64,000 bases of DNA, taken from an uncultured Actinomycetes bacterium. GTDB taxonomy: Bacteria; Actinomycetota; UBA4738; HRBIN12. This document shows, in pieces, positions 1 to 64,000 of this stretch. The stretch lies in the NCBI GenBank assembly GCA_963704885.1, contig CAVPIB010000007.1, forward strand, positions 32,001-96,000, written 5' to 3'. Numbering within the stretch: the first letter of the stretch is position 1; each line of letters begins with the position of its first letter. The position numbers and the translations under genes are program-made. Under the pieces are notes generated by a model. That model ran no database searches. It was not told the DNA's origin and worked only from the letters and a program-made list of their open reading frames with translations.

Positions 1-11
1 AGGAGACCCGG

Positions 12-1967
12 ATGACCGAGCCGGCTGTCGCTCCTTTCGGCACGTGGCCCTCACCCCTCACCGCCGACATGCTCGTCGCCTCGTCGCTGCGCCTGGGCAT
101 GCCCTGGATCGAGGACGGAACGGTCTACTGGAGCGAGGCGCGACCGAGTGAAGGCGGAAGGACCGTCGTGGTGCGCAAGCCGCAGGGCGGCCCTGCGGAA
201 GACGTCACCCCCAGCGGCTTCAACGCCCGCACCAAGGTGCACGAGTACGGCGGAGGGTCCTATCTGGTGCACGGGGGGACGGTCTTCGCGTCGAACTTCG
301 CGGATCAGCGTCTGTATAGGCACGACCCGGCCGCCGAACCGGTTGCGATCACCGCCGACAGTGACGGGCGGCACCGCTTCGCCGACGGCCGAGCCACGAC
401 CGACGGTGCGCTCATCCTATGCGTCCGTGAACTACACCAGGACGACGGGGTCGTGAACGAGCTCGTGGTTCTGCCCACGGACGGCTCCGAGGAGCCGCGG
501 CCGATCGCCGGTGGGCGCGACTTCTATTCGTCGCCGCGGATCTCTCCCGACGACTCCAAGCTGGCATGGCTGGCCTGGGATCTGCCGTGGATGCCCTGGG
601 ACGGATGCGAGCTCTGGGTTGCCGACCTTGCGTCGGATGGTGCGCTCTCGGGCGAACGGCTGGTGGCCGGCCGGTGCGGCGAAGAGTCCATCTGGCAGCC
701 CGATTGGAGCCCGGCGGGCGAGCTTCACTTCGCGAGCGACCGAACGGGCTGGTGGAACCTCTTCCGAAAGCGAGCTGATGAGATCCAGGCCCTCCACCCG
801 GCCGAGGCGGAGTTCGGGTGGCCGCAGTGGGTCTTCGGTGGATCTACATACGCGTTCCTGACGGATGGGCGCATCGCCTGCATCTACGACTCGGCGGGTC
901 GGCAGCACGTAGGTCTGCTGGACCCCGAGACGAGCGAGCTGATCGACATGGATCTCCCTTACACCGCGATCGGCTACCCGGAGCTAGTGGCGGAAGGGGA
1001 GCGGATCGTGTTCATCGCCGGCGCTCCGGCGATCCCCGACCAGGTCGTCTCGCTCGACTTCACTACTCGCTCGGTCGATGTGCTCCGGGCGAGTGACGAA
1101 CTGTCGATCGATCCGGGCTTCGTCTCGATCCCCCGATCGCTCGAGTTCCCGACGGAGGGCGGTCTGACGGCGCATGCCATCCACTACCCGCCAGCGAACC
1201 CGGACGTGGTCGCACCTGAAGGGGAGCGACCGCCGCTGATCGTAATGAGCCACGGCGGTCCCACGTCGGCCGTCACGGCCCTTTACGACCCGGAGATCCA
1301 GTTCTGGACCACTCGCGGGTTCGCGGTGGTTGACGTCAACTACGGCGGGAGCACAGGTTACGGCCGCGCGTACCGGCAACGGCTGAACGGCAAATGGGGC
1401 GTGGTCGACACCATGGACTGCATCAATGCCGCCCGCTCGTTGGTTGGGTCCGGGGATGCCGACCCGGATCGGCTGTTGATCCGCGGAGGGAGCGCGGGCG
1501 GTTACACGACGCTCTGCGCTCTCACGTTCCACGACACCTTCGCGGCCGGGGCCAGCTACTACGGGATCTCCGACCTGGAGCCGTTCGCCCAAGCGAGCGG
1601 CACCCACAAATTCGAGTCCCGGTACGAGCACACGCTGGTCGGTCCTTACCCGGAGGCGGCCGATCTCTACCGGGCGCGCTCACCGATCCACTTCGTCGAC
1701 ATGATCTCGTGTCCGATGATCCTGCTGCAGGGCGACGAGGACGAGGTCGTGCCTCCGGCGCAATCCGAGGTCATGGTCGAGGCGCTGAAGGCCAAGGGTC
1801 TTCCCTACGCCTACCTGCTGTTCGAGGGCGAACAGCACGGGTTCCGCAAGGCCGAGACCATCCGGCGCGCGGCGGAGGCCGAACTCTCGTTCTACGCGCA
1901 GATCCTGAGGTTCGAGCCGGCGGACGCGATCGAACCGATCCACATCGAGAACCTGCCAGGCTCCTGA
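12..1967 (+). CDS. S9 family (prolyl oligopeptidase/acylaminoacyl) peptidase
   Basis: N-terminal 'APFGTWPSPL', beta-propeller region, HGGP, NYGGSTGYG, nucleophile GGSAGG, catalytic D (QGDEDEVV) and H (EQHGF). Confidence 0.93.
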   Translation: MTEPAVAPFGTWPSPLTADMLVASSLRLGMPWIEDGTVYWSEARPSEGGRTVVVRKPQGGPAEDVTPSGFNARTKVHEYGGGSYLVHGGTVFASNFADQRLYRHDPAAEPVAITADSDGRHRFADGRATTDGALILCVRELHQDDGVVNELVVLPTDGSEEPRPIAGGRDFYSSPRISPDDSKLAWLAWDLPWMPWDGCELWVADLASDGALSGERLVAGRCGEESIWQPDWSPAGELHFASDRTGWWNLFRKRADEIQALHPAEAEFGWPQWVFGGSTYAFLTDGRIACIYDSAGRQHVGLLDPETSELIDMDLPYTAIGYPELVAEGERIVFIAGAPAIPDQVVSLDFTTRSVDVLRASDELSIDPGFVSIPRSLEFPTEGGLTAHAIHYPPANPDVVAPEGERPPLIVMSHGGPTSAVTALYDPEIQFWTTRGFAVVDVNYGGSTGYGRAYRQRLNGKWGVVDTMDCINAARSLVGSGDADPDRLLIRGGSAGGYTTLCALTFHDTFAAGASYYGISDLEPFAQASGTHKFESRYEHTLVGPYPEAADLYRARSPIHFVDMISCPMILLQGDEDEVVPPAQSEVMVEALKAKGLPYAYLLFEGEQHGFRKAETIRRAAEAELSFYAQILRFEPADAIEPIHIENLPGS

Positions 1968-2152
1968 TCGCCGAGCGCGCATCCCGGGAAGCGCGGGACC
2001 CAGAAGCTGAGCATGGAGGGCAAGGAATCGCAACCCGCACGAAGCTACGGCCGCAAGCTTCGGCGAAGACGCCCCTCGTATCCCCAAGTGGACTGGACGT
2101 CGTGAGGGGCTCGGTGCGAGTATCTGGGCCGCCTGTCTAGAGGGGGTGTGGC

Positions 2153-4027
2153 ATGAAGAACGCCGTGCGATCGGCCGCGATCATCGTGGTCCTCGCTATC
2201 GTCGCCGCTGCGTGTGGTGGCGGGGACAGCGATAGCCCAGCATCGCCGAGCGATAGTGGGAGCTCGGTCGCGGAGATCCCTTCAGGGGGAACCGTCAAGC
2301 TGGCCGCGGTCGGTGATGTGAGCGCGGCGTTCGACCCGCAGAAGGAGTACTACCAGCTGTCTTTCGAGTACTTCAAGTGCTGCCTGCTCCGCACGCTCTA
2401 CTCCACCAACGGCATGGCCGTCGACGAGGGTGGCTCGGAGCTCCGCCCGGACATCGCCACCGACATGCCTACGGTGTCCGACGACGGCCTGACGTGGACC
2501 TTCTCGATCAAGCCGGGCGTCTTCTACTCGCCGCCGTTCGCCGACGTCGAGGTGACGGCTCAGGACTTCATCCGGGCGATGATGCGCGAGGCCGACCCGA
2601 AGGCCAGCTCCGGCGGATACAGCTTCTATTACTCGGCGATCGAAGGCTTCGATGACTTCGGCGCCGGCGACGCCGACACCATCTCGGGGATGACCGCGAT
2701 CGACGACCACACGCTTCAAGTAGTGGTCACGGCCCCGACCGGGGACCTCGGTTGGCGGATGGCCATGCCGGCTGCGGCCCCCATCCCGCCCAACGGCGAC
2801 GCTCCTCTGGGGGCCGCCGAGGGGCACACCAAGGACTACGGCAGGTTCCTCGTGGCGACCGGGCCCTACATGTTCGAGGGCACCGATGCACTTGACTTCT
2901 CGGTGCCGGCAGCCGACCAGGAGCCGGTGAGCGGGTACATCCCGGGTCGTCAGATCGTCCTGGTCCGCAACACGTCATGGGATCCGGCAACCGACGAGCT
3001 GCGGCCGGCATACGCCGACCGCCTGGAAGCCTCGATCGGCGGGGACGCCGCCGACCTGTACAACCAGGTCGACGCGGGCGAGATCGACTACGTACTGGAC
3101 GCTGCGCCACCCGCGGACGTGCTCCAGAGGTACAGCACCGATCCCGACCTGCAGTCGCGGCTGTTCACGCACCCGCAGAACGCGGTGTCGTACGCCAGCA
3201 TGAACCTGGCCATCCCGCCGTTCGACGACATACACGTCCGCAAGGCGGTGAACCTGGCGTTGGACAAGTCGGGCGGCCGCCAGCTCGGCGGTGGGGCGCT
3301 CACAGGGATCAACGCGGGGCACATCTTCCCCGACGGGCTGTTGAACAACCTGCTGAAGGACTACAACCCCTACGCGTCGGCCGACGACCATGGCGACGCG
3401 GCGGCGGCGATGGAGGAGATGAAGCAATCCAAGTACGACTCCAACGGGGACGGGGTCTGCGACGACCCGGTGTGCGACGGGATCCTGACGATCACGTCAA
3501 CGACCGACCCCGCACCTAAGGTCGCGGCGCTCTACGCGCAAAACGTCGCGGCGATCGGCCTGATCCTTAACGTCAAGGCCTTGCAGACCACCACGATGTA
3601 CGCCAAGTGCAACGAGATGCCAGCACAGGTGCCGTTCTGCACGAGCGTCGGCTGGATCCAGGACTACCCCGACGCCTACACGTTCGGCCCACCGTTGTTC
3701 GGTTCCGAGGGCTTGTACCCCGGGTGCTGCAACTACGACGGGCTGGGGGCCTCGGCGGACCAGATGAAGGAGTGGGGCTACTCGATCACCGACGTCCCGA
3801 GCGTGGACGACAAGCTGGCCGAATGCTCCGCGATCGCGGTCGGCGACGAGCGGACGCAGTGTTGGGCCAACCTGGACAAGTACCTCATGGAAGAGGTCGT
3901 TCCATGGGTGCCGCGAACGTTCACCAACATCAACGAGATCGTCTCGGTGAACATCGTCAATTACTCATACGATGAGTTCGGCGGCATGATCGCGCTCGAC
4001 CATCTGGCGGTCGCGTCCTCCGGGTAG
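2153..4027 (+). CDS. ABC transporter substrate-binding lipoprotein, family 5 (Opp/Dpp type)
   Basis: Lipobox VAAAC; 'VSDDGLTWTFSIKPG', 'VATGPYM', 'PPFDDIHVRKAVNLALDK', 'GWIQDYPD' family-5 motifs. Confidence 0.9.
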   Translation: MKNAVRSAAIIVVLAIVAAACGGGDSDSPASPSDSGSSVAEIPSGGTVKLAAVGDVSAAFDPQKEYYQLSFEYFKCCLLRTLYSTNGMAVDEGGSELRPDIATDMPTVSDDGLTWTFSIKPGVFYSPPFADVEVTAQDFIRAMMREADPKASSGGYSFYYSAIEGFDDFGAGDADTISGMTAIDDHTLQVVVTAPTGDLGWRMAMPAAAPIPPNGDAPLGAAEGHTKDYGRFLVATGPYMFEGTDALDFSVPAADQEPVSGYIPGRQIVLVRNTSWDPATDELRPAYADRLEASIGGDAADLYNQVDAGEIDYVLDAAPPADVLQRYSTDPDLQSRLFTHPQNAVSYASMNLAIPPFDDIHVRKAVNLALDKSGGRQLGGGALTGINAGHIFPDGLLNNLLKDYNPYASADDHGDAAAAMEEMKQSKYDSNGDGVCDDPVCDGILTITSTTDPAPKVAALYAQNVAAIGLILNVKALQTTTMYAKCNEMPAQVPFCTSVGWIQDYPDAYTFGPPLFGSEGLYPGCCNYDGLGASADQMKEWGYSITDVPSVDDKLAECSAIAVGDERTQCWANLDKYLMEEVVPWVPRTFTNINEIVSVNIVNYSYDEFGGMIALDHLAVASSG

Positions 4028-4051
4028 ATCGAGCGAAGGCTGGATACGAGG

Positions 4052-4079
4052 AACGGGGGCGGGCGACCGCCCCCGTTTT
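4052..4079 (+). terminator. Intrinsic terminator hairpin between convergent SBP and moaA
   Basis: AACGGGGGCGG-GCGA-CCGCCCCCGTT perfect 11-bp stem with a GNRA loop, ending in TTTT. Confidence 0.75.
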
Positions 4080-4116
4080 CGATGGGGGCCGGGCGGAGAT
4101 CGGCGGATCCGGCGGC

Positions 4117-5142
4117 TCAGCCGCCGATCATGGACATACTGCGCGCGGGTTGGACGAAATCCGGGTGGTTGATCCGGTGGCCCGACCACTTTCCCCAGAC
4201 GTTCGCACGGATGAGCGCCAGGAGCTCCTCGTCTGTCGCGCCGTCCCGCATCGGCCCGCGGAGATCCGTCTCTTCCAGCGCGAACAGGCATGCGCGGACC
4301 TGACCCTCCGCCGTCAGTCGTAGCCGGTTGCACGTGTCGCAGAACGGCTCGGTCACGCTGGCGATCACGCCCACCCTGCCCGGAGCGCCATCGGCGAACC
4401 TGTACGACGTGGCAGGCTCGTTGTCGTGTCCCGCGGCTGCGAGCGGGAACGCCGCATCGATCGCCTCCAGGATGCGGGCGGATGTCACGACCTTCGCGCG
4501 CTCCCACGCGTGCTGGGCATCGAGGGGCATGTACTCGATGAATCGGACCTCGTAGCCTGTCTCGCGAGCCCATCTGGCGAAGTCGACCACCTCTTCGTCG
4601 TTCGTCCCGCCGATCACCACCGTGTTGATCTTGATCGGGGTGAGCCCGGCCGCCTCTGCGGCCTTCAGGCCGGCGAGTACCTTGTCTAGCGCGTCGCGCC
4701 GGGTCATCTCTGCGAACCGGTGCCGCATCAGCGAATCGCACGACACCGTCGCGCGATCGACGCCCGCGTCGGCGAGCGGCTGCGCCAGCCGATCGAGCAG
4801 CACTCCGTTCGTGGTGATCGAGATGTCGAGATCCGGGCCGACCTCGCGGAACATGCTCACGAGCGTGGGGAGGTCGGCCCTGACGGTCGGCTCACCTCCG
4901 GTCACCTTGATCGATCCCACACCCAGTCCCACGAAGATGCCCAGGAGTCGCGTCAGCTCCTCGAACGACAGGATCTCGTCCTTCGGCAGCCAAGTGAGAC
5001 CGTCCGCCGGCATGCAGTACGTGCAACGGAAGTTGCAGCGGTCGGTCACCGAAACCCTGAGGTCGTCGGCGATCCGGCCGAACGAGTCGATGAGCGGTCC
5101 ATCGGCGGGCGGCGGGGCGGTGGGAGGCTGCCACGCGTTCAT
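4117..5142 (-). CDS. moaA: GTP 3',8-cyclase MoaA (radical SAM)
   Basis: RVSVTDRCNFRCTYC, TGGEP, FCDTCNRLRLT..C and C-terminal MSMIGG. ATG 5142 chosen because TACGCT (-10-like) lies 6 nt upstream. Confidence 0.96.
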   Translation of the reverse strand: MNAWQPPTAPPPADGPLIDSFGRIADDLRVSVTDRCNFRCTYCMPADGLTWLPKDEILSFEELTRLLGIFVGLGVGSIKVTGGEPTVRADLPTLVSMFREVGPDLDISITTNGVLLDRLAQPLADAGVDRATVSCDSLMRHRFAEMTRRDALDKVLAGLKAAEAAGLTPIKINTVVIGGTNDEEVVDFARWARETGYEVRFIEYMPLDAQHAWERAKVVTSARILEAIDAAFPLAAAGHDNEPATSYRFADGAPGRVGVIASVTEPFCDTCNRLRLTAEGQVRACLFALEETDLRGPMRDGATDEELLALIRANVWGKWSGHRINHPDFVQPARSMSMIGG

Positions 5143-5175
5143 CTGAGCAGCGTACCCGGGAGAGAGCGTCAAGCG

Positions 5176-5430
5176 CTACGGGTCTTCCGAGGGCGCAGGC
5201 AGGAGTCCCTCGATGAGTCCGATGCCCTCGGCGAGCGCAGTGGCTCGTGGCCTCCCTTTCTCGACCTCTGCGGCGACGTGCATGCCCAGAAGGAACGTCG
5301 CGAGAGGGGTCCCCTTGCGTTCCACGCGGTGTGCGACCTCTCGTGCGATCCGCAGTAGATCTTCGGTGTCCCGGTCGGTCAGAGGTTCCTGTCCGCAAGC
5401 AGCAGCCAGATCATCGATCCACTCACCCAT
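5176..5430 (-). CDS. DUF6457-type small protein (Moco-gene associated)
   Basis: 'MGEWIDDLAAACG...LLRIAREVAHRVERKGTPLATFLLG' resembles the small actinobacterial family found near mob/moa genes; GGAGG RBS upstream. Confidence 0.72.
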   Translation of the reverse strand: MGEWIDDLAAACGQEPLTDRDTEDLLRIAREVAHRVERKGTPLATFLLGMHVAAEVEKGRPRATALAEGIGLIEGLLPAPSEDP

Positions 5431-5506
5431 CGTTCCTCCTCGGCCTGGTCGGTCGGCCATCGAACGGTACCCCGCCGAGCGGGCGGCGAGATGGGAGGAT
5501 TGGCGG

Positions 5507-6754
5507 ATGGACACCAAGCCCCGCGCCGCGATCGTGACCGTCTCCGACGGGGTGACGGCCGGGTCCCGTCGGGACACTTCCGGGGACACCGCCGAGACGC
5601 TGCTCCATGAGGCAGGCTTCGATGTGGCCCATCGAGTCGTCGTGCCCGATGATCGTCCTCGCATAGAGCAGGCGCTCCGCGACCTGGCTGCCACCTATGA
5701 GCTTGTGGTGACGACCGGCGGCACGGGGTTCGGGCCTCGGGATGTGACTCCCGAGGCCACTAGAGCCGTGATCGATCGCGAGGCTCCGGGCCTTGCTGAG
5801 CTGATGCGCTCGGTCGGCCTCGCGCACACGCCGATGGCGGCGCTGTCGCGGGCCGTGGTCGGGAGTCTGGGATCCACGCTGATCGTGAACCTCCCAGGGA
5901 GCCCGAGAGGCGTTCAAGAGGGTCTCGAGGCGATACTGCCGGTCGTGCCGCACGCGGTGGAGCTGCTGGCCGGGGCCTCGGGAGAGCATCCCACCGGTCA
6001 TGGTGAGGGGGATGACCAGCCGCGAGCCGATCCCGGCGCGCTCCCCGGCACGGTCACGATCACCGCCGTGAAGCAGATCGGCGCCCCTCCCTGCCCCGTG
6101 GGCTCGCGGATCGTCCTCGGATCCGGGGGACCGCTGGAGGGCACGTTGGGGTGCGCGGAGTTCGACGCGGCGGCGGTCCAGGCGGCGTCGGAGTCTCTGG
6201 CCGCCGAGGACGCCGTTCCTCACACCCGAGTCTTCCATCACGACCTGGGCGACATAGAGGTGTTCGTGGAGCCGCACCCGCGTCTCGCCACGCTCGTCGT
6301 GGTATCCGCTACGCCGGTCGCCGAGGAGCTGCTCAAGCTCGCTCCAGGGCTCGGCTATAGAACGATCTTGGTCGAGCCGCGTGCCGAGCGGATCAGCGCT
6401 CAGCATCACACGCTCGCCGACGAGGTCCGGTCGTCGCCCGACGGCGTTGCTGCGGACTCGCGAACCGATGCTGTGTTCACCGATCACGACGCTCCCGGAG
6501 TCGCGGACTCTCTGGCGACCCTGCTCCGATCGCCCGCCCGTTTCATCGGCGTCATGGGAAGCCGACGGCACGTGGGTCCCTACGTGGAGACGCTGCAAGG
6601 GATGGGGTTCGGTCCCGACGACCTCGGACGGCTGCGATCTCCGCTCGGTCTGGACATCGGCGGGAAGCGTCCGCAGGAGATCGCGCTGTCGATCGCCGCT
6701 GGACTGGTGGCTGCGCGTTCGGGCCGCGAGGGTGGCTGGATGGATGCGCCTTGA
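5507..6754 (+). CDS. MogA/MoaB molybdopterin adenylyltransferase fused to XdhC/CoxF maturation domains
   Basis: N-half: IVTVSD, TTGGTGFGPRDVTPEAT, LIVNLPGSP. C-half: EGTLGC, FIGVMGSRR, LRSPLGLDIGGKRPQEIALSIAA. Confidence 0.85.
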   Translation: MDTKPRAAIVTVSDGVTAGSRRDTSGDTAETLLHEAGFDVAHRVVVPDDRPRIEQALRDLAATYELVVTTGGTGFGPRDVTPEATRAVIDREAPGLAELMRSVGLAHTPMAALSRAVVGSLGSTLIVNLPGSPRGVQEGLEAILPVVPHAVELLAGASGEHPTGHGEGDDQPRADPGALPGTVTITAVKQIGAPPCPVGSRIVLGSGGPLEGTLGCAEFDAAAVQAASESLAAEDAVPHTRVFHHDLGDIEVFVEPHPRLATLVVVSATPVAEELLKLAPGLGYRTILVEPRAERISAQHHTLADEVRSSPDGVAADSRTDAVFTDHDAPGVADSLATLLRSPARFIGVMGSRRHVGPYVETLQGMGFGPDDLGRLRSPLGLDIGGKRPQEIALSIAAGLVAARSGREGGWMDAP

Positions 6755-7536
6755 CTGGCTCTTCCGAGCACGTGAGGAAGAACCGTGAGCACTGGGACGG
6801 CTACAGCGCGGCCTATCAGGAGCGGAACGCGAGCCAGCTCGATCGTTGGGACCGCCTCGGCTGGGGGACCTGGGACATAGCGGACGACGAGCTACACGCT
6901 CTCGGCGAGGTACAAGGGCTGGACGTCTTGGAGTACGGATGCGGTGGCTGTCAGAGTGGGATCCGTGTGGCCAAGCGTGGCGCGCGGGTCACAGGGCTCG
7001 ACTTCTCCCTGGCCCAACTCCTCCACGGACGAACGAAGATGACAGAGACGGGCGTGCGGTTCCCGGTCGTTCAGGCCGACGGGGAAGGGATCCCCTTCCG
7101 CGACGAGAGCTTCGACCTGGTGTTCTGCGACCACGGCGTGATGGGGTTCGCGGATCCCTACCGAACGGTGCCAGAAGTGGCTCGGGTCCTGAGGCCCGGG
7201 GGCCGATTCGCGTTCAACGGCACTACCCCGTGGATCTGGGTAGCGTGGGGCGAGGAGGATCTGCCGCCTGCGCGTGAGATGCGGCGCGACTACTTCGGTC
7301 TGAGGAGCGCCGACGTGGACGATCCCGACTGGAGAACGACCGAGTTTCAGCTGACGTACGGTGACTGGATCCGCCTGTTCGGTGCGAGCGGTCTGGTGGT
7401 CGAAGACCTGATCGAGCTCCGTCCATCCCCCGACGCCACCACGACGTACCCGGACTACTCGAGCCTCGAGTGGGCACGGGCCTTCCCGAGCGAGCACATC
7501 TGGAAGGTGCGGAAGGCGTTGGGTGTCCCCAGCTAG
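6751..7536 (+). CDS. Class I SAM-dependent methyltransferase
   Basis: VLEYGCGG motif I, GLDFS, IPFRDESFDLV, EVARVLRPGG; TTG start overlaps the upstream stop. Confidence 0.88.
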   Translation: MTGSSEHVRKNREHWDGYSAAYQERNASQLDRWDRLGWGTWDIADDELHALGEVQGLDVLEYGCGGCQSGIRVAKRGARVTGLDFSLAQLLHGRTKMTETGVRFPVVQADGEGIPFRDESFDLVFCDHGVMGFADPYRTVPEVARVLRPGGRFAFNGTTPWIWVAWGEEDLPPAREMRRDYFGLRSADVDDPDWRTTEFQLTYGDWIRLFGASGLVVEDLIELRPSPDATTTYPDYSSLEWARAFPSEHIWKVRKALGVPS

Positions 7537-8941
7537 TCTGCGTCAGACTACTGCCACGATGCTCGCCTCTGTGGCGCTCGTGGCCGCCGGCCTCAACGGC
7601 CCTCCTCCTCCAGCGCCGCAAGACGATCGTCCGAACATCATCGTCATCCTCACGGACGACCAGTCGTTCGATACGCTGCCGTCACATCCAGCGGCGATGC
7701 CGTGGCTGCAGGACCAGATCCACGATCCGACGGGCAGCTGGCTGTGGTTCCCCAACGCGTTCATCTCCACGCCGATCTGCTGTCCCTCGCGCGCGACGAT
7801 CCTCTCGGGGCGATATAGCCACCACACGAACGTGCGCACCAACGACGACGGAGAGCGGTTCGATGACTCGGACACTCTCGCGACCTGGCTCCACAACTCG
7901 GGATACTTCACCGGACTGGTCGGGAAGTACCTCAACCGATATCCGTTCGGCCGTGCGCCGTACGTTCCCGCTGGATGGGATCGATGGGTAGCCAAACGGA
8001 ACACCGCCACCACGACGACATACTTCGACTTCGGGTTCGTGGATCGGACCATCCCGCTAACGACCGCGCACGGGGCCGGAACCTATGCGACGGATCTCTT
8101 CGCGGATCGCGCTGTGGACTTCATCAGGGTTGCGCCGGCCGAGCAACCGTACTTCCTCTACTTCGCGACCAGCGCTCCGCATCCACCGTGGACCCCACCA
8201 CCACGACACGCCGGTGCGTTCGCAGGCGTGCCGATCTCAGTTCCACCGAGCGTGAACGAGCGGAACGTCTCGGACAAGCCGGCCTGGGTGCAAGCGCTGG
8301 ATCCCCTCGATGGCGACGATCTCTCCAGACTCATGAGCGAACGCCGGCGTGAGCGGGCAACCCTCCTTGGGGTGGACGACGCGATCCGGCGGATCGTCGG
8401 GGCGGCCGAGGCGCGAGGCGACCTGGACCGAACGATCATCTTCTTCCTCACGGACAACGGCTTCTCGTTCGGCGAGCACAGGATCCGCGGCAAACGCTGT
8501 CAGTACGAGGAGTGCATCCGAACGCCCTTCGCGGTGCTGGTTCCGGGAGGGGAGTCTGGACAGGTGAACGGCCTGATCTCCAACGTGGACCTGGCCCCTA
8601 CGATCGTCGACCTGGCCGGGATTCAGACGGCTCCGCTCGTCGACGGTCGCAGCTTCAGGCGGGCGCTGGCCGGGCGACCGTGGAAGGGCCCGCCCGGAGT
8701 GCTGCTCGAATGGGCGGGCGACGATGAGGTCCCAGCCTGGCAGGGCGTGCGGACGCGCGACTTCGCCTACGTCGAGAGCGCCGACGGCACCGTGGAGCTG
8801 TACGACCTTACGGGAGCGCTCGGACGCGCCGACCCGTTCGAGGTGAAGAGCCGGTCGGACGATCCCAGGTATCGCGTAGTGGTCGATCGCCTGGCCGCGT
8901 TGCTCCGACGGCTGCGCTCCCGTGAGCTCCATCGAAGCTAG
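7523..8941 (+). CDS. Secreted sulfatase (formylglycine-dependent, GlcNAc-6-sulfatase-like)
   Basis: Signal peptide, [22 protein letters not shown] signature, GKYLN, APH.P, TDNG...HR..GK. Confidence 0.9.
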
Positions 8942-8952
8942 ACTGCCTCATC

Positions 8953-10518
8953 GTGCCGCAGTCTCCGGGACCGATCATCCGGCCGGCGTCGTCGGATCGT
9001 CGGCGTCCAACCCGTCCTCAGATCGCTCGCAGGCGCGCGTTCGCGGCGCTCCTGTTGGTGCTCGTGGTGTTCCTCGCCTGGCAGTTCTGGCCGGCCGGTG
9101 GGTCGACGAGCGCCGAAGGCGAAGGCGGTCAGCAGGGACAGGGGAACGGCAGCGGCGCCGGCGGAGGAGGCAGCGGCGGAGGTGCGATCGGGCCTGACAA
9201 CCCGATCGAGCACGTGGTCTTCCTGGTGAAGGAGAACCGAACGTTCAACAACTACTTCGCTACGTACCCGGGCGCGGAGGGAACGACGACCGGGGGGACC
9301 TTGACGTGCAACGGGAGCGTGTGCCGACCCGGCGACGACCATAAGTTGACTGTGGCCCCCGACATCCAGCCGCATGACATCACTCACGGCTTCTCATCCG
9401 GGCTGTATGCGATCAACGGCGGCCAGATGAACGGCTACAACATCATCGGATCGGGCCAGGACCTGAGCGGGTACTCATACTTCAAGCGCGAAGGCATCCC
9501 CAACTACTGGGCTTACGCGGATCGCTTCGTGCTAGCGGATCACTTCTTCACGTCCATGTACGGACCCACGTTCCCGGAGCATCTCTACACGGTCGCCGCC
9601 CAGGCCTATGGCATCGTCGACAACAAGACGTCCACGGATCACGTGGGTAACTACTGCGACGACCCCACGGAATTCACCCCGCACTTCCGGCAGGATCTGA
9701 CCGCGGCGGAGAAGCGCAAGATCATGCAGTACGAGCAGAACTTCACGGACGACTTCCCGAACATGATCTACAGGATCAACCCCTACTGGGAGAGCATCCG
9801 GACCTGTATCGACGTGAAGACGCTGCCGGACAAGCTGGAGAAGGTTGGTGTCGATTGGAAGTACTACGCCAACGTCGACCAATGGATGAACGCCCTCCAG
9901 GCGATCAGGCATATCCGCGAGGATCCCGTGAAGTGGGGGAAGGTCCAGCCGCCCGAGAACTTCATCAAGGACATCAAGGCGGGTGAGATGCCAGAGGTGT
10001 CGTGGTTGATCCCGCCAGAGTCCTACAACGAGCACCCCGGCGAAGGTGTCTCGGTGTGTGCGGGCGAGAACTGGACCGTCACGCAGATCAACGCCGTCAT
10101 GCGGAGCGAGTATTGGGCATCGACGGCCATCGTGGTCATCTGGGACGACTTCGGCGGCTTCTACGACGGGGTCGCGCCACCGCACTACGACGTCATGGGC
10201 CTAGGCCCACGCACGCCGGCGCTGATCATCTCGCCCTACACTCGAACCGGTGATGGTCGGGCAGGCGGCTACGTGGACGACACCGTGTATGAGTTCTCCT
10301 CGGTCCTGCGGTTCATCGAGGAGCTACACGAGCTGAAGCCGCTCACCGAGCGGGACGCTCAGGCGAACCCTCTCGAAGGGGCGTTCGACTTCTCGCAACC
10401 GCCGAACACGGATCCGCTGATCCTGAAACTCCGCGACGAGTGCCCGTACGGGACGTCGTTCGCCGACATGGTGCCGGGGAGTCCAGCCGTTCAGGGTATC
10501 GGCGTCCCATGGGGATAG
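8953..10518 (+). CDS. Phosphoesterase / phospholipase C family protein with N-terminal membrane anchor
   Basis: [47 protein letters not shown]; single TM segment then a Gly-rich linker. Confidence 0.88.
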
Positions 10519-10523
10519 GACCG

Positions 10524-11942
10524 TCAGGTGGGTAGCTGCTCCAGCTCGCCGCTCTCCACCCGTTCGCGCCACCAGGCTTGACCGTCTTCGGGCAGCGTAT
10601 AGATGGGGTCGTAGTAGGGGTGGCGACGCGTGAGCGCGTCGGGATCGTCGTCCTCGATGCCGGTCCGGTAGTTCTTGGTCCAGTACGAGATGCCCTTGGT
10701 GCGGTCGTAGTCCTTCAACATGTGCACCCAGCGCTTGCCTACGAAGGGAACATCGCAGACGACGCGCGGCGTGGCGAACCCCGGCATGTATCCGAGCAGT
10801 TGGTACTGAAGTTCCTGGGCTTCTGCGACCGACGTTCGCCAGTGCTCGGCGTTGGGGATCATGTCGCACATGTAGAAGTAGTAGGGCGTGATCTTCGCGT
10901 GATCCAGGAGCATGAAGCAGAGCTCCAACAGGTCGTTGGGTGCGGTGTTCACGCCGCGCAGGAGCACGCCTTGATTGCGAACGTCGCGGAAGCCAGCCTC
11001 GAGGGTGGCCTGCGCGGCCTTGCCGACGAGAGGTGTCACCTGCTGAGCGCAGTTCACGTGCGTGTGCAGTGCGATGTCGACACCGCGTGAACGTGCCGCG
11101 GAGGCCATCGTCTCGAATCCGGCGCGAACGTCGTCTTGCAGGAAGTGCTGTGGCAGACCCATCAGGCCTTTGGACGCGATGCGGATGTCGCGGATGTTCT
11201 CGATGGCCAAGAGCTTCAGCACGAAATCCTCGAGGCGCTTGATCGGAACGTTCGCCATGTCGCCGCCCGAGACGACCACATCGCGGACCTGCGGGGTCCT
11301 TCGCAGGTAGTCGAGCATCTGCTCCCACCGGTCGTTCTGCTTGACCTCGAACTTGTACTTGAGCACCTGGAGCGTGTCGTTGCCGACCAGGTCCATCCGC
11401 GTGCAGTGCCCGCAGTACTGCGGGCAGGTCGGGATGAGCTCGGCCAGAACCTTGGTTGGGTAGCGGTGTGTAAGGCCCTCGACGGCCCACATGTCGGCCT
11501 CGTGTAGAGAATCGCGTGAGGCCATCGGGTGGCTCGTCCACTCGGTCTCGCGTTCGCTCAGCGCCGGGGCCATGTATCGGCGGACCCTGTCGCTCCTAAG
11601 GTCGTGCTCCTCCATGGTGTTGACCATCTGTGGTGGGATCAGCATGGACATCGTGGCCCGCTCGTGCTGGTCACGCTCGATGTCGGCAAGAAGGTCGTCG
11701 GTCAGGTTCTCGCCGAGGGCCTCCTTGAACTCCTTGAGGTTCTTCACGCTGTGAGCGCGCTGCCACTGAGCGGACTCCCACTGCTCGACCGTCACCGCGC
11801 GATAGCCGGGGAGGCGCGTCCAATCGGGTTCCACGTAGTCCCGCTGCATCGGGTACTCGAACGGCTGCAGGGTGGCGTGGGCGTGAGCCTCACGGTGCCC
11901 CGGGCGGAGGTTGGCCCGTTCTGGGTGGGTCTCCACGCTCAT
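10524..11942 (-). CDS. kamA: Lysine 2,3-aminomutase (KamA family radical SAM, actinobacterial type)
   Basis: GLTHRYPTKVL, CPQYCGHCTR, DVVVSGGD, HTHVN, RNQGVLLRGVN, PYYFYMCD; start placed at MSVETHP with a GGAGG-containing RBS. Confidence 0.88.
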   Translation of the reverse strand: MSVETHPERANLRPGHREAHAHATLQPFEYPMQRDYVEPDWTRLPGYRAVTVEQWESAQWQRAHSVKNLKEFKEALGENLTDDLLADIERDQHERATMSMLIPPQMVNTMEEHDLRSDRVRRYMAPALSERETEWTSHPMASRDSLHEADMWAVEGLTHRYPTKVLAELIPTCPQYCGHCTRMDLVGNDTLQVLKYKFEVKQNDRWEQMLDYLRRTPQVRDVVVSGGDMANVPIKRLEDFVLKLLAIENIRDIRIASKGLMGLPQHFLQDDVRAGFETMASAARSRGVDIALHTHVNCAQQVTPLVGKAAQATLEAGFRDVRNQGVLLRGVNTAPNDLLELCFMLLDHAKITPYYFYMCDMIPNAEHWRTSVAEAQELQYQLLGYMPGFATPRVVCDVPFVGKRWVHMLKDYDRTKGISYWTKNYRTGIEDDDPDALTRRHPYYDPIYTLPEDGQAWWRERVESGELEQLPT

Positions 11943-12035
11943 ATTCCACACCTCCCTGGATCTGCGCTGACGGGCGTTCGATGTGCGTTCCGACGGGATA
12001 TCTGACGGAGGAACTCTAGGATACCCGAGGATCAT

Positions 12036-12071
12036 CCGGTAAGACTGTCGGTTGACCGGAAGATATCCGGT
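12036..12071. promoter_or_regulatory. Palindromic operator-like sites upstream of kamA
   Basis: ACCGGA-AGATA-TCCGGT (12055-12071) and a related imperfect CCGGTAAGACTGTCGG (12036-12051). Confidence 0.4.
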
Positions 12072-12091
12072 GAAAGCGTGTTAAGGGAGGG

Positions 12092-12370
12092 TCAGCGTCG
12101 GCCGCGAGGGCCGCCGCCACCACCGTCCCGGCGCGGGCGACGCTCCATCCTGACCTCGGGGACGTGCTTGGGGAGCCGAGCGCGCATCGGAGCGTGGCCG
12201 GTCCGTTCGAGCCTCACCATCATGTGGTCGGGGAGTTGCTGGCGATCGGTTTCGCGCCAGCCGTTCGCGAGCAGGTGCTTCAGGCGTGCCGCGGCCGTCT
12301 TTCGGAGCTTGTCCGTACCGGGCACGCGAACGTAGAGGCGTTCGTGGAGAACCTGCTTGTAGTCGGGCAT
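12092..12370 (-). CDS. Small basic hypothetical protein
   Basis: Fills the gap between kamA and the GGDEF gene; plausible composition (MPDYKQVLHERLYVRV...); TACCCT -10-like element upstream. Confidence 0.6.
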   Translation of the reverse strand: MPDYKQVLHERLYVRVPGTDKLRKTAAARLKHLLANGWRETDRQQLPDHMMVRLERTGHAPMRARLPKHVPEVRMERRPRRDGGGGGPRGRR

Positions 12371-12439
12371 GGCTCGCAAAGGGTAGCAGGCGCCGAATGC
12401 CCTACAGCGCCCGTGCGTCGCAGCCGATAGCTCCTACGT

Positions 12440-14710
12440 ATGGGGGCTCCGGCCGGTGGAGTAGAGGCCGTCCTCGGAGCGGTGGCGTTCGCGACCGAAC
12501 GCTTCCTTCGCGACGAGGACTGGCAGGATCGGATCGCCGAGGTGCTCGAGCACCTCGGCTCTGCCTTGGAAACGTCTCGCGCATACCTCTTCCAGAACAC
12601 CCGCGGATCCGATGGCCGCCTGTGGATGGACCTGCGGTCCGAATGGGACTCGGAAGGCACGCGCAGGATCTTCGAAGACCCCACCAACCACCTCCACCCA
12701 TACGCGCCCGACTTCTCCCGATGGATCGAGCTCCTCGGCCGACGCGAGGTGATCCGATCAGCGATCGTGGATCTGCCCGAAGGCGAGCGCCGTGTCCTGG
12801 GGCGCGAGGGCGTCCGCAACGTGCTGGCTGTTCCGATCTTCATAGGCGCAGAGTGGTGGGGGTTCTTCGGCCTGGACGACGCGAAGGACGGGCGAACGTG
12901 GTCCGACGTGGATGTCGACGCGTTGCGGGCGACCGGGGGCGCGCTGAGCGGGGCGATCGCACGTCAGCGGGTAGAGCAGACACGCCATTTCACAGAACAG
13001 CAGTACCGCTCGATCGTAGAACACATCCCGGCCATGACCTACATCGAATCGGTCGTGGAGTTCGGTCCGACCGTCTACATCAGCCCGAACGTCGAACAGA
13101 TGCTCGGGTACTCCCAGCAGGAGTGGCTGGGCGACCCGGAGATGTGGAACAAGATCCTGCATCCCGATGACAAGGCGCGAGCGATGGCGGAGATCGAGCG
13201 GCATAAGGAAGCTTGCGAGCCCTTCTCTTTGGAGTACCGCATGTTCTCCAAGGACGGCAAGGTGGTGTGGGTGCTCGACCAGGCGAGCATCGTCAGGGAT
13301 GAGAGGGGGCAACCCTGCTACTCACACGGTGTCGTCATGGATATCAGCGATCGCAAGCATGCCGACGAGCAGGTCGCCTTCGCGGCGTACCACGACGAGC
13401 TCACCGGCCTGCCGAGCCGGTCGATGTTCGAGGAGTTGCTCGATCTGTCGGTCGCGCGCGCACAACTGCACGATGGGTCCGTGGCGGTCGTATGCGTTGA
13501 TCTGGATGACTTCTCGCTGGTGAACGACAGCATGGGGCACGTCCAAGGTGACGAGCTGCTCAAGATGGTGGCGGGCCGGCTCCGGGAGGCCACCCGCGAG
13601 ACCGACCTGGTCGCGCGGCGCGGAGGCGATCAGTTCCTGCTCCTGCTCGCCGACCTGGAGCTGGAGGAGCGCGGCGAGACGGATGCGGCGATGATCCGGG
13701 CCGAGTCGGTCGTTCATCGGGTGCAGGATGCTTTCGCGTCGCCGTTCACGCTGCAGGGAACCGAGCTGTACCTGTCGGCCAGCATGGGTATCAGCCTGTT
13801 CCCTCAAGACGCCGATGACGTCGCTGCGCTGCAGCGGAACGCCGAAGCAGCGATGTATGAGAGTAAGAAGGCCGGGCCTGCGGGCTACGTGGTCTCAGCT
13901 CGGGGCACGATCGATTCGGGTGCCAAGCTGCAGATGGTGACGCGACTGCGCAGGGCGGTCGAGAATCAGCGGTGGATCCTTCACTACCAGCCCGTGATCG
14001 AGCTCGAGACGCAGAAGATGATGGGCGTCGAGGCCCTGGTCAGGTGGCTGGAGCCCGACGGAACGATGGTCCCGCCCGGAGAGTTCATCCCACTCGCTGA
14101 AGAGCTAGGGTTGATCGAAGCTATCGGCGATTGGGTCGTCAAGGAGATCGTCTACCAGGCTCGTGCGTGGTTGGACCTGGGGATCGACCTCGAGATCGGC
14201 TTCAACCTGTCACCGCGTCAGTTCTGGCAGCCGGACCTGGCCGAACGCGTGTTGTCTCCGATCAAGGGCGGCGGTCTGGACCCCGCCCGGATCGTCGTCG
14301 AGGTGACCGAGTCCTCGGCCATGATGGATCCCGATCGCGCCCAGGAGATCCTGTGGGATCTGCACGGGAGCGGTTTGCGGATCGCGATCGACGACTTCGG
14401 AACCGGGTACTCGTCGCTGTCCCGCTTACGTGAGGTTCCGGTGGAGATCTTGAAGATCGACCGCTCGTTCGTCTCCGGCGTCGATCAGGACCCGCAGGCG
14501 GCGAGCATCGTCTCGGCGTTCATCGAGCTGGCAGGTGGACTGGGGATGACCACCCTGGCCGAGGGCATCGAGACGCTTGGTGAGCTCGACTTCCTGATCT
14601 CACGCGGCTGTCAGCTGGGTCAGGGATTCCTCTTCAGCCGGCCGGTGCCGCCCGAGGAGATCATCGCGTTCGCGCTCGGCGGAGTGCCGGCCGTGACCGG
14701 GACCGCTTGA
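12440..14710 (+). CDS. GAF-PAS-GGDEF-EAL protein with degenerate GGDQF (likely c-di-GMP phosphodiesterase)
   Basis: GAF, PAS (LHPDD), HDELTGLP, RETD I-site + GGDQF, EAL, IAIDDFGTGYSSL, AEGIE. Confidence 0.92.
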   Translation: MGAPAGGVEAVLGAVAFATERFLRDEDWQDRIAEVLEHLGSALETSRAYLFQNTRGSDGRLWMDLRSEWDSEGTRRIFEDPTNHLHPYAPDFSRWIELLGRREVIRSAIVDLPEGERRVLGREGVRNVLAVPIFIGAEWWGFFGLDDAKDGRTWSDVDVDALRATGGALSGAIARQRVEQTRHFTEQQYRSIVEHIPAMTYIESVVEFGPTVYISPNVEQMLGYSQQEWLGDPEMWNKILHPDDKARAMAEIERHKEACEPFSLEYRMFSKDGKVVWVLDQASIVRDERGQPCYSHGVVMDISDRKHADEQVAFAAYHDELTGLPSRSMFEELLDLSVARAQLHDGSVAVVCVDLDDFSLVNDSMGHVQGDELLKMVAGRLREATRETDLVARRGGDQFLLLLADLELEERGETDAAMIRAESVVHRVQDAFASPFTLQGTELYLSASMGISLFPQDADDVAALQRNAEAAMYESKKAGPAGYVVSARGTIDSGAKLQMVTRLRRAVENQRWILHYQPVIELETQKMMGVEALVRWLEPDGTMVPPGEFIPLAEELGLIEAIGDWVVKEIVYQARAWLDLGIDLEIGFNLSPRQFWQPDLAERVLSPIKGGGLDPARIVVEVTESSAMMDPDRAQEILWDLHGSGLRIAIDDFGTGYSSLSRLREVPVEILKIDRSFVSGVDQDPQAASIVSAFIELAGGLGMTTLAEGIETLGELDFLISRGCQLGQGFLFSRPVPPEEIIAFALGGVPAVTGTA

Positions 14711-14716
14711 GCCGGC

Positions 14717-16555
14717 TCAGCCCAAGACGTCGCGAACGCGTCGAGCGATAGCCTCGGCGTCGATCCCGGCCCATGTCCGGAGCTCAGTGGGCGTCCCCGA
14801 ACCAGGCATCCCGGTCACGCCGATCTTCTCCACGCGACCCGTCAGCGGACCGGTGGCAGCCAGCGCTTCCAGCACGGCGTCGCCGAGGCCGCCTTCGATC
14901 CGGTGATCCTCGACCGTAACGACAACACCCGTCTCCTCGAACGCTTGACGAAGGGTGGGCCCGTCGATGGGTTTGACCGAGTAGGCGTCGATCACGCGGA
15001 TCGCGATGCCCTCGGAGCCCAGGTGCTCCGCGGCCTGCAAACAGGTGAAGAGCGTGATCCCGGCTCCCACGAGGGTCGCGCGATCGCCCGCGCTCGACTT
15101 GAGCGTCTTCGATCCCCCGATCGGGAAGGACTCGTGATCGGGGTAGTGCACGGGGGTCGCCTCGCGCGTCGTTCGCAGGTACGAGATCCCATCCAGATCG
15201 CACATCTGCTCGACGAGCTTGATCGTGGCGTGCCCGTCGGCCGGGTACAGCACGGTGGAGCCCTCCAGCGCTCGCATCATCGCGATGTCCTCGACCGCCA
15301 TCTGCGACGGACCGTCCTCGCCGATGGAGACGCCGGCGTGCGATCCGCAGAGGCGGAGGTTGGCCCGGGAGATCGCCGCCATCCGCACGAAGTCGGCCGC
15401 CCGAGCCATGAACGCCCCGAAGGTGGCGCTGAACGCGGTCTTGCCGAGCGCCTGCATGCCGACCTGAGCGCCGACCATGCACTGCTCGGCGATGTACATC
15501 TGGAAGAACCGCTCGGGCGCGACCGCCAGGAAGTCTTCCGTATACGTGGAGTTCCCGACCTCGCCGTCCAGCACGACCAGATCGGGTCGGTGGCCCGCGA
15601 GCCAGGCCAGCGCATCGCCGAAGGCCTTGCGTGTGGCGACCGCCTCCGCGTAAACAGGCGCGGACGCCGGCGTGAGCGGCGCCACGAGGGCAGGCTTGAA
15701 CGCGAGCGGAGACGGAGGCGTGATCGAGACGGAGCGCTCGCCTCCAAGCTCCACGATCGCGGCGGCGGCTTGCTCCACGGAGAGCGCCTTCCCGTGCCAC
15801 CCATCCCTGTCCGCCATGAGGGAGACGCCGTGACCCTTCTCGGTCCGTGCCACGATCAAGACCGGTCCGTCGGATGCCTCGGCCGAGGTGTAGGCTTCGT
15901 CGATCGCCTCGACGTCGTGCCCGTCGATCTGCAAGGCGCGCCAACCGAAGGCTTCAGCTCTGGCGGCGTAGACGTCGCTGTGCCACTCCAGCATGGTGGG
16001 GCCGCGCTGACCGAGCCGATTCATGTCAACGATGGCGATCAGGTTGTCAACGCGGTGGAACGACGCGGCCGCCATGGCCTCCCACACCGAACCTTCCGCC
16101 ATCTCCGAGTCGCCGCACATGACCCAGACGCGACCCGGCCCGCCGTCCAGGCGCATGGCCAGCGCCATCCCGAGTCCGATTGGGAGCCCCTGGCCGAGCG
16201 ATCCGGTCGCCACGTCGACCCATGGCAGCTCGGGCAGAGGTGCTGGGTGACCTTGGATCGGGCTCTCGAACCGACGGAGCGACAGCAAGTCGTCGTCGTC
16301 TATGGCCCCGATCGCCTTGAGCACGGCGTAGAGCAACGGGGCGGCGTGTCCTTTGGAGAGAACGAACCGATCGTTCGCAGCGTCGTGCGGATCCTCCACG
16401 CTGGTCCGGAGGTGATCAGCGTAGAGAACGGCCGCGAGGTGAGCCGCGGACATGGATGACGTCGGGTGTCCCGAGCCCGCGGCTGTCGTGCACCGGATGC
16501 TGTCGATCGACAGCTGTGCCGCCAGCTCGTTCCACAGGTGCGTCCGGCCGTCCAT
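14717..16555 (-). CDS. tkt: Transketolase
   Basis: GSGHPTSSMS, FVLSKGHAAP, QGHP, ATGSLGQGL, GDSEMAEGSVWEA, IAEQ, GEDGPSQ. Confidence 0.94.
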   Translation of the reverse strand: MDGRTHLWNELAAQLSIDSIRCTTAAGSGHPTSSMSAAHLAAVLYADHLRTSVEDPHDAANDRFVLSKGHAAPLLYAVLKAIGAIDDDDLLSLRRFESPIQGHPAPLPELPWVDVATGSLGQGLPIGLGMALAMRLDGGPGRVWVMCGDSEMAEGSVWEAMAAASFHRVDNLIAIVDMNRLGQRGPTMLEWHSDVYAARAEAFGWRALQIDGHDVEAIDEAYTSAEASDGPVLIVARTEKGHGVSLMADRDGWHGKALSVEQAAAAIVELGGERSVSITPPSPLAFKPALVAPLTPASAPVYAEAVATRKAFGDALAWLAGHRPDLVVLDGEVGNSTYTEDFLAVAPERFFQMYIAEQCMVGAQVGMQALGKTAFSATFGAFMARAADFVRMAAISRANLRLCGSHAGVSIGEDGPSQMAVEDIAMMRALEGSTVLYPADGHATIKLVEQMCDLDGISYLRTTREATPVHYPDHESFPIGGSKTLKSSAGDRATLVGAGITLFTCLQAAEHLGSEGIAIRVIDAYSVKPIDGPTLRQAFEETGVVVTVEDHRIEGGLGDAVLEALAATGPLTGRVEKIGVTGMPGSGTPTELRTWAGIDAEAIARRVRDVLG

Positions 16556-16646
16556 GCATCCCCCATCCGTAGTCGAAGCGACGCAAGGGTACCGCCCACC
16601 CACCCGAGGCGTGTCGGACGCCTGTGCGTTGTACCCTCGTGATGCG

Positions 16647-17846
16647 ATGGCTCCATCCTCCACCTCATTCCGTGACCTCGGCGTGTCCGATGCCGTCATC
16701 ACGACACTCGCGCAACGAGGCATCGACCGGCCTTTCCCGATCCAGATCATGGTGATCCAAGACGCCACGGCCGGGCGCGACACCCTGGCGAAGTCGCAGA
16801 CGGGCTCGGGCAAGACCCTCGGTTTCGCGATCCCGATCGTCGAGCAGCTGGATCCTGAGGCTGCCAAGCGACCCGAAGCGTTGATCCTGGTGCCCACGCG
16901 CGAGCTGGCTCAGCAGGTGAAGGACGATCTCACAGACATCGCCAGCGCGAAGGACCTGAAGACCAAGGTCGTCTACGGCGGCACCCGTGTGACCGATCAG
17001 TCGAAGGGGGTCCGCGAGGCGCACATCCTGATCGCCACGCCGGGGCGTCTGCAGGATCTTGCCGACCGAAAGCTCGTTCGATTGGACGCCGTGCGGATCT
17101 TCGTGCTGGATGAGGCCGATCGGATGCTCGACATGGGCTTCCAGCCCCAGGTGGATCGCATCGTTCGGCTCTTGCCGCGGGACCGACAGACCATGTTCTT
17201 CTCGGCCACGCTGGACGGTGCCGTCGGTCGGATCGCCGAGGTGTACACGCGCAACCCGGTTCGACACGAGATCGAGTCCGAAGGCAAGACCGTAGACGAG
17301 GCCGATCACCGGTTCGTCCCTGCCGGCGCGCACGAGAAGCTGGACAAGCTCGTCGAGCTGGTGGGTCAGGAGCAAGGACTAACGCTGGTATTCGTGAACA
17401 CGAAGCGCAAGGTGGACTCGCTCGCCCGTCAGCTCCGTGCCCAGGGTGTTCCGACGGTGACGATGCACGGTGACATGACACAGCAGGCACGCGAGAAGGC
17501 GCTGCAGCGGTTCGAGGACAAGCACGTCGGAGTGCTGGTTGCGACCGACGTCGCCGCTCGTGGTTTGGACCTGGATGACATCACCCTCGTCGTGAACTAC
17601 GACCCGCCGCTCGAAGACAAGGGCTACGTCCACCGCGTCGGGCGGACGGCACGGGCCGGCCGCACCGGCACGAGCGTCACGTTCGTCACCCCGGACCAAC
17701 AGGGCGACGTCAGTCGCATGGCGGCCCGCTTGGACCTGCATCAAGAGTTCGAACAGGAGGGGATGAAGGTGTCGCCCGCACGCGTGGTGTTCAGCGGGTC
17801 TTCACGGGGGCGCCGTTCAGGATTGCGAAAGCCGCGGCGCCGCTGA
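16647..17846 (+). CDS. DEAD-box RNA helicase
   Basis: Q motif (PFPIQ), SQTGSGKT, PTRELA, TPGRL, DEAD, SAT, ARGLD, HRVGRTAR; basic C-terminal tail. Confidence 0.96.
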   Translation: MAPSSTSFRDLGVSDAVITTLAQRGIDRPFPIQIMVIQDATAGRDTLAKSQTGSGKTLGFAIPIVEQLDPEAAKRPEALILVPTRELAQQVKDDLTDIASAKDLKTKVVYGGTRVTDQSKGVREAHILIATPGRLQDLADRKLVRLDAVRIFVLDEADRMLDMGFQPQVDRIVRLLPRDRQTMFFSATLDGAVGRIAEVYTRNPVRHEIESEGKTVDEADHRFVPAGAHEKLDKLVELVGQEQGLTLVFVNTKRKVDSLARQLRAQGVPTVTMHGDMTQQAREKALQRFEDKHVGVLVATDVAARGLDLDDITLVVNYDPPLEDKGYVHRVGRTARAGRTGTSVTFVTPDQQGDVSRMAARLDLHQEFEQEGMKVSPARVVFSGSSRGRRSGLRKPRRR

Positions 17847-17852
17847 CCCCGT

Positions 17853-20087
17853 TCAGGCCGAGTGTTCGACGACCGAAAGCGAGGCGCGTCGGTGCAGAGC
17901 CATGATCTCGCCGGCCGGTACGGGGCGGGAGAAGTAGTAGCCCTGACCCATCGGGCAGCCACGGTCGGCGAGGAACCGCCACTCTCCTTCGGTCTCGATC
18001 CCTTCCGCGAGCGCGATCATCCCCAGGTTCTGGGCGAGCGCGATCATGGCCGACACCATGCTCGCTGCGTCTCGGTCGGTGTCCACATCGCGGACGAACG
18101 ACCGGTCGATCTTCAAGACGTCGACCGGCATGTGCTTCAGTCGTGCGAGCGATGAGTACCCGGTCCCGAAATCGTCGATCGCCAGCCGGAGCCCTCGTTC
18201 GTGCATGTCCTGCAAGATTCGCTGGATCCGGTCCGGATCCGTCATCGCGGTGGACTCGGTGATCTCGACCGTGAGTCGGGTCGGATCCATCCCAACCGAC
18301 TCGATGCGGGACATGATCTTGTCCACCACGTCGGGCTGCCAAAGCTGGCGCGGTGACAGGTTGAAGCTGATATCGAGCGAGAGGCCATCGGTCCGCCATG
18401 AGGTGTCCTGGCGGCTGAGCTCCTCGACCACCCAATCTCCGATGGCTTCTATGAGGCCCATCTCCTCCGCCAGCGGGATGAACTCACCGGGCGGTACCAA
18501 ACCGCCCCCCGGTTCGGGCCACCGGATCAGAGCCTCAACGCCAACCATCGAGGCCGTCGACAGGTCGATCAGAGGTTGATAGTGGAGCACCCAGCTCTGG
18601 TTCTCCACGGCCCTCCGAAGGCGGGTGCTGAGGGCCAGCTTGCTCATAGGGTCTACGTCGCCTCCTCCGTGCAGCACGTAGCCGCCGGGGTGCGACCGCT
18701 TGCTCCGGAACATGGCGGAATCCGCGTGCTTCAAGAGGGTCTCGGCGTTGTCCCCGTGGTTCGGGAAGAGGCTGATCCCCAGGCTGGCGGTCACGTAAAG
18801 CTCTGTTCCCGCTATCTCGAACGGCCGCCGGAGTGCCGACTGGACCCGTCCGGCGACCGACTCGGCCACGAGCGAGACCCCGTCGCCGCCCGGCAACGAG
18901 GTGGTGCGCTCCAGATCCGACAGGAGCATCAGGAACTCGTCGCCGCCGGGGCGCGCCACCAGGTCGGTCTCCCGTGTTGCTTCCCGCAGGCGCTCGGCCA
19001 GCTTCACGATCAGATCGTCGCCGGCCTCGTGACCCAGGCTGTCGTTGACCAACTTGAAGTTGTCGACGTCGACCGATATCACGGCCACCCCCAGCTCATA
19101 CCTACGCGCCCGGGCGAGCGACAGCCCGAGCAACTCGTCGAACAGGACGCGGTTCGGCAGGGCGGTGAGCTTGTCGTGATACGCCAGGAAGGCGATCTGC
19201 TCCTCTGCTTCCTTGGACTCCGTTATGTCCAGCATCACCCCTTGGACGTGAGTGGGGATCCCGAGTGGGTCGTGGATCACCACGGCGCTGTCTCGGAACC
19301 AGACCACGCGTCCGTCACGCGCGATCAAGCGGTACTCGTAGGTGAACGGCTCACCGCTCTCGCGGCCACTGAGGTACGTGGCGATCGCGTTGTCGCGATC
19401 CTCGGGGTGGAGATGCCTGGCCCACAGCTCGGCGTCGTCCAGATACTCCTGCGGGGTGATGCCGAGGAGTTCATGGATCTGCGGGCTCACATAGCTAGTG
19501 GTCATTCGTTCGTCGGCGACGTCCACGTACACGATCGCGGGGATCTGCTCGACGAGGCTGCCGTACTTCGCTTCCGCTTCCTCCAGCCGACGCTCTGTCC
19601 GGACGGAGTCGGATACGTCGACCATGAGACCGAGCCAGAACCGCGGGCGTCCCAGGTCGTCGCATACCAGGACGGCGTCCTCGCGGACCCAGACCTCGCG
19701 TCCATCGCGGTGCAAGGCGCGGTACTGCTCGTGGAAGGGCTCTCCCGTCGCCACCGAGCGGTCGCTCGATTCCACGACGCGATCCAGGTCGTCGGGATGG
19801 ACGAGTTTTCGCCATGGTTCGACGGGCGCGAGCCACTCCTCGCGCGTTACCCCGAACAGATCCAGGACGCCCGGGCCCACGTCGACCATGCCGGCTCCCT
19901 CGCTAACGCTGTCGATGTAGATCACAGCCGGCAGCCTGTCGATCAACCCGCGGTAGCGCCCTTCCAGCTCGCCGTATCGGCGCATGAGGGAGGTTGCGTC
20001 ATCAGGCAACCCAGGTGAGTCATCGAGGAAGAATCCCTCCTGGGCGGTCAGCGCGTCAGTGATCCCTGGATCGAGGTCGTCAAGCAT
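17853..20087 (-). CDS. PAS-PAS-GGDEF-EAL diguanylate cyclase/phosphodiesterase
   Basis: Two PAS/PAC domains (VHPDD, LHPED), RETD + GGDEF intact, EAL, DDFGTGYSSL; exact start uncertain. Confidence 0.92.
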   Translation of the reverse strand: MLDDLDPGITDALTAQEGFFLDDSPGLPDDATSLMRRYGELEGRYRGLIDRLPAVIYIDSVSEGAGMVDVGPGVLDLFGVTREEWLAPVEPWRKLVHPDDLDRVVESSDRSVATGEPFHEQYRALHRDGREVWVREDAVLVCDDLGRPRFWLGLMVDVSDSVRTERRLEEAEAKYGSLVEQIPAIVYVDVADERMTTSYVSPQIHELLGITPQEYLDDAELWARHLHPEDRDNAIATYLSGRESGEPFTYEYRLIARDGRVVWFRDSAVVIHDPLGIPTHVQGVMLDITESKEAEEQIAFLAYHDKLTALPNRVLFDELLGLSLARARRYELGVAVISVDVDNFKLVNDSLGHEAGDDLIVKLAERLREATRETDLVARPGGDEFLMLLSDLERTTSLPGGDGVSLVAESVAGRVQSALRRPFEIAGTELYVTASLGISLFPNHGDNAETLLKHADSAMFRSKRSHPGGYVLHGGGDVDPMSKLALSTRLRRAVENQSWVLHYQPLIDLSTASMVGVEALIRWPEPGGGLVPPGEFIPLAEEMGLIEAIGDWVVEELSRQDTSWRTDGLSLDISFNLSPRQLWQPDVVDKIMSRIESVGMDPTRLTVEITESTAMTDPDRIQRILQDMHERGLRLAIDDFGTGYSSLARLKHMPVDVLKIDRSFVRDVDTDRDAASMVSAMIALAQNLGMIALAEGIETEGEWRFLADRGCPMGQGYYFSRPVPAGEIMALHRRASLSVVEHSA

Positions 20088-20182
20088 GCTCGTGGCTACC
20101 TTCTTCGAGGTAGTTCTGCCACCAGTCATCGGCCTGACGGCCACAAGGCTTGAACGAGAAACCGGTTGCCTCGAAGGGACCT

Positions 20183-21055
20183 TCAGCAGCCAGTTTCGTC
20201 TGGCAGGAGCGGCCGCAGCAGGAGCCCATACCGGGAGCCGTCACTGACCCACGGGGTCAGCTGGTTCGCCTGCTTCACGAGCGGCAGTAGCGCGGCGGCG
20301 TCGTCATCCGTCACGGCGCCACACCGCATCCCCTCCGGCCCGTTCTGCAAGGGGTCGCCGAACGTGAGGAGCCCCGGCGTGAGTGGCCAGTCGATCGGCG
20401 GCTGGACGAGCGTGTCGTCCGGACGATAATCGCCGACGAACACCCGCAACCCGGAGGGCTCGAACATGCCCTCGTCCGCGACCGTGCCCTCGGGCAGCCA
20501 GCTCAGGTCCGTCGCCTGGTTCTGGAACGCCAGGAGATCCTGCCTGGCTTGGAACTCGTCAGGGCTCATGCCATCCGGCTGGGTGTCGAGCAGGCCGAGC
20601 GCGTAAACCTGAGTCGTGTGCACCTGACCGTCGATGGTGAGCGTGAACGTAGTGGTCGGCGCGTCGGCGATCCCGACGCTGCCGAGATCGGAGTAGTCCC
20701 GGTCGACGTCGAGCCCCGCCTCTACCGCCTCCTGCAGCAGCAGCTCGATAGCCTCGGGTGTGAGCTGCGACTGCGACAGAGCCGGGAGCGCGGGACCGGG
20801 GTAGATCTCGATCTGCGCACCCGGCACGACCACGAGTCCGTTGCCGAAGAGCGAGAACATCGGCATATTCGTGAGGTTCCACTCGATGGGCACGAAGCCC
20901 CCACCCTGTTCGATGCGCAGGACCACCTGGGTCGCGCCCGTGTGATAGGAGATGCTGCCCCCGTCACCCGCTCCGTCGTCCGTAGGGGCGTTCGCGCATG
21001 CACTGCCGAGTATCCCGACGGACAGCACCACTGTGCCGATGAGTCTGGACCGCAT
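20183..21055 (-). CDS. Hypothetical lipoprotein
   Basis: Lipobox LGSAC, GGAGG RBS, acidic mature region, two further Cys (MRCG, terminal TGC). Confidence 0.75.
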   Translation of the reverse strand: MRSRLIGTVVLSVGILGSACANAPTDDGAGDGGSISYHTGATQVVLRIEQGGGFVPIEWNLTNMPMFSLFGNGLVVVPGAQIEIYPGPALPALSQSQLTPEAIELLLQEAVEAGLDVDRDYSDLGSVGIADAPTTTFTLTIDGQVHTTQVYALGLLDTQPDGMSPDEFQARQDLLAFQNQATDLSWLPEGTVADEGMFEPSGLRVFVGDYRPDDTLVQPPIDWPLTPGLLTFGDPLQNGPEGMRCGAVTDDDAAALLPLVKQANQLTPWVSDGSRYGLLLRPLLPDETGC

Positions 21056-21138
21056 CGTCCGTTCCTCCTAGTTCCGGGTTCGAGCTTGGACGCACCCAGC
21101 CTCGATCGGGTTCCCGCCGGTCACGATAGGCTCCGGCC

Positions 21139-22200
21139 ATGTCCGGGACCATGCGCGCGCTGCGCAAGATCGCCCCCGGCCCCGGTGCGGAGCTGGTGGA
21201 GCTACCCATCCCTGTTCCCGGTGAAGGCGAGGTGCTCGTTCGCGTGCACGCGGCCTCGATCTGCGGCACAGATCTACACATCTACGACTGGAACGAGTGG
21301 GCCGAGAAGCGGATCGGTCGTCTCCCCATGACGTTCGGCCACGAGGTCGCCGGGACGATCGAAGCTGTCGGAGCAGAGGTGCATCACCTGGAGCCGGGAG
21401 CGTTCGTGGCGGCGGAAACGCACATCGCCTGTGGGCAGTGCTCGACCTGTCGGACAGGCCGCGCACACATCTGCGAGAACCTGCGGATCCTGGGCGTCGA
21501 CACGGAGGGAGCGTTCGCCGACCACGTTCTGCTTCCTGCGGGGAACGCTTGGGTGGTGGGTGAGGGGATCCATCCCGACGTTGCCTCGATCATGGAGCCA
21601 TTCGGCAACGGCGTGCACGCCGCGTTCGGCACGGGCGGAGGTGAGGACATCGCCACCAACGCCGTTGCCGTGATCGGCTGCGGGCCGATCGGGCTGTTCG
21701 CGGTGGGGATCACGCGATCGCTAGGGGCATGGAAGGTCATCGCGATCGAGCCCAACGCTTATCGGCTGGAGATGGCATCGGCGATGGGTGCAGACCTGCT
21801 CGTCGATCCCGGTACCACGGATCCGGTGGCTGCGGTCATGGAGGCGACGAACGGCGGCGGCGCCGAAGTGGTGCTCGAGATGAGTGGCAACGCCAAGGCG
21901 ATAGATCAAGGAACGCGCATGCTCGCTCGGGGCGGCCGCCTATCTCTGCTGGGGCTGCCAGATGGACCTGTCACGCTCGATCTGAACGATCAGGTCATCT
22001 TCAAAGAGGCACGGCTCCAAGGCATCACGGGTCGAGAGATGTTCCGCACCTGGCAGCAGACCACCACGCTCCTTTCCACCGGGCGGGTCGATGTCGCGCC
22101 CGTCATCACACATCGCTTCGGACTGGAGCGGTTCGAAGAGGCATTCGCGGCCACCGCCTCGGGACGATCGGGGAAGGTCATCCTTCTCCCGGAAGGGTAG
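21139..22200 (+). CDS. tdh: L-threonine 3-dehydrogenase
   Basis: ICGTDLHIY.W, GHE, CGQCSTCRTG..HIC, GCGPIG, GITGREMFRTW; adjacent to kbl. Confidence 0.93.
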   Translation: MSGTMRALRKIAPGPGAELVELPIPVPGEGEVLVRVHAASICGTDLHIYDWNEWAEKRIGRLPMTFGHEVAGTIEAVGAEVHHLEPGAFVAAETHIACGQCSTCRTGRAHICENLRILGVDTEGAFADHVLLPAGNAWVVGEGIHPDVASIMEPFGNGVHAAFGTGGGEDIATNAVAVIGCGPIGLFAVGITRSLGAWKVIAIEPNAYRLEMASAMGADLLVDPGTTDPVAAVMEATNGGGAEVVLEMSGNAKAIDQGTRMLARGGRLSLLGLPDGPVTLDLNDQVIFKEARLQGITGREMFRTWQQTTTLLSTGRVDVAPVITHRFGLERFEEAFAATASGRSGKVILLPEG

Positions 22201-22204
22201 AGCT

Positions 22205-23383
22205 ATGGGAGCACTTGACTACCTGAAGGACGAACTGCAGCATCTGAAGGAACAGGGCCTGCTGCTGCATCCGCGAACGTTGCAGGGTGCGACCGGCGCT
22301 CACGCGAGGTTCGATGGCCGTGACGTGATCAACCTGGCCTCTAACAACTACCTAGGTCTAGCGAACCACCCTCGGCTGAACGAAGCAGCCGCCTCCGCAG
22401 CCCGGGAGTTCGGCGCCGGGACCGGCGCCGTTCGCACGATCGCAGGCACCATGACCATGCACCGAGAGCTGGAGCAGCGGTTCGCAGCATTCAAGCATGC
22501 CGAGACGGCGCTGATGTTCCAGTCTGGATTCACGTCCAACGCCGGGACCGTGGCCGCGATCCTTTCGAAGGACGACGTGATCGTGTCGGATCAGCTGAAC
22601 CATGCGTCGATCATCGATGGCGCCCGGCTCTCACGAGCCGAGATCAAGGTGTTCCCGCACAAGGACGTCGAGGCCGCCGACTCGTTGCTCGCCGAGACCG
22701 CCCGGCCCGGGCGTCGGCAGCTGCTGATCACCGACGGGGTCTTCAGCATGGACGGTGACATCGCCCCGTTGCCGGCCCTGGTCGAGGTCGCGGAGGGGCG
22801 CGGAGCGATCATGATGGTGGACGACGCGCACGCCTCCGGCGTGCTGGGTTCCGGTGGCGCCGGGACGGTGGACCATTTCGATCTCCACGGACGCGTCGAC
22901 ATCCAGGTCGGAACGCTGTCCAAGGCGATCGGCGTTTTGGGTGGGTTCATCGCCGGTCCTCGGCACCTGATCGAGTGGTTGGAGAACCGTGGCCGCCCGT
23001 TCCTCTTCTCGACCAGCGCCCCTCCGGCGGTCGTGGCGGCTTGCTTGGCTGCTCTGGACGTGATCCACGACGAACCCGAACGGCTGGAACGGTTGTGGTC
23101 GAACACCGAGCTGTTCAAGGAAGGGCTGCACGCGCTCGGTTTCGATACCGGTGGCTCCGAGACCCCGATCACTCCCGTCATCATCGGCGACGAACAGCAG
23201 ACGCAGGAGTTCGCGCGTCAGTCGTTCGAGGCCGGTGTGTTCTGTCCCGCGATCGTCTTCCCCACGGTGGGCCGTGGAGCGGCGCGCGTACGGACGATCG
23301 TCACCGCCGATCACACGCAAAGCGATCTGACCCAAGCTCTCGACGTCTTCGATCGTGTCGGCCGTCAGCTGGGGATCCGCTGA
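22205..23383 (+). CDS. kbl: Glycine C-acetyltransferase (2-amino-3-ketobutyrate CoA ligase)
   Basis: NLASNNYLGL, SDQLNHASIIDG, DGVFSMDG, DDAH, GTLSKA (PLP Lys); operon with tdh. Confidence 0.9.
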   Translation: MGALDYLKDELQHLKEQGLLLHPRTLQGATGAHARFDGRDVINLASNNYLGLANHPRLNEAAASAAREFGAGTGAVRTIAGTMTMHRELEQRFAAFKHAETALMFQSGFTSNAGTVAAILSKDDVIVSDQLNHASIIDGARLSRAEIKVFPHKDVEAADSLLAETARPGRRQLLITDGVFSMDGDIAPLPALVEVAEGRGAIMMVDDAHASGVLGSGGAGTVDHFDLHGRVDIQVGTLSKAIGVLGGFIAGPRHLIEWLENRGRPFLFSTSAPPAVVAACLAALDVIHDEPERLERLWSNTELFKEGLHALGFDTGGSETPITPVIIGDEQQTQEFARQSFEAGVFCPAIVFPTVGRGAARVRTIVTADHTQSDLTQALDVFDRVGRQLGIR

Positions 23384-23457
23384 CAGGGGTAGATGAGCCT
23401 CTAGTCGGTCTCGTCTCCCAGCATCGAGCCGTCGAGACCTTCGGTAGGGTGGCGATC

Positions 23458-24366
23458 GTGGGAGAACGGGAAGCCCTCCGCGATCGACTGGGCCAGTTCG
23501 GCGTGTGGACCTTCGCCTTCGACTCTCAGGCCGCCGCCGACGTTCGGCGCAACGCGCTCGAGATCGAGTCGATGGGCTTCCGGGCGCTCTGGGTTCCTGA
23601 GGGCTTGTCATCCCGAGATGTGTTCGCGCACCTGGCCTTGCTGCTTTCGGCTACCGATCGACTGACGATCTGCTCGGGGATCGCGAACGTGACCGCCCGT
23701 GATCCATGGGTGATGGCTTCCGGCGCGGGCACGCTCGCCGACGCGTGGCGGGACCGCGTGGTGCTGGGTCTGGGCATCGGACACCCGTACACGACGGAGT
23801 CGCGAGGGCAGACTTGGGCCAGGCCGCTCGAGCGGATGACCTCTTACCTGGACGCCATGGACGGTGCTCCGTCGAACGGACCTCCGCCGGATCCGCCTGT
23901 CCGACGTCTGATCGCCGCGCTCGGCCCGAAGATGCTCGCGCTTTCGGCCGAGCGAGCGCTCGGCGCTCACACCTACTTCGCGCCCGTCGAGCACACGGCC
24001 GCGGCTCGGGCGACGCTCGGCCCGGACCCGGTGCTGGCCGTCGAACAGACGGTCGTCCTTTCGGTCGATCCGGGCGCCGCTCGACACATCGCGCGCGACT
24101 GGGCGCGTCATTACCTGGAACTAGCGAACTACGCGAACAACCTTCGCCGGATGGGCTTCTCCGAAGACGATCTAGCCGACGGAGGGAGCGACCGACTGAT
24201 CGACGCGACGATCTCCTGGGGAGACGTGGATGCGGTGAAGGGAAGGGTTGAGGAGCACCTGCAGGCGGGAGCCGACCATGTGTGCGTGCAAGTCATCTCG
24301 GGCGACGACTCTGACGCCTGCGTTCCGCAGCTGCGGGATCTGGCGTCTGCGCTGCTCACCGGCTAG
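23458..24366 (+). CDS. LLM-class (probably F420-dependent) oxidoreductase
   Basis: ALWVPE, SGIANV, LGLGIGH, IAALGPKML, GAHTYF, GADHVCVQ. Confidence 0.85.
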   Translation: MGEREALRDRLGQFGVWTFAFDSQAAADVRRNALEIESMGFRALWVPEGLSSRDVFAHLALLLSATDRLTICSGIANVTARDPWVMASGAGTLADAWRDRVVLGLGIGHPYTTESRGQTWARPLERMTSYLDAMDGAPSNGPPPDPPVRRLIAALGPKMLALSAERALGAHTYFAPVEHTAAARATLGPDPVLAVEQTVVLSVDPGAARHIARDWARHYLELANYANNLRRMGFSEDDLADGGSDRLIDATISWGDVDAVKGRVEEHLQAGADHVCVQVISGDDSDACVPQLRDLASALLTG

Positions 24367-25052
24367 GAGCGGTCGCGCAGACGCGTGAGGACCGCCTCGC
24401 TCTGGAGCTCGCGGAGTGCGTCGCGGCCGATCCACCGAGCGCTCCGTGAGTCGAGCTCGAGGAGGCGCCGGGTCTCCGCAACGGCGGCCGCGTTCAACGC
24501 CAGACTGCGCTTGCCGATGTTCCTCAGCGCCCAGCTCACTGACTTCTTCACGTAGTTCCGTTCATCGATCGCCCCTCGCCGGATCACGGGGAACCATGAC
24601 GCGAACACGTCATCCGGTGACGTCCGGTCGTGTACCGCCCACCCCGCGATCATGGCGAACCCGGCACGCTTGACGAACGCCTCCTCCCTGCGCACCCACG
24701 ACCTCGCCATCCTCGGCCCCGACGGGCATCTCTCGAAGAGGTTGCCGCACACCTGGTCGCAGACGTCCCAGGAGTCGAGGTCAGCGACCCATCGCTCCAT
24801 CTGCTCGTCGGTGACGAGCGCGGTGTCATCCACCATCGACGCGAGGATGCGTGCCTCGCCGATGCCGGTCTCCCAAAGACCGAGAGCGAGTTCGTGATCC
24901 GGGCGGTGGCGCCGCGCCAGGGTACGCAGGTTCGGGAGGGAGACGCCGATCGCTCGCTCGACGTTGATGCCCACCCGTGCCATCCCCGGTAGGCGGCTGG
25001 GGTCGGCGAGAGTACGCAGCTGATCGATCACCTCGCTGGTCTTCGCGTTCAA
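24363..25052 (-). CDS. DNA alkylation repair protein (AlkD-like HEAT-repeat)
   Basis: GVSLPNLR, LWETGIGEAR, DSWDVCD, FVKRAGF, DERNYVKKSVSWALRNIGKR. Confidence 0.88.
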   Translation of the reverse strand: MNAKTSEVIDQLRTLADPSRLPGMARVGINVERAIGVSLPNLRTLARRHRPDHELALGLWETGIGEARILASMVDDTALVTDEQMERWVADLDSWDVCDQVCGNLFERCPSGPRMARSWVRREEAFVKRAGFAMIAGWAVHDRTSPDDVFASWFPVIRRGAIDERNYVKKSVSWALRNIGKRSLALNAAAVAETRRLLELDSRSARWIGRDALRELQSEAVLTRLRDRS

Positions 25053-25065
25053 GGCCTGACGCTCC

Positions 25066-26143
25066 CTACGCCCGGTTCGGGATGGCGACCAGGTGCAACC
25101 CCATCCGGCGGATCCCACGGATGATCCGAGGGCAGCGCTCGGATCGTGGCGCTTCGGTCTCCACCTCCGTCGTGCAAGAGGACGATGGAACCGGGCCGGA
25201 CGGCAGCGAGCACCCGTCTGACGATCCGCCGCGCCGACGTCCCTTCCGTCCAGTCCCCGGCGTCGATGCTCCACGTCACGACCCGCATCCCCTGCCTACG
25301 AGCCTCCTGCACCACCTCGCCATCGTAGCTGCCGCCGGGCGGGCGGAAGAGCCGGGTCCGGACGCCGAGCGCGGAGAGGTGACGCGACGTACGCCCGATC
25401 TCCTCGATCATCCGCCGCCGCCCCAGGTCGGCGAGCGGAGGTTCCAGCGGGTGGTCCCAAGAGTGGTTGCCGATGCGCATGCCGGCCTGATCGACCATCT
25501 CGACGATCCTCGGGTACCGCTCGGCGAGGTAACCAACCATGAAGAATGTGGCCCGGACGTGGAACCGACGGAGGATCTGGATCACCCGACGTGTTTGGGC
25601 GGGCCACGGGCCGTCGTCGAACGTGAGGGCCACTTCCCTCCGGGCCAGACCGCGGCCCATGGGCACATCCCGCTGCCGAACGATCTCGCCCGAGACCTCG
25701 CCCTCGAGGGTCACCCGGCGGATCCGGAAGCGGCGTAGCGTCCGTTCGGGGTTCCCGAGGCGACGACCGCGGAGTAGCTCCACGGAACGACGCGTACCCT
25801 CCGTGCGGTCTGCGCCATCGACGACCGCGATCGCGTCGCCGGTCGTTAGTCGGGTTACCTCCGATGCCTCGACGCCGTTCAACAGGATGCTTCCCGGCGT
25901 GTCGACCGGGTCGAGCACGACGCCGGAGACGGACACGAGTCGTCCATGGTGCGCCCTGAGCGAGAACCGAACGATCGCTTCACCGAAGGTGGTTCCCGGT
26001 GGGAGCTCGTGCGGCGCGTCGCCCACGGCGATCCTGATAGGAGGCGGAGCCTGGGGCTCAACGGGGCCGCAGGCGGCCAGGATCGCGGCGCACAGGACGG
26101 ACGCCGCGCCACACCGCGCGGAGCGGAGGGATCTCCCGGCCAT
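25066..26143 (-). CDS. Polysaccharide deacetylase (NodB domain) lipoprotein; apparent 1-bp insertion near 25130
   Basis: LAAC lipobox, ALTFDDGP, NHSWDH, FRPPGG, IVLLHDGG. Removing one base restores the typical ending LPRIIRGIRRMGLHLVAIPNRA*. Confidence 0.85.
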
Positions 26144-26212
26144 GGGAAGCCTCCATGGTGCCACGGGCGTCAAGGAGACGCCTGGGATGATGGGAAGGTG
26201 GAAGAGGGACGC

Positions 26213-26602
26213 GTGTCCGCGCGGACGGGAACGATCCTCAGGGTCGCCGATATCCTGGCGCTGATCGCGTTCGTGCTGGTCGGGATCCGGTCGCACTATG
26301 GCAGGGAGATGCCGGTCGTGTTCCTCCGAAACGCCGTGCCGCTGCTGGTGGCCTGGTTCGTCGTGGCGGTCCCCGTGGGCACCTATCGGCGACCCTCCCC
26401 GCGTTCGCTGGCCGTGACTTGGGTCTTGGCGGTGCCGATTGGCCTGGTCGCGCGATCGTTCATCCTGGGGTCCCCGACGGGGTCACGGCTCGCGACCTTC
26501 CTAGGGGTGGGTCTCGCGTTCACGCTGCTCTTCCTCGTCGCCGGGCGCCTGCTCGCTGGGCTCATCCAACGGCGGGTGCTCCCGGTGGGGCCCAGAACGT
26601 GA
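26213..26602 (+). CDS. DUF3054-like membrane protein
   Basis: 'ADILALIAFVLVGIRSH' and four hydrophobic segments. Confidence 0.75.
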   Translation: MSARTGTILRVADILALIAFVLVGIRSHYGREMPVVFLRNAVPLLVAWFVVAVPVGTYRRPSPRSLAVTWVLAVPIGLVARSFILGSPTGSRLATFLGVGLAFTLLFLVAGRLLAGLIQRRVLPVGPRT

Positions 26603-26615
26603 TTCGATAGCGGCT

Positions 26616-26804
26616 ATGAGCCACGACCCACCGGAGCTCGACCCGGCGGAGATCCCGGACGACGACCCGAGTCTTGAGGCGACCCGGAAGCTCATCGCCG
26701 CGACCGAGGAGCTCCGCGCCCTCCTGGCGCCCCTCACTCCCAACGAGCGCGAGCGCGTGCTCGAACTGGCCCGTTGGCTGAAGGACAACCCCGAGGGGTA
26801 CTGA
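26616..26804 (+). CDS. Small acidic hypothetical protein (62 aa)
   Basis: GC3-rich codon usage; follows the DUF3054 gene on the same strand. Confidence 0.55.
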   Translation: MSHDPPELDPAEIPDDDPSLEATRKLIAATEELRALLAPLTPNERERVLELARWLKDNPEGY

Positions 26805-26809
26805 GCCGG

Positions 26810-27025
26810 CTAGTACCGGTAGTCCTGCTTGGGCGGCTGCAGACGCCGGTCCAGGTCCCTCTCGAATCGGCGTGCCTGTCGCCGGAGCAACAGGTAGGCG
26901 ATGTATCCCAGCACGATCACGGTCATCACCACGGTCAAGATGATGAAAACCGTCGCCTTGACGACCGCGCCCAATACGCCGAACGCGGTCGCTACCAGCA
27001 CCAAGAACAACAACATCCAACCCAT
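26810..27025 (-). CDS. Small membrane protein (71 aa)
   Basis: Two hydrophobic helices and a basic tail; TAGGGT 6 nt upstream of the ATG. Confidence 0.65.
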   Translation of the reverse strand: MGWMLLFLVLVATAFGVLGAVVKATVFIILTVVMTVIVLGYIAYLLLRRQARRFERDLDRRLQPPKQDYRY

Positions 27026-27109
27026 ACACCAACCCTACCGCGTCGTCCCTCGAACGTTCGCTCGCAAGCGACGGGCGGGTCACCGGCTGCTCGGGCATAC
27101 TCCACCTCG

Positions 27110-27928
27110 ATGGCCGACCTGGAGGGGTACCGTTCTCCGCTCGCACCCGACGCGAATCAGGGCACGGTGGCGATCGTCACCGGAGGCGGAACCGGCATCG
27201 GCCGCGCGACGGCGTGGGAGCTCGCTCGATCCGGCGCGACGGTGGCTATCTGCGGACGGAGGCCCGAGCTGCTGGAGGCCGTGGGCGAAGAGCTAACGGC
27301 CGCCGGCCACGGATGCCTGGCAGTGCCGACCGACGTGCGTGAGCCGGACCAGGTCCGTTCGTTCCTCGATCTGGTGGATGCACGGCTGGGAGCCGTGGAC
27401 GTGCTCGTTAACTGCGCGGGCGGCCAGTTCGCGGCGCCGCTCGAAGACATATCGCTCAAGGGTCTGCGTGCCGTTCACCGACTGAACGTGGATGCGACCT
27501 GGGACGTGACCCAGCATGTGGCCGCGCGATGGATGATCCCGCGCCGCTCGGGGTTCGTGGCGTTCGTGGGGTTCAGCCCGCGCCGAGGCGTCCCGACCAT
27601 GATCCACTCGTCCACCGCCCGATCCGCCCTGGAGACGTTCGCGGCTGGGATCGCCCAGGAGTGGTCGAAGTTCGGGATCCGCGCGGTGTGCATCGCCGCC
27701 GGTTTGATCCGAACGGAGGGCTCCCTGCAGTACGGAGGCCAGGCGCTGATCGACGAGTTCGCGGCGCAGGTGCCGATGAAACGGGCCGGGTCGCCGGAGG
27801 AGGTGGCGTCGATGATCGCGTTCCTGGCGTCGCCGGGCGGCGCCTACGTCACCGGCGCGACGATCGCGATCGACGGCGGCGCGGACACCTGGGGTATGGG
27901 GATGCCGCCACCCGATATCGAGCCTTAG
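27110..27928 (+). CDS. SDR oxidoreductase (enoyl-CoA reductase/citronellol dehydrogenase-like)
   Basis: TGGGTGIG, CGRR, NCAGGQF; HSSTAR in place of YxxxK. Confidence 0.85.
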   Translation: MADLEGYRSPLAPDANQGTVAIVTGGGTGIGRATAWELARSGATVAICGRRPELLEAVGEELTAAGHGCLAVPTDVREPDQVRSFLDLVDARLGAVDVLVNCAGGQFAAPLEDISLKGLRAVHRLNVDATWDVTQHVAARWMIPRRSGFVAFVGFSPRRGVPTMIHSSTARSALETFAAGIAQEWSKFGIRAVCIAAGLIRTEGSLQYGGQALIDEFAAQVPMKRAGSPEEVASMIAFLASPGGAYVTGATIAIDGGADTWGMGMPPPDIEP

Positions 27929-27955
27929 CCCGAGGTGGCGTGAGCTGGTGGGGGT

Positions 27956-28423
27956 TCAGCCGGCGGGCGAAGCCGAGCGGCGCACCGCGCGCACGATGCC
28001 GTCGTAACCGGTGCATCGGCAGAGGTTGCCGGCGAGCGCGATGCGGATCTCATCCTCGGCCGGGTCGGGGTTCGCGCGCAGGAGAGCCGAAGCCGAGATC
28101 AGCATGCCCGGCGTGCAGAACCCGCACTGCACGCCACCCTCCTCGAGGAAGGCCTGCTGCAGGGGTGCGAGACCCTCGGCGCCGGTCAGGCCCTCGACCG
28201 TCATGACCTCGCGACCTTCGGCCTGTAGGGCGAGGTACGAACAGGAGTTCACCGGCCTGCCGTCGAGGAGCATCATGCAGGCGCCGCATTCAGAGTCGTC
28301 GCACCCTTCTTTCGAGCCGGTGAGCCCTATCTCGTCGCGCACCGCCTTCAGCAGACTCAGGTGCGGGTCGATCTCGACCGGGTAGTCGGTGCCGTTCACG
28401 TTCAGGGTCGCGGCCACCTTCAT
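27956..28423 (-). CDS. Mo-hydroxylase small (2x[2Fe-2S]) subunit, CoxS-like
   Basis: GSKEGCDDSECGAC, QCGFCTPG, GNLCRCTGY. Confidence 0.95.
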   Translation of the reverse strand: MKVAATLNVNGTDYPVEIDPHLSLLKAVRDEIGLTGSKEGCDDSECGACMMLLDGRPVNSCSYLALQAEGREVMTVEGLTGAEGLAPLQQAFLEEGGVQCGFCTPGMLISASALLRANPDPAEDEIRIALAGNLCRCTGYDGIVRAVRRSASPAG

Positions 28424-29331
28424 GGGCCGTCTCCTCCCGAGCCGTAGAGCGCGTCGCTCGCGGGGATCTCGACGCTCTCGCCGCGCGCGCGTGCGAGCGC
28501 GGCCGCGATGGCTCGACGAGCGACGACCTCGGCCATCGCGAGCCGGTAGTCGGCCGAGGCTCGGACGTCGCTGATCGGGGCGGAGCCGGCGGCGGCTGCG
28601 CGCGCCGCCGCAACCATCGCCGCGTCACCACCGTCGGTGTTGATGAGCGCCTGCTCGGCCTCAGGGATCCGGCGGATCGTGGGCGCGAGAGCGGTGATAG
28701 CGATGCGGGCGTCGTCCACCGATCCGGCGTCGACCACGACGACGGCCGTGGCGCCGACCACCGCGATCTCCATCTGCCGGCGGTACTCGAGGCGGACGTA
28801 GGCCGAACCGGTACCTGGAGCCGGCTCGGGGAGGTCGATCGCGACCAGGAGCTCGCCCGGCGCGACCACCGTCGCGCCGGGGCCCGTCCAAAGGTCTCCG
28901 ATCGACACGCTTCGCTCGGCCTCGGCCGAGCGAAGCGTCACGGTGGCGCCGAAGCACAGCAGCGGACCCCCGGTATCCATAGCAGGGGACGCGTTCATGA
29001 CGTTGCCGCCGATCGTGCCGTTGGCGCGGGTCGCGTGCGATCCCACGATGGCCGATGCGTCGGCCAGTGCCGTGTACCTCACCCTGACGGCGTCGCTAGC
29101 CACGATCGCCTCGTGCGTCGCGAGGGCGCCGAGATGCAGCCCTCCGTCGGTCTCGGTGAGATCGCGCAACGCCTCGATGCGGTCGATCGCGACGATCGCG
29201 TCGGGCAGTGGCGCTTTGCCCTGGCGGGCACCCACCACCAGGTCGGTCCCGCCGGCCACGGGTCTCGCTCCCGCGCCGAGCGCGGCCATCGCCTCCTCCA
29301 GCGTCGTCGCTGATACGAACGACCTGGTCAT
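28420..29331 (-). CDS. Mo-hydroxylase FAD-binding medium subunit, CoxM-like
   Basis: AGGTDL, IVGSHATRANGTIGGNVMNASP, PISDVRASADYR. Confidence 0.93.
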   Translation of the reverse strand: MTRSFVSATTLEEAMAALGAGARPVAGGTDLVVGARQGKAPLPDAIVAIDRIEALRDLTETDGGLHLGALATHEAIVASDAVRVRYTALADASAIVGSHATRANGTIGGNVMNASPAMDTGGPLLCFGATVTLRSAEAERSVSIGDLWTGPGATVVAPGELLVAIDLPEPAPGTGSAYVRLEYRRQMEIAVVGATAVVVVDAGSVDDARIAITALAPTIRRIPEAEQALINTDGGDAAMVAAARAAAAGSAPISDVRASADYRLAMAEVVARRAIAAALARARGESVEIPASDALYGSGGDGP

Positions 29332-31607
29332 GCCTCCACACCCCGAGCCGCCGCCCACACACGTTCCGGGGTCATGGGCATCTGCCGTACCTGGGTTCCG
29401 AGCACCTTCGTGATCGCGTTGGCGATCGCCGCCGCGGTCGGTACCTGCGGGGGCTCTCCAACCCCTTTCGAACCGCGAGGACCGGCCCCCTCGGTGGCCG
29501 TCTGGATCCAGTCCACTTCGATCTCGGGCGCGTCGGCGCTGGTGACGAGCTTGTAGTCGAGCAGCGCCGGGTTCCGTTGGCGCCCCTGGTCGTCGATCTG
29601 CGTCCCCTCGCTGAGAGCCAGTCCGACCCCCATCACCACTCCGCCGGTCACCTGTCCGTCGGCGCCCTTGCGGTTGAGGATCATCCCCGAGTCGTGCGCG
29701 GCGGCGACCTTCAGAACACGCACGACCCCCGTGGCCCGGTCGACCTTCACGTGCGCCGCCTGGGTGATGAGCTGGGGCGTCAGGAACGTCTCGTTCCCGA
29801 TCCTCCCGACGCACCCGCCGGTGTCGCCGGTCGGGGCCTGGGGCACGTCCCCCGAGCCCTTGCCGTGGATCGTGCCGGCCCCGGCAAGATCCGCGATGGT
29901 TACCGAGCGGTCGGGAGAGCCCTTCACGCGCACGGCGCCCTCCACGAGCTCGAGGTCCTGCCGATCCACCTCGAGCTCCTCGGCGGCCGCGCCCAAGAGC
30001 TGGTCACGCACGTCGGCGGCCGCTGCCAGGATCGCCCGCCCGCTGTTGTAGGTGGTCTGCGATCCGCACGAACCCATGTCCCAGTTGGCCGCGGCCGTGT
30101 CCTGATACAGGATCGTGAAGTCCTCGGGTTTCATCCCGAGCTCTTCGGCGACGAAGATCGGCATGGCCATCACGGCGCCGCTTCCGTTCTCCTGGGCACC
30201 GGTCACGATCGTGCCGCTGCCGTCACCGTTGATGTGAACGTAGGCCCCCGACGGCGCCGGCATGCAGGGCCACCAGCCCACTGCGACCCCGATGGCCTCG
30301 TCGTCGGGCAGCTCGCGGTCGTATCCGATCATCTCCACCGCGCGCTCTAGCGTCTGTTTCATGCCGATCTGGTCGAAGACCTGGCGCGTCGGGCCTTCGG
30401 AGCCGGTCTCGATCAGGGTGCGTCGCCGTAGCTCGACGGGATCCATGTCGATCGCGCGCGCAACCTCGTCCATGTGCTGTTCGAGACCCCAGCAGACCTG
30501 CGGCGCCGTGGGCGCGCGGACCGAGCCCGACGGCTGGCTGTTGGTGTAGTTCAGGTGGGACTCCACGAAGATGTGCTCGATCTGATAGGGGCCGCAGGCG
30601 TGCATGGCCGCCATCTGTCCCAGGAAGCCCCCCTCGCCGCAGTACGCCCCTTTGTCGAGGACGAGCTTCGCCCTGCGGGCGACCAGACGGCCGTCGCGCG
30701 TCACGCCCGTCTCGAACTCCATCACGATGCCCTCGCGGCGTTGCGCGATAGCGACGAACTCCTCGCGCCGGCTGAACACCAGTTTCACCGGTCTCCGAGC
30801 GGCGCGGGCGAGAGCGGCCACCTGCGCTTCGAAGTGCAGATCGCACTTCGCGCCGAAGCCCCCGCCCAGGAGCGGCACGACGATCCTCACGTTCGCCTCG
30901 GGGATCTGCAGGGTCTGCGAGACGCCGCTGCGGGCCGTGTACGGCACCTGCGTCGAGGACCAGATCGTCACCTCATCGCCCTGCCACTGGGCGAGCACGG
31001 CCCTTGGCTCGATCGGCACCCCTTGCGACGCGTCGGAGACGTAGCGGCCCTTCACTACGACGTCGGCCTCGGCCATCGCGGCGTCGGCGTCACCCTTGAC
31101 GATCGTGTGATAGGCCATGGTGTTGCCGCTGGCGACGATGTTCTCGTCCTTCTCGTACGACCCAAGATCTGGATGGATCAAGGGGGCGTCAGGCTCCATC
31201 GCGGCGACGAAGTCACCGACCACGGGTAGGGGGTCATAGTCGACCTCGATCAGGCGCGCGGCCTCGGCGGCGATCTCCTGGGTGAGCGCGGCCACGCCCG
31301 CGACGATCTCACCCTCGAAGCGAACCACGTCCTTCGCGAATAGCGTGCGATCTTGAACGAAGCCTCCGAACCGCACATCGGGAACGTCGTCCTGGGTGAT
31401 CACCGCGACCACGCCCGGCAGCGCCTTGGCCTTCGTGGTGTCGATCCTGAGGATGCGGGCGTGCGGATGGTCGGCGTACCGGAACCTCGCGTAGGTCTGA
31501 CCCGTGAGCGTCAGATCGGCCGTGTAGCGCCCCGACCCGGTGACCTTCTCCTCACCGTCGGGACGCATGAACTCGGCAGGGGGAGTTCCGATGTCGGTGT
31601 CGGCCAC
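29328..31607 (-). CDS. Xanthine dehydrogenase-family molybdopterin-binding large subunit (not CO dehydrogenase)
   Basis: KVTGSGRY, GGGFGAK, GAQENGSG, GSKGVGEPP; active-site loop SVRAPT rather than the CODH AYRCSFR. Confidence 0.92.
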   Translation of the reverse strand: MADTDIGTPPAEFMRPDGEEKVTGSGRYTADLTLTGQTYARFRYADHPHARILRIDTTKAKALPGVVAVITQDDVPDVRFGGFVQDRTLFAKDVVRFEGEIVAGVAALTQEIAAEAARLIEVDYDPLPVVGDFVAAMEPDAPLIHPDLGSYEKDENIVASGNTMAYHTIVKGDADAAMAEADVVVKGRYVSDASQGVPIEPRAVLAQWQGDEVTIWSSTQVPYTARSGVSQTLQIPEANVRIVVPLLGGGFGAKCDLHFEAQVAALARAARRPVKLVFSRREEFVAIAQRREGIVMEFETGVTRDGRLVARRAKLVLDKGAYCGEGGFLGQMAAMHACGPYQIEHIFVESHLNYTNSQPSGSVRAPTAPQVCWGLEQHMDEVARAIDMDPVELRRRTLIETGSEGPTRQVFDQIGMKQTLERAVEMIGYDRELPDDEAIGVAVGWWPCMPAPSGAYVHINGDGSGTIVTGAQENGSGAVMAMPIFVAEELGMKPEDFTILYQDTAAANWDMGSCGSQTTYNSGRAILAAAADVRDQLLGAAAEELEVDRQDLELVEGAVRVKGSPDRSVTIADLAGAGTIHGKGSGDVPQAPTGDTGGCVGRIGNETFLTPQLITQAAHVKVDRATGVVRVLKVAAAHDSGMILNRKGADGQVTGGVVMGVGLALSEGTQIDDQGRQRNPALLDYKLVTSADAPEIEVDWIQTATEGAGPRGSKGVGEPPQVPTAAAIANAITKVLGTQVRQMPMTPERVWAAARGVEA

Positions 31608-31676
31608 GTCACTCCCTTCGGGCTCGAATTGATGCGGGTGCCGCATGGTATACCGCCGAGCTGATCGATCGGTCGC

Positions 31677-32855
31677 CTAGTCGCCGGTCCCTCGCGGAGC
31701 GAGCAGCCCGCCGCCGATGATCCCGAGCGTTGCGACCACGATCACACCCATCGCCGCGCGCAGGCTCACGGTCTGTGCGACCCAGCCGAGGAGCGGCGGG
31801 CTCCAGACGAAGCCGGTGTAGCCCACGGTCGTCACGGCCGTGATCGCGGCGGTCGGGTCGTCGGTCTGCGTCCCGGCGAGTCCGAACGCCGCGGGGCCGG
31901 CCGCCGATAGCGTGAAGCCGAGCACCAGGAACCCGAGGCCGACCACGATCGGCTCGTTCGCAGCCACCGCGATCATGCCTCCGATCAGCGAGCCGACACC
32001 GGCCACGACGATCGTCGTCCGACGTCCCACGCCGTAGAGCACCCGTCCGGCGAACAGGCGCCCGACGAACATCGAGGCGGCGAACGCCACGAACACCACC
32101 GCCGCGACCGTGGCCGACGCGCCGAGTTCATCTCGCAGGTACAACCCGGCCCACGCGTCCATGGACCCCTCGATCAGGAACGACGCCAGCACGACGACCG
32201 CGGGAACGACGAGCGCCGGGTAGCGGAACAACGCCGAGATCGACAGCAGGGAACCGTCACCCGCGGCGCTTCGGCCTCTGGGCACGGCGGCCCCCGTCCA
32301 CGCGGTCGTGATCGCGAGCGTGGCGGCCGAGTACGCCATGGCGACACGGAAGTCGACCCCCGCGGACAAGATCACGCCCGCCGCGAGAGCACCCGTCACT
32401 CCGCCGAGGGCGTAGGTCGCGTGCATCCACTGCAGGACCGGACGACGGATCGCGGATTCGACGCGCTGGCCGGCGACGTTCAGGTAGACGTCAACCAGGC
32501 CGTTGCCCACCCCGGCCAACGCGAACCCGATCCAGATCGCGGAGCTCGGCAGAGCGGCGAGAGCGATCGTCGCGATGGACATCGAGCCGAGCGCCAGGGG
32601 CACGGTGAGCGAGAGGGAGAGCTGGCGCATCCGGGGCGCGATGATGAGCATCACCACGAGAGCCACGATCGAGAGCAGCGTGTAGCTCAGCCCGATCCCG
32701 GCGTCGGACATCCCATGCAGACGCTGGAACTCGAACACGGCTATGACCCAAACGCCCCAGAACTGGCCGAACGTCCAGTACCCGGCGACGAGCGACGGCA
32801 CGCTCCTTCGACCGGCGGGCTCGAGGAGCGAGGCGGTCGCGCCCGGTTCATGCAT
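31677..32855 (-). CDS. MFS transporter
   Basis: About 12 hydrophobic segments; GNGLVDVYLNVAG, MHATYALG, EGSMDAW. Confidence 0.85.
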   Translation of the reverse strand: MHEPGATASLLEPAGRRSVPSLVAGYWTFGQFWGVWVIAVFEFQRLHGMSDAGIGLSYTLLSIVALVVMLIIAPRMRQLSLSLTVPLALGSMSIATIALAALPSSAIWIGFALAGVGNGLVDVYLNVAGQRVESAIRRPVLQWMHATYALGGVTGALAAGVILSAGVDFRVAMAYSAATLAITTAWTGAAVPRGRSAAGDGSLLSISALFRYPALVVPAVVVLASFLIEGSMDAWAGLYLRDELGASATVAAVVFVAFAASMFVGRLFAGRVLYGVGRRTTIVVAGVGSLIGGMIAVAANEPIVVGLGFLVLGFTLSAAGPAAFGLAGTQTDDPTAAITAVTTVGYTGFVWSPPLLGWVAQTVSLRAAMGVIVVATLGIIGGGLLAPRGTGD

Positions 32856-32932
32856 CGGCCCATCATGGCATCCGTTGAACGGCGAGTCAGACTTGACCTC
32901 GGGACCCGCGCCCGCGCTATGCTCCGCGGACG

Positions 32933-34057
32933 ATGGCCGGGGGAGAGGTTCAACTAGTCGAGCTGGTGAAGCGCTTCGGCGACTTCACCGCAGTGGCGGG
33001 CATCAACCTGCAGATGCCATCGGGTGAGTTCTTCTCCCTGCTCGGACCGTCGGGATGCGGCAAGACCACGACCCTGCGGATGATCGCCGGGTTCGAGCGG
33101 CCGAGCGAGGGCCAGATCCTCCTGGATGGGGTCGACGTCGGCCAGGTGCCGCCCCACAAGCGAAACGTGAACACGGTGTTCCAGAGCTACGCGCTCTTCC
33201 CGCATCTCAGCGTGGAGGAGAACGTGGCGTTCGGACTTCGCTACCAGAAGGCATCCAAGCAGGAGACCACCGAACGCGTCGGTCGTGCCCTGGAGCTGGT
33301 GCAGCTGGGGGTGTTCGCGAAGCGGCGCCCTGGGCAGCTCTCAGGCGGACAACAGCAACGCGTGGCGCTCGCTCGAGCGCTCATCCTGAACCCCGCGGTG
33401 CTGCTGCTGGACGAGCCGCTCGGCGCGCTCGACGCCAAACTGCGCAAGGGTTTGCAGATCCAGTTGAAGACGCTGCAGGAAGAGGTCGGCATCACGTTCA
33501 TCTACGTGACACACGACCAGGAAGAGGCTCTCACCATGTCCGACCGGATCGCGGTGATGTCGCAGGGCCAGGTCGAGCAGGTCGGCGGGCCCAAGGAGAT
33601 CTACGAGGAGCCCCTCACGGCGTACGTGGCGGATTTCCTCGGTGTGTCGAACCTGATGGAGGCCGAAGCCAAGGGCCAGACGACCGGTGGGTGCCGAGTG
33701 CTGCTCGGGGAGTTCGAGCTGGTGGCCGGCGAGGGGGAGTCGGACACGCTCGGCACCTCGAAGATCACCGTGCGACCCGAGCGAGTGAACCTGGAGGCTG
33801 CCGGGACGGCAGGCGAGAACCGCGTTCCCGGGATGGTCGAACGGGTGGTCTACGTCGGTTCGATCCTGCAGGTGTTCGTGACGCTCGCTCCCGGCCAGCG
33901 GATCCAGGTGTGGATCCAGAACGAGGGCGGTGGTGTCGCGTACCCGTCCGGAACCTCGGTCGCGGTCCACATGCCGCGTGAGGCGCTGAGGGTGCTCCCC
34001 GACGCTGGAACGCCGGTATCGATCGGCACCGACCTAGAGGACGCCGAGGCGAGCTGA
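32933..34057 (+). CDS. potA: Polyamine ABC transporter ATP-binding subunit (PotA-like)
   Basis: GPSGCGKT, VNTVFQSYALFPH, LSGGQQQR, LLDEP, TOBE-type C-terminus. Confidence 0.88.
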   Translation: MAGGEVQLVELVKRFGDFTAVAGINLQMPSGEFFSLLGPSGCGKTTTLRMIAGFERPSEGQILLDGVDVGQVPPHKRNVNTVFQSYALFPHLSVEENVAFGLRYQKASKQETTERVGRALELVQLGVFAKRRPGQLSGGQQQRVALARALILNPAVLLLDEPLGALDAKLRKGLQIQLKTLQEEVGITFIYVTHDQEEALTMSDRIAVMSQGQVEQVGGPKEIYEEPLTAYVADFLGVSNLMEAEAKGQTTGGCRVLLGEFELVAGEGESDTLGTSKITVRPERVNLEAAGTAGENRVPGMVERVVYVGSILQVFVTLAPGQRIQVWIQNEGGGVAYPSGTSVAVHMPREALRVLPDAGTPVSIGTDLEDAEAS

Positions 34058-34061
34058 AGCC

Positions 34062-34991
34062 CTAGAGCTGCACGAAGCTGCCGACGTCGCTTTGATCCTG
34101 GCCCCGCGTGAAGCGACGGTAGGCGAACCACCCCGCGGCGATCACGAGCATGGTCGAGATGAGCATCACGGTGGCTGCCGCGTTCACCGCCGGCGTCGGT
34201 GAAGAGCGTGCCGCGCTATAGATCTTCACCGACAGCGGCTCGGTGGGCGCCTGCGCCGACAGGTACCGGACTATGACGAAGTTGTCGACCGAGTCGGCGA
34301 AGACCAAGGCGATGCTCGCCAGGACGGCCGGCCACAGCAACGGCATGAGCACCCGACGGAGCGATTGACTGGGTGTCGCCCCCAGATCCATCGCGGCCTC
34401 CTCGAACTCCGGACCGATCGAGAGCAGCCGCGCTCGCACGATGATGAACGGATACGACATCTGGAACGTGACTAACCCGAGCACCTGCGCCGTCGTTCCC
34501 AGGCTGAGGAGGTCCTTGAACAGGTTCGTGAACAGAAGGAACAACGAGACACCCAGGATGATCTCGGGCACCACGAACGAGAACAGCATCCCGAAGTTCG
34601 CGCCTGCGGCGGGACGGCCGCGCCAGCGGTCGATCCCGATCGCGAAGAGCGTCCCGAGTGGGACCGCGAGCACCACCGTGAGCAGCGAGAGCTTGAACGT
34701 CTGGAACATGGCGGACCGTAGCGCCAGATCGGTCCAGAGCGAATCGAACGGGTCCTTGAACCACCACCGGAGCGAGAAGCCCTGCCACGTGCTCCGAGAT
34801 CGTCCGGAGTTGAACGAGAAGATCACCGCGATGATCACCGGGACTATGGACCAGGTCAGGTATCCCCAGGTGATCGCCTGGAGGAACCGGGGCTTCCGCC
34901 ACGGGTTCTGGAGCCAACCGCCACCCGCGCTCTTCGGGATATCGGTGAGCGATGGGGTGCCGTACAGCGCCTGATCCCTGGCGTCGCTCAC
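34062..34991 (-). CDS. potC: Polyamine ABC permease (PotC-like)
   Basis: FSFN...GFSLRW, VPEII, EEAAMDLGA. Confidence 0.85.
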   Translation of the reverse strand: MSDARDQALYGTPSLTDIPKSAGGGWLQNPWRKPRFLQAITWGYLTWSIVPVIIAVIFSFNSGRSRSTWQGFSLRWWFKDPFDSLWTDLALRSAMFQTFKLSLLTVVLAVPLGTLFAIGIDRWRGRPAAGANFGMLFSFVVPEIILGVSLFLLFTNLFKDLLSLGTTAQVLGLVTFQMSYPFIIVRARLLSIGPEFEEAAMDLGATPSQSLRRVLMPLLWPAVLASIALVFADSVDNFVIVRYLSAQAPTEPLSVKIYSAARSSPTPAVNAAATVMLISTMLVIAAGWFAYRRFTRGQDQSDVGSFVQL

Positions 34992-35944
34992 GTGGCTCCC
35001 TCCGCGGCTCGGCGCGTGGCGCGCAGGTAGTAGAGCATCGGGAACATCACCAGCACGATCAAGATCAGGGTGAGCGAGCCGGCCTCCGGCCCCTGACCCG
35101 CTTGTCCCACAGCAGAGTCAAGAAGGTTGCCGTACATCGATGTCGTCGTGGCCCCGAGCAGGGTGTTCGTGTAGTAGTCGCCGAACATCGGCAGAGACAC
35201 GATCACGAGTCCGGCCAGGATCGCGGGCTTGGAGAGCGGAAGCGTCACCCGTCGGAACGTCTGGAACGGGCTGGCCCCCAGATCGCGCCCTGCTTCCAAG
35301 AGGCTCTGGTCGATCCGATCGAGCGAACCGAAGAGCGGGAGGATCATGAAGGGGATGTAGCCGTACACGAGACCGAGCACCACCGTGACCGGTTTGCCCG
35401 CCAGCCACTCGACCGGCGTGGCACCGAAGATGCCCAGGAAGTCGTTCACGTATCCGTCGGGCGTCAACAAGCTCTGCCACGCGTACACCCTCATCAGGTA
35501 GCTGATCCAGAAGGGCGCGACCAACAGGACCAGGATCAAGCCCTTCCGCTTCCCGGCGTAGCGAGCCGTGTAGTAGGCGACCGCGTAACCGATCACCAGG
35601 CAGATCACGCTCGCCAGGATCACGTACTCGATGGTGCGGACCAGCGGGTTCAGGTAGATGCGATCGCCGGCGTAGAACTTCTGCAGCGTGGTCGCGAACG
35701 TGTCGAAGCTCCACCACCAGGGCTGATAGACGGGGAGCGGAGCCCGGAAGAAGGGATCGACGGTGCCGAACCCCACCGAGACCACGACGTAGAACGGCAG
35801 GATGAAGAAGAGGATCAGCCAGATGAGACCCGGAGCCGTGAACGACGGCCAGTACCACCGCGGATACAGTGCCCCGCTGCGGTCATCCAGCGAGTCCCGA
35901 CCGCGCCGCTTGCTGCGGCGCGGTGCGACTTCCTCGTTAGCCAC
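34988..35944 (-). CDS. potB: Polyamine ABC permease (PotB-like)
   Basis: PFWISYLMRVYAW, YIPFMILP, LEAGRDLGA. Confidence 0.85.
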   Translation of the reverse strand: MANEEVAPRRSKRRGRDSLDDRSGALYPRWYWPSFTAPGLIWLILFFILPFYVVVSVGFGTVDPFFRAPLPVYQPWWWSFDTFATTLQKFYAGDRIYLNPLVRTIEYVILASVICLVIGYAVAYYTARYAGKRKGLILVLLVAPFWISYLMRVYAWQSLLTPDGYVNDFLGIFGATPVEWLAGKPVTVVLGLVYGYIPFMILPLFGSLDRIDQSLLEAGRDLGASPFQTFRRVTLPLSKPAILAGLVIVSLPMFGDYYTNTLLGATTTSMYGNLLDSAVGQAGQGPEAGSLTLILIVLVMFPMLYYLRATRRAAEGAT

Positions 35945-37220
35945 CGGCCAGGATCTCGTTCCAGGCGGCGAGCCACAGGGCGTCGGCCTCGGGCGTCAGC
36001 TCACTCTGGATGTATCCCTGGGTGAAGTTCTCCTCTCCTAGGATCGCCGTCGAGAGCGAGGGCGAGACGACACCCTCCTCGATCAGTCGATCCGGCACGA
36101 TGGAGTTGAACGGCGGCTGATACCCGTTCCAGTCGGCGAAGTTCAGGTATCCCCACTTCTCGTCCAGGAAGAAGTTGAGGAACTCATGGGCCAGTCGCGG
36201 GTGCGGCGCGTCGGAAGGGATCGTGATGGTGTCGTTTCCGATCAGGCCCTTGTTGTCGCTCGGGTACCAATAGCCGAGCACGTCCTCGCTGGTGCCTTTC
36301 GGGAGGTAGTACTTAGCCCCGACGATATCGCCGGACCACGACTGGGAGACCGTGAACTCCCCCTCCGGGAGCTTCGCGTACGTGCCGTTGATCGCCAGGC
36401 GTGCCCCGTTGTCGTTGACCATCTGAAGTATCGCTTCCTTCGCGGCATCGATCGCCGCAGGGTCGTCCGAGTCGGGGTCGGTGACACCGTTGCGGAGCAG
36501 CATCATCCCGAGCGCGTCGCGGTACGAGTCGTAGTAGGCCACCGCGTCCTTGAACTCGGGATTGAAGAAAGCCTCGTACCCCATCGCCTCGGCCTCGGCA
36601 TCGTCGACCCGGTCGCGACGGTAGGCGACGCCGGTCGTGTAGATCGTGTACGGGACGGTGTAGTGGGCGCCGAGGTCGTACCAGGGGCCCGGGTCCGAGA
36701 ACGCCGGCCAGACGTTGGCCGCCAGGTTCGGGATCAGCTCCAGGTTGAGCGGCTGCAGGTTGTCGGTCGCCACCAAGCGCCGGATGTAATCGGTGGTCGG
36801 GAAGAAGACGTCCGCGGTCACCTGTCCCGCGACCAGCTTCTGGATCCCCTCCTCCATGTTGTTGAAGGTTGTCCACTCGATCGTGACGTCGTACTCGTCC
36901 TCGAACGCCTTCAGGACCTTCTTGTAGAAGTAGGCGTCCCAGTTGTAGACCTGGAGCGTGGCGCCGGCCTCGATCGGGGTGTCGGTGGGGATCGGGTCGC
37001 GCGTCAGAGGGAGCTCTACCGGGTTGTTCGGGCTCGCGATCGGGATCTCGCCTACCGCGGTGGAGCTTCCGGATCCGTTCCCGCCGCCCGGGGGGGTCGT
37101 GCCCGGCTTCGCGCACGCGGCCAGGATCGCGGCCAGGCTCGGCATGGCGATCGCGGTGCCGCCGGCTCGGCGGAGGAAGTCACGCCGGTTCATCGGGTGA
37201 GGTCGTCTTTGCGCTGGCAT
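35937..37220 (-). CDS. potD: Polyamine ABC substrate-binding protein (PotD/PotF-like) with Tat lipoprotein signal
   Basis: NRRDFL twin-arginine motif, LAAC, VYNWDAY, WSGD; start could be 37193. Confidence 0.85.
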   Translation of the reverse strand: MPAQRRPHPMNRRDFLRRAGGTAIAMPSLAAILAACAKPGTTPPGGGNGSGSSTAVGEIPIASPNNPVELPLTRDPIPTDTPIEAGATLQVYNWDAYFYKKVLKAFEDEYDVTIEWTTFNNMEEGIQKLVAGQVTADVFFPTTDYIRRLVATDNLQPLNLELIPNLAANVWPAFSDPGPWYDLGAHYTVPYTIYTTGVAYRRDRVDDAEAEAMGYEAFFNPEFKDAVAYYDSYRDALGMMLLRNGVTDPDSDDPAAIDAAKEAILQMVNDNGARLAINGTYAKLPEGEFTVSQSWSGDIVGAKYYLPKGTSEDVLGYWYPSDNKGLIGNDTITIPSDAPHPRLAHEFLNFFLDEKWGYLNFADWNGYQPPFNSIVPDRLIEEGVVSPSLSTAILGEENFTQGYIQSELTPEADALWLAAWNEILAGG

Positions 37221-37358
37221 CTTGCTGAGCCTCCTCGGTGGGTTCGCTCGCGCCGGATTGACCGGTCATTCAACCCTATATGTTGCTGAGTACCATAGGT
37301 TCGCCGCGAAGCGCAAGGTTGGCCCGGCGGGTGCGGCGCGCCATCATCACCGTCATCT

Positions 37359-38600
37359 ATGAGTACGCATCCCGAGGTCGTCGTGGTCGGTGCCGGCCTG
37401 TCCGGCCTGGCGACCGCGCACGAGCTCGTCGACGCCGGGTGTGAGGTCACAGTGCTGGAGGCGCGCGACCGCGTTGGCGGTCGCGTCTGGTCGGTCCGGC
37501 TGGGCAACGGAGAGATAGCTGAGCTCGGGGCCGAGTGGATCATGCCGCGCGACGAAGAGCTCCGTCGGTGGGCGGCGCGCTTCGACTTGGAGCTCTGCCC
37601 TGCCGGCATCGACTATGGGCGGCGCGAGGCGCGCGGGCCGGATGCGGCGAGCATCGAGGAGCAGGACGCATTCCTCGCGGCCGCGAACGACGCGCTCTCG
37701 ATCCTGCCCGCAGACGAGTTCGCCGCGCTCACCGTGGGCACGTTCCTGTCTGCGATCGACGCGCCCCAGACCGGTCGCGCGGCCGTACAGGCTCGACTGC
37801 AGGGAACGTGCGCGCTCGACCTGAACCGGGTCGCCCTAAGGGCCATGGGCGAGCGCGGTGCGTTCGCGCCTCCTCGGCCCGCCACTTATCATCGCATCGG
37901 TGCGGGCAACCAGTCGTTGCCCGAGGAGATGTCGAGGTCGCTCCCCGACGTACGGCTCGGACACCGGGTCCGCTCGATCGCGCACGGCGCAGCAGGTGCG
38001 ACGGTCCAGCTCGACGACGGGAGCAACCTGCCGGCCGACGCGGTCGTCGTGGCCGTGCCGGCTCGGATCGCGGCACGTCTGCGCTTCGACCCGTTCCTCC
38101 CCGAGGACCTGGCGATCGCGCTCCGTGAGCTGCCGATGGGCGCCGCGTCGAAGCTCGCGATCCCACTCGAAGGCACGCCGGCGCCGCGCGCCGTCCAGAG
38201 CGCCGAACAGCCGTTCTGGTGCTGGGTGGCGGATGGGACCGGTGGCTCGCCCAGACGATGTCTGACGTCGTTCGCGGGCTCGCAGGTGGCCCAGGATGTC
38301 CTGCTTGAGGGCGACGGCGACCCCGCACCGTGGGTGGAGCGGCTCTTCGCGCTGAACCCCGATCTGTCCGTGGCCGGCCCGCCCGTACTCGTGTCCTGGG
38401 CGGACGACCCGCTCGCGCTGGGGGCGTACTCCGCCTGGGACAACCGCTCCTGGGATCGCCTGGGTGAGTTCGATCGGACCGTGGGCCGCCTGGCGTTCGC
38501 CGGAGAGCACACCGCCGGGTCCGAGCATCACGGGACCATGGAGGGCGCGCTGCTCTCCGGGGTCCGTGCCGCCGGGCAGGTGCTGCAGCTCCTCGGCTGA
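37359..38600 (+). CDS. Flavin-containing amine oxidase (MAO/putrescine oxidase family)
   Basis: GAGLSG, EARDRVGGR, ELGAEWI, LAFAGEHT, GTMEGALLSG. Confidence 0.9.
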   Translation: MSTHPEVVVVGAGLSGLATAHELVDAGCEVTVLEARDRVGGRVWSVRLGNGEIAELGAEWIMPRDEELRRWAARFDLELCPAGIDYGRREARGPDAASIEEQDAFLAAANDALSILPADEFAALTVGTFLSAIDAPQTGRAAVQARLQGTCALDLNRVALRAMGERGAFAPPRPATYHRIGAGNQSLPEEMSRSLPDVRLGHRVRSIAHGAAGATVQLDDGSNLPADAVVVAVPARIAARLRFDPFLPEDLAIALRELPMGAASKLAIPLEGTPAPRAVQSAEQPFWCWVADGTGGSPRRCLTSFAGSQVAQDVLLEGDGDPAPWVERLFALNPDLSVAGPPVLVSWADDPLALGAYSAWDNRSWDRLGEFDRTVGRLAFAGEHTAGSEHHGTMEGALLSGVRAAGQVLQLLG

Positions 38601-38661
38601 CGGTTCGCGGGTCCGAGCCGATACGATGCGCCCACCCCTGAGGCCGAAGAGAGGTATCACC

Positions 38662-39486
38662 GTGACCGACGATGCACCCGTCTTGCTGATCGAGGACCTG
38701 GGCCCCGTCAGGCGCCTCACCATGAACCGCGAACGCGCGTTGAACGCGCTGAACGGCGAGCTTACGAGCGCCATCTCCCAGGCGATCCGTGCCGCCGGCG
38801 AGGACGATTCGGTATCGGTCGTGATCCTGCGTGGCGCCGGGCGAGCCTTCTGCGCGGGCTACGACCTGAACGAGGATGCGGGGGTCGGACCGCTCGACGC
38901 CAAGCACTGGCACGAGGAGCTCCGGAGCTCGACCGCGAAGATGCTCGAGATCTGGGACTGCCCCAAGCCCGTGATCGCGAGCGTGCATTCGTATTGCCTC
39001 GCGGGCGGAACCGACCTGATGCTCGCGTGCGACCTGGCGGTCGCGGCCGACGACTCGTTCTTCGGCTACGTCGATGTGCGCTTCGGGTCCGGCGTGGTGT
39101 CGATGTTCCTTCCGTGGGTGGTGGGCGTCCGCACCGCGAAGGAGCTGTTGTTCACCGGTGAGGATCGGATCCCGGCGGACGAAGCCTTGCGCCTGGGATT
39201 GGTGAACCGCGTGGTGCCGCGGGACCAGCTGGACGACGCCACGCTTGCGCTCGCCGAAGAGATCGCCAAGAACGAGCCCTTCGTGATCCAGACGACGAAG
39301 CGTGCCGTGAACCGGGCGCTCGACGTGGCAGGCTTCCGGCAGGCGCTGGAGGCGAACACCGAGCTGGACGCCCTGATCGAGACCGCCGACCTGCCGGCGC
39401 GCGCGGAGTTCCGACGGATCACCACCGAGGGAGGGCTGAAGGAAGCGATCGCGTGGCGGGACGCGCGGTTCCGCGGCGAGCCATGA
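38662..39486 (+). CDS. Enoyl-CoA hydratase/isomerase (crotonase) family
   Basis: LNAL, GRAFCAGYDL, CPKPVIA, AGG, ELLFTG. Confidence 0.9.
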   Translation: MTDDAPVLLIEDLGPVRRLTMNRERALNALNGELTSAISQAIRAAGEDDSVSVVILRGAGRAFCAGYDLNEDAGVGPLDAKHWHEELRSSTAKMLEIWDCPKPVIASVHSYCLAGGTDLMLACDLAVAADDSFFGYVDVRFGSGVVSMFLPWVVGVRTAKELLFTGEDRIPADEALRLGLVNRVVPRDQLDDATLALAEEIAKNEPFVIQTTKRAVNRALDVAGFRQALEANTELDALIETADLPARAEFRRITTEGGLKEAIAWRDARFRGEP

Positions 39487-41585
39487 CGCGCTGGAACCTC
39501 CGGCCGCTACTTGCGCCGCGCTCGATCGCGATCGTCGGCGCGTCGGAGGCCCAGGACAGCTGGGCGCCCGAGATCGAACGCTCGCTCCGCCACCTGGGGT
39601 TCGACGGAACGCTCTACCCGGTCAACCCGAAGTACGACGAGGTGTGGGGACGTCGTTGTCATGCGTCCGTGCGAGAGCTGCCGAGCGGGGTCGACCTCGC
39701 AGTCGTCGTGGTTCCGGCGCGCGTGGCGGTTCGCATGGTGGACGATTGCGGTCGCGCCGGGGTCCGGAGCGTCATGGTGGTCTCGTCCGGCTTCGCAGAG
39801 GCCGGCGACGAGGGGCGCGCTCTACAGGACGCGTTGCGGAAGAGCGCACTGCGGCACCGGCTGCCGGTGCTCGGGCCCAACGTCGAAGGGTTCGTGAACT
39901 ACGTGGATCACGTGGCGCCCTACGGCACCACCCCGCCTCCCGAGCCCGTGGCTGGGGCGATCAGCGTCATCTCGCAGTCGGGCACGGTCGCCTGGACCAT
40001 GAACCAGATGGCATCGGATCGCGGCGTGGGCTTGAGGATCATCCTGGGTGTGGGCAACGAGGCCGTGCTGGGGTTGGGCGATCTGTTCGGATGGGCGGCC
40101 AGCGATCCGCACACCAAGCTCGTTTGCACCTATGTCGAGACCATGCGCGACGTGGAGGGGATAGGCCGTGGTCTGGACGCGCTCCGCGCCGCCCGCAAAC
40201 CGATCCTGGTCTGCGCGCCCGAGGGACGGAGCGAGGCGGCGCGACGTTCGATCGTGGCTCACACGGGGGCGCTGGCCGGCAACACCGCGCTCCGCGACGC
40301 GTGGCTCCGAGGCCGCGGAGCGATCCTGGTCGATGACCCCGTCGCCATGTTCGAGGCCGCCGTGCTCTTGTCGTACGGCACCAAGCTCCGCGCTTCGGGG
40401 GTCGCGGCGGCTCTGCAATCGGGTGGGGCATGCACGCTCTTCGCCGAGGCCGCCGGCGCTCAAGGTCTGACGCTCCCCGAGTTCTCTCCCAGCACGAAGC
40501 GCGAACTGCGGAAGGCGCTGCCGCACTTCGCATCGCAGAACAACCCGCTAGACGTAACGGGGCAGGCGGCCGTGGAGACCGATATGTTCTGCGCTGCGCT
40601 CGAGGCACTGTCGCGTGATCCCGCGGTCGGGCTGATCGCGTTCGATGCGTTCCCGCCCCGGCTCGAAGGCGAGGAAACCTGGGCGGAGCCGGTCCTGCGG
40701 AAGGTACGGGCGCTTCGGAAAGACACGGGCGCCTCGTTCGCCTCGGTGGCCATGAGTCCGATGGCGTACACCCCGGTCGCTAAGGAGTTCGTGAGGCGTG
40801 CGCGTCTGCCGTTCCTGCAGGGACATCGCGCGGCCGCAGGTGCGTTCCGGGCGCTCACGGATCTGCAGACCGCGCGCTCGCGTTCGATCCCGGACATCCC
40901 CGCGCACCCGAACCGCGCCAGGGCGATGCGCCTGCTCCGAGGGCTGAGCGGCCCGCTCGACGAAGCACAGGGCGCGAAGCTGCTGGAGCTCTACGGCATC
41001 CGCCGGCCGGAGGAGCGCACGGTGAGGACACCCGCCGCGGCCGCGGAGGCGGCGAGGGCCATCGGGTTCCCCGTAGCGGTGAAGGCCCTCGCCCCCGAGC
41101 TGCCGCACAAGGCGAAGCTCGGCGGCGTTCGGTTGTCACTGGCGAACCCGACCGATGTGGAGGTCGCCGCGGCCGAGGTGCTGCGGGCGGCTCGGCGCGC
41201 CGGCGCCCCGTCCGCGCGCGTGCTCGTACAGCAGATGGTCTCGGGGTCGGAGGTGCTGGTGGGCGCGGTGATCGACGAGGCGTTCGGCGCCTGCGTGACC
41301 ATGCGGCCCGGAGGGATGATGGCGGAGGCGGGCGAGGCTCAGTTCGTGGCGGCCCCGCTCACCCGCGCTCAAGCGCTCGCATTCGTGCGGGAGCAGGCGT
41401 CTCGCTGCGGTCTGGCCGAGGCGAGTCACGACCTGCGAGCCGTGTCCCGAGCCGTCGAGGCTATCGCCCGAGCTGCGCACGACCTCCGCGGCCGTCTGAC
41501 GTCGCTTGAGGCGAACCCGTTGCTGGTCTCGGATCGAGGAGCCGTCGCGGTCGACGCGCTCGCCGAGGCCTGGCAGCCCGCGTGA
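39483..41585 (+). CDS. ADP-forming acyl-CoA synthetase (acetate--CoA ligase family)
   Basis: PRSIAIVGAS, YPVNP, GPN, ISQSG, phospho-His motif AHTGALAG, NPLDVT, C-terminal ATP-grasp (HK...GGV, EANPL). Confidence 0.88.
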   Translation: MTRWNLRPLLAPRSIAIVGASEAQDSWAPEIERSLRHLGFDGTLYPVNPKYDEVWGRRCHASVRELPSGVDLAVVVVPARVAVRMVDDCGRAGVRSVMVVSSGFAEAGDEGRALQDALRKSALRHRLPVLGPNVEGFVNYVDHVAPYGTTPPPEPVAGAISVISQSGTVAWTMNQMASDRGVGLRIILGVGNEAVLGLGDLFGWAASDPHTKLVCTYVETMRDVEGIGRGLDALRAARKPILVCAPEGRSEAARRSIVAHTGALAGNTALRDAWLRGRGAILVDDPVAMFEAAVLLSYGTKLRASGVAAALQSGGACTLFAEAAGAQGLTLPEFSPSTKRELRKALPHFASQNNPLDVTGQAAVETDMFCAALEALSRDPAVGLIAFDAFPPRLEGEETWAEPVLRKVRALRKDTGASFASVAMSPMAYTPVAKEFVRRARLPFLQGHRAAAGAFRALTDLQTARSRSIPDIPAHPNRARAMRLLRGLSGPLDEAQGAKLLELYGIRRPEERTVRTPAAAAEAARAIGFPVAVKALAPELPHKAKLGGVRLSLANPTDVEVAAAEVLRAARRAGAPSARVLVQQMVSGSEVLVGAVIDEAFGACVTMRPGGMMAEAGEAQFVAAPLTRAQALAFVREQASRCGLAEASHDLRAVSRAVEAIARAAHDLRGRLTSLEANPLLVSDRGAVAVDALAEAWQPA

Positions 41586-42430
41586 TCTTCGGTCTGGTAG
41601 CCGCGCTCGGATTCGGCTTCGCCGATTTCGGGGGGGCGCTGGCCGGCCGGCGGATCGGGAGCCTCTGGACGGTGATGGTCGGCCAGGCATTGTCGGCCGT
41701 CGTGGTGACCGGGATCCTCGTGTGGTCCGGGCGGTCCCTCGCCGTGCTCGTCCCGGTCGCGGGGCTGGTGGTGCTGAACGGCATCTGCGCCGCGGTCGCC
41801 TACCAGACGCACTACCACGCGCTCGAGCTCGGGCCCGTGGCGGTCGTCTCACCCATCGGCGCCGCGTACGCGGTCGTCGGTGTGACGCTCGCGATCGTCT
41901 TCCTGGGCGAGCGACCGGGCCCCGTGGCGATCGGCGGCATGCTCGTGACCGTGGTCGGCGTGATGCTGGTATCGACCGATCTGCGCAAGTTCCGGGATGG
42001 TCTGCACGGCGTGGGACCGGGCGTGCCGTGGGCGGTTGCCTCCGCGTTCGCCTTCGGAGTGGCGGGCTTCCTGCTCGGCTATCTATCGCAACGTGGCGGG
42101 TGGATCGTGGGGCTTTGGGCCTCGCGCGTGGCGCAGGTCGCGTTCTACGTGCCGCTCGCCTTCTTGGCTCGTTCGCAGCTGTCACGGCTCCGTGACCGAC
42201 GCGGGCTGAGGATCGCGATCGCCGCGGGCCTGGCCGACATCGTGGGGGTGATCGGGCTCGCCGTGGGAGCCGATCGCGGGTACGTCTCGGTGACGCTCGC
42301 GGCCAGCGCCATCTTCCCGCTCGTGGCCGTGGTGCTGTCCATCGTGATCCTGCGGGAGCGGTTGGTCCTCAACCAGCAGGCCGGGATCGCGCTCGTGGTC
42401 GCCGGCCTCCTGATGCTCGGCCTCGGCTAG
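41582..42430 (+). CDS. EamA/DMT family transporter
   Basis: Ten hydrophobic segments in two repeats, ADFGG, GPVAVVSP, LGER. Confidence 0.88.
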   Translation: MIFGLVAALGFGFADFGGALAGRRIGSLWTVMVGQALSAVVVTGILVWSGRSLAVLVPVAGLVVLNGICAAVAYQTHYHALELGPVAVVSPIGAAYAVVGVTLAIVFLGERPGPVAIGGMLVTVVGVMLVSTDLRKFRDGLHGVGPGVPWAVASAFAFGVAGFLLGYLSQRGGWIVGLWASRVAQVAFYVPLAFLARSQLSRLRDRRGLRIAIAAGLADIVGVIGLAVGADRGYVSVTLAASAIFPLVAVVLSIVILRERLVLNQQAGIALVVAGLLMLGLG

Positions 42431-42481
42431 TCGCGCCCCCATGCCGTTACTAGTCTGGCTCAGACTAGTAGGAGTGCCGCA

Positions 42482-44138
42482 CTACGCTCGGTGGCGGTAG
42501 AACTCGACCGGCTCCGGATCGAGCGGGGTGTTGCCCAAGATCAGGTCGGCGGCCTTCTCCGCAACCATCATCACAGGCGCGTAGATGTTCCCGTTGGTCA
42601 CGTACGGCATCACCGACGCGTCCACCACGCGCAACCCCTCCAGTCCGTGAACCCCCATGGTGAGCGGATCCACCACGGACATGTCGTCGGTTCCCATGCG
42701 GCAGGTGCACGAAGGATGGAGTGCTGTCTCGCCGTCCTTGGCCACCCAGGCCAGGATCTCCTCGTCGGTCGCCACGCCGGGTCCGGGCGACATCTCGCCG
42801 CCGTTGAACGGCGCGAACGCTCGCTGGTTGAGGATGTCTCGGGCCACATGGATCGCCTCGACCCATTCGCGCCGATCCTGATCCGTCGACAGGTAGTTGA
42901 AGCGGAGCGCCGGGTGCACGCGAGGGTCTGTGGTCGTGATCTTGACCGAGCCGCGCGCGTCCGAGTACATGGGGCCGATGTGGACCTGGTAACCGTGGTC
43001 GCCCGCCGGGGCGGAACCGTCGTAGCGGATCGCGATCGGCAAGAAGTGGAACATGAGGTTCGGGTAGTTCACGTCGTCGTTGCTGCGAACGAACCCACCG
43101 GCTTCGAAGTGGTTGGTGGCGCCCAGGCCTGAGCGCAAGGAAGAGCCACTGTGCGCCGATGAAGGGCCGCCGCCACATCTTCATCCCGGGGGCGACCGAC
43201 ACCGGGAGCTTGCACGCGTACTGGATGTAGACCTCCAGGTGATCCTGGAGGTGTTCACCGACGCCGGGGAGATCGTGCACCACATCGATGCCGAGCGGCG
43301 TCAGCTCGTCGGCGTTGCCCACCCCCGACAGCTGCAGGAGTTGCGGTGAGTTGATGGCCCCTCCGCACAGGACGACCTCGCCCGCGCGAACCTGCTGCGC
43401 CGAACCTCTCCCGTGCGTGAACTCCACGCCGACCGCGCGTGTCCCCTCGAACAGGATCCGCGTCACGAACGCCCGGGTCTTCACGTCCAGGTTGGGACGG
43501 CTCATCACGGGGTGGAGGTAGGCGCGGGCGGCGCTCAGCCGTCGGCCATGGCGGATGTTGCGGTCGAACGGAGCGAATCCCTCCTGGCGGAACCCGTTCA
43601 CGTCGTCGGTGAGCGGGTAGCCGGCCTGCTGCACGGCCTCGAAGAACGCGCCGAACAACGGGCTGGTGGCCGGGCCGCGTTCCAGGACCAGCGGCCCCGC
43701 GCGACCTCGGAAGGCGTCTTCGCGATCCGCAGCCATGCAGCTCTCCATGCGTTTGAAATAGGGGAGGCAGTGCGCGTGGTCCCACGTCTGCATGCCGGGG
43801 TCGGCGCCCCACCGTTCGTAGTCGAGGGGGTTCCCGCGCTGGAAGATCATGCCGTTGATGCTGCTCGAGCCTCCCAGCACCTTGCCTCGCGCGTGGTACA
43901 CGCGCCGCCCGTTCATGTGGGGCTCGGGCTCGGACTCGTACTTCCAGTCGTAGAAGCGGCTACCGATCGGGAACGCGAGCGCCGCCGGCATGTGGATGAA
44001 GACGTCCCAGATGTAGTCCGGTCGGCCGGCTTCCAGGACGAGCACACGGTTGGTCGGGTCGGCGGACAGGCGGTTGCCGAGGGCGCTGCCCGCCGAGCCG
44101 CCTCCCACGATCACGAAGTCGTAGAGCGCGCTGGCCAT
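42482..44138 (-). CDS. betA: Choline dehydrogenase; split by an apparent 1-bp insertion near 43138
   Basis: [33 protein letters not shown]; the second frame continues [10 protein letters not shown]...HPSCTCRMG...GLRVVDAS...NGNIYAP. Confidence 0.9.
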
Positions 44139-44181
44139 CTCGGGCGATTCTGACCCACCGGGAGGCCTCCCTGCACGCGCC

Positions 44182-44237
44182 CGGTTGCTCATATCGCAAC
44201 CGCTACCTTGCGCGCGCGACACCGTTCACCCCAATAT
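44182..44237 (+). promoter_or_regulatory. Operator/promoter between divergent betA and the betaine ABC operon
   Basis: CGGTTGC-N7-GCAACCG, then TTGCGC (-35-like, 44208), GCGACA and CAATAT (-10-like); same spacing as the site at 49296. Confidence 0.6.
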
Positions 44238-44265
44238 GGCCGTCTGAACACCCGAGGGGGAGCCG

Positions 44266-45288
44266 GTGGCTGACGCAACCGTTTCGTGTCGCAGCGTCTG
44301 GAAGGTGTATGGGCCGAAGGCTGATCGCATCGTCGGTTCACCGGATGCCGGGCTGTCCCGCCAGGAGCTCTTGGAGAAGACCGGGTGCGTGGCCGCGGTT
44401 CGGGACATCTCCTTCGACGTCGAGCGCGGTGAAGTCTTCGTGGTCATGGGGCTCTCGGGCTCGGGCAAGTCGACTCTGGTCCGGATGATCAACCGGATCC
44501 ACGAGCCCACCGCCGGCCAGGTCCTGATCGACGGCGAGGACGTGATGAAGGCGAGCGACGATCGCCTGCGTGAGCTCCGCCGGGAGAAGATCAGCATGGT
44601 CTTCCAGCATTTCGGTCTCCTGCCGCACCGCCGGATCGTCGACAACGTCGCGTTTGGCCTGGAGATCCAAGGCAAAGAGAAGGCCGAGCGAACGGCCGCT
44701 GCCGACGCTGTCATCGAGAAGGTCGGCCTGGGCGGATGGGGGCAGGCGTTCCCGGAAGAGCTCTCCGGCGGCATGCAGCAGCGTGTGGGGTTGGCGCGGG
44801 CTCTGGCGAACGACCCGGAGATCCTGCTCTTCGACGAGCCGTTCAGCGCGCTCGACCCGTTGATCCGCCGCGACATGCAGGACGAGGTGATCAAGCTCCA
44901 GCGCGATCTGAAGAAGACGATGATCTTCATCACCCACGACCTGGCCGAGGCGCTGAAGCTGGGCGACCGGATCGCGATCATGAAGGACGGACACTTCGTC
45001 CAGGTGGGCACGCCCGAAGAGGTCGTGGCGCATCCGGCCGACGACTACGTGGCTGATTTCACGAAGGACGTCCCGAGGACGCACGTGCTGACGGCTCGTG
45101 CGATCATGCGCCCGGCCAACGGCCACCCCCCGACCGACGGGCCGACGGTCGCGCCGGCCACGATCGTGCAAGACCTGATCCAGATGGTGGCCGACGCCGA
45201 CCGCACGATCTGGGTCGTCGACGGCGATGACGTCGTCGGGATGATCGATCGTGGATCGGTCATGGCCGCGCTCGTCGAGGAGCGGTAG
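44266..45288 (+). CDS. Glycine betaine/choline ABC transporter ATP-binding subunit (ProV/OpuAA-like)
   Basis: [45 protein letters not shown]. Confidence 0.93.
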
Positions 45289-45291
45289 CTC

Positions 45292-47356
45292 GTGGCGGTC
45301 GCGCCACCCCGCCGCGTTCGCCCACGCTCGGCGACGCTTCCGCGCCTGGGTCGGCTCTCCAGCCCCCCAATCCGTGGCCGAGGCGCATCGCGTGGGCCGT
45401 GGCGGCGATCGCCGTCGTTTGGATCGGGCTGACGTGGCTGAATCCAGGCTTCTCGGAGCGGTTGGTTGTCGATGTCACCGGCTGGTTCGATGCGTTCCGG
45501 GACTGGGCCATCCAGAACCGCACGACGAGCTGGCTGTTCGTCTACCTGATCACGCCGATCGAGAAGACGATCACGGTTGTCTACGACCAGGTGCTCACGA
45601 TCCTCGAACGCATGACGTGGCTTGGCCTCCTCGTCGGCGCCGCATCGCTTGCTGGCCTCGTCGCAGGTTGGCGCATGGCCCTGCTCACGGCGGCCGGCGT
45701 CTTCACCTTCGGCCTCCTGGGCGTGTGGGAGGAGAGCCTCGAGACGCTCGCGCTTGATGCTGATCTCGGTGGTCACGGCGCTCGCGATCGGGATCCCGAT
45801 CGGGATCTGGGCGGGCCGCCGCCCCAACGTCGAACGCGTGCTCCGACCCATCCTCGATGCGATGCAGACGATCCCCGCTTATGCCTATCTGCTTCCGTTC
45901 GTGTTGCTCTTCGGGATCGGTGAGCCCCCGGCCTTGTTCGCAACCCTGGCGTTCGCGTTGCCACCGGCGATCCGGTTGACAGCCCTCGGGATCCGGACGG
46001 TGCCCGAGACCTCGCTCGAGGTCGCCGACTCGTTCGGTTCCACTATCCGCCAGAAGCTGCGACTGGTGCAGGTGCCCCTCGCGAAGCCGTCGATCATGCT
46101 CGGGGTGAACCAGACGATCATGATGGCGCTCGGCATCGTCGTGATCGCCGCGTTCGTCGGTGCGGGTGGATTGGGACAGAAGGTCCTGGATGGCCTGCAA
46201 CGGCTTAACGTCGGCGAGGCGCTGAACGGTGGGATCGCGATCGTGGTGATGGCGATCGTGCTGGATCGTGTCACGACGGCGTGGAGCCAGCGGGAGCGCC
46301 GGAAGACGAAGCCGCTCAGGGTGTTCGGTCGGGTCATCTCCCGCCGGATGGTGATCACCGCGGCGATCCTGGCGACGATCGCCGCGGTGCTGATCGGCCG
46401 CGAGGTCTTACGCCAGCAGGAGTTCCCGCCCGCCTGGGAGACGTCGGTCGGGGCGCCCGCGAACGCGGTCGTCGATTGGTCGCAGGAGAACCTGGGCGAC
46501 GCCACGAGCGCGATCAGCGACTTCGTTCTGATCAACCTGCTGGACCCGATCCAGGATCTCTTCACAGGCGTCCCCTGGTGGATGATCGCGGGCGCCTTCG
46601 CCTTGATCGCCTGGCGGGTTTCGGGGCTGCGTCTGGGGATCGGTCTGTTCTTGAGCGTGGCGGCGATCGGCATGCTGGGCATGTGGGACTTCGCGATGGG
46701 GACACTCAGCTCGGTCCTGGTCGCGGTGGCGATCACCGTCTCCGTCGCGATCCCGTTGGGGATCCTGGCGGCGCGGAGCGATCGGTTCGAGAAGATCTCG
46801 AAGCCGATCCTTGATGCCATGCAGACGATGCCGGCGTTCGTCTACCTGGTGCCGGTGTTGTTCCTGATGGAGCCGGGTCGCGTGCCGGGGATCATCGCCT
46901 CGTTCATCTACGCCTTGCCGGTCGGTATCCGTCTGACGAACCTGGGGATCCGCGAGGTGCCCAAGGAGATCGTCGAGGCGGGCCGGGCGTTCGGTGCGAC
47001 GTCTTGGCAGCTGCTTCGGAAGGTGCAGCTTCCCCTCGCCCGCCCGTCCATCCTGTTGGGCGTGAACCAGACGATCATGATGGTGCTCTCCGTCGTGATC
47101 ATCGCGGGGTTGATCGGTGCGGCCGGCCTGGGGCAGGAGGTCGTGTTCGCGCTGGGGAAGCAGCAGATCGGACGGGGGGTCGTGGCCGGTGTCAGCATCT
47201 TGCTCCTGGCCGTGGTCCTCGACCGTATAACTCAAGCGATGGGGTCGGCGCCGCGGACGATGCGTGGGCCGGTCGGGAATCGGCCTCGGGTGGTGGACTC
47301 GTGTCCGTGCGCTCGTGGAACCGGACGAGATGGTGGAGGGGGAGGAGGACTCATGA
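45292..47356 (+). CDS. Glycine betaine ABC permease with duplicated ProW domain; apparent 1-bp indels near 45308 (uncertain), 45754 and 47278
   Basis: Two copies of [12 protein letters not shown] / [12 protein letters not shown]. After correction it ends ...EEDS* with TGA overlapping the next ATG. Confidence 0.8.
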
Positions 47357-48381
47357 GGAAGCGGTCGTGGAGGTTGACGGTGGCCGTGATCGCGGTCTTC
47401 GCGCTGGGCTTGGCAGCCTGCAGCGATGTGAGCGAGGAGCCCGCAGACGGTAGTGAGACGGGTGGTACGGCGACCGATGGCACCGAGCCGGCCGTCGCCC
47501 AGTGCGGTAGCGAGACGATCGTCATCGCTGTCAACCCGTGGGTGGGCGCGGCGGCGAACGCGAACGTGGCCAAGGGCATCATGGAGAACGAGATGGGCTG
47601 CACCGTCGAGCTCCAGGAGGTAAACGAGTCGGCGCAGTTCCCGGCGATGGCCGACGGCGATGTCGACGCCACTCTCGAGGTGTGGCCGTCTGGCCACGCG
47701 AAGGACCGCAAGGACTACATCGACAAGGCCGGAACGGTCGTCGATGCCGGCCTGCTCGGCATCATCGGCAACATCGGATGGTTCACCCCGTCCTACGTGG
47801 TGGAGAACAACCCCGATTACGCCACGTGGGAGGGCTTCAAGGACAACGCGGACGAGTTCGCGACGGCCGAGACCGGCGACAAGGGCCGGTTCTTGGGCGC
47901 CGACACGACGTACTCGATCTTCGACGAGGCGATCATCGCGAGCCTGGGGCTGGACCTGGAGGTCGTCTACAGCGGTTCCGAGGCGGCGTCGTTAGCGGCG
48001 CTCGACAAGGCCTACTCGAACCAGGACTCGATCCTCATGTACTGGTGGACCCCCCAGTGGGCCAACGCCAAGTACGACCTGGTCGAGGTCGAGCTCCCTG
48101 CGTACACCGACGAGTGCGGCCAGATCGCTGCCGAGGACCCCGACGCGGCGGTGGGCTACGACTGTGACTATGCGGAGGACGTGCTCTACAAGGCGTTCAG
48201 CGCCGAGCTCGAGACGAAGGACCCGGCGGCGTTCGCGTTCCTGTCGAGCTTCAACTGGACCGATGTCGACCAGAACGAGGTCGCGCTGCAGATCCAGGAA
48301 GGCACCGACCCGGGCGAGGCGGCGCAGACGTGGATCGACGCCAACCCCGACGTTTGGCAGGCGTGGCTGCCGACCGCTTGA
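47353..48381 (+). CDS. Glycine betaine ABC substrate-binding lipoprotein (ProX-like)
   Basis: GGAGG RBS, MRKR...LAAC lipobox, NPW, LEVW, YWWTP aromatic-box motifs. Confidence 0.88.
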
Positions 48382-48403
48382 TGGATCGATAGGAGCATGG
48401 GAT

Positions 48404-48430
48404 GCGGAGCGGCGCTTAGCGCCGCTCCGC
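48404..48430. terminator. Perfect 12-bp hairpin after the betaine SBP gene
   Basis: GCGGAGCGGCGC-TTA-GCGCCGCTCCGC; no U-tract. Confidence 0.55.
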
Positions 48431-48515
48431 TCCGTGTGAGAGGGGTCCCATGAGCAAGCACGCCCGGCTATCTGTCGGCGGCGACCGAAAGGTGGCTGAG
48501 GCGGGTGGCAATCCG

Positions 48516-49287
48516 GTGACGGACGGGTTGCGTGCTCGATTCGCGACTGGCGGAACGGCCCTCGGCACCATGGTGTTCGAGTTCAATACGCTGGGGATGC
48601 CGCGGATCCTGTCATCGGCCGGCGCGGACTTCGTGCTGATCGATCTGGAGCACACCGGCTGGGGGATCGATGGCGTTCGTCCGCTGCTCGCGGCCGCGCG
48701 ACGCGGAGGCCGTCGTGCCGATCGCCCGCGTCCAGGGCTCGGCCCGCCACCTGATCTCTCCGGCGCTCGACGCCGGGGCCGCCGGCGTGATGGTGCCGAT
48801 GATCGGCGACGCGATCGAGGCGGAGCGCGTGGTCCACGCGGCGAGATTCGCCCCCAACGGCGGCCGGGGGTTCGGGCTCCTCTATCCGGACCAGCTCGCG
48901 CACGGTGTGGGGGCAGCGATCGAGCGCGCCGAGGCCGAGACGCTGGTGATACTGCAGATCGAGACGACATCCGGCGTGGCCCATGTCGAGGAGATCGCGG
49001 TCACGCCCGGAGTGGACGTGCTTTGGGTCGGAGAGTTCGACCTGAGTGTGTCGATGGGGATCCCGGGGGGATTCGACGACCCGCGCCTGCGCGAGGCCGA
49101 GGATCGCGTGGTAGCGGCGTGCTCGGACGCGGGGATCGCGGCGGGCATGCTGGTCGCGGATGTCGATGCAGCCCGCTCGATGCTGGAACGCGGCTTCCGG
49201 ATGATCGCGCTGGGTTCGGACATCGACCTCTACGGTCGCGCCCTGCGGAGCGGACTAGAAGAGCTCAGGAGCGAGCGGCTCCAGTGA
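48516..49287 (+). CDS. HpcH/HpaI aldolase family protein; apparent 1-bp deletion near 48698
   Basis: GADFVLIDLEHT in the first frame; PIARV...LDAGAAGVMVP, QIET, VGEFDLS, GSD in the next frame. Confidence 0.8.
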
Positions 49288-49295
49288 GGCGACCG

Positions 49296-49353
49296 GTGGT
49301 GTTGCTGGGTCCGCAACACCACACTTGCCACCGCAACAGCTGAGTCCCACCAT
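49296..49353 (+). promoter_or_regulatory. Operator/promoter of the corrinoid methyltransferase operon
   Basis: GTGGTGTTGC-N7-GCAACACCAC, then TTGCCA (-35, 49325)-N17-CACCAT with GCAACA in the spacer. Confidence 0.62.
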
Positions 49354-49383
49354 CATGGGTGTGGAGGAACCGCTGAGGAGACC

Positions 49384-50079
49384 ATGAGCGACGACGAGCT
49401 GGATCTCTCAGCACTGCCCGACGACGAGCTGACGAAGCAGATGCACGACGACCTCTACGACGGGTTGGCCCCCGAGATCGTGGAGGGCACGAACATCCTG
49501 CTGGGTCGAGGGTGGCCCGCCGACCGCGTGCTGAACGAGGCGCTCGTTGAGGGCATGCGCATAGTCGGGATCGACTTCCGAGACGGCATCCTGTTCGTGC
49601 CGGAGGTCCTTCTGGCCGCGAACGCCATGAAGGCCGGGATGGAGATCCTGCGACCGCTCCTGGCCGAGACGGGGGCCGCCCGGACCGGCAAGGTGGTGAT
49701 CGGCACCGTGAAAGGCGATATCCATGACATCGGGAAGAACCTGGTGGCCATGATGCTCGAGGGCGCCGGCTTCGAGGTTGTCGATCTGGGCATCAACAAC
49801 CCGGTCGAGAGCTACCTGGCTGCGCTCGAGGAGCACGAGCCCGACATCCTGGGGATGTCCGCGCTGCTGACCACGACCATGCCCTACATGAAGGTCGTTA
49901 TCGACGAGCTGGTGGCCAAGGGTCTGCGCGAGAGGTACATCGTCATGGTGGGGGGCGCACCGCTGAACGAGGAGTTCGGCAGGGCCGTGGGCGCGGACGC
50001 GTACTGCCGCGACGCGGCCGTGGCCGCCGAGACCGCTCAGGCGTTGGTGATGGCTCGCCGTGCAGCCGCGACTGCTTGA
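49384..50079 (+). CDS. Corrinoid (B12-binding) protein, MtgC/MttC-like
   Basis: Cap domain FVPEVL, GDIHDIGKNLV (DxHxxG), SALLTTT, VGGAP. Confidence 0.95.
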   Translation: MSDDELDLSALPDDELTKQMHDDLYDGLAPEIVEGTNILLGRGWPADRVLNEALVEGMRIVGIDFRDGILFVPEVLLAANAMKAGMEILRPLLAETGAARTGKVVIGTVKGDIHDIGKNLVAMMLEGAGFEVVDLGINNPVESYLAALEEHEPDILGMSALLTTTMPYMKVVIDELVAKGLRERYIVMVGGAPLNEEFGRAVGADAYCRDAAVAAETAQALVMARRAAATA

Positions 50080-50716
50080 CGACGAGGTCACGTTCGAGGC
50101 CGCGGGCGCCTCGGGCGGGTTGCTCGTCATCGCCTGCGGCGCGATCGCGCGCGAGGTCCTGGCGGTGATCCGGTTGAACGGATGGACCCACGTCACGCTG
50201 CGGTGCCTTCCGGCCAAACTGCACAACACGCCGTCGCGGATCGCGGAGGCGGTGGACGCGAAGCTGGCGGAGTCCGCCGGGCGCTACGACGACGTGTTCG
50301 TCGCCTATGGTGACTGCGGGACGGCCGGCGCGCTCGACCGCGTGCTCGACGAGCGAGGCGTGGAGCGGTTGCCCGGCGATCATTGTTACGGCTTCTTCGC
50401 GGGCGTCGAGGCATTCGCCGCCATGCACGAGGCGAACCCGTACACGTTCTACCTGACCGACTTCCTCTGTCGACACTTCGACCGACTGGTCGTGCAGGGT
50501 CTGAAGCTCGACACGCAACCTGAGCTCTTGCCCACGATCTTCGGGAACTACCGGCGCCTGGTGTACCTCTCGCAGACCGACGACCCATCGCTGGTCGCGC
50601 AGGCGCGCGCCGCCGCCGACTTCCTGGGGCTCGCGTTCGAGCATCGCCGGAGCGCGTACGGCGATCTCCAGCCCTCGCTGGAGGCGTTCGTGGGAGGAGC
50701 GGCCGATGGCCGCTGA
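50060..50716 (+). CDS. DUF1638 domain protein
   Basis: IACGA, CLPAKLHN.P, YGDCGT, HCY, FYLTDFL, NYRRLVYL; exact start uncertain. Confidence 0.82.
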   Translation: MQPRLLDDEVTFEAAGASGGLLVIACGAIAREVLAVIRLNGWTHVTLRCLPAKLHNTPSRIAEAVDAKLAESAGRYDDVFVAYGDCGTAGALDRVLDERGVERLPGDHCYGFFAGVEAFAAMHEANPYTFYLTDFLCRHFDRLVVQGLKLDTQPELLPTIFGNYRRLVYLSQTDDPSLVAQARAAADFLGLAFEHRRSAYGDLQPSLEAFVGGAADGR

Positions 50717-51014
50717 GCTCACGGTGATCTGGTGGCGCGACATCCCGGCGCAGGTCGTGGCGAAGTCGGGACGTACGACTGCCCGTGTGCAACTGACGGA
50801 CCGGTTCCAGGAGGCGATCGACATGGCCGCGACCCGGGCCGGCCTGATCGGTACCGACGACTACCTGGCCGAGTGGCGCCGCGAGTCCCACCCCTGCGGC
50901 GACGATCTGGAGGCAGAGGCGGCCGCCGAGGCACATCGCCTGGAACAGACGTACGGCGACGCGGCGTTGGATGTCCTCACCAGGGCCGGCGGATCGGCCG
51001 AGGCGGGCTCGTGA
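50706..51014 (+). CDS. Small conserved protein of the so-called 'virulence factor' family found in corrinoid methyltransferase operons
   Basis: 'IWWRDIPAQV...RFQEAIDMAA...DDYLAEWR' signature. Confidence 0.78.
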   Translation: MAAELTVIWWRDIPAQVVAKSGRTTARVQLTDRFQEAIDMAATRAGLIGTDDYLAEWRRESHPCGDDLEAEAAAEAHRLEQTYGDAALDVLTRAGGSAEAGS

Positions 51015-51943
51015 CCGACACGGTCCTCAGCTCGGCGAGCCGCGAGGTCGTGATCGGCAGCGGCCGCCCGTTCGTGATCATCGGAGAGCGGATCAATCCG
51101 ACGGGGCGCAAGAAGCTCGCCGAGGAGATGAAGGCCGGCGACTTCTCGACCGTGGTGACCGACGCGCTTGCGCAGGTCGAAGCGGGCGCCCAGATGCTGG
51201 ACGTGAACGCCGGCATCCCGCTCGCAGATGAGCCGGCGATCCTGGCCGAGACGATCAAGCTGGTTCAATCGCTCACCGACGTGCCGCTGTCGATCGACTC
51301 GTCGATCGTTGCGGCGCTCGAGGCCGGCCTCGCCGTGTATCAGGGCAAGCCTCTCGTCAACTCCGTGACCGGCGAGGACGAGCGTCTGGAGCAGGTCCTG
51401 CCTCTCGTGGCCAAGTACGGCGCCGCCGTCGTAGCGATCACGAACGACGAGACCGGGATCAGCGAGGATCCCGACGTGCGCTTCGCGGTCGCGGAGAAGA
51501 TCGTCCAGCACGCCGCCGACCACGGGATCGGGCCCGAAGACATCGTGGTCGATCCGCTGGTGATGCCGATCGGCGCCATGGGGACCGCGGGCCGCCAGGT
51601 GTTCACGCTCGTCCGCCGGCTGAGCCAGGAGCTTGGCGTCAACACCACGTGCGGCGCATCCAACGTGAGCTTCGGCCTGCCCAACCGCAACGCGCTGAAC
51701 GGGGCGTTCCTGTCCATGGCGATCGCGTCGGGCATGACCTCGGCGATCACGAGTCCGCTGCACGAGGAGGTCCGCGCCGCGGTGATGGCGGCAGACGTGA
51801 TGATGGGCAACGACCAGGACTGCGGCGCGTGGATCGCGAGCTTCCGCGAGCAACCGGCCGGGGGTACGGGCGGACGGCGTGGCGGCCGTGAAGGACGCCG
51901 GCGGGCTGCGACCGAGGCAGGGGAGGCCTCGCCCCCGTCGTGA
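51011..51943 (+). CDS. Methyltetrahydrofolate:corrinoid methyltransferase (pterin-binding, MetH-folate/AcsE-like)
   Basis: IIGERINPTG, LDVNAG, LSIDS, VNSV, VDPL, GASNVSFG. Confidence 0.92.
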   Translation: MTDTVLSSASREVVIGSGRPFVIIGERINPTGRKKLAEEMKAGDFSTVVTDALAQVEAGAQMLDVNAGIPLADEPAILAETIKLVQSLTDVPLSIDSSIVAALEAGLAVYQGKPLVNSVTGEDERLEQVLPLVAKYGAAVVAITNDETGISEDPDVRFAVAEKIVQHAADHGIGPEDIVVDPLVMPIGAMGTAGRQVFTLVRRLSQELGVNTTCGASNVSFGLPNRNALNGAFLSMAIASGMTSAITSPLHEEVRAAVMAADVMMGNDQDCGAWIASFREQPAGGTGGRRGGREGRRRAATEAGEASPPS

Positions 51944-53978
51944 ACGCCGCGACCGACGCACTCGTCGTCTTCACGCCCTCGGGCCAGCGGGGGCGGTTCG
52001 CGCACGGGACGAACCTTCTCGACGCGGCTCGCGCTCTGGGCGTGGATCTGGACTCGGTCTGCGGCGGGCGCGGGATCTGTGGGCGCTGCCAGGTGGTCGT
52101 GGCCGAGGGCGAGTTCGCGAAGCACGCGATCACGTCCAGCGCGGAGCACCTGACGCCTTTCTCGGCACCGGAGCAGGCCTATCGAGACCGATCCGGTCTG
52201 GCGCCGGAGCGCAGATTGGGTTGCCATTCGCGCGTGCTCGGGGACCTGGTCGTGGACGTGCCGCCGGAGAGTCAGCTCCATCGACAGGTCGTACGGAAGG
52301 AGGCCGACGCCCACGCGATCGAGGTCGATCCGGTCGTTCGGCTGCATTACGTCGAGGTGCGCGAGCCGGACATGAGCGATCCGTCCGGCGATCTGGAGCG
52401 CGTGCTCGAGTCATTGGAACGAGATTGGTCGCTCACCGGGCTGGACTGCGACGACCATGTGCTCGCGGTCCTACAGCGAACCCTTCGCGCCGGCGACTGG
52501 ACGGCGACGGTCGCCGTGCACGACGGTTCGACGATCGTGGGTGTTTGGCCGGGGTTCCACGACCGCATGTTCGGTGTGGCCTTCGACGTGGGGTCGACCA
52601 CCGTGGCGGGACACCTGTGCGACCTGGCGAGCGGGGAGGTCCTGGCGTCGGCCGGCGCCATGAACCCGCAGATCCGGTTCGGCGAGGATCTGATGAGCCG
52701 TGTGTCCTACCTGATGATGAACCCAGGCTCGGAGGGCGAGCTGACGCGCGTGATCCGGTCGTGCGTGAACGAGCTGACCGCGGAGCTTTGCTCGCACGCC
52801 GGCGCCGACGCGACGGACATCCTGGCGCTCACCGTGGTCGGGAACCCGATCATGCACCATCTCTTCCTGGGCCTGGACCCGACCGAACTTGGCGGCGCGC
52901 CGTTCGCCCTGGCCACGGACGGCGCCGTGCACCGGCGGGCCTCTGAGTTCGATCTCCACGTGCACCCCGGCGCGCGTGTATACCTGTTGCCCTGCATCGC
53001 GGGTCATGTGGGTGCGGACACCGCAGGCGTGATCCTGTCCGAGGCGCCCTACGACCAGGAGACCGTGAACCTGATCGTCGATGTCGGGACCAACGCCGAG
53101 ATCGTATTGGGCAACCGCGATCGACTGCTGGCCGCGTCTAGCCCGACCGGCCCTGCGTTCGAAGGCGCTCAGATCAGCTGCGGTCAGCGGGCGGCGCCCG
53201 GCGCGATCGAACGCGTCCGGATCGATCCGGCGACGTTGGAGCCGCGATTCAAGGTGATCGGCAACGACGCGTGGTCTCGACGAAACTGGGTTCGACGCAT
53301 CGCAGGTCACGGGCGTGTGCGGCTCCGGGATCATCGAGGTCGTGGCCGAGATGTTCCTTGCGGGCATCCTCACCACCGACGGCGTGATCGACGGCGGGCT
53401 CGCCTCGCGGACCCCGCGCATCGTTTCCGACGACCGTACGTTCTCCTACGTGCTGCACGAGGGCACGCCCCACCTCGCGATCACGCAGCCGGACATCCGA
53501 GCCATCCAGCTCGCCAAGGCCGCGCTGTATGCGGGGTGCCGGTTGTTGATGGATCACCTCGGTATCGACCACGTCGATCGGATCCGGCTGGCCGGGGCTT
53601 TCGGCGCCCAGATCGATCCGGTGCACGCGCTGATCCTGGGCCTGGTCCCCGACTGCGACCCGTCGCACGTGACGTCCGCCGGCAACGCGGCGGGTACGGG
53701 AGCGCGGATCGCCCTGCTCAACCGTGCCGCGCGCGCCGAGATCGAGGGATGTCGTTCGTCGGGTGGAGAAGATCGAGACGGCCCTGGAGACGCGGTTCCA
53801 GGAGCACTTCGTGGGCGCCATGGGGATCCCACACACGACGGAGCCGTCTCCGCGGCTGGCCGAGGTCGTGGAGCTCCCCGCCCCGCGCACGTCGGGCGGC
53901 GTCACCGGGAACGACCGCCGGAGACGCCGCCGCGTGCCCACGCCCGCAGACGGCACCGACGGAAGGAGCACCGGATGA
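51940..53978 (+). CDS. ASKHA/DUF4445 reductive activator of corrinoid proteins (RACo); apparent 1-bp insertions near 53276 and 53747
   Basis: [2Fe-2S] CGGRGICGRC, DVGSTT, NPQIRFGEDLMSR, DVGTNAE, TGPAFEG; next frames give CGSG, QLAKAA, LAGAFG, GNAAG and KIETALETRFQ. Confidence 0.88.
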
Positions 53979-55519
53979 GCGACGAACCCAGGACCGGGCG
54001 AAGGACCGGCGGCCGCGCCGGGAGGCAGGCCGCCCGGCTGGCCGCGGCGCCGGAGCGTGTGCCGTTCATCACCCGGACCCTGCCGCCGTTCGAGGTGCTT
54101 GCCACCGAAGGGCTCGAGCTGATCGAGAACAACGCCGACACGATCTTGGAGCAGGTGGGGATCGACTTCCGCGGCGCACCCGACGCCTTGAAGCTGCTGA
54201 AGGAGGCCGGAGCCGACGTCGACGGCGAGCGCGTCAGGTTCCCTCGGGGGATGTGTCGCCAGCTGATCCAGGCGACCGCCCCGCCGGTGTTCACGCAGTA
54301 CGCGCGCAACCCCGCCAACAACGTCCAGATCGGCGGCGACGCCACGGTCCTGGCGCCCGCCTACGGCTCTCCGTTCGTCCGCGATCTAGACGGTGGACGC
54401 CGGTACGGCACGATCGAAGACTTCCGCAACTTCGTGAAGCTCGCGTACTCGACGCCGTACCTCCATCACTCCGGCGGGACGGTCTGCGAGCCGGTCGACC
54501 TGCCGGTGAACAAGCGGCACTACGACATGGTCTACGCGCACATGCGGTATTCGGACAAGCCGTTCATGGGCTCGGTGACGCATCCGCAGCGCGCCCAGGA
54601 CACGGTGGATATGGCCCGGATCCTCTTCGGTGAGGACTACCTGGAGGACCACACCGTTGTCATGAGCCTGATCAACGCGAACTCGCCACTCGTATGGGAC
54701 TCGACCATGCTGGGCGCCGCGCGCGCGTACGCGCAGGCGAACCAGGCTGTGATCATGACTCCGTTCATCCTGGCCGGGGCTATGAGCCCGGCCACGGTGG
54801 CAGGCGCCGCGGCGCAGACGCTCGCCGAGTCCATGGCCGGCATGACGTACGTGCAACTCGTCCGCCCCGGGGCGCCGGTGGTGTTCGGGTCGTTCGCGTC
54901 GTCGATGTCCATGCAGTCGGGCGCGCCGACGTTCGGCACGCCCGAGCCCGCGCTGGTGCTCTACATCCTGGCGGCGTGCGCACGGAGGCTGAACGTGCCG
55001 TTCCGCAGCGGCGGCTCCCTGTGCGGATCCAAGATCCCGGACGCACAGGCGGCGTACGAGTCGGCGAACACGCTGCAGCCAACCATCCTGGGCGGCGCGA
55101 ACTTCGTGCTGCACGCGGCGGGCTGGCTGGAAGGCGGGCTGACCATGGGTTACGAGAAGTTCGTGATGGACCTGGATCAGTGCGGCATGATGCATGCGTT
55201 CGCGAAGGGAGTGGACCTGTCGCCCAACGGCCAGGCGCTGGACGCCATCATCGAGAACGGACCCGGCCAGCATTTCCTGGGGACGGCTCACACCTTGGCC
55301 AACTTCGAGACAGCGTTCTACCGGTCGTCGATCGCCGACAACAACAGCTACGAGCAGTGGGAGGACGACGGCTCGCTCGACGCGACTCACAGATCCGATG
55401 CCATCTGGAAGAAGATGTTGGCCGACTACGAGCCACCGCCGATAGATGAAGCGGTGGATGCAGAGCTACGAGACTGGATCGAGCGGCAGAAGGCCTCCTT
55501 CCCCGACTCGAACGTGTAA
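53975..55519 (+). CDS. Non-pyrrolysine MttB-superfamily methyltransferase (glycine betaine:corrinoid MT, MtgB-like)
   Basis: CEPVDLP, SDKPFMG, NANSPL, GAMSPAT, GAPTFGTPE, SKIPDAQAAYES, HAAGWLEGG; no in-frame TAG. Confidence 0.92.
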   Translation: MSDEPRTGRRTGGRAGRQAARLAAAPERVPFITRTLPPFEVLATEGLELIENNADTILEQVGIDFRGAPDALKLLKEAGADVDGERVRFPRGMCRQLIQATAPPVFTQYARNPANNVQIGGDATVLAPAYGSPFVRDLDGGRRYGTIEDFRNFVKLAYSTPYLHHSGGTVCEPVDLPVNKRHYDMVYAHMRYSDKPFMGSVTHPQRAQDTVDMARILFGEDYLEDHTVVMSLINANSPLVWDSTMLGAARAYAQANQAVIMTPFILAGAMSPATVAGAAAQTLAESMAGMTYVQLVRPGAPVVFGSFASSMSMQSGAPTFGTPEPALVLYILAACARRLNVPFRSGGSLCGSKIPDAQAAYESANTLQPTILGGANFVLHAAGWLEGGLTMGYEKFVMDLDQCGMMHAFAKGVDLSPNGQALDAIIENGPGQHFLGTAHTLANFETAFYRSSIADNNSYEQWEDDGSLDATHRSDAIWKKMLADYEPPPIDEAVDAELRDWIERQKASFPDSNV

Positions 55520-55533
55520 CCGGAAGGAACCGA

Positions 55534-56409
55534 GTGGCCCTGACGCTTCGACGACGCAAGCAGCACGAGCCCACCCCAGATGAGCGGGGGGCGCTGGCGG
55601 CACTCGTCGCAGGAGCCAAGCTCGAGGTCATCCCGCTCCTGAACGCGCTCGGAACCTGCGAGGCCCTGCCACCCGGTTCGATGGTGACGGTCACCTCGTC
55701 TCCGAGCCACGGGATCGAGGCGACCGTCGAGCTGGCCGAGAAGCTCGCGACGCTCGGCCACACCGTCATCCCGCATCTGTCCGCGCACATGATCTGGACA
55801 CGCCAGCACCTCGAGGACCTGCTGGAGCGCCTGGCGGAAGGAGGCTTCCGTCGCGTGTTCGTCGTGGGCGGCGACGCCCAGGACCACGGCGACTTCCACG
55901 ACGGCCTGTCGTTGCTCCGCGCCATCGACGAGCTCGGCCGTCCGTTCGACGAGATCGGCGTGCCCTCCTACCCCGAGGGTCACCCCAGGATCTCCGACGA
56001 GCGGCTGCTGGAGGTCCTGCTCGAGAAGCAGCGGTACGCGTCGTACATGACCACGCAGATGAGCTTCAACCCGAGCGCCATCGCCGGGTGGATCGGCCGG
56101 ATGCGCGCCTCCGGGGTGACGCTACCGGTCCACATCGGCCTGCCCGGCGTCGCGGACCTCACCAAGCTCATGACGATCGCGGCTCGGATCGGCGTGGCCG
56201 ACTCGGCCCGCTACCTGAAGAAGAACCGCAACCTGATCGGCCAGGTGATCAAGGGTCGTTTCGGCCCCGACGCGCTGCTGCGGGAGCTGGCCCCGACCCT
56301 CGCGGATCCCGCGGCCGACGTCGCAGCGCTCCACGTCTTCACGTTCAACCAGGTCGAGAGAACCGTGGCCTGGCAGCGCGGCATGCTTGGCTCGCTGAGC
56401 ACGGGCTGA
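55534..56409 (+). CDS. metF: Methylenetetrahydrofolate reductase family protein
   Basis: PHLSA, VFVVGGD, YPEGHP, TQMSF, HVFTFN. Confidence 0.8.
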   Translation: MALTLRRRKQHEPTPDERGALAALVAGAKLEVIPLLNALGTCEALPPGSMVTVTSSPSHGIEATVELAEKLATLGHTVIPHLSAHMIWTRQHLEDLLERLAEGGFRRVFVVGGDAQDHGDFHDGLSLLRAIDELGRPFDEIGVPSYPEGHPRISDERLLEVLLEKQRYASYMTTQMSFNPSAIAGWIGRMRASGVTLPVHIGLPGVADLTKLMTIAARIGVADSARYLKKNRNLIGQVIKGRFGPDALLRELAPTLADPAADVAALHVFTFNQVERTVAWQRGMLGSLSTG

Positions 56410-56473
56410 GGGCTCGCGCGCACCGGGCCGCACCCCCGTAGGTGCCCAGAGTGAGGCGAGGCGAAGCGTCTCC

Positions 56474-57244
56474 TCAAGGCTTCACGGCGCGGATCGGGTA
56501 CCCGTAGGTTCCGAACTGCCGGGCCTGGTCTTCACCGCCGGCTCCGCCGAACGTGTCAACGATGGGTCCGAACTCCACCTCGGTGAGGCCCGCGCCCTGG
56601 ATCACCGTCACCCACCCTGCGCACGGCAGGGCACCTGCTATTCAGCCGGTCCAAAGATCGATGTCGCTGAGCGCGGACTCAGGGACGGGTTCCTCGACGC
56701 AGATGTCAGCGATCTGGGCGCGACCGCCTGGCTTCAGGACCCGGGCGATCTCCCGGTAGGCGCCGAGCTTGTCCGGGACGAGGTTGATCACCCCGTTCGA
56801 GATAACGACATCTGCCCATCCGTCGTCCACAGGGAGCTTCTCGGCGAAACCGTCGCGGAACTCGACGTTTGGGATCTCAGCCTCTTCGGCACCCTCCCGA
56901 GCCCGCTCGAGCATCTCGGGCGTCATGTCGACGCCGACGACGCGCCCTTCGACGCCGACGGCGTTGGCCGCGACCATGGCGTCCATGCCGGTTCCTGAGC
57001 CGACGTCGACGACGCGCTCCCCGGGCCGGGGCAAGCCCCAATGGAACGGGTTGGCTACGCCGGCGAACGACGCGATCGAGGACTTCGGGAGCCCTTCCAA
57101 CCACTCGTCCAGATAGCCCGCATTAGCCGCTGCGCGGAGACCGGTATGGAAATGGAACGTGGCGTCAGGGTGCTCGACGACCTCCACGTACTTGGTCCGG
57201 ATCTCATCGCGCAGCTTGGCGACGTCCACCGCGATCCCGGCCAT
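56474..57244 (-). CDS. ArsM-like SAM-dependent methyltransferase, probable selenoprotein (TGA 56642-56644 = Sec201; 256 aa)
   Basis: VVDVGSGTGMD, GVDMTPEM, ISNGVINL, LKPGG, then LWTG-TGA-IAGAL and 55 open codons in total to the TGA at 56474; GAGGAG RBS before ATG 57244. Confidence 0.85.
56614..56632 (-). promoter_or_regulatory. Putative bacterial SECIS element
   Basis: mRNA GCCCUGC-CGUGC-GCAGGGU; Watson-Crick stem starts +11 and the GU-containing loop starts +17 after the UGA. Confidence 0.7.
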
Positions 57245-57256
57245 GGTCTTCACTCC

Positions 57257-57622
57257 TCACGCGAACGCCACGGTCTTGGCGCCCGCCACGACCTCCTCGA
57301 CCACCTTGGCCGCGCCGACGATGATAGACCCCTTGCGCACCTGCTCTTCGCCGATGCCCCTGGGCTTCGCGCAAGCCCCACAGATCCAGACCGTGCCGCC
57401 GTTGTCCACGAACTCCTGGTAGAGGTCGTCCAGGACGGGCAGTCCCGGCTGGGCGATGCCGTCCGTTCCGTCCGTGGTCCCGAGCCAAACGGCCTCGATC
57501 GTGCAGAGGACCACTGCTTCTTGCCCGGCCGTCGCTGCGATGTTTGCTGCCACGAAGGGGAGCGTCGCCCGCTCTGGTTCCTCCTTGCCGTACGTGCAGT
57601 TGAAGATCAGCTTCTCGCTCAT
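57257..57622 (-). CDS. DsrE/DsrF-like protein
   Basis: TYGKEEPERATLPFVAA, CTIEAV, ICGACAKPRG, IVGAAKV. Confidence 0.88.
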   Translation of the reverse strand: MSEKLIFNCTYGKEEPERATLPFVAANIAATAGQEAVVLCTIEAVWLGTTDGTDGIAQPGLPVLDDLYQEFVDNGGTVWICGACAKPRGIGEEQVRKGSIIVGAAKVVEEVVAGAKTVAFA

Positions 57623-57624
57623 CC

Positions 57625-58266
57625 TCACCGTCTCCTTTCCACCGTCATCAGGAGGCGTCCGTCATCGGGCGTCTCTATCGATCGAACCTCATGTCCCATC
57701 ATCCGGGCCAGCGGAGGCAGATCCTCTTTCGCCGCGGGATCACGCGCGGTCACCACGAGCACGTCGCCGACCGGGATCGCTCCGATCCGCCGACGGAACT
57801 CCGTGGCCAGGCCGTCAGCGCACCCGAGGTCGCCCGCGTCGTAGGGATGGGCGCCGCTCGACTCATCTCCAGGCCCCATGACCGGAAGGAAGCCCGAGCA
57901 CAGGAGATCGATCCCTTCTAGGCGCCCGTCCGGCGCGACGTCGGCCACCACATGTTGCTCGATCACCTGCCAACCGTCGGCATCGTGGAGGCTGAACCGG
58001 TACGTGAGCACCAGCCGGTCCGCCACGGTTCCGACGTTCGAGGACTCGAGGCGCAGCTCGTCGACGTCTCCGTACCAGCCGACGAACGCCTCAACCGCTT
58101 CGGCGACTCCCGAGTGAGCTTGCGGTCCTTTGGGCAGGAGCAGTCGGAACCGCACGTCGTCGGCGATCAGCGCGTGGAACCTCACGAAGTCGCGATCCGC
58201 AAGGGCCTTGACGAAAGCCTCCCCAACCTTCTGCATGAGGTCTTCGGAGGTCGTTGCGATGGTCAT
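57625..58266 (-). CDS. SnoaL/NTF2-like domain fused to TusA-like sulfur carrier
   Basis: N-part 'FVKALADRDF...IADDVRFR..LP...IEQH...IDLLCSGF'; C-part 'YDAGDLGC...GDVLVVTARDPAAKEDLP...GHEV'. Confidence 0.8.
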   Translation of the reverse strand: MTIATTSEDLMQKVGEAFVKALADRDFVRFHALIADDVRFRLLLPKGPQAHSGVAEAVEAFVGWYGDVDELRLESSNVGTVADRLVLTYRFSLHDADGWQVIEQHVVADVAPDGRLEGIDLLCSGFLPVMGPGDESSGAHPYDAGDLGCADGLATEFRRRIGAIPVGDVLVVTARDPAAKEDLPPLARMMGHEVRSIETPDDGRLLMTVERRR

Positions 58267-58299
58267 GAGGCGACGATAGGCAGAGCGCGCCCGTGCCAC

Positions 58300-58317
58300 A
58301 TGAGGCGTCTACCCCAT
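58300..58317. promoter_or_regulatory. Imperfect inverted repeat upstream of the SnoaL-TusA promoter (candidate LuxR-type operator)
   Basis: ATGAGG-CGTCTA-CCCCAT lying in the -35 region of a TATCGT -10 (58273-58278, minus strand). Confidence 0.45.
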
Positions 58318-58331
58318 CTTTGGGGCGGATA

Positions 58332-59897
58332 TCAGTCGGCTACGGCAGCCACGTCGATCAAGCCATGCCGCATCGCGAAGAGCGCAGCCGCACCGCGGCT
58401 CCTTACGCCGAGTTTGGCGTAGATGTGCTCCTCGTGGTTGCTGACCGTCTTGGCCGAGATGGTCAACTCCTGCGCGATCTGCTTCTGGGTCGATCCGCGA
58501 GATAGCAGTACCAGTACCTCGACCTCGCGGGCGGTGAGCCCGCCCGCATGGCTCGTCTTACGGCGCACCCGATGCCCGGCTGCGTCCAGCACCGCGCGAA
58601 CGGCGTCGCCGTCCAGGCGACCATCGGTCACCTCCGCTGTGAGCACTGTTCGGGCCTCGTCCCGCGGCCACGCGGCGCGATGGGGTCGCGGTTCCAGCAG
58701 CGCGTGGTACACGTCGGCGGCCGCGATCACACGTGCGGTCATCGGGAGGCTGTCGGCCGTTAGGCCCGACGGGTAGCCGGATCCGTCCATCCGCTCATGG
58801 TGCTTCGCCGCGAGCTGCCCTATCGCGGCTAGAGGCGGGGGCTTGGAGAACGTTCGCGCCGTGAGATAGGGATGGGTGCGGATCCGCTCTCGTTCGGCCT
58901 CGGTGAGCGGCCCGACCTTGTCCAAGATCCCGGCCGGAACACCGATGGAACCTACGTCGTGGATGAGCGAGGCTCGACGCACGAGCACGATGTCGTCGTT
59001 AGGCAGACCGACGATGGCGGCCGCGGCCGCCGCAAGATCCGCGACGCCTCGGGAACGTCCGAGCAAGAACGGCGACTTCACGTCCGCGTAGTCGGCGAAG
59101 GCTTCCAACGCTCGATCGAGTTCCTCACCGCTGAGCTCACGCGCCAGCTCGCCGTGCCCGCCGATCAGCGTGTCCCAGCCGTCGAGCTCGTCTATGGAGG
59201 CGAGCAGCTCGTCGGCATGGATGCAGAACCGGTCGACGAGCTCTGGATCGAACTCCGTGCCACGTCGGGAGCGAAGCATCTCGACAGCCGCGTCCACCCC
59301 GCCTATCCGATGTAGGGCCTCAACGTCGTTGGCGATATGGACGATCCGCGCTATGCGGGCGATCTCGCCACCCGCCAACTTGGCCGGATAGCCCTTGCCG
59401 TCCCAGCGTTCGAACGCTTGCTGCAGCGGGTCACGCACTTCGGGACCCAGTCCGAGTCGGAGCGACAGGTCGCCCGAGGTCTCACAGTGGGAGGCCATCG
59501 AGCGCTGGACCTCCTTAGACCCGCCCGCGAGGAACCTGCCGATCATCGTGAACCGCCGGATCGCCGAGCTCCCGCTGGCGACGTGACCGATCATGAAGCG
59601 CATCATCGGCAAACCGGTCATGTCGACGAGGTAGCTGTCGGCCCGCACGGCTGTGTCGTCGCCGAACCACTTGCCCATCTCGTGCGCGTCGGCCACGCAA
59701 CCGACCCACGCGAGGAGCGACACGTAGAAGATCGCGGCCCGCTCGTCGTCGGACAGGCCCTCGAGCTCGGCCATGCGCAGGGCGATAAGCGTCTGCCGGA
59801 TGATGTGCTGCTGCGGTTGACCCAGTCCTAGATCCGTCGCCAGCGACAGCGCCGCCACCAGCTCAGCTAGCCGAACGCCGTCTCCGGCTCCCGTCAT
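58332..59897 (-). CDS. Double HD/HD-GYP domain protein with C-terminal LuxR HTH
   Basis: LAELVAALSLATDLGLG, degenerate first domain (ERWDGKGYP), second domain HDVG...HHERMDGSGYP, LTAREVEVL...ISAKTVSNH..IYAKLGV. Confidence 0.93.
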   Translation of the reverse strand: MTGAGDGVRLAELVAALSLATDLGLGQPQQHIIRQTLIALRMAELEGLSDDERAAIFYVSLLAWVGCVADAHEMGKWFGDDTAVRADSYLVDMTGLPMMRFMIGHVASGSSAIRRFTMIGRFLAGGSKEVQRSMASHCETSGDLSLRLGLGPEVRDPLQQAFERWDGKGYPAKLAGGEIARIARIVHIANDVEALHRIGGVDAAVEMLRSRRGTEFDPELVDRFCIHADELLASIDELDGWDTLIGGHGELARELSGEELDRALEAFADYADVKSPFLLGRSRGVADLAAAAAAIVGLPNDDIVLVRRASLIHDVGSIGVPAGILDKVGPLTEAERERIRTHPYLTARTFSKPPPLAAIGQLAAKHHERMDGSGYPSGLTADSLPMTARVIAAADVYHALLEPRPHRAAWPRDEARTVLTAEVTDGRLDGDAVRAVLDAAGHRVRRKTSHAGGLTAREVEVLVLLSRGSTQKQIAQELTISAKTVSNHEEHIYAKLGVRSRGAAALFAMRHGLIDVAAVAD

Positions 59898-59949
59898 CTC
59901 CCCAGGGTACAAGTGCACGCAGCTGGCCTGGGGACCGCCCGACAGCGGG

Positions 59950-60090
59950 TGAGCATCGAGTATCCGTACGGCTTAGGCGAGGTCGTGACCGCCGCCGCCC
60001 AGGGCGGCTTTCGGATCCGGTTCGTCCTACCGATGGCGGGAGGTCATCCTCCGACGATGTTCTCCTTGCGTGCCCAGAAACAAGGGCGCC
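59950..60090 (+). pseudogene. Remnant of a class I methyltransferase C-terminus
   Basis: 'IEYPYGLGEVVTAAAQGGFRI...PTMFSLRAQK' resembles a methyltransferase C-terminal motif, with no N-terminal part. Confidence 0.4.
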
Positions 60091-60350
60091 ACTCGGTGAC
60101 CGCCTCTTCGCCCCCAGGGGCGCGGCCCGCGGTGCTCGATCGTTGGTGCTGACCACTCCTCCTGGGACGGCGTCGCCATGGCCCACATAGGCTTCTCCTA
60201 CCGGCGCGACCGGCCCAACTAGCTCGAAACAGCCCCGGGCCCAGTGCGATCTATCCACCGGGGTCCGAAGGGGTCAACGCCGGAACACATCATGTCGGTC
60301 CCGTGCGCTACGCTTCGCTGAGCTCCTCCCCCCATGCACGAGGAGACACG

Positions 60351-60695
60351 ATGTCAGCGGAGCTGGTCCAAACGCTCGTGAACGCCATCTTGCTGATCGG
60401 CGTGACGCTCATCGCGGGATCCATCGGCCTCAAGCGGTTCGAAGCGATCGACCGACGATTCGAAGTCATCGATCGCCGGTTCGAGGTCATCGACGCGCGG
60501 TTCGAGTCCTTGGAGCGTTCGCTTACCGCCTCGATCACGGGAGCGATCGATGGCCTGCGCAGCGAGCTGAAGCACGACATCGCGCTCGTAGACGCTCATG
60601 TGGGAGAGGTTCGAACAGAGGTGGCGCAGACGCGATCCGACCTCACCTACGTGGCCTTGGCGGTAGGGGCGCGACGAGCCGAAGGCTCGAACTAG
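60351..60695 (+). CDS. Small membrane-anchored coiled-coil protein with heptad repeats
   Basis: GAGGAG RBS, N-terminal TM helix, RFEAIDR/RFEVIDR/RFEVIDA/RFESLER. Confidence 0.7.
   Translation: MSAELVQTLVNAILLIGVTLIAGSIGLKRFEAIDRRFEVIDRRFEVIDARFESLERSLTASITGAIDGLRSELKHDIALVDAHVGEVRTEVAQTRSDLTYVALAVGARRAEGSN
60435..60518 (+). repeat. 4 x 21-bp degenerate coding tandem repeat
   Basis: cggttcgaagcgatcgaccga / cgattcgaagtcatcgatcgc / cggttcgaggtcatcgacgcg / cggttcgagtccttggagcgt. Confidence 0.85.
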
Positions 60696-60748
60696 CTTCT
60701 CCTGGGCGTGACGAAGCTCACAGACACCCGTTCATCGAACCTCTAGAG

Positions 60749-60764
60749 TCGAACACATGTTCGA
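60749..60764. promoter_or_regulatory. LexA (SOS) box
   Basis: TCGAAC-ACAT-GTTCGA matches the actinobacterial TCGAAC-N4-GTTCGA consensus. Confidence 0.82.
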
Positions 60765-60797
60765 TACACCAACTCAGCATCCGGCCGGAGCGATCGC

Positions 60798-60942
60798 ATG
60801 AGCGAGCTCCGGTCGGCGGTCGAGTCGTTGCGTGGCGAGACGCTCGCCGAGCTTCCCGACGCGCGGATCGAGGACGACTTCGCCGAGATCCGGCGCATCG
60901 TCGACCAGCTCGAGCTGGAAGCGCTCCGACGTCTCGGTGAGA
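60798..60942 (+). pseudogene. N-terminal remnant of a DUF222/HNH (13E12-type) protein
   Basis: 'MSELRSAVESLRGETLAELPDARIEDDFAEIRRIVDQLELEALRRLGE' then degenerates; preceded by an SOS box, as is typical of this family. Confidence 0.6.
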
Positions 60943-61065
60943 AACGTTCGATGACGAGACGGTATACGAGCTCGATAGCCTTCCGCTCGCGGAGCACAGG
61001 CGGCCGTGATGACTCGATCGAACTCCGCGGAGACAAGCCTGTCCCCCAAGAGACCGACTGGCGGT

Positions 61066-61087
61066 GTACATCCGATGTACGTACTTT
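61066..61087 (+). promoter_or_regulatory. TA promoter/operator
   Basis: GTACATC-C-GATGTAC inverted repeat abutting a TACTTT -10; GGAGG RBS follows. Confidence 0.6.
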
Positions 61088-61112
61088 GTTCAAGGGAAGG
61101 AGGTCGATCTAG

Positions 61113-61421
61113 ATGGCAGCGGCGAACGCGCGAGACTTGAAAAAGGCACGCCTGAATCTGCGTCTGTCAGCTCGCGAGAAGGCGGACTTGGAGGAAGCTG
61201 CGAGATCGCGAGCAGAGTCCGTGTCCTCCTTCGTCAAAGGCGCGGCCAACGCCGAGGCGCAGAAAGTGCTGTCTGAGCGGGTCTTGTTCGCGATCGACGC
61301 GAAGCGATGGGAGCTCTTCAATCAGGCTCTAGATCGTCCTGTCGTAGACAAGCCCCGTCTGCGCGCGCTCCTTGAGTCGCCCTCCATCTTCGAGACCGCT
61401 ATCGGTTCCGAAGAGGTGTGA
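61113..61421 (+). CDS. DUF1778 RHH antitoxin (TacA/AtaR-like)
   Basis: KKARLNLRLS...SVSSFV..AA...WELFNQALDRP...PRLRALL. Confidence 0.9.
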   Translation: MAAANARDLKKARLNLRLSAREKADLEEAARSRAESVSSFVKGAANAEAQKVLSERVLFAIDAKRWELFNQALDRPVVDKPRLRALLESPSIFETAIGSEEV

Positions 61422-61921
61422 CCAGGCTCGTACCTCCCGAACCCCTGGAGGAGCGTCATCTCACGCTCGGCTTCAACTGTGGTGAGCCAGCTCTGGATGA
61501 CTGGTTGTCCAGGTACGCCCTGATCAGCGAGCGCTCGAGCACGGCGCGAACATACGTGACGCACGCCGGAAAGAACGAGGTGAAGGGTTTCTACACGCTT
61601 GCTGCGGGAAGCGTGTCACCCGACGCGGCTCCAGACCGAGTGAGCAAAGGGGGAGGGCAGCAGCAGGTACCTGTGATCGTGCTTGCCCGACTCGCTGTTG
61701 ATCAGAGCGTGCAGCGCCAGGGTGTAGGTAGAGGACTCGTCAAGGACGCACTCGTTCGCGTTGCCAGTGCCAGCAAGATCATAGGGATCCGAGCGGTTCT
61801 CGTTCACCTCAAAGACCCGGCGATGTCGGGCTTCTACGAGCAGTTCGACTTCGAGGCTAGTCCTACCGAGGAAGGCCAGATGTTCTTGCTCATGAAGGAC
61901 CTCTTGGCGGCACTCCCCTAG
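61418..61921 (+). CDS. GNAT acetyltransferase toxin (TacT/AtaT-like)
   Basis: FNCGEPALDDWL, VPVIVLARLAVD, QRQGVG, GIRAVLVH, FYEQFDF; GTGA overlap with the antitoxin. Confidence 0.9.
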   Translation: MTRLVPPEPLEERHLTLGFNCGEPALDDWLSRYALISERSSTARTYVTHAGKNEVKGFYTLAAGSVSPDAAPDRVSKGGGQQQVPVIVLARLAVDQSVQRQGVGRGLVKDALVRVASASKIIGIRAVLVHLKDPAMSGFYEQFDFEASPTEEGQMFLLMKDLLAALP

Positions 61922-62076
61922 AAGCACACTGTGATCGTTCGGAGGCCTCCGGCTTTCAGTCTCGGTCGGGGTGCTAGCCCGGGGGACTCCCTCCCCCTCG
62001 GACAGACCGTCCGGTGAACGGACCGTCCTGCGCCCTTCCCTCTGTCAACCTCAGATGAGGATCGTGGCCGCAGGAT

Positions 62077-62300
62077 TCAGACGGATCCGGAGCGCCGCCC
62101 GAGAGCCAGAGCCGATCGGCTGAGGGACGCCTCGGTCGTCGGTTGGAGTTGGAGGATCAGGTGGCCGATGTCGAGTGCTGCATACTCGTGGATGGCGCGG
62201 GCGAGCTCGTCGACCGAGCCGCTGAAGGAGGCGTCTTCTCCGTCTTCTTCGTCCGGCACGTCATGCGCGGGGTCGTGGACGACCATCCAAACCGTTCGTG
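62077..62300 (-). pseudogene. Probable C-terminal fragment of an LLM-class oxidoreductase
   Basis: 'FSGSVDELARAIHEYAALDIGHLILQL' resembles an LLM C-terminus; no room for an N-terminus. Confidence 0.4.
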
Positions 62301-62443
62301 TCTGAGAACCGCGATCGATCTCGTTCCCTGAGCGCCCACGGGACCTTCGGTCACATCCGGCTCATGCCACGACGGCGCGCGCCGTGCCAGACTCCGCTTC
62401 CGCGAACCTGATCGGAGTTCAGTCGTTCGATATGGTGCGCCCG

Positions 62444-63520
62444 ATGCCGGTCCTGGAACTTCTCGGAGACGCCTTCGAGCGCGGCGTCGCCCATGGGCGG
62501 TTCGCCGCTACGGCCATCCGACGGTATTGGGAGGAGATGCTGCGCGACGTGGGTGAGCGGGTGGCGAACCCCATGTCGGAAGGCGAGCTCCGGGACTGGC
62601 TCCGACAGAAGATAGCGTTCGCGGCGCGGATCGAGCCCGGGATGGCGGAGGAGGTGCGCGGCGTCGCGATCGGAGCAGACGTCGACCTCGACGTCGCGTG
62701 GGCGATCGGGTTCGGGGAGGAGATCGGCGATCTCGCTGGGATGCTCGAGGGACCGTCTACGCCGCGATGTCTCGGGATCGTCGTGCCTCCAAGTCGGTCG
62801 TCGACCGGCGGATGGCTCCTGGCCCAGAGTTGGGACGGTCCCGAGTGGTCCGACGACGCCTGGGCGTTCGTGGTGCACGACGACGAAGGCGTGATCGCCT
62901 ACACGGCCGATCCCGGGTGGCTCGGAGGACCGGGTATCAACGCCCGAGGGATCGCGAGCGTTCACACGAGCGTACCCACCGTCGCGAGCCCAGCGGGGCT
63001 CCCCTACCCGTTCCTCGCCCGCCGGATCCTCCGTGCCGGCGATGCGGAGGAGGCGGCGATCGCCGTGTCCACGGTCACCCAGACCACAGGATGCAACTGG
63101 TTGATCGCGGCGGGGAGCGACGAGACCAACGTCCGAGCGGCTCACGATCGGACGGCGCGGTGGGATCTGGACGGGCTGTTCACCACGTGCACGCACTTCG
63201 ACGATCCGACGTGGGCCGACCTCGAACAGGGGGTGCCAGACAGCCACTTCCGCGCCGACCGGCTGCGCGCGCTCGCCGACGGCCATGCGCTCCTCACGCC
63301 CGACGAGGTGCTCGGTCTGTATGCGGACCACGCGGTGGGTCGGCACGGCTATGCGGTGTGTCAGCACGCGGGCGCTGGCTGGGCCGTCAAGGGTGTCACG
63401 GTCGTGGATGCCGCCACGTCATCGCTCTGGCTCCGACCCGGCCTTCCCTGCTCGGGTGCGCCCGTCACGCGGATCACGCTGCGGCCGAACGGTACGGCTG
63501 AGTGGGCAACCGATGCCTGA
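62444..63520 (+). CDS. C45 family autoproteolytic acyltransferase/hydrolase (Ntn)
   Basis: ERGVAHG, EEVRGVAIGA, PRCLG (autocleavage Cys), LLAQSWD, GINARG, CTHF. Confidence 0.78.
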   Translation: MPVLELLGDAFERGVAHGRFAATAIRRYWEEMLRDVGERVANPMSEGELRDWLRQKIAFAARIEPGMAEEVRGVAIGADVDLDVAWAIGFGEEIGDLAGMLEGPSTPRCLGIVVPPSRSSTGGWLLAQSWDGPEWSDDAWAFVVHDDEGVIAYTADPGWLGGPGINARGIASVHTSVPTVASPAGLPYPFLARRILRAGDAEEAAIAVSTVTQTTGCNWLIAAGSDETNVRAAHDRTARWDLDGLFTTCTHFDDPTWADLEQGVPDSHFRADRLRALADGHALLTPDEVLGLYADHAVGRHGYAVCQHAGAGWAVKGVTVVDAATSSLWLRPGLPCSGAPVTRITLRPNGTAEWATDA

Positions 63521-63631
63521 GCCGGAGCACGTGCTGACCGTGATCCTCGGCCACGTTGGGGTCGCACGGGAACGGGCCTTCCGCCCTCAGGCGCCGCCGA
63601 GTCGTCCCGACCGAGCCGCCGGGGCGCTCGC

Positions 63632-63859
63632 GTGGCGCTGATGATCCCGTGCGCCCACTGTGGACCTCGCGCGTTCACCGAGTTCAGCTTCGGCGGCGAG
63701 CTGAGGGCGCTCGACGCGCCCGATCCCGAGGCCGACTTCGCCCGGGTGTTCCTTCCCGAGAACCCGGCCGGGCCGCAGACGGAGCGCTGGTTCCATGCGC
63801 TCGGCTGCAAGACGTGGACGACGGTCACGCGCGATACGCGTACCAACGAGGTCGGCTGA
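63632..63859 (+). CDS. soxD: Sarcosine oxidase subunit delta
   Basis: IPCAHCGPR..EFSFGGE, ERWFHALGC..W...RDTRTNE. Confidence 0.9.
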   Translation: MALMIPCAHCGPRAFTEFSFGGELRALDAPDPEADFARVFLPENPAGPQTERWFHALGCKTWTTVTRDTRTNEVG

Positions 63860-63860
63860 C

Positions 63861-64000
63861 GTGGGTTCGATCAGGTTCGAGGGCCGAGAGGTCGAGTTCG
63901 ACGAGGGCGACACGGTGGCCTCGGCGCTCTTCCGCCACGGCGTGCGCACGTTCTCGCGCTCGCTCAAGTACCACCGGCGGCGCGGGCTGTACTGCGGGAC
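63861..64000 (+). CDS. soxA: Sarcosine oxidase alpha-subunit-like N-terminus (partial, runs off window)
   Basis: Not in the ORF track; translates as VGSIRFEGREVEFDEGDTVASALFRHGVRTFSRSLKYHRRRGLYCG. Confidence 0.82.
   Translation, partial: MGSIRFEGREVEFDEGDTVASALFRHGVRTFSRSLKYHRRRGLYCG

Follow-up and report, generated by a model that had tools for sequence, protein, structure and literature searches.

A methyltransferase gene in a 64,000-nucleotide stretch of DNA from an uncultured Actinomycetes bacterium (hereafter the window) very probably encodes a genuine selenoprotein, whose C-terminal part lies hidden behind a UGA codon. Read through this codon, the coding sequence (56474..57244, minus strand) comprises 256 residues and a stop and specifies a SAM-dependent methyltransferase of the ArsM fold. 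Its selenocysteine (Sec) at residue 201 corresponds to the in-frame UGA at 56642..56644 (minus strand), which occupies the third arsenic-binding Cys position of ArsM. An earlier note had proposed this reading from the letters of the DNA, and it is now supported by a Cys/TGA pair among homologues, by a covarying hairpin that agrees with the bacterial SECIS (bSECIS) model and by the presence of selA, selB, selC and selD in the genome. During translation, SelB-GTP-Sec-tRNA(Sec) would bind this hairpin in the mRNA, and Sec would be inserted at residue 201 to give the 256-residue protein. Our confidence concerns the identity of the enzyme and not its substrate, which is considered separately below.

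A conserved frame across an in-frame UGA

The annotated open reading frame ends with ...DIDLWTG at the TGA at 56644-56642. The same frame then runs through 55 sense codons (56477..56641, minus strand; IAGALPCAGW...IRAVKP) before it reaches the true stop, a TGA at 56476-56474 (minus strand), exactly as the earlier note had described. Translation starts at the ATG at 57244-57242, a start site that is matched in homologues (e.g. locus L025, MAGIAVDV), and a GGAG at 57253..57256 (minus strand), 8 nt upstream of the ATG, is the likely ribosome-binding site. The sequence further contains the SAM-binding motif VVDVGSGTG.

For comparison we used 80 related loci that represent no fewer than seven phyla; the family alignment holds 81 sequences, among them 69 Sec forms. 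At the codon aligned to position 201, TGA is found in 68 of the 80 loci, while 11 loci have TGC (Cys) and one has TAG, so that the Cys/TGA pair which the earlier note had suggested looking for does exist and is followed by conserved sequence. In all 80 loci the frame past codon 201 is open and conserved over an identity range of 50-92%, continuing for 51-85 codons (mostly 55-57) to true stops at the matching place (46 TGA, 22 TAG, 11 TAA, one contig end). Conservation begins directly past the UGA with the invariant residues I202, A203 and G204 and extends to the invariant G219 and A241; conservation reaches 90% or more at D230, F232, G234, A235, G248 and A253. When 41 genomes of relatives were searched, the gene was found in ten, and each of the ten carriers has exactly one in-frame TGA. 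The ten Cys forms in the tree make up one group (support 94) that is nested among the Sec forms. One carrier of the TGA form, Pseudonocardia zijingensis CGMCC 4.1545 (L090), is a cultured organism.

Structure prediction is consistent with an uninterrupted protein. The AlphaFold2 model of the read-through product has a pLDDT of 94.4 and a pTM of 0.92, and the extension, with a pLDDT of 91-98, is in this model part of the methyltransferase fold, to which it contributes two helices (208-217 and 238-244) and two strands (221-225 and 247-254).

Gene callers, by comparison, cut the methyltransferase at residue 200. Of the best 120 homologues in the databases (71-95% identity), 119 are annotated with 195-221 amino acids, and all 120 end at one common site, since each spans just 76-78% of the query. 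These annotations, together with a GTG-started ORF of 45 codons at 56611-56474, would suit an ordinary stop that yields a 200-residue product, with a relic or an independent small gene behind it. We regard this explanation as very unlikely. The invariant residues 202-204 precede that GTG, the downstream frame is open at every locus compared, eleven relatives carry Cys within one continuous ORF, the extension adds secondary structure to the predicted fold, and a covarying hairpin lies at SECIS distance from the UGA.

Two observations on individual members of the family may be added. The TAG at codon 201 occurs in locus L064 only, and in the fragmented genome of this locus neither a tRNA-Sec above the cut-off nor selA was found; a UAG-decoding tRNA-Sec has reportedly been observed. 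An additional Cys at position -8 was considered as a general need of Cys forms. It is present in the 11 near relatives, and the rule fails in more distant Cys-form representatives.

A covarying SECIS-type hairpin

The hairpin reported in the earlier note, CCCUGC-CGUGC-GCAGGG, does begin at the 11th nucleotide past the UGA. A closing G-U pair extends its stem to 7 bp, giving a SECIS-type element at 56614..56632 (minus strand) with the stem GCCCUGC/GCAGGGU and the 5-nt loop CGUGC (56621-56625). Counted from the U of the UGA, this stem occupies nucleotides 13-19 and 25-31, i.e. it begins 9 nt past the UGA. The bSECIS model, as described in PMC13188914, allows a loop of 3-9 nt and a stem of 4-16 bp, requires a G at the first or second position of the loop, and limits the distance from UGA to loop to 16-37 nt and the minimum free energy (MFE) to at most -7.5. 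With its 5-nt loop, a stem of 7-8 bp, G at loop position 2, a spacing of 16 nt and an energy of -11.3 to -12.4 kcal/mol, the element lies within all of these limits, and it covaries across the Sec forms.

This covariation was analyzed in the 66 distinct sequences among the 69 Sec forms. There, 95.9% of hairpin cells are paired, compared to 22-52% in slid controls, and two pairs are compensatory, exchanging CG and GC in 20 sequences and CG and UA in ten. None of 500 shuffles reached the observed value. The local MFE also separates the two forms of the gene, with -12.2 in the 69 Sec forms and -7.7 in the 11 Cys forms (p 7e-6). At the gene's own stop the best hairpin reaches only -4.1 kcal/mol and fails the SECIS model, so that a SECIS-like element is absent behind the true stop, and no such hairpin follows the stop of the neighbouring DsrE-like gene.

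Considered by itself, the hairpin of this one sequence is not significant and provides weak evidence, because among 6000 random TGA trinucleotides from the same genome 2.5% are followed by one as good and 10.3% by one that satisfies the minimal SECIS model. Its weight comes from conservation, namely the codon pattern in the 80 loci and the covariation. Synonymous resampling gives moderate support only: 16% of the resamples of the sequence itself fold as well, and 27 of the 69 family sequences reach a value of 0.05 or less. Global folding past the UGA was rejected as a test, being uninformative in GC-rich DNA: the fold of the 58 nt past the UGA is unremarkable (z -0.27), and the 54-nt MFE is alike in Sec and Cys forms (-20.0 and -19.9, p 0.76). 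The local hairpin and its covariation were therefore used instead. A search against Rfam returned no match at E values up to 1 within 56400-56800.

Selenocysteine machinery in the genome

The complete decoding apparatus, which the earlier note had named as a check on its reading, is encoded in the genome. We identified a tRNA-Sec (70.9 bits) with the anticodon TCA (UCA) as well as selA (493 bits), selB (321 bits) and selD (373 bits), these three above their cut-offs; the 64-kb window itself contains no tRNA. The genome also carries a second selenoprotein gene, of the FdhA type, which reads CNRT-U-HAPS. Among the family members tested, selA is present in five of five genomes with the TGA form and in two of five with the TGC form.

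These data bear on a further explanation, in which the UGA is read without selenium, either by a near-cognate tRNA for Trp or Cys or after reassignment of the codon. Leaky read-through of UGA occurs in bacteria generally. As an account of this gene, it is hardly credible: UGA serves as the true stop of the gene itself, of its DsrE-like neighbour and of 46 of the 80 homologues, the genome encodes the complete Sec machinery and the UGA is followed by a specific hairpin, three of the five Cys-form genomes are without selA while all five TGA-form genomes tested have it, and relatives never replace Sec by a residue other than Cys.

An artefact of assembly or sequencing at 56642-56644, or a pseudogene, can be dismissed almost entirely, as the TGA also occurs in 68 independent public genomes and nine further relatives, and contigs of relatives that span the site show, among 40 differences listed (there are 144 more), none at these positions. 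These contigs come from a comparison with public sequencing runs. The best run contains only 0.20 of the sampled words, and three DNA runs and one RNA run compared at 85% likeness yielded contigs of relatives only; the synonymous sites 56636 and 56639 are among the differences listed.

An ArsM fold with altered arsenic ligands

In Foldseek searches with the predicted structure, ranks 1-12 are all ArsM/AS3MT proteins (TM up to 0.73, E 7e-19). Judged from this model, the protein is an ArsM/AS3MT fold that consists of a SAM-binding Rossmann domain and a substrate-binding domain and is devoid of the third domain. Profile searches agree with this assignment: Pfam identifies Methyltransf_31 (107 bits), and the best NCBIfam matches are of the ArsM type. 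On the ArsM model NF008823 the protein scores 199.1 bits, below the cut-off of 263, and six Cys-form members of the clade score 187-225 bits. Elsewhere in the genome, behind an ArsR gene, a canonical three-Cys ArsM paralogue reaches 302 bits on the same model. The low score and the canonical paralogue lend support to the earlier note's idea that the substrate is handled in a non-canonical way.

Alignment to the solved ArsM structures 5evj and 4fr0 places the UGA at the Cys of CLAGAL/CLGGAL (pattern C-[IL]-[AG]-G-A-L), while GCGNP aligns with GVANP and SNCV with SNGV. The arsenic-binding residues are presumably C72, C174 and C224 in the algal ArsM and C206 in human AS3MT, and we take the position of Sec201 to be that of C224 in the enzyme of the 4fr0 series. 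The replacement of the other two arsenic-binding cysteines, noticed earlier in the single sequence, holds for all 81 family sequences, in which the Cys-1 position is never Cys and the Cys-2 position is always Gly. Likewise, Cys is missing from the Cys-2 position in each of the 21 representatives that stop at the Sec site and can be aligned there (20 Gly, one gap). The protein belongs to a large unnamed clade in which Val, Thr or Met fills the Cys-1 position, Gly the Cys-2 position and either Sec or Cys the Cys-3 position, and which is separate from the three-Cys ArsM proteins.

One detail of the earlier description has to be revised and another softened. The W-x-G in front of the Cys, which it took for an ArsM feature, is specific to this clade (DLWTG), and the solved ArsMs read ...GEC... 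instead. Its view of the protein as an enzyme with a single chalcogen nucleophile may not hold, as Cys208 (+7), conserved in 46 of the 69 Sec forms, or Cys183, conserved in 33, could provide a second thiol. An invariant HFHTG occupies the part of the N-terminal lid that holds a Cys pair in canonical ArsM; the correspondence is uncertain, with BLASTP leaving the region unaligned and hhalign placing gaps there.

Comparison with known systems

A Sec-containing ArsM-type enzyme is as such already known, having been on the list of prokaryotic selenoproteins since 2007, and three NCBIfam models describe Sec-ArsM fusions. Table 1 of Zhang et al. 2026 lists an 'arsenite methyltransferase' (UxxG, NF008823) as 'experimentally verified', citing Fomenko et al. 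2007, and the same selenoprotein is named in reviews from 2020 and 2022. The protein studied here resembles the catalogued type in reading U-I-A-G in an ArsM-type domain, at the third arsenic-binding Cys position. It differs in its NF008823 score, which is below the cut-off as given above, and in the loss of Cys-1 and Cys-2. The catalogued protein may well share this loss, given that none of the 21 Sec-truncated representatives has a Cys at the Cys-2 position.

Canonical ArsM/AS3MT enzymes (the 4fr0, 4fsd and 6cx6 series, 5evj, 8xt7 and the genome's own arsR-linked paralogue) share the fold, the SAM-binding motif and the C-[IL]-[AG]-G-A-L loop at about 30-41% identity. In the present protein, however, Val takes the place of Cys-1, Gly that of Cys-2 and Sec that of Cys-3, HFHTG stands roughly where the N-terminal Cys pair is found (in a gapped, uncertain alignment), and with the third domain absent the chain measures 256 residues instead of roughly 320-390. 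The genomic setting is different as well, with a neighbourhood of the sulfur-relay type here and ArsR alone next to the canonical gene.

The Sec-ArsM fusion families NF041537 (ArsM/AhpD), NF041536 (ArsM/DUF2284) and NF047649 (methyltransferase/UXPK-star) are credited to Haft and Tolstoy 2025 in the review. They have the U-x-x-G motif in common with our protein, and NF041537 is its best-scoring curated model with 227 bits over residues 6-224, compared to 166 bits for the canonical paralogue. Yet all three matches cover the methyltransferase part only and remain far below the cut-offs (227 vs 510 for NF041537, 197 vs 575 for NF041536 and 192 vs 460 for NF047649). AhpD, DUF2284 and the C-terminal UXPK are absent from our protein, which ends with ...IRAVKP and has one Sec where the fusions have two or three. 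Across 301 genomes of the phylum, no true NF047649 member scored above the cut-off.

Enzymes that could work in a similar way are MddH, MddM1 and MddM2, described in the available passages of PMC12904073 and PMC11445057 as SAM-dependent S-methyltransferases for H2S and methanethiol that are common in Actinomycetota, Chloroflexota and Acidobacteriota. They are likewise small class-I SAM methyltransferases acting on a small chalcogenide, and this is the only respect in which we compare them. By their description in these passages they belong to UbiG- and UbiE-type subfamilies, which sets them apart, and the passages contain no occurrence of 'ArsM', 'arsenite' or 'selen'. Within the set of papers searched, we found no description of a clade without Cys-1 and Cys-2 or of its sulfur-relay neighbours.

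Gene neighbourhood and possible substrates

The methyltransferase gene is preceded by a gene for a DsrE-like protein (57257..57628, minus strand; PF02635, 41.7 bits), which terminates 12 nt ahead of the methyltransferase start codon. This neighbour is the single match of the DsrE-like profile in the whole genome and has a C-x-x-C motif (C83, C86) that is invariant in 14 sequences. Its start overlaps by 4 nt with a second upstream gene, which encodes a fusion of SnoaL-like and TusA-like domains (57625..58299, minus strand; PF12680, PF01206). Further upstream, a protein with an HD-GYP-type domain and a LuxR-type HTH (58332..59918, minus strand) may be the regulator of the operon; its NCBIfam hits, which are weak, fall among NosR-family c-di-GMP phosphodiesterase response regulators and among LuxR-type regulators. 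The convergent MttB/MTHFR genes are unrelated to the selenoprotein operon.

When the window's own neighbours were used as tblastn queries at the 80 loci, DsrE was found at 14, SnoaL-TusA at six, HD-GYP/LuxR at nine and MTHFR at none, and given these low counts the exact operon of the window is not a rule of the family. A broader pattern emerges for functional classes: rhodanese, DsrE or TusA is encoded within 3 kb at 36 of the 80 loci, compared to 0.9% of random windows from the genome studied here (the one genome used as background). The other 44 loci lack all three within this distance, and TusA is seen at four to six loci. Recurrent neighbours also include ArsR-type regulators and MFS transporters, at eight loci each, which would fit an arsenical too.

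The association with rhodanese, DsrE and TusA suggests a sulfur or selenium species as substrate rather than arsenite. On the basis of this gene neighbourhood we tentatively propose that the selenolate could form a single Se-X bond to a substrate other than As(III), more likely a chalcogen, and so keep it close to the methyl group of SAM; the proposal may well prove wrong. Such a chalcogen, be it sulfane sulfur, selenium or tellurium, would be handed over by the flanking rhodanese, DsrE or TusA proteins, the selenolate would position it beside the methyl group, and a resolving thiol, provided by Cys208 or by the C-x-x-C motif of the DsrE-like protein, would then set the methylated product free. 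It is rather doubtful whether the idea can be extended to the whole [V/T/M]-Gly-[Sec/Cys] clade, which at present carries the labels 'arsenite methyltransferase' or 'SAM-dependent methyltransferase' and is for the most part truncated in databases, as a Sec-dependent methyltransferase for sulfane sulfur or selenium that is not an arsenic enzyme. In that case rhodanese, TusA and DsrE would place the chalcogen on the selenolate (as Se-S or Se-Se), methylation by SAM would follow, and a resolving thiol would free methanethiol or methaneselenol.

Alternatively, the protein might be a real selenoprotein and still an arsenic enzyme, in which a trivalent arsenical or antimonial, for example methylarsenite, is bound by Sec201 and perhaps also by Cys208 and then methylated. 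A substrate of this type needs fewer ligands than As(III), which would be left to the canonical paralogue, and ArsM variants remain active on methylarsenite when their N-terminal cysteines are missing. The best family and structure matches, all of them ArsM/AS3MT, favour this explanation, as do the name given to the catalogued UxxG selenoprotein, the ArsR-type regulators and MFS transporters near the gene and the retention of Cys208 in two thirds of the Sec forms (46/69). We nevertheless consider it unlikely. Two cysteines suffice for methylarsenite, but Cys-2 is one of these two, and this position is Gly throughout the family. Moreover, the score stays under the ArsM cut-off, Cys208 is missing in 23 of the 69 Sec forms, the ArsR-type neighbours are fused to rhodanese, and the neighbour clusters that recur include no arsC, arsB or acr3.

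Implications for selenoprotein annotation and chalcogen biology

With the 120 closest homologues in the collections searched all cut at the Sec codon and no NCBIfam model that rescues the stand-alone Sec form, the enzyme is misannotated across at least seven phyla. Its recognition adds a clear selenoprotein to lineages little studied for selenium use, e.g. uncultured Actinomycetota and Dormibacterota, and the cultured P. zijingensis makes this selenoprotein testable. The homology name 'arsenite methyltransferase' is probably wrong for the clade, because each of the 81 sequences lacks two of the three arsenic ligands and the genome encodes a canonical ArsM besides. Counts of arsM in metagenomes that include the clade would hence overstate the arsenic-methylating potential.

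If the chalcogen reading is true, the enzyme would represent a new selenoenzyme chemistry, and methylation of this kind would link the use of selenium to the production of sulfur or selenium gases. It would then be part of an unrecognised route of sulfur or selenium volatilisation in Actinomycetota, Chloroflexota and Dormibacterota of soil and sediment.

Reading frame and homologues

The minus-strand gene at 56474-57244 encodes an ArsM-like methyltransferase and starts with an ATG at 57244-57242, with a GGAG 8 nt upstream. After ...DIDLWTG the frame meets an in-frame TGA (56644-56642, residue 201), beyond which 55 sense codons (IAGALPCAGW...IRAVKP) remain open up to a second TGA at 56476-56474, where the frame ends. 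In a mechanical ORF list, a 203-codon ORF represents the 5' part, while the 3' part appears only as a 45-codon GTG fragment. Direct reading of the sequence reproduced all coordinates and strings quoted in the earlier note, which had interpreted the gene as a hidden selenoprotein. This interpretation holds in view of the TGA/TGC pair, the conserved extension, a covarying hairpin and the selenium machinery of the genome, and we consider it very probable that this is a real, previously unannotated selenoprotein gene.

When one genome was scanned for each species, 529 stretches encoding a relative were identified, and the best 80 were used. In all 80 loci the tblastn match passes through the stop to about residue 256. 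The codon at residue 201 is TGA in 68 (Sec forms), TGC in 11 (Cys forms) and TAG in one, so that the Cys/TGA pair with conserved downstream sequence anticipated in the earlier note is present. The frame beyond this codon is open for 51-85 codons, mostly 55-57, in every locus and its protein sequence is conserved; it ends on TGA (46), TAG (22), TAA (11) or the contig end (1). Of the best 120 matches in a large protein collection, which are 71-95% identical, 119 have a called length of 195-221 amino acids and all 120 cover only 76-78% of the query, which means that these homologues are cut at the same codon. The organism's own relatives carry the gene in 10 of 41 genomes (one of them, G317, flagged unpublished), each time with exactly one in-frame TGA. 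In a quick maximum-likelihood tree, midpoint-rooted and with a long outgroup branch, the 10 Cys forms included cluster together with support 94, nested within the 69 Sec forms.

The single TAG (L064:3592-3594) belongs to a Geodermatophilus MAG record, in which the downstream frame is conserved and the hairpin sequence is identical to that of several Sec forms. UAG-decoding tRNA-Sec have been reported. The locus might depend on such a tRNA or, alternatively, be a recent pseudogene; in its fragmented genome neither selA nor a tRNA-Sec over the cut-off was found.

The SECIS-type hairpin

Counting the U of the UGA as nucleotide 1, nucleotides 13-19 pair with 25-31 to form a SECIS-type hairpin (56632-56614, minus strand; GCCCUGC/GCAGGGU around the loop CGUGC). 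The review by Zhang et al. 2026 (PMC13188914) describes the bacterial element as a loop of 3-9 nt on a stem of 4-16 bp, with a G within the first two loop positions, 16-37 nt from UGA to loop and an MFE of at most -7.5 kcal/mol. The window hairpin agrees on all four points, having a 5-nt loop, a stem of 7-8 bp, a G at loop position 2 followed by U, a spacing of 16 nt and -11.3 kcal/mol. On its own it is weak evidence: of 6000 random TGA trinucleotides of the source genome 10.3% satisfy the model and 2.5% equal the window hairpin, the 58-nt fold after the UGA has a z of -0.27, and 16% of synonymous resamples fold equally well.

It is family-wide conservation that makes the case. In a gapless alignment, the 69 Sec forms, 66 of which are distinct, show pairing in 95.9% of 462 hairpin cells; sliding the partners by 1-3 columns as a control leaves only 22-52% paired. 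At pair 14-30, 39 sequences have C-G and 20 have G-C; at pair 15-29, 48 have C-G and 10 have U-A. The observed covariation was matched by none of 500 shuffles. The compensatory change at 14-30 couples a non-synonymous Ala-to-Gly with a synonymous GGG-to-GGC exchange. Local MFE over nucleotides 10-36 is -12.2 kcal/mol in the 69 Sec forms versus -7.7 in the 11 Cys forms (Mann-Whitney p 7e-6). The support from synonymous resampling is no more than moderate: values of at most 0.05 were reached by 27 of the 69 Sec forms and by none of the 11 Cys forms. Neither the true stop of the gene (best -4.1) nor that of the upstream gene (-4.5) has such a hairpin.

Selenium machinery

The source genome (3.0 Mb, 20 contigs, 97% complete) encodes the whole set of selA, selB, selC and selD whose presence the earlier note had left to be checked. 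Its tRNA-Sec scores 70.9 bits, with anticodon TCA by ARAGORN; selA (493 bits) adjoins selB (321 bits), and these as well as selD (373 bits) exceed curated cut-offs. selD occurs twice at an equal score of 372.7 bits on two small contigs (G000:C20:5731-6654 and G000:C14:8433-9356 of this genome), either by real duplication or by assembly redundancy. Among genomes carrying the methyltransferase, whose completeness is not stated, selA is over the cut-off in 5/5 with the TGA form and 2/5 with the TGC form; G305, one of these two, is flagged unpublished.

A molybdopterin oxidoreductase of the source genome (G000:C4:58963-59412; locus L106:1201-2250) reads ...CNRT-U-HAPS... across an in-frame TGA. 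This corresponds to the UHxP motif of Sec-containing formate dehydrogenase, listed as such in the review (PMC13188914), and the protein is probably a second selenoprotein.

Fold and arsenic ligands

Pfam assigns the protein to the class-I methyltransferases (Methyltransf_31, 107 bits). Its best matches in NCBIfam are without exception ArsM-type models, and none reaches its cut-off (NF041537, 227 vs 510 bits; NF008823, 199 vs 263; NF041536, 197 vs 575; NF047649, 192 vs 460). AlphaFold2, run with an alignment of 79 read-through sequences, gave a pLDDT of 94.4 and a pTM of 0.92. The extension is predicted to contribute helix 208-217, strand 221-225, helix 238-244 and strand 247-254 (block pLDDT 91-98), so the fold of a product ending at residue 200 would be incomplete. 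In a Foldseek search the first 12 ranks are all taken by ArsM/AS3MT structures, with E-values down to 7e-19 (6cx6_B: TM 0.73, rmsd 2.7). Fused forms also exist in the clade (P0128, P0133, P0140, P0122, P0146, P0002): DUF2652 with a methyltransferase cut at the Sec site, a CMD/AhpD-like domain with two methyltransferase domains, a Cys-form methyltransferase with MerC, and a single gene call uniting ArsR-HTH and rhodanese with the methyltransferase.

Aligned by phmmer with 5evj and 4fr0-type ArsM, the UGA falls on the Cys of C-L-[AG]-G-A-L, while GCGNP is replaced by GVANP and SNCV by SNGV. The loss of the other two arsenic-binding cysteines, claimed in the earlier note for this protein, extends to all 81 aligned sequences: Cys-1 is V/M/I/T with no Cys, and Cys-2 is always Gly. 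A wider search of 150 representatives revealed two clean patterns, namely C-C-C in 59 and, in a large set, [V/T/M]-Gly followed by Cys or by the end of the called protein. Of the representatives ending at the Sec site, 21 align at Cys-2 and none has a Cys there (20 Gly, 1 gap), and six full-length Cys-form members of the [V/T/M]-Gly set score 187-225 bits on NF008823, below cut-off. In alignment A2 of the family, an extra Cys 8 residues upstream of the active-site Cys (A-x-C-x-I-D-L-W-T-D-C) occurs in 11/11 TGC forms versus 0/69 Sec forms; more distant Cys-form representatives mostly lack it. A Cys at +7 is found in 46/69 Sec forms, the window protein included. The N-terminal HFHTG motif (H31, F32, T34 and G35 invariant, H33 at least 90%) sits in the region of the canonical ArsM N-terminal Cys pair, where the alignment is gapped.

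A canonical paralogue lies elsewhere in the source genome, directly behind an ArsR-family gene (G000:C1:890809-891342; locus L104:986-2085). This short ArsM (247 residues, 41% identical, 302 bits on NF008823) has all three arsenic-binding cysteines in GCGNP, SNCVINL and GCIAGAL.

Gene neighbourhood

Three genes lie upstream on the same strand. The stop of the first, a DsrE-like gene (57257-57628), is 12 nt from the ATG, and a SnoaL-TusA fusion overlaps this gene by 4 nt; the third encodes an HD-GYP/LuxR-type regulator. The DsrE-like gene is the sole match to the DsrE profile in the whole source genome, and close to their C-terminus the DsrE-like neighbours have a C-x-x-C (CGAC or CPIC) that is invariant in alignment A3. 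This exact operon is not the rule across related loci. Iterated profiles detect rhodanese (27), DsrE (14) or TusA (4) within about 3 kb in 36/80 loci, and in 29/58 loci with full flanks; the background with these profiles is 0.9% of random 6.75-kb windows, taken from the source genome only. ArsR-rhodanese fusions and MFS transporters also recur, at 8 loci each, as do rhodanese-metallo-beta-lactamase fusions at 5, DUF1326 at 4 and OsmC at 3.

At least three loci, L040 (d1), L057:4380-5180 and L067 (u1), hold what look like second, tandem Sec-type paralogues. Their motifs are ...PSAWAG-TGA-V[AS]GALAERVF... and ...NIDLWAG-TGA-IAGALLEAEL..., with 60-73 further open codons; that of L067 has a long N-terminal extension. 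On the plus strand of the window, a single uninterrupted frame at 53315-56409 encodes both a RACo C-terminal domain (residues 1-145) and, at residues 230-730, a full MttB-family methyltransferase. Together with the following MTHFR-like gene, which was found at none of the 80 related loci, it makes up a cluster for methyl-group metabolism that is convergent to the selenoprotein gene.

Possible function and novelty

In the mechanism we envisage, SelB would read the hairpin and insert Sec201, and the selenolate would take the place of the third arsenic ligand beside the SAM methyl. The loss of the tri-thiolate site and the presence of a canonical ArsM in the same genome lead us to think that the substrate is not As(III). 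The gene neighbours tentatively suggest that a chalcogen delivered by sulfur-relay proteins is methylated on the selenolate and freed by a resolving thiol. Articles on H2S and methanethiol methyltransferases (PMC12904073, PMC11445057) place these, in the parts available, in other class-I subfamilies of the same phyla, giving chalcogenide methylation a precedent, though not for the present clade. The main functional rival would be an arsenical or antimonial methyltransferase with a reduced ligand set, which we regard as rather unlikely.

The observation and interpretation of the earlier note stand, and only the novelty it assumed was too high. The review (PMC13188914) cites Fomenko et al. 2007 for 'arsenite methyltransferase' (NF008823, motif UxxG), which it counts among the experimentally verified selenoproteins of prokaryotes, and it also includes three Sec-ArsM fusion families that it credits to Haft and Tolstoy 2025; reviews of 2020 and 2022 list the same arsenite methyltransferase selenoprotein. 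The kind is therefore already known. The stand-alone Sec form is captured by no curated model and is cut short in databases, and interest now centres on what the clade lacking Cys-1 and Cys-2 uses as its substrate.

Follow-up and report, generated by a model that had tools for sequence, protein, structure and literature searches.

A TusA-like/DsrE pair beside a probable ArsM-like selenoprotein in a soil actinobacterium: a possible chalcogen relay

Organization of the locus

The window (the whole 64,000-nt stretch of DNA that was analysed) derives from a soil actinobacterium and carries the locus on its minus strand (Table 1). An ORF scan of the window recovered the four co-oriented genes described in an earlier note on this DNA, and Pfam assigned the domains claimed for them: two HD_5 stretches and GerE in the regulator, SnoaL_2 and TusA in the ORF at 57625–58299, DsrE in the ORF at 57257–57628, and Methyltransf_31, Methyltransf_11 and Methyltransf_25 in the last gene when its in-frame TGA is read through. 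Counted from GTG codons, the regulator is 528 aa long and the methyltransferase 259 aa; an ATG at 59897 was the regulator start taken in the earlier note, and an ATG at 57244 is the likely start of the methyltransferase. Homologue alignments of the SnoaL–TusA protein begin at residue 12 of its GTG form.

Table 1. Features of the locus and the evidence for each
Feature	Coordinates	Strand	Evidence or remark
Regulator: degenerate N-terminal HD-GYP, second HD-GYP, C-terminal LuxR/GerE HTH	58332..59918	-	Pfam HD_5 (two stretches), GerE
Intergenic region, likely promoter/operator of the three-gene operon	58267..58331	-	Comparison with relatives' loci
SnoaL_2 (NTF2-like) + TusA-like fusion	57625..58266	-	Pfam TusA 32 bits, SnoaL_2 31.5 bits
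DsrE-fold protein with CGAC (CxxC)	57257..57622	-	Pfam DsrE 41.7 bits
ArsM-like SAM methyltransferase, probable selenoprotein	56474..57253	-	Translation, NCBIfam, alignment to solved ArsM
Probable Sec codon TGA	56642-56644	-	In the methyltransferase gene; U204, with a Cys (C211) 7 residues on
True stop TGA of the methyltransferase	56474-56476	-	
SECIS-like hairpin: 7-bp stem, 5-nt loop CGUGC, beginning 9 nt past the UGA	56614..56632	-	

The 2-nt and 12-nt gaps reported between the last three genes are valid provided that translation begins at the ATGs at 57622 and 57244, and this spacing suggests coupled translation. The motifs DLLCSGF and DLGCADG of SnoaL–TusA, CGAC of DsrE, and the Sec of the methyltransferase with its nearby Cys were all present in the translations, as had been claimed. 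The three tightly spaced genes would form one operon for handling a reactive chalcogen; sulfane sulfur is the likeliest candidate and selenium a possible one. Searches of public RNA runs returned only contigs of relatives. Every gene family at the locus has been described before, and what appears to be new is their combination alone; the combination was correctly described as no named pathway, but its parts belong to catalogued selenoprotein and carrier families, as tabulated in PMC13188914 (Table 1) and PMC2398784.

Selenocysteine in the methyltransferase

The in-frame TGA of the methyltransferase very probably encodes selenocysteine. The genome carries tRNA-Sec (70.9 bits; anticodon TCA by ARAGORN), selA, selB and selD, all four above their cut-offs. 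Database homologues are nearly all cut at the TGA codon, at ~200 aa (119 of the best 120), and Cys-form homologues are 259 aa. Of the 30 genome matches that rank highest in the phylum sample, 28 keep one in-frame TGA; 30 Sec and seven Cys forms share a single alignment column, and conservation runs on to residue 259. A second redox-type Cys is found near this column, seven residues after it (+7) in the window clade and eight before it (−8) in the seven Cys forms.

The hairpin that follows the UGA is paired in 96.6% of cells across 29 sequences. Compensatory changes occur at two pairs (12 cells), and the covariation score was reached by none of 500 shuffles. Folded as a single sequence, the hairpin was no better than shuffles, its z-score not being significant alone. 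The Sec methyltransferase proposed in the earlier note is borne out by the Sec machinery, the retained TGA and the covarying hairpin.

Substrate site of the ArsM-like enzyme

The best NCBIfam matches of the methyltransferase are NF041537 (227.6 bits; cut-off 510) and NF008823 (199 bits; cut-off 263), followed by the fused-form models NF041536 (197.6 versus 575) and NF047649 (192 versus 460), so that it scores below every curated cut-off, including that for ArsM membership. It shares with the Sec 'arsenite methyltransferase' family (NF008823/PRK11873, UxxG) an ArsM-like Rossmann fold, Sec at the Cys of GxC(L/I)xGA (UIAG in the window), a hairpin after the UGA and truncation to ~200 aa in gene calls. 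Unlike the fused forms (NF041537, NF041536 and NF047649), it is a stand-alone protein with one Sec, and lacks AhpD, DUF2284 and the UXPK tail.

Canonical ArsM/AS3MT structures (5evj, 4fr0, 4kw7 and 5eg5) share the fold and SAM-binding motifs of the window enzyme, and their third substrate Cys is conserved in it as Sec. In the alignment to solved ArsM, Val replaces the Cys of FWGCGNP, Gly that of ISNCVINL and Sec that of GECLAGAL; we take these positions to be Cys72, Cys174 and Cys224 in CmArsM literature numbering. The N-terminal Cys region of canonical ArsM did not align. Of the As(III)-binding cysteines that align, in the motifs (Y/W)GCG, SNCV and GxCxxGA, the window enzyme has thus lost the first two, and each of the 37 relatives in the alignment carries FAG[VIT]xN and SNG[VA] at the lost sites. 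Because it lacks two of three arsenic-binding cysteines, the enzyme probably acts on sulfur or selenium species rather than arsenic.

Actinomycetota are known to methylate H2S and methanethiol by small SAM enzymes that are induced by H2S and oxidative stress (PMC12904073). These are the S-methyltransferases MddA, MddH and MddM; MddM1 and MddM2 differ from the window enzyme in being UbiG- and UbiE-family proteins, and that paper mentions neither ArsM nor Sec.

The carrier pair

In SnoaL–TusA, C134 (of DLLCSGF) and C160 (the TusA site) are kept in 52 of 52 sequences. Of 87 DsrE sequences, all retain C11, C83 and C86, and 82 retain C42. By these alignments, the cysteines of both proteins are conserved well above chance. 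The TusA-like site reads CADG in place of CPxP. An AlphaFold2 model of SnoaL–TusA has a pLDDT of 84.7, Foldseek placed its N-terminal half with ketosteroid-isomerase/NTF2 folds, and clusters of the fusion in the Atlas have 437, 53 and 91 members. The DsrE model (pLDDT 96.7) gave 3mc3, 2qs7, YchN, DsrEFH and TusBCD as best Foldseek matches.

A TusA-like domain lies directly upstream of DsrE in all 76 evaluable metagenome loci, making TusA–DsrE an obligate pair. As in the TusA/TusBCD, TusA/DsrEFH and DsrE3A–TusA relays, a TusA fold with a conserved Cys adjoins a DsrE fold with a conserved Cys, both Pfam matches lying above cut-off, and the window DsrE matches the DsrEFH (2hy5) and TusBCD (2d1p) structures. 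Those systems have a heterohexamer in which one Cys is active; the window has a single gene for a CxxC DsrE-fold protein, whose nearest structures, 3mc3 and 2qs7, are uncharacterised Sulfolobus proteins. No dsr, hdr or tRNA-thiolation genes were found nearby.

The regulator and its likely operator

Residues 16–429 of the regulator align end to end with V-cGAP3 (PDB 5z7c; E 3.3e-53), a tandem HD-GYP 3′3′-cGAMP phosphodiesterase. Both HD-GYP domains align, and the first is degenerate in both proteins. Unlike V-cGAP3, the regulator adds a C-terminal LuxR HTH and, in the window clade, has Arg at the first metal-ligand His of its second domain (GRSRGVA). A sister clade of regulators (~50% identical) keeps this His, but there HHE has become VNE, ANE or TNE, and GYP has become GYH. 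The full HD-GYP phosphodiesterase set (H...HD...H...HHE...D ligands plus GYP) was not found in the regulator. Given these metal-ligand losses and the LuxR HTH, the protein probably acts as a ligand sensor and regulator whose phosphodiesterase site is impaired, and not as an enzyme. It looks like a cyclic-dinucleotide-type HD-GYP protein, and is no obvious sulfur, selenium or arsenic sensor.

The regulator would most likely control the operon via a conserved box in front of it. A 25-nt box (58297–58321) is kept in the window and in four of four close relatives (L023, L024, L097 and L104), and a −10-like TANNNT hexamer, TATCGT (58273–58278), stands 6 nt ahead of the ATG at 58266. Hexamer and box make plausible a near-leaderless promoter of the operon's own, as had been proposed, but a sigma-70 consensus scan of the intergenic region returned 0 sites. 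The inverted repeat proposed alongside it did not hold up: a repeat search of the region found none of at least 8 nt, and what is present is just a 5-bp stem (CCCCA/TGGGG), seen in the window and L104 and absent from L023, L024 and L097.

Gene neighbourhoods in other genomes

All four genes recur in three of nine genome loci, and the methyltransferase is missing beside the TusA–DsrE pair in six of the nine. Among evaluable metagenome loci, the ArsM-like selenoprotein gene, ArsM(U), follows DsrE in 2 of 47. Synteny of the gene set, which the earlier note had set as a test of its proposal, is partial and narrow. At 33 ArsM-anchored phylum loci, neither the HD-GYP/LuxR regulator nor the SnoaL–TusA fusion was found, and TusA occurred at just one; the assembly of four genes is therefore specific to its clade. 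The order is TusA–DsrE–ArsM in the window and at L023, L024, L026, L097 and L098, and ArsM–TusA–DsrE at L073.

The commonest neighbours of ArsM-like genes at the phylum loci are ECF sigma factors (12 of 33), which point to a general thiol/envelope stress regulon rather than a relay. Of the 33 loci, 9 have an adjoining ArsR–rhodanese fusion and 4 a GloB/Blh-like MBL protein, and type III SQR-like and YeeE/TsuA-like genes are nearby at single loci each. In a same-genus genome, a 90%-identical methyltransferase stands in a tight row of ArsR–rhodanese, ArsM(U) and an MBL (GloB/Blh-like hydrolase)–rhodanese protein. With an ArsR-family regulator, rhodanese, GloB/Blh-like dioxygenase, SQR-like and TsuA-like genes, the context of the orthologues across these loci resembles BigR/Blh- and CstR-type sulfide-detoxification operons, whereas the window operon has no such gene; NCBIfam matches of the neighbour genes to Blh, BigR and SQR were all far below cut-offs.

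At 7 of the 33 phylum loci, which come from five different families, DsrE-like CxxC or UxxC genes lie next to ArsM-like genes. The CxxC genes form a second subfamily with CxxC in the same columns as the window DsrE, and one further form (L078) is UxxC; DsrE UxxC figures in published lists of selenoprotein families (PMC2398784, PMC13188914). At L088, the start codon of the DsrE-like gene overlaps the methyltransferase stop.

A possible chalcogen relay

We tentatively favour, at somewhat less than an even chance, a relay of thiols and selenols, part of a response to reactive sulfur, by which a methyltransferase of chalcogens is supplied or recycled. The relay and methylation suggested in the earlier note fit better than an 'arsenite methyltransferase', given the two lost arsenic cysteines and the sulfur-trafficking neighbours elsewhere. 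Gene content, the Sec reading, the lost arsenic cysteines, the TusA–DsrE pairing and the recurring sulfur-gene neighbourhoods are shown by the data, while substrate, direction of transfer, products and regulatory signal are inferred in the scheme that follows. The TusA-like domain (through its CADG and DLLCSGF cysteines) and the DsrE CxxC would carry the chalcogen or exchange thiol/disulfide equivalents; the pair is akin to a split YedF in its domains and their order. The enzyme retains the ArsM fold and SAM site, with one substrate-Cys position left, as Sec, plus the Cys seven residues on. Its selenol could accept the chalcogen from the carriers as an Se–S or Se–Se adduct, which would be methylated by SAM. 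The nearby Cys might then resolve the adduct, releasing methanethiol or methylselenol, and the resulting Se–S bond would be re-reduced by the CxxC protein or thioredoxin.

A wider version of this proposal, which we regard as improbable as it stands, is that the selenoproteins named 'arsenite methyltransferase' in soil Actinomycetota are protein-fed chalcogen methyltransferases and not arsenic enzymes. A split-YedF-like TusA/DsrE (or rhodanese) relay would load sulfane sulfur or selenium on the active-site selenol, SAM would methylate the adduct, and methanethiol or methylselenol would leave. If true, soils would have a regulated route to volatile compounds of sulfur and selenium that has so far gone unrecognised.

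Alternative readings

The alternative that survives best, though we consider it rather unlikely, is that the locus joins two uncoupled modules: TusA–DsrE and the regulator would be an autonomous redox or carrier system, and the ArsM-like selenoprotein a mobile stress gene recruited in one small clade and only co-regulated. The rarity of ArsM(U) downstream of DsrE in the metagenome loci agrees with this, as does the occurrence of the TusA–DsrE pair with other regulators and neighbours (BTAD plus SCO4226-like, AAA–TPR–LuxR, and adenylate/guanylate cyclases). ArsM(U) itself appears in at least three other contexts, and the same-genus genome G170 has it with no window-type DsrE match. Against uncoupled modules stand the adjacency of the genes in two different orders, the tie of the second DsrE-like CxxC subfamily to ArsM-like genes, with its start/stop overlap, and the short intergenic spacing in the window. 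ArsM(U) is also enriched with the window-type DsrE, being present in 8 of 22 genomes that have it versus 28 of 401 overall. Kin are not independent, and the neighbourhood counts therefore overstate the support for the relay.

Less probable still is a true arsenic (or antimony/tellurium) methyltransferase, in which the metalloid would be bound by Sec and Cys211, with TusA/DsrE either acting as reductants through their thiols or dealing with thio-arsenic species. Its best family matches are all ArsM-type models and its best solved structures are ArsM; the Sec falls exactly at a known As-binding Cys, and 'arsenite methyltransferase, UxxG' is listed among experimentally verified selenoproteins in a review (PMC13188914) that cites Fomenko et al. 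2007. The loss of the other aligned cysteines, common to all 37 relatives, and the score below the NF008823 cut-off argue against this reading. Members of the arsC, acr3 and arsB families were likewise absent among 273 neighbour ORFs scanned (150 + 55 + 122, with 54 of the 122 overlapping other sets by locus type). That regulators of the ArsR family are found nearby counts for an arsenic enzyme; that they bear rhodanese domains and have GloB/Blh-like and SQR-like genes beside them counts against it.

We judge equally doubtful a system specific to selenium. On that view the TusA-like and DsrE-like CGxC proteins would stand in for YedF as a split analogue and move selenium, and the Sec enzyme would detoxify excess selenide or perselenide by methylating it. 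YedF joins a SirA-like to a DsrE-like domain with a CGXC motif and is statistically tied to SelD (PMC5322559). The window pair resembles a split YedF in domain content and order, with adjacent genes 2 nt apart, and its CGAC falls on the YedF CGTC, at the equivalent position of the DsrE-like fold, in hhalign comparisons of low probability (24% and 35%). It differs in comprising two genes rather than one, in the NTF2-like domain added in front, and in CADG at the TusA motif where YedF has CPxP. The YedF model TIGR03527 (cut-off 110 bits) gave no match to the window pair even at E 10, its sole matches in that search being three other TusA-like genes at no more than 20 bits.

The genome is a Sec user. 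Of the 22 genomes that have the window-type DsrE, 20 carry selD, but so do 276 of all 401, a background so common that it does not discriminate for selenium. DsrE homologues of middling identity (43–53%) occur in 4 of 15 genomes of family f12 without a selD match, and elsewhere the neighbours of ArsM(U) are sulfide-oxidation-type genes; both weigh against a selenium-specific role. YedF proper was found in none of 22 genomes of the window's family, which leaves room for an analogue, and split forms of YedF do exist in the phylum, as matches to positions 76–194 alone.

Gene organisation of the cluster

The four genes had been described in an earlier note as co-oriented, with the last three tightly spaced; all indeed lie on the minus strand, separated by 2 and 12 nt when the ATG codons are taken as starts for the last three. 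The motifs named in that note, DLLCSGF, DLGCADG, CGAC and selenocysteine (Sec) U204 with C211, were likewise all recovered in the translations. Homologue alignments begin at residue 12 of the GTG form of the SnoaL-TusA fusion, so its start is probably the ATG at 58266. Inspection of the sequence revealed AGGAG-type ribosome sites ahead of both downstream genes. Rfam gave no family match within the window, and a terminator scan found none inside the cluster.

Features of the cluster and its flanks, in window coordinates
Feature	Position	Strand	Content
Regulator	58332-59918	-	two HD_5 stretches and a GerE/LuxR HTH
Second gene	ATG 58266 (probable start)	-	SnoaL_2 and TusA domains
Third gene	ATG at 57622	-	DsrE-family protein
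Fourth gene	56474-57253	-	class I SAM methyltransferase; frame continued through TGA 56642-56644
Corrinoid reductive activase (RACo/AcsV-like)	51940-55519	+	apparently split over two frames near 53315-53400
Activase ORF, first frame	51940-54633	+	N-terminal domains
Activase ORF, second frame	53315-55519	+	C-terminal part, running on into an MttB-family methyltransferase without a Pyl codon
MTHFR-like gene	55534-56409		follows the MttB-family ORF
130-aa ORF	60303-60695	+	tandem IDRRFEV-type heptad repeat (FEAIDRRFEVIDRRFEVIDARFE)
TacA-like antitoxin and GNAT acetyltransferase	61113-61921	+	PF08681; overlap of 4 nt

The in-frame TGA codon

Under translation table 11 the methyltransferase frame stops at the first TGA; 55 further in-frame codons lead up to a second TGA. 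Databases end the gene at the first UGA and name its product 'arsenite methyltransferase'. Among the best 120 database homologues, 119 are 195–221 aa long, cover 75–78% of the query and are called only up to the Sec codon; the exception is a run-on ORF joined with an ArsR-rhodanese gene.

Comparison with relatives indicates that the in-frame TGA is very probably read as Sec. In a search of 401 genomes of the phylum, exactly one TGA was carried by 28 of the 30 best matches (45–100% identity), a count that includes the unpublished-flagged genomes G226, G120 and G048, and Cys forms, with cysteine in place of Sec, started at 53% identity and lower. When 37 sequences are aligned, one shared column holds a stop in 30 and Cys in 7, and the sequence beyond it is conserved. 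The Cys forms are 259 aa long, the same length as the window's read-through product. A 7-bp hairpin starts 9 nt past the UGA; over 29 distinct sequences 96.6% of its cells are paired and two pairs are changed on both sides (C-G to G-C and C-G to U-A; 12 cells). Its covariation score was reached by none of 500 shuffles, and slid registers pair at 22–51%; the single-sequence fold alone is no better than shuffles. A tRNA-Sec gene (70.9 bits; anticodon TCA), adjacent selB and selA genes, and selD are all present in the host genome, an assembly of 3.0 Mb in 20 contigs that is 97% complete. The selD gene was matched twice at equal score (372.7 bits), at G000:C20:5731-6654 and G000:C14:8433-9356 of this genome, both on small contigs, and may represent an assembly duplicate or a real duplication.

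Departure from canonical ArsM

The best NCBIfam matches of the methyltransferase are ArsM-type models, every one of them under its cut-off (NF008823, 199 bits against 263; NF041537, 227.6 bits against 510). Alignment with the solved ArsM structures 5evj, 5eg5 and 4kw7 shows three of their cysteines replaced in the window protein: that of FWGCGNP by Val, that of ISNCVINL by Gly and that of GECLAGAL by Sec. This Val/Gly/Sec-type pattern is common to all 37 aligned relatives and also occurs in second ArsM-like paralogues beside ECF sigma genes. Judged from these residues, a widespread ArsM-like clade appears unable to bind arsenite by the canonical mode. A second Cys, which looks like a resolving residue, lies 7 residues after Sec in the window clade and 8 residues before Cys in the Cys forms.

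The second paralogue, approximately 40% identical, lies downstream of an ECF sigma gene and a zf-HC2 anti-sigma gene in the relative loci L067, L073, L075, L076 and L079; it has an in-frame TGA at the equivalent site (WAG-U-VAGAL) and lacks the ArsM cysteines. In L071, L083 and L084 it carries Cys instead of Sec, and the L071 copy is fused to a cupin.

Genomic neighbourhoods of the ArsM-like clade

Thirty-three loci were examined, all of them from published genomes (33) in the phylum sample; the unpublished-flagged G226, G120, G048 and G268 were left out. ORFs came from a crude GC3-weighted picker, which miscalled some genes onto the wrong strand, and the neighbour counts are lower bounds because only ORFs of at least 70 aa within 2.6 kb were scanned. 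ArsR-HTH and rhodanese fusions were present in 9 of the 33 loci, DsrE-like genes in 7, ECF sigma factors in 12 (5 of these with zf-HC2 anti-sigma proteins), GloB/Blh-like MBL proteins in 4 and TusA in 1. Neither the HD-GYP/LuxR regulator nor the SnoaL-TusA fusion was found near the ArsM-like gene in any of the 33. An ArsR-rhodanese gene precedes a same-genus orthologue (90% identity) by 19 nt, and an MBL-rhodanese gene follows it after 12 nt. Drawn from related genomes with a crude gene caller, these counts are a theme, not a statistic; they suggest that the ArsM-like clade lives among genes whose predicted products handle persulfides.

The seven DsrE-like neighbours comprise one UxxC selenoprotein, one window-type protein, which is accompanied by TusA in a gene order that differs from the window's, and five members of a second subfamily, whose CxxC aligns with the CxxC of the window protein. 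The UxxC gene, L078:8801-9160 (minus strand), has an in-frame TGA at the first Cys of CxxC (V-U-G-S-C) and is flanked by ArsR-rhodanese and ArsM(U), the Sec form of the methyltransferase, which places two selenoprotein genes in one operon. Of 22 genomes whose DsrE is of the window type (at least 60% identity), 8 also encode ArsM(U), compared with 28 of 401 overall, usually on separate contigs; the unpublished G120 is counted both among the 22 and among the 8.

The TusA-DsrE pair

Scanning metagenomes with the DsrE protein gave 320 relatives, and 80 loci were retained. All 76 loci that extend at least 250 nt upstream have a TusA-like domain immediately before DsrE. In loci with at least 700 nt upstream, TusA is fused to SnoaL in 48 of 57 and stands alone in 9, and the stand-alone forms still start near the CSGF motif. 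The cysteines of SnoaL-TusA and DsrE are invariant in the alignments. The fusion forms Atlas clusters of 437, 53 and 91 members, and its SnoaL half has a generic NTF2/ketosteroid-isomerase fold by fold search with the predicted structure. A sequence search of the PDB with DsrE gave only 3mc3 (E 0.14), so placement of this protein needed a fold search; the best structure matches of its model (pLDDT 96.7) are 3mc3, 2qs7, YchN, DsrEFH and TusBCD.

According to PMC5322559, YedF consists of a SirA-like and then a DsrE-like domain, the latter bearing a CGXC motif, and is linked to SelD. The window pair has the same domain layout, but across two genes, and hhalign sets its CGAC on the CGTC of YedF, but with a probability of only 24%. 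Membership of the YedF family was rejected, as the YedF model had no match to the pair, which at most functions like a split YedF. In a clade that is itself selD-rich, selD occurs in 20 of the 22 genomes with window-type DsrE versus 276 of 401 overall, and the two without it are 62% and 69% complete, so the comparison does not discriminate. The ArsM-like, DsrE and selD tallies include the unpublished-flagged G226, G120, G048, G268 and G001, and that of selD includes further flagged genomes.

Class III adenylate/guanylate cyclase genes recur beside TusA-DsrE (L023, L028, L123, L125, L132, L134 and L165), and in L165 the cyclase is fused to an SCO4226-like domain. In many loci, SCO4226-like genes of 83 aa and divergent BTAD regulators lie upstream of the pair.

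Conservation of the four-gene set

The proposal that the four genes form one unit is borne out in part. Of nine genome loci found with the SnoaL-TusA protein, three carry all four genes in the window's order, with a TGA in the ArsM gene; of the remaining six, one is limited to the regulator, SnoaL-TusA and DsrE, one to the regulator and SnoaL, and four have TusA and DsrE beside other regulators. In the metagenome loci, ArsM(U) follows DsrE in 2 of 47 with at least 800 nt downstream, and in one shorter locus; of the 32 that extend at least 1700 nt upstream, 6 have a full HD-GYP/LuxR gene there. Elsewhere the TusA-DsrE pair accompanies BTAD regulators with an SCO4226-like protein, AAA-TPR-LuxR regulators, adenylate/guanylate cyclases, ArsR-rhodanese with an SQR-like gene, or other SAM methyltransferases.

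Sec-ArsM and DsrE-like UxxC proteins are listed as selenoprotein families in tables of PMC2398784 and PMC13188914 (Table 1 of the latter). A full-text literature search, with incomplete coverage of recent selenoprotein-neighbourhood work, returned neither a TusA-DsrE-ArsM(U) nor a DsrE-TusA-methyltransferase-persulfide combination. The parts are thus already known, and we found no earlier description of the TusA-DsrE-ArsM(U) combination.

Regulator and promoter

Over residues 16–429, the regulator aligns with V-cGAP3 through both HD-GYP domains (E 3.3e-53). The HD and HHE motifs are missing from its first HD-GYP domain. The second has Arg in place of the first His ligand in the window clade; a clade of approximately 50% identity retains this His but has lost HHE and GYP. 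From these motif losses, the second domain probably serves as a sensor, not as an enzyme, in both clades. The V-cGAP3-like family of tandem HD-GYP domains with a LuxR HTH, comprising the window regulator and those of L103, L129, L132, L143 and L172, thus has two clades that have lost different catalytic motifs. These proteins may be cyclic-dinucleotide-responsive transcription factors.

The last three genes had been assigned their own, apparently leaderless promoter. Past the regulator stop, the close clade conserves both a 25-nt box (58297-58321) and a TANNNT hexamer located 6 nt ahead of the ATG, which supports a separate, nearly leaderless promoter, but a sigma-70 scan found no site inside the cluster. 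The inverted repeat claimed between regulator and operon did not hold up: it is just a 5-bp stem that is not conserved, and the interval has no repeat of at least 8 nt.

Proposed mechanism and expression

The favoured reading is a thiol/selenol relay that would end in methyl transfer onto a chalcogen bound at Sec. The position of orthologues beside genes of the sulfide-oxidation type makes sulfur the preferred candidate over selenium. DsrE could act as substrate donor or reductant. Complex prediction for the natural Cys-form ArsM-like/DsrE-like pair of relative locus L088 (score 0.00, mark 0.32) speaks neither for nor against interaction.

In public sequencing runs, at most 17% of the sampled words were found in any run, and the contigs belong to relatives with about 85–95% identity. 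One 861-nt contig, from a library that is probably DNA, spans arsM, dsrE and tusA, and contigs of relatives resembling arsM and dsrE occur in an oligo-dT library of soil RNA. Such contigs are no demonstration of transcription or co-transcription of the window operon.

Should the enzyme methylate sulfane sulfur or selenium, it would be a new enzyme class for the production of methanethiol, dimethylsulfide or methylselenide in soil, and would also open a first way to assign a function to two orphan groups, DsrE-like CxxC/UxxC proteins and SnoaL-TusA fusions. Were it a mere stress-regulon methyltransferase, the result would be a sound, ordinary annotation correction.

Flanking genes

The 130-aa ORF with the heptad repeat lies directly upstream of the regulator on the opposite strand and had no family match in Pfam. 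Together, the activase, MttB-family and MTHFR-like genes make up a cluster for methyl-group demethylation that is convergent with the operon; the split of the activase could be a frameshift or an assembly error. The overlapping PF08681 and GNAT genes are a TacAT-type toxin-antitoxin pair.
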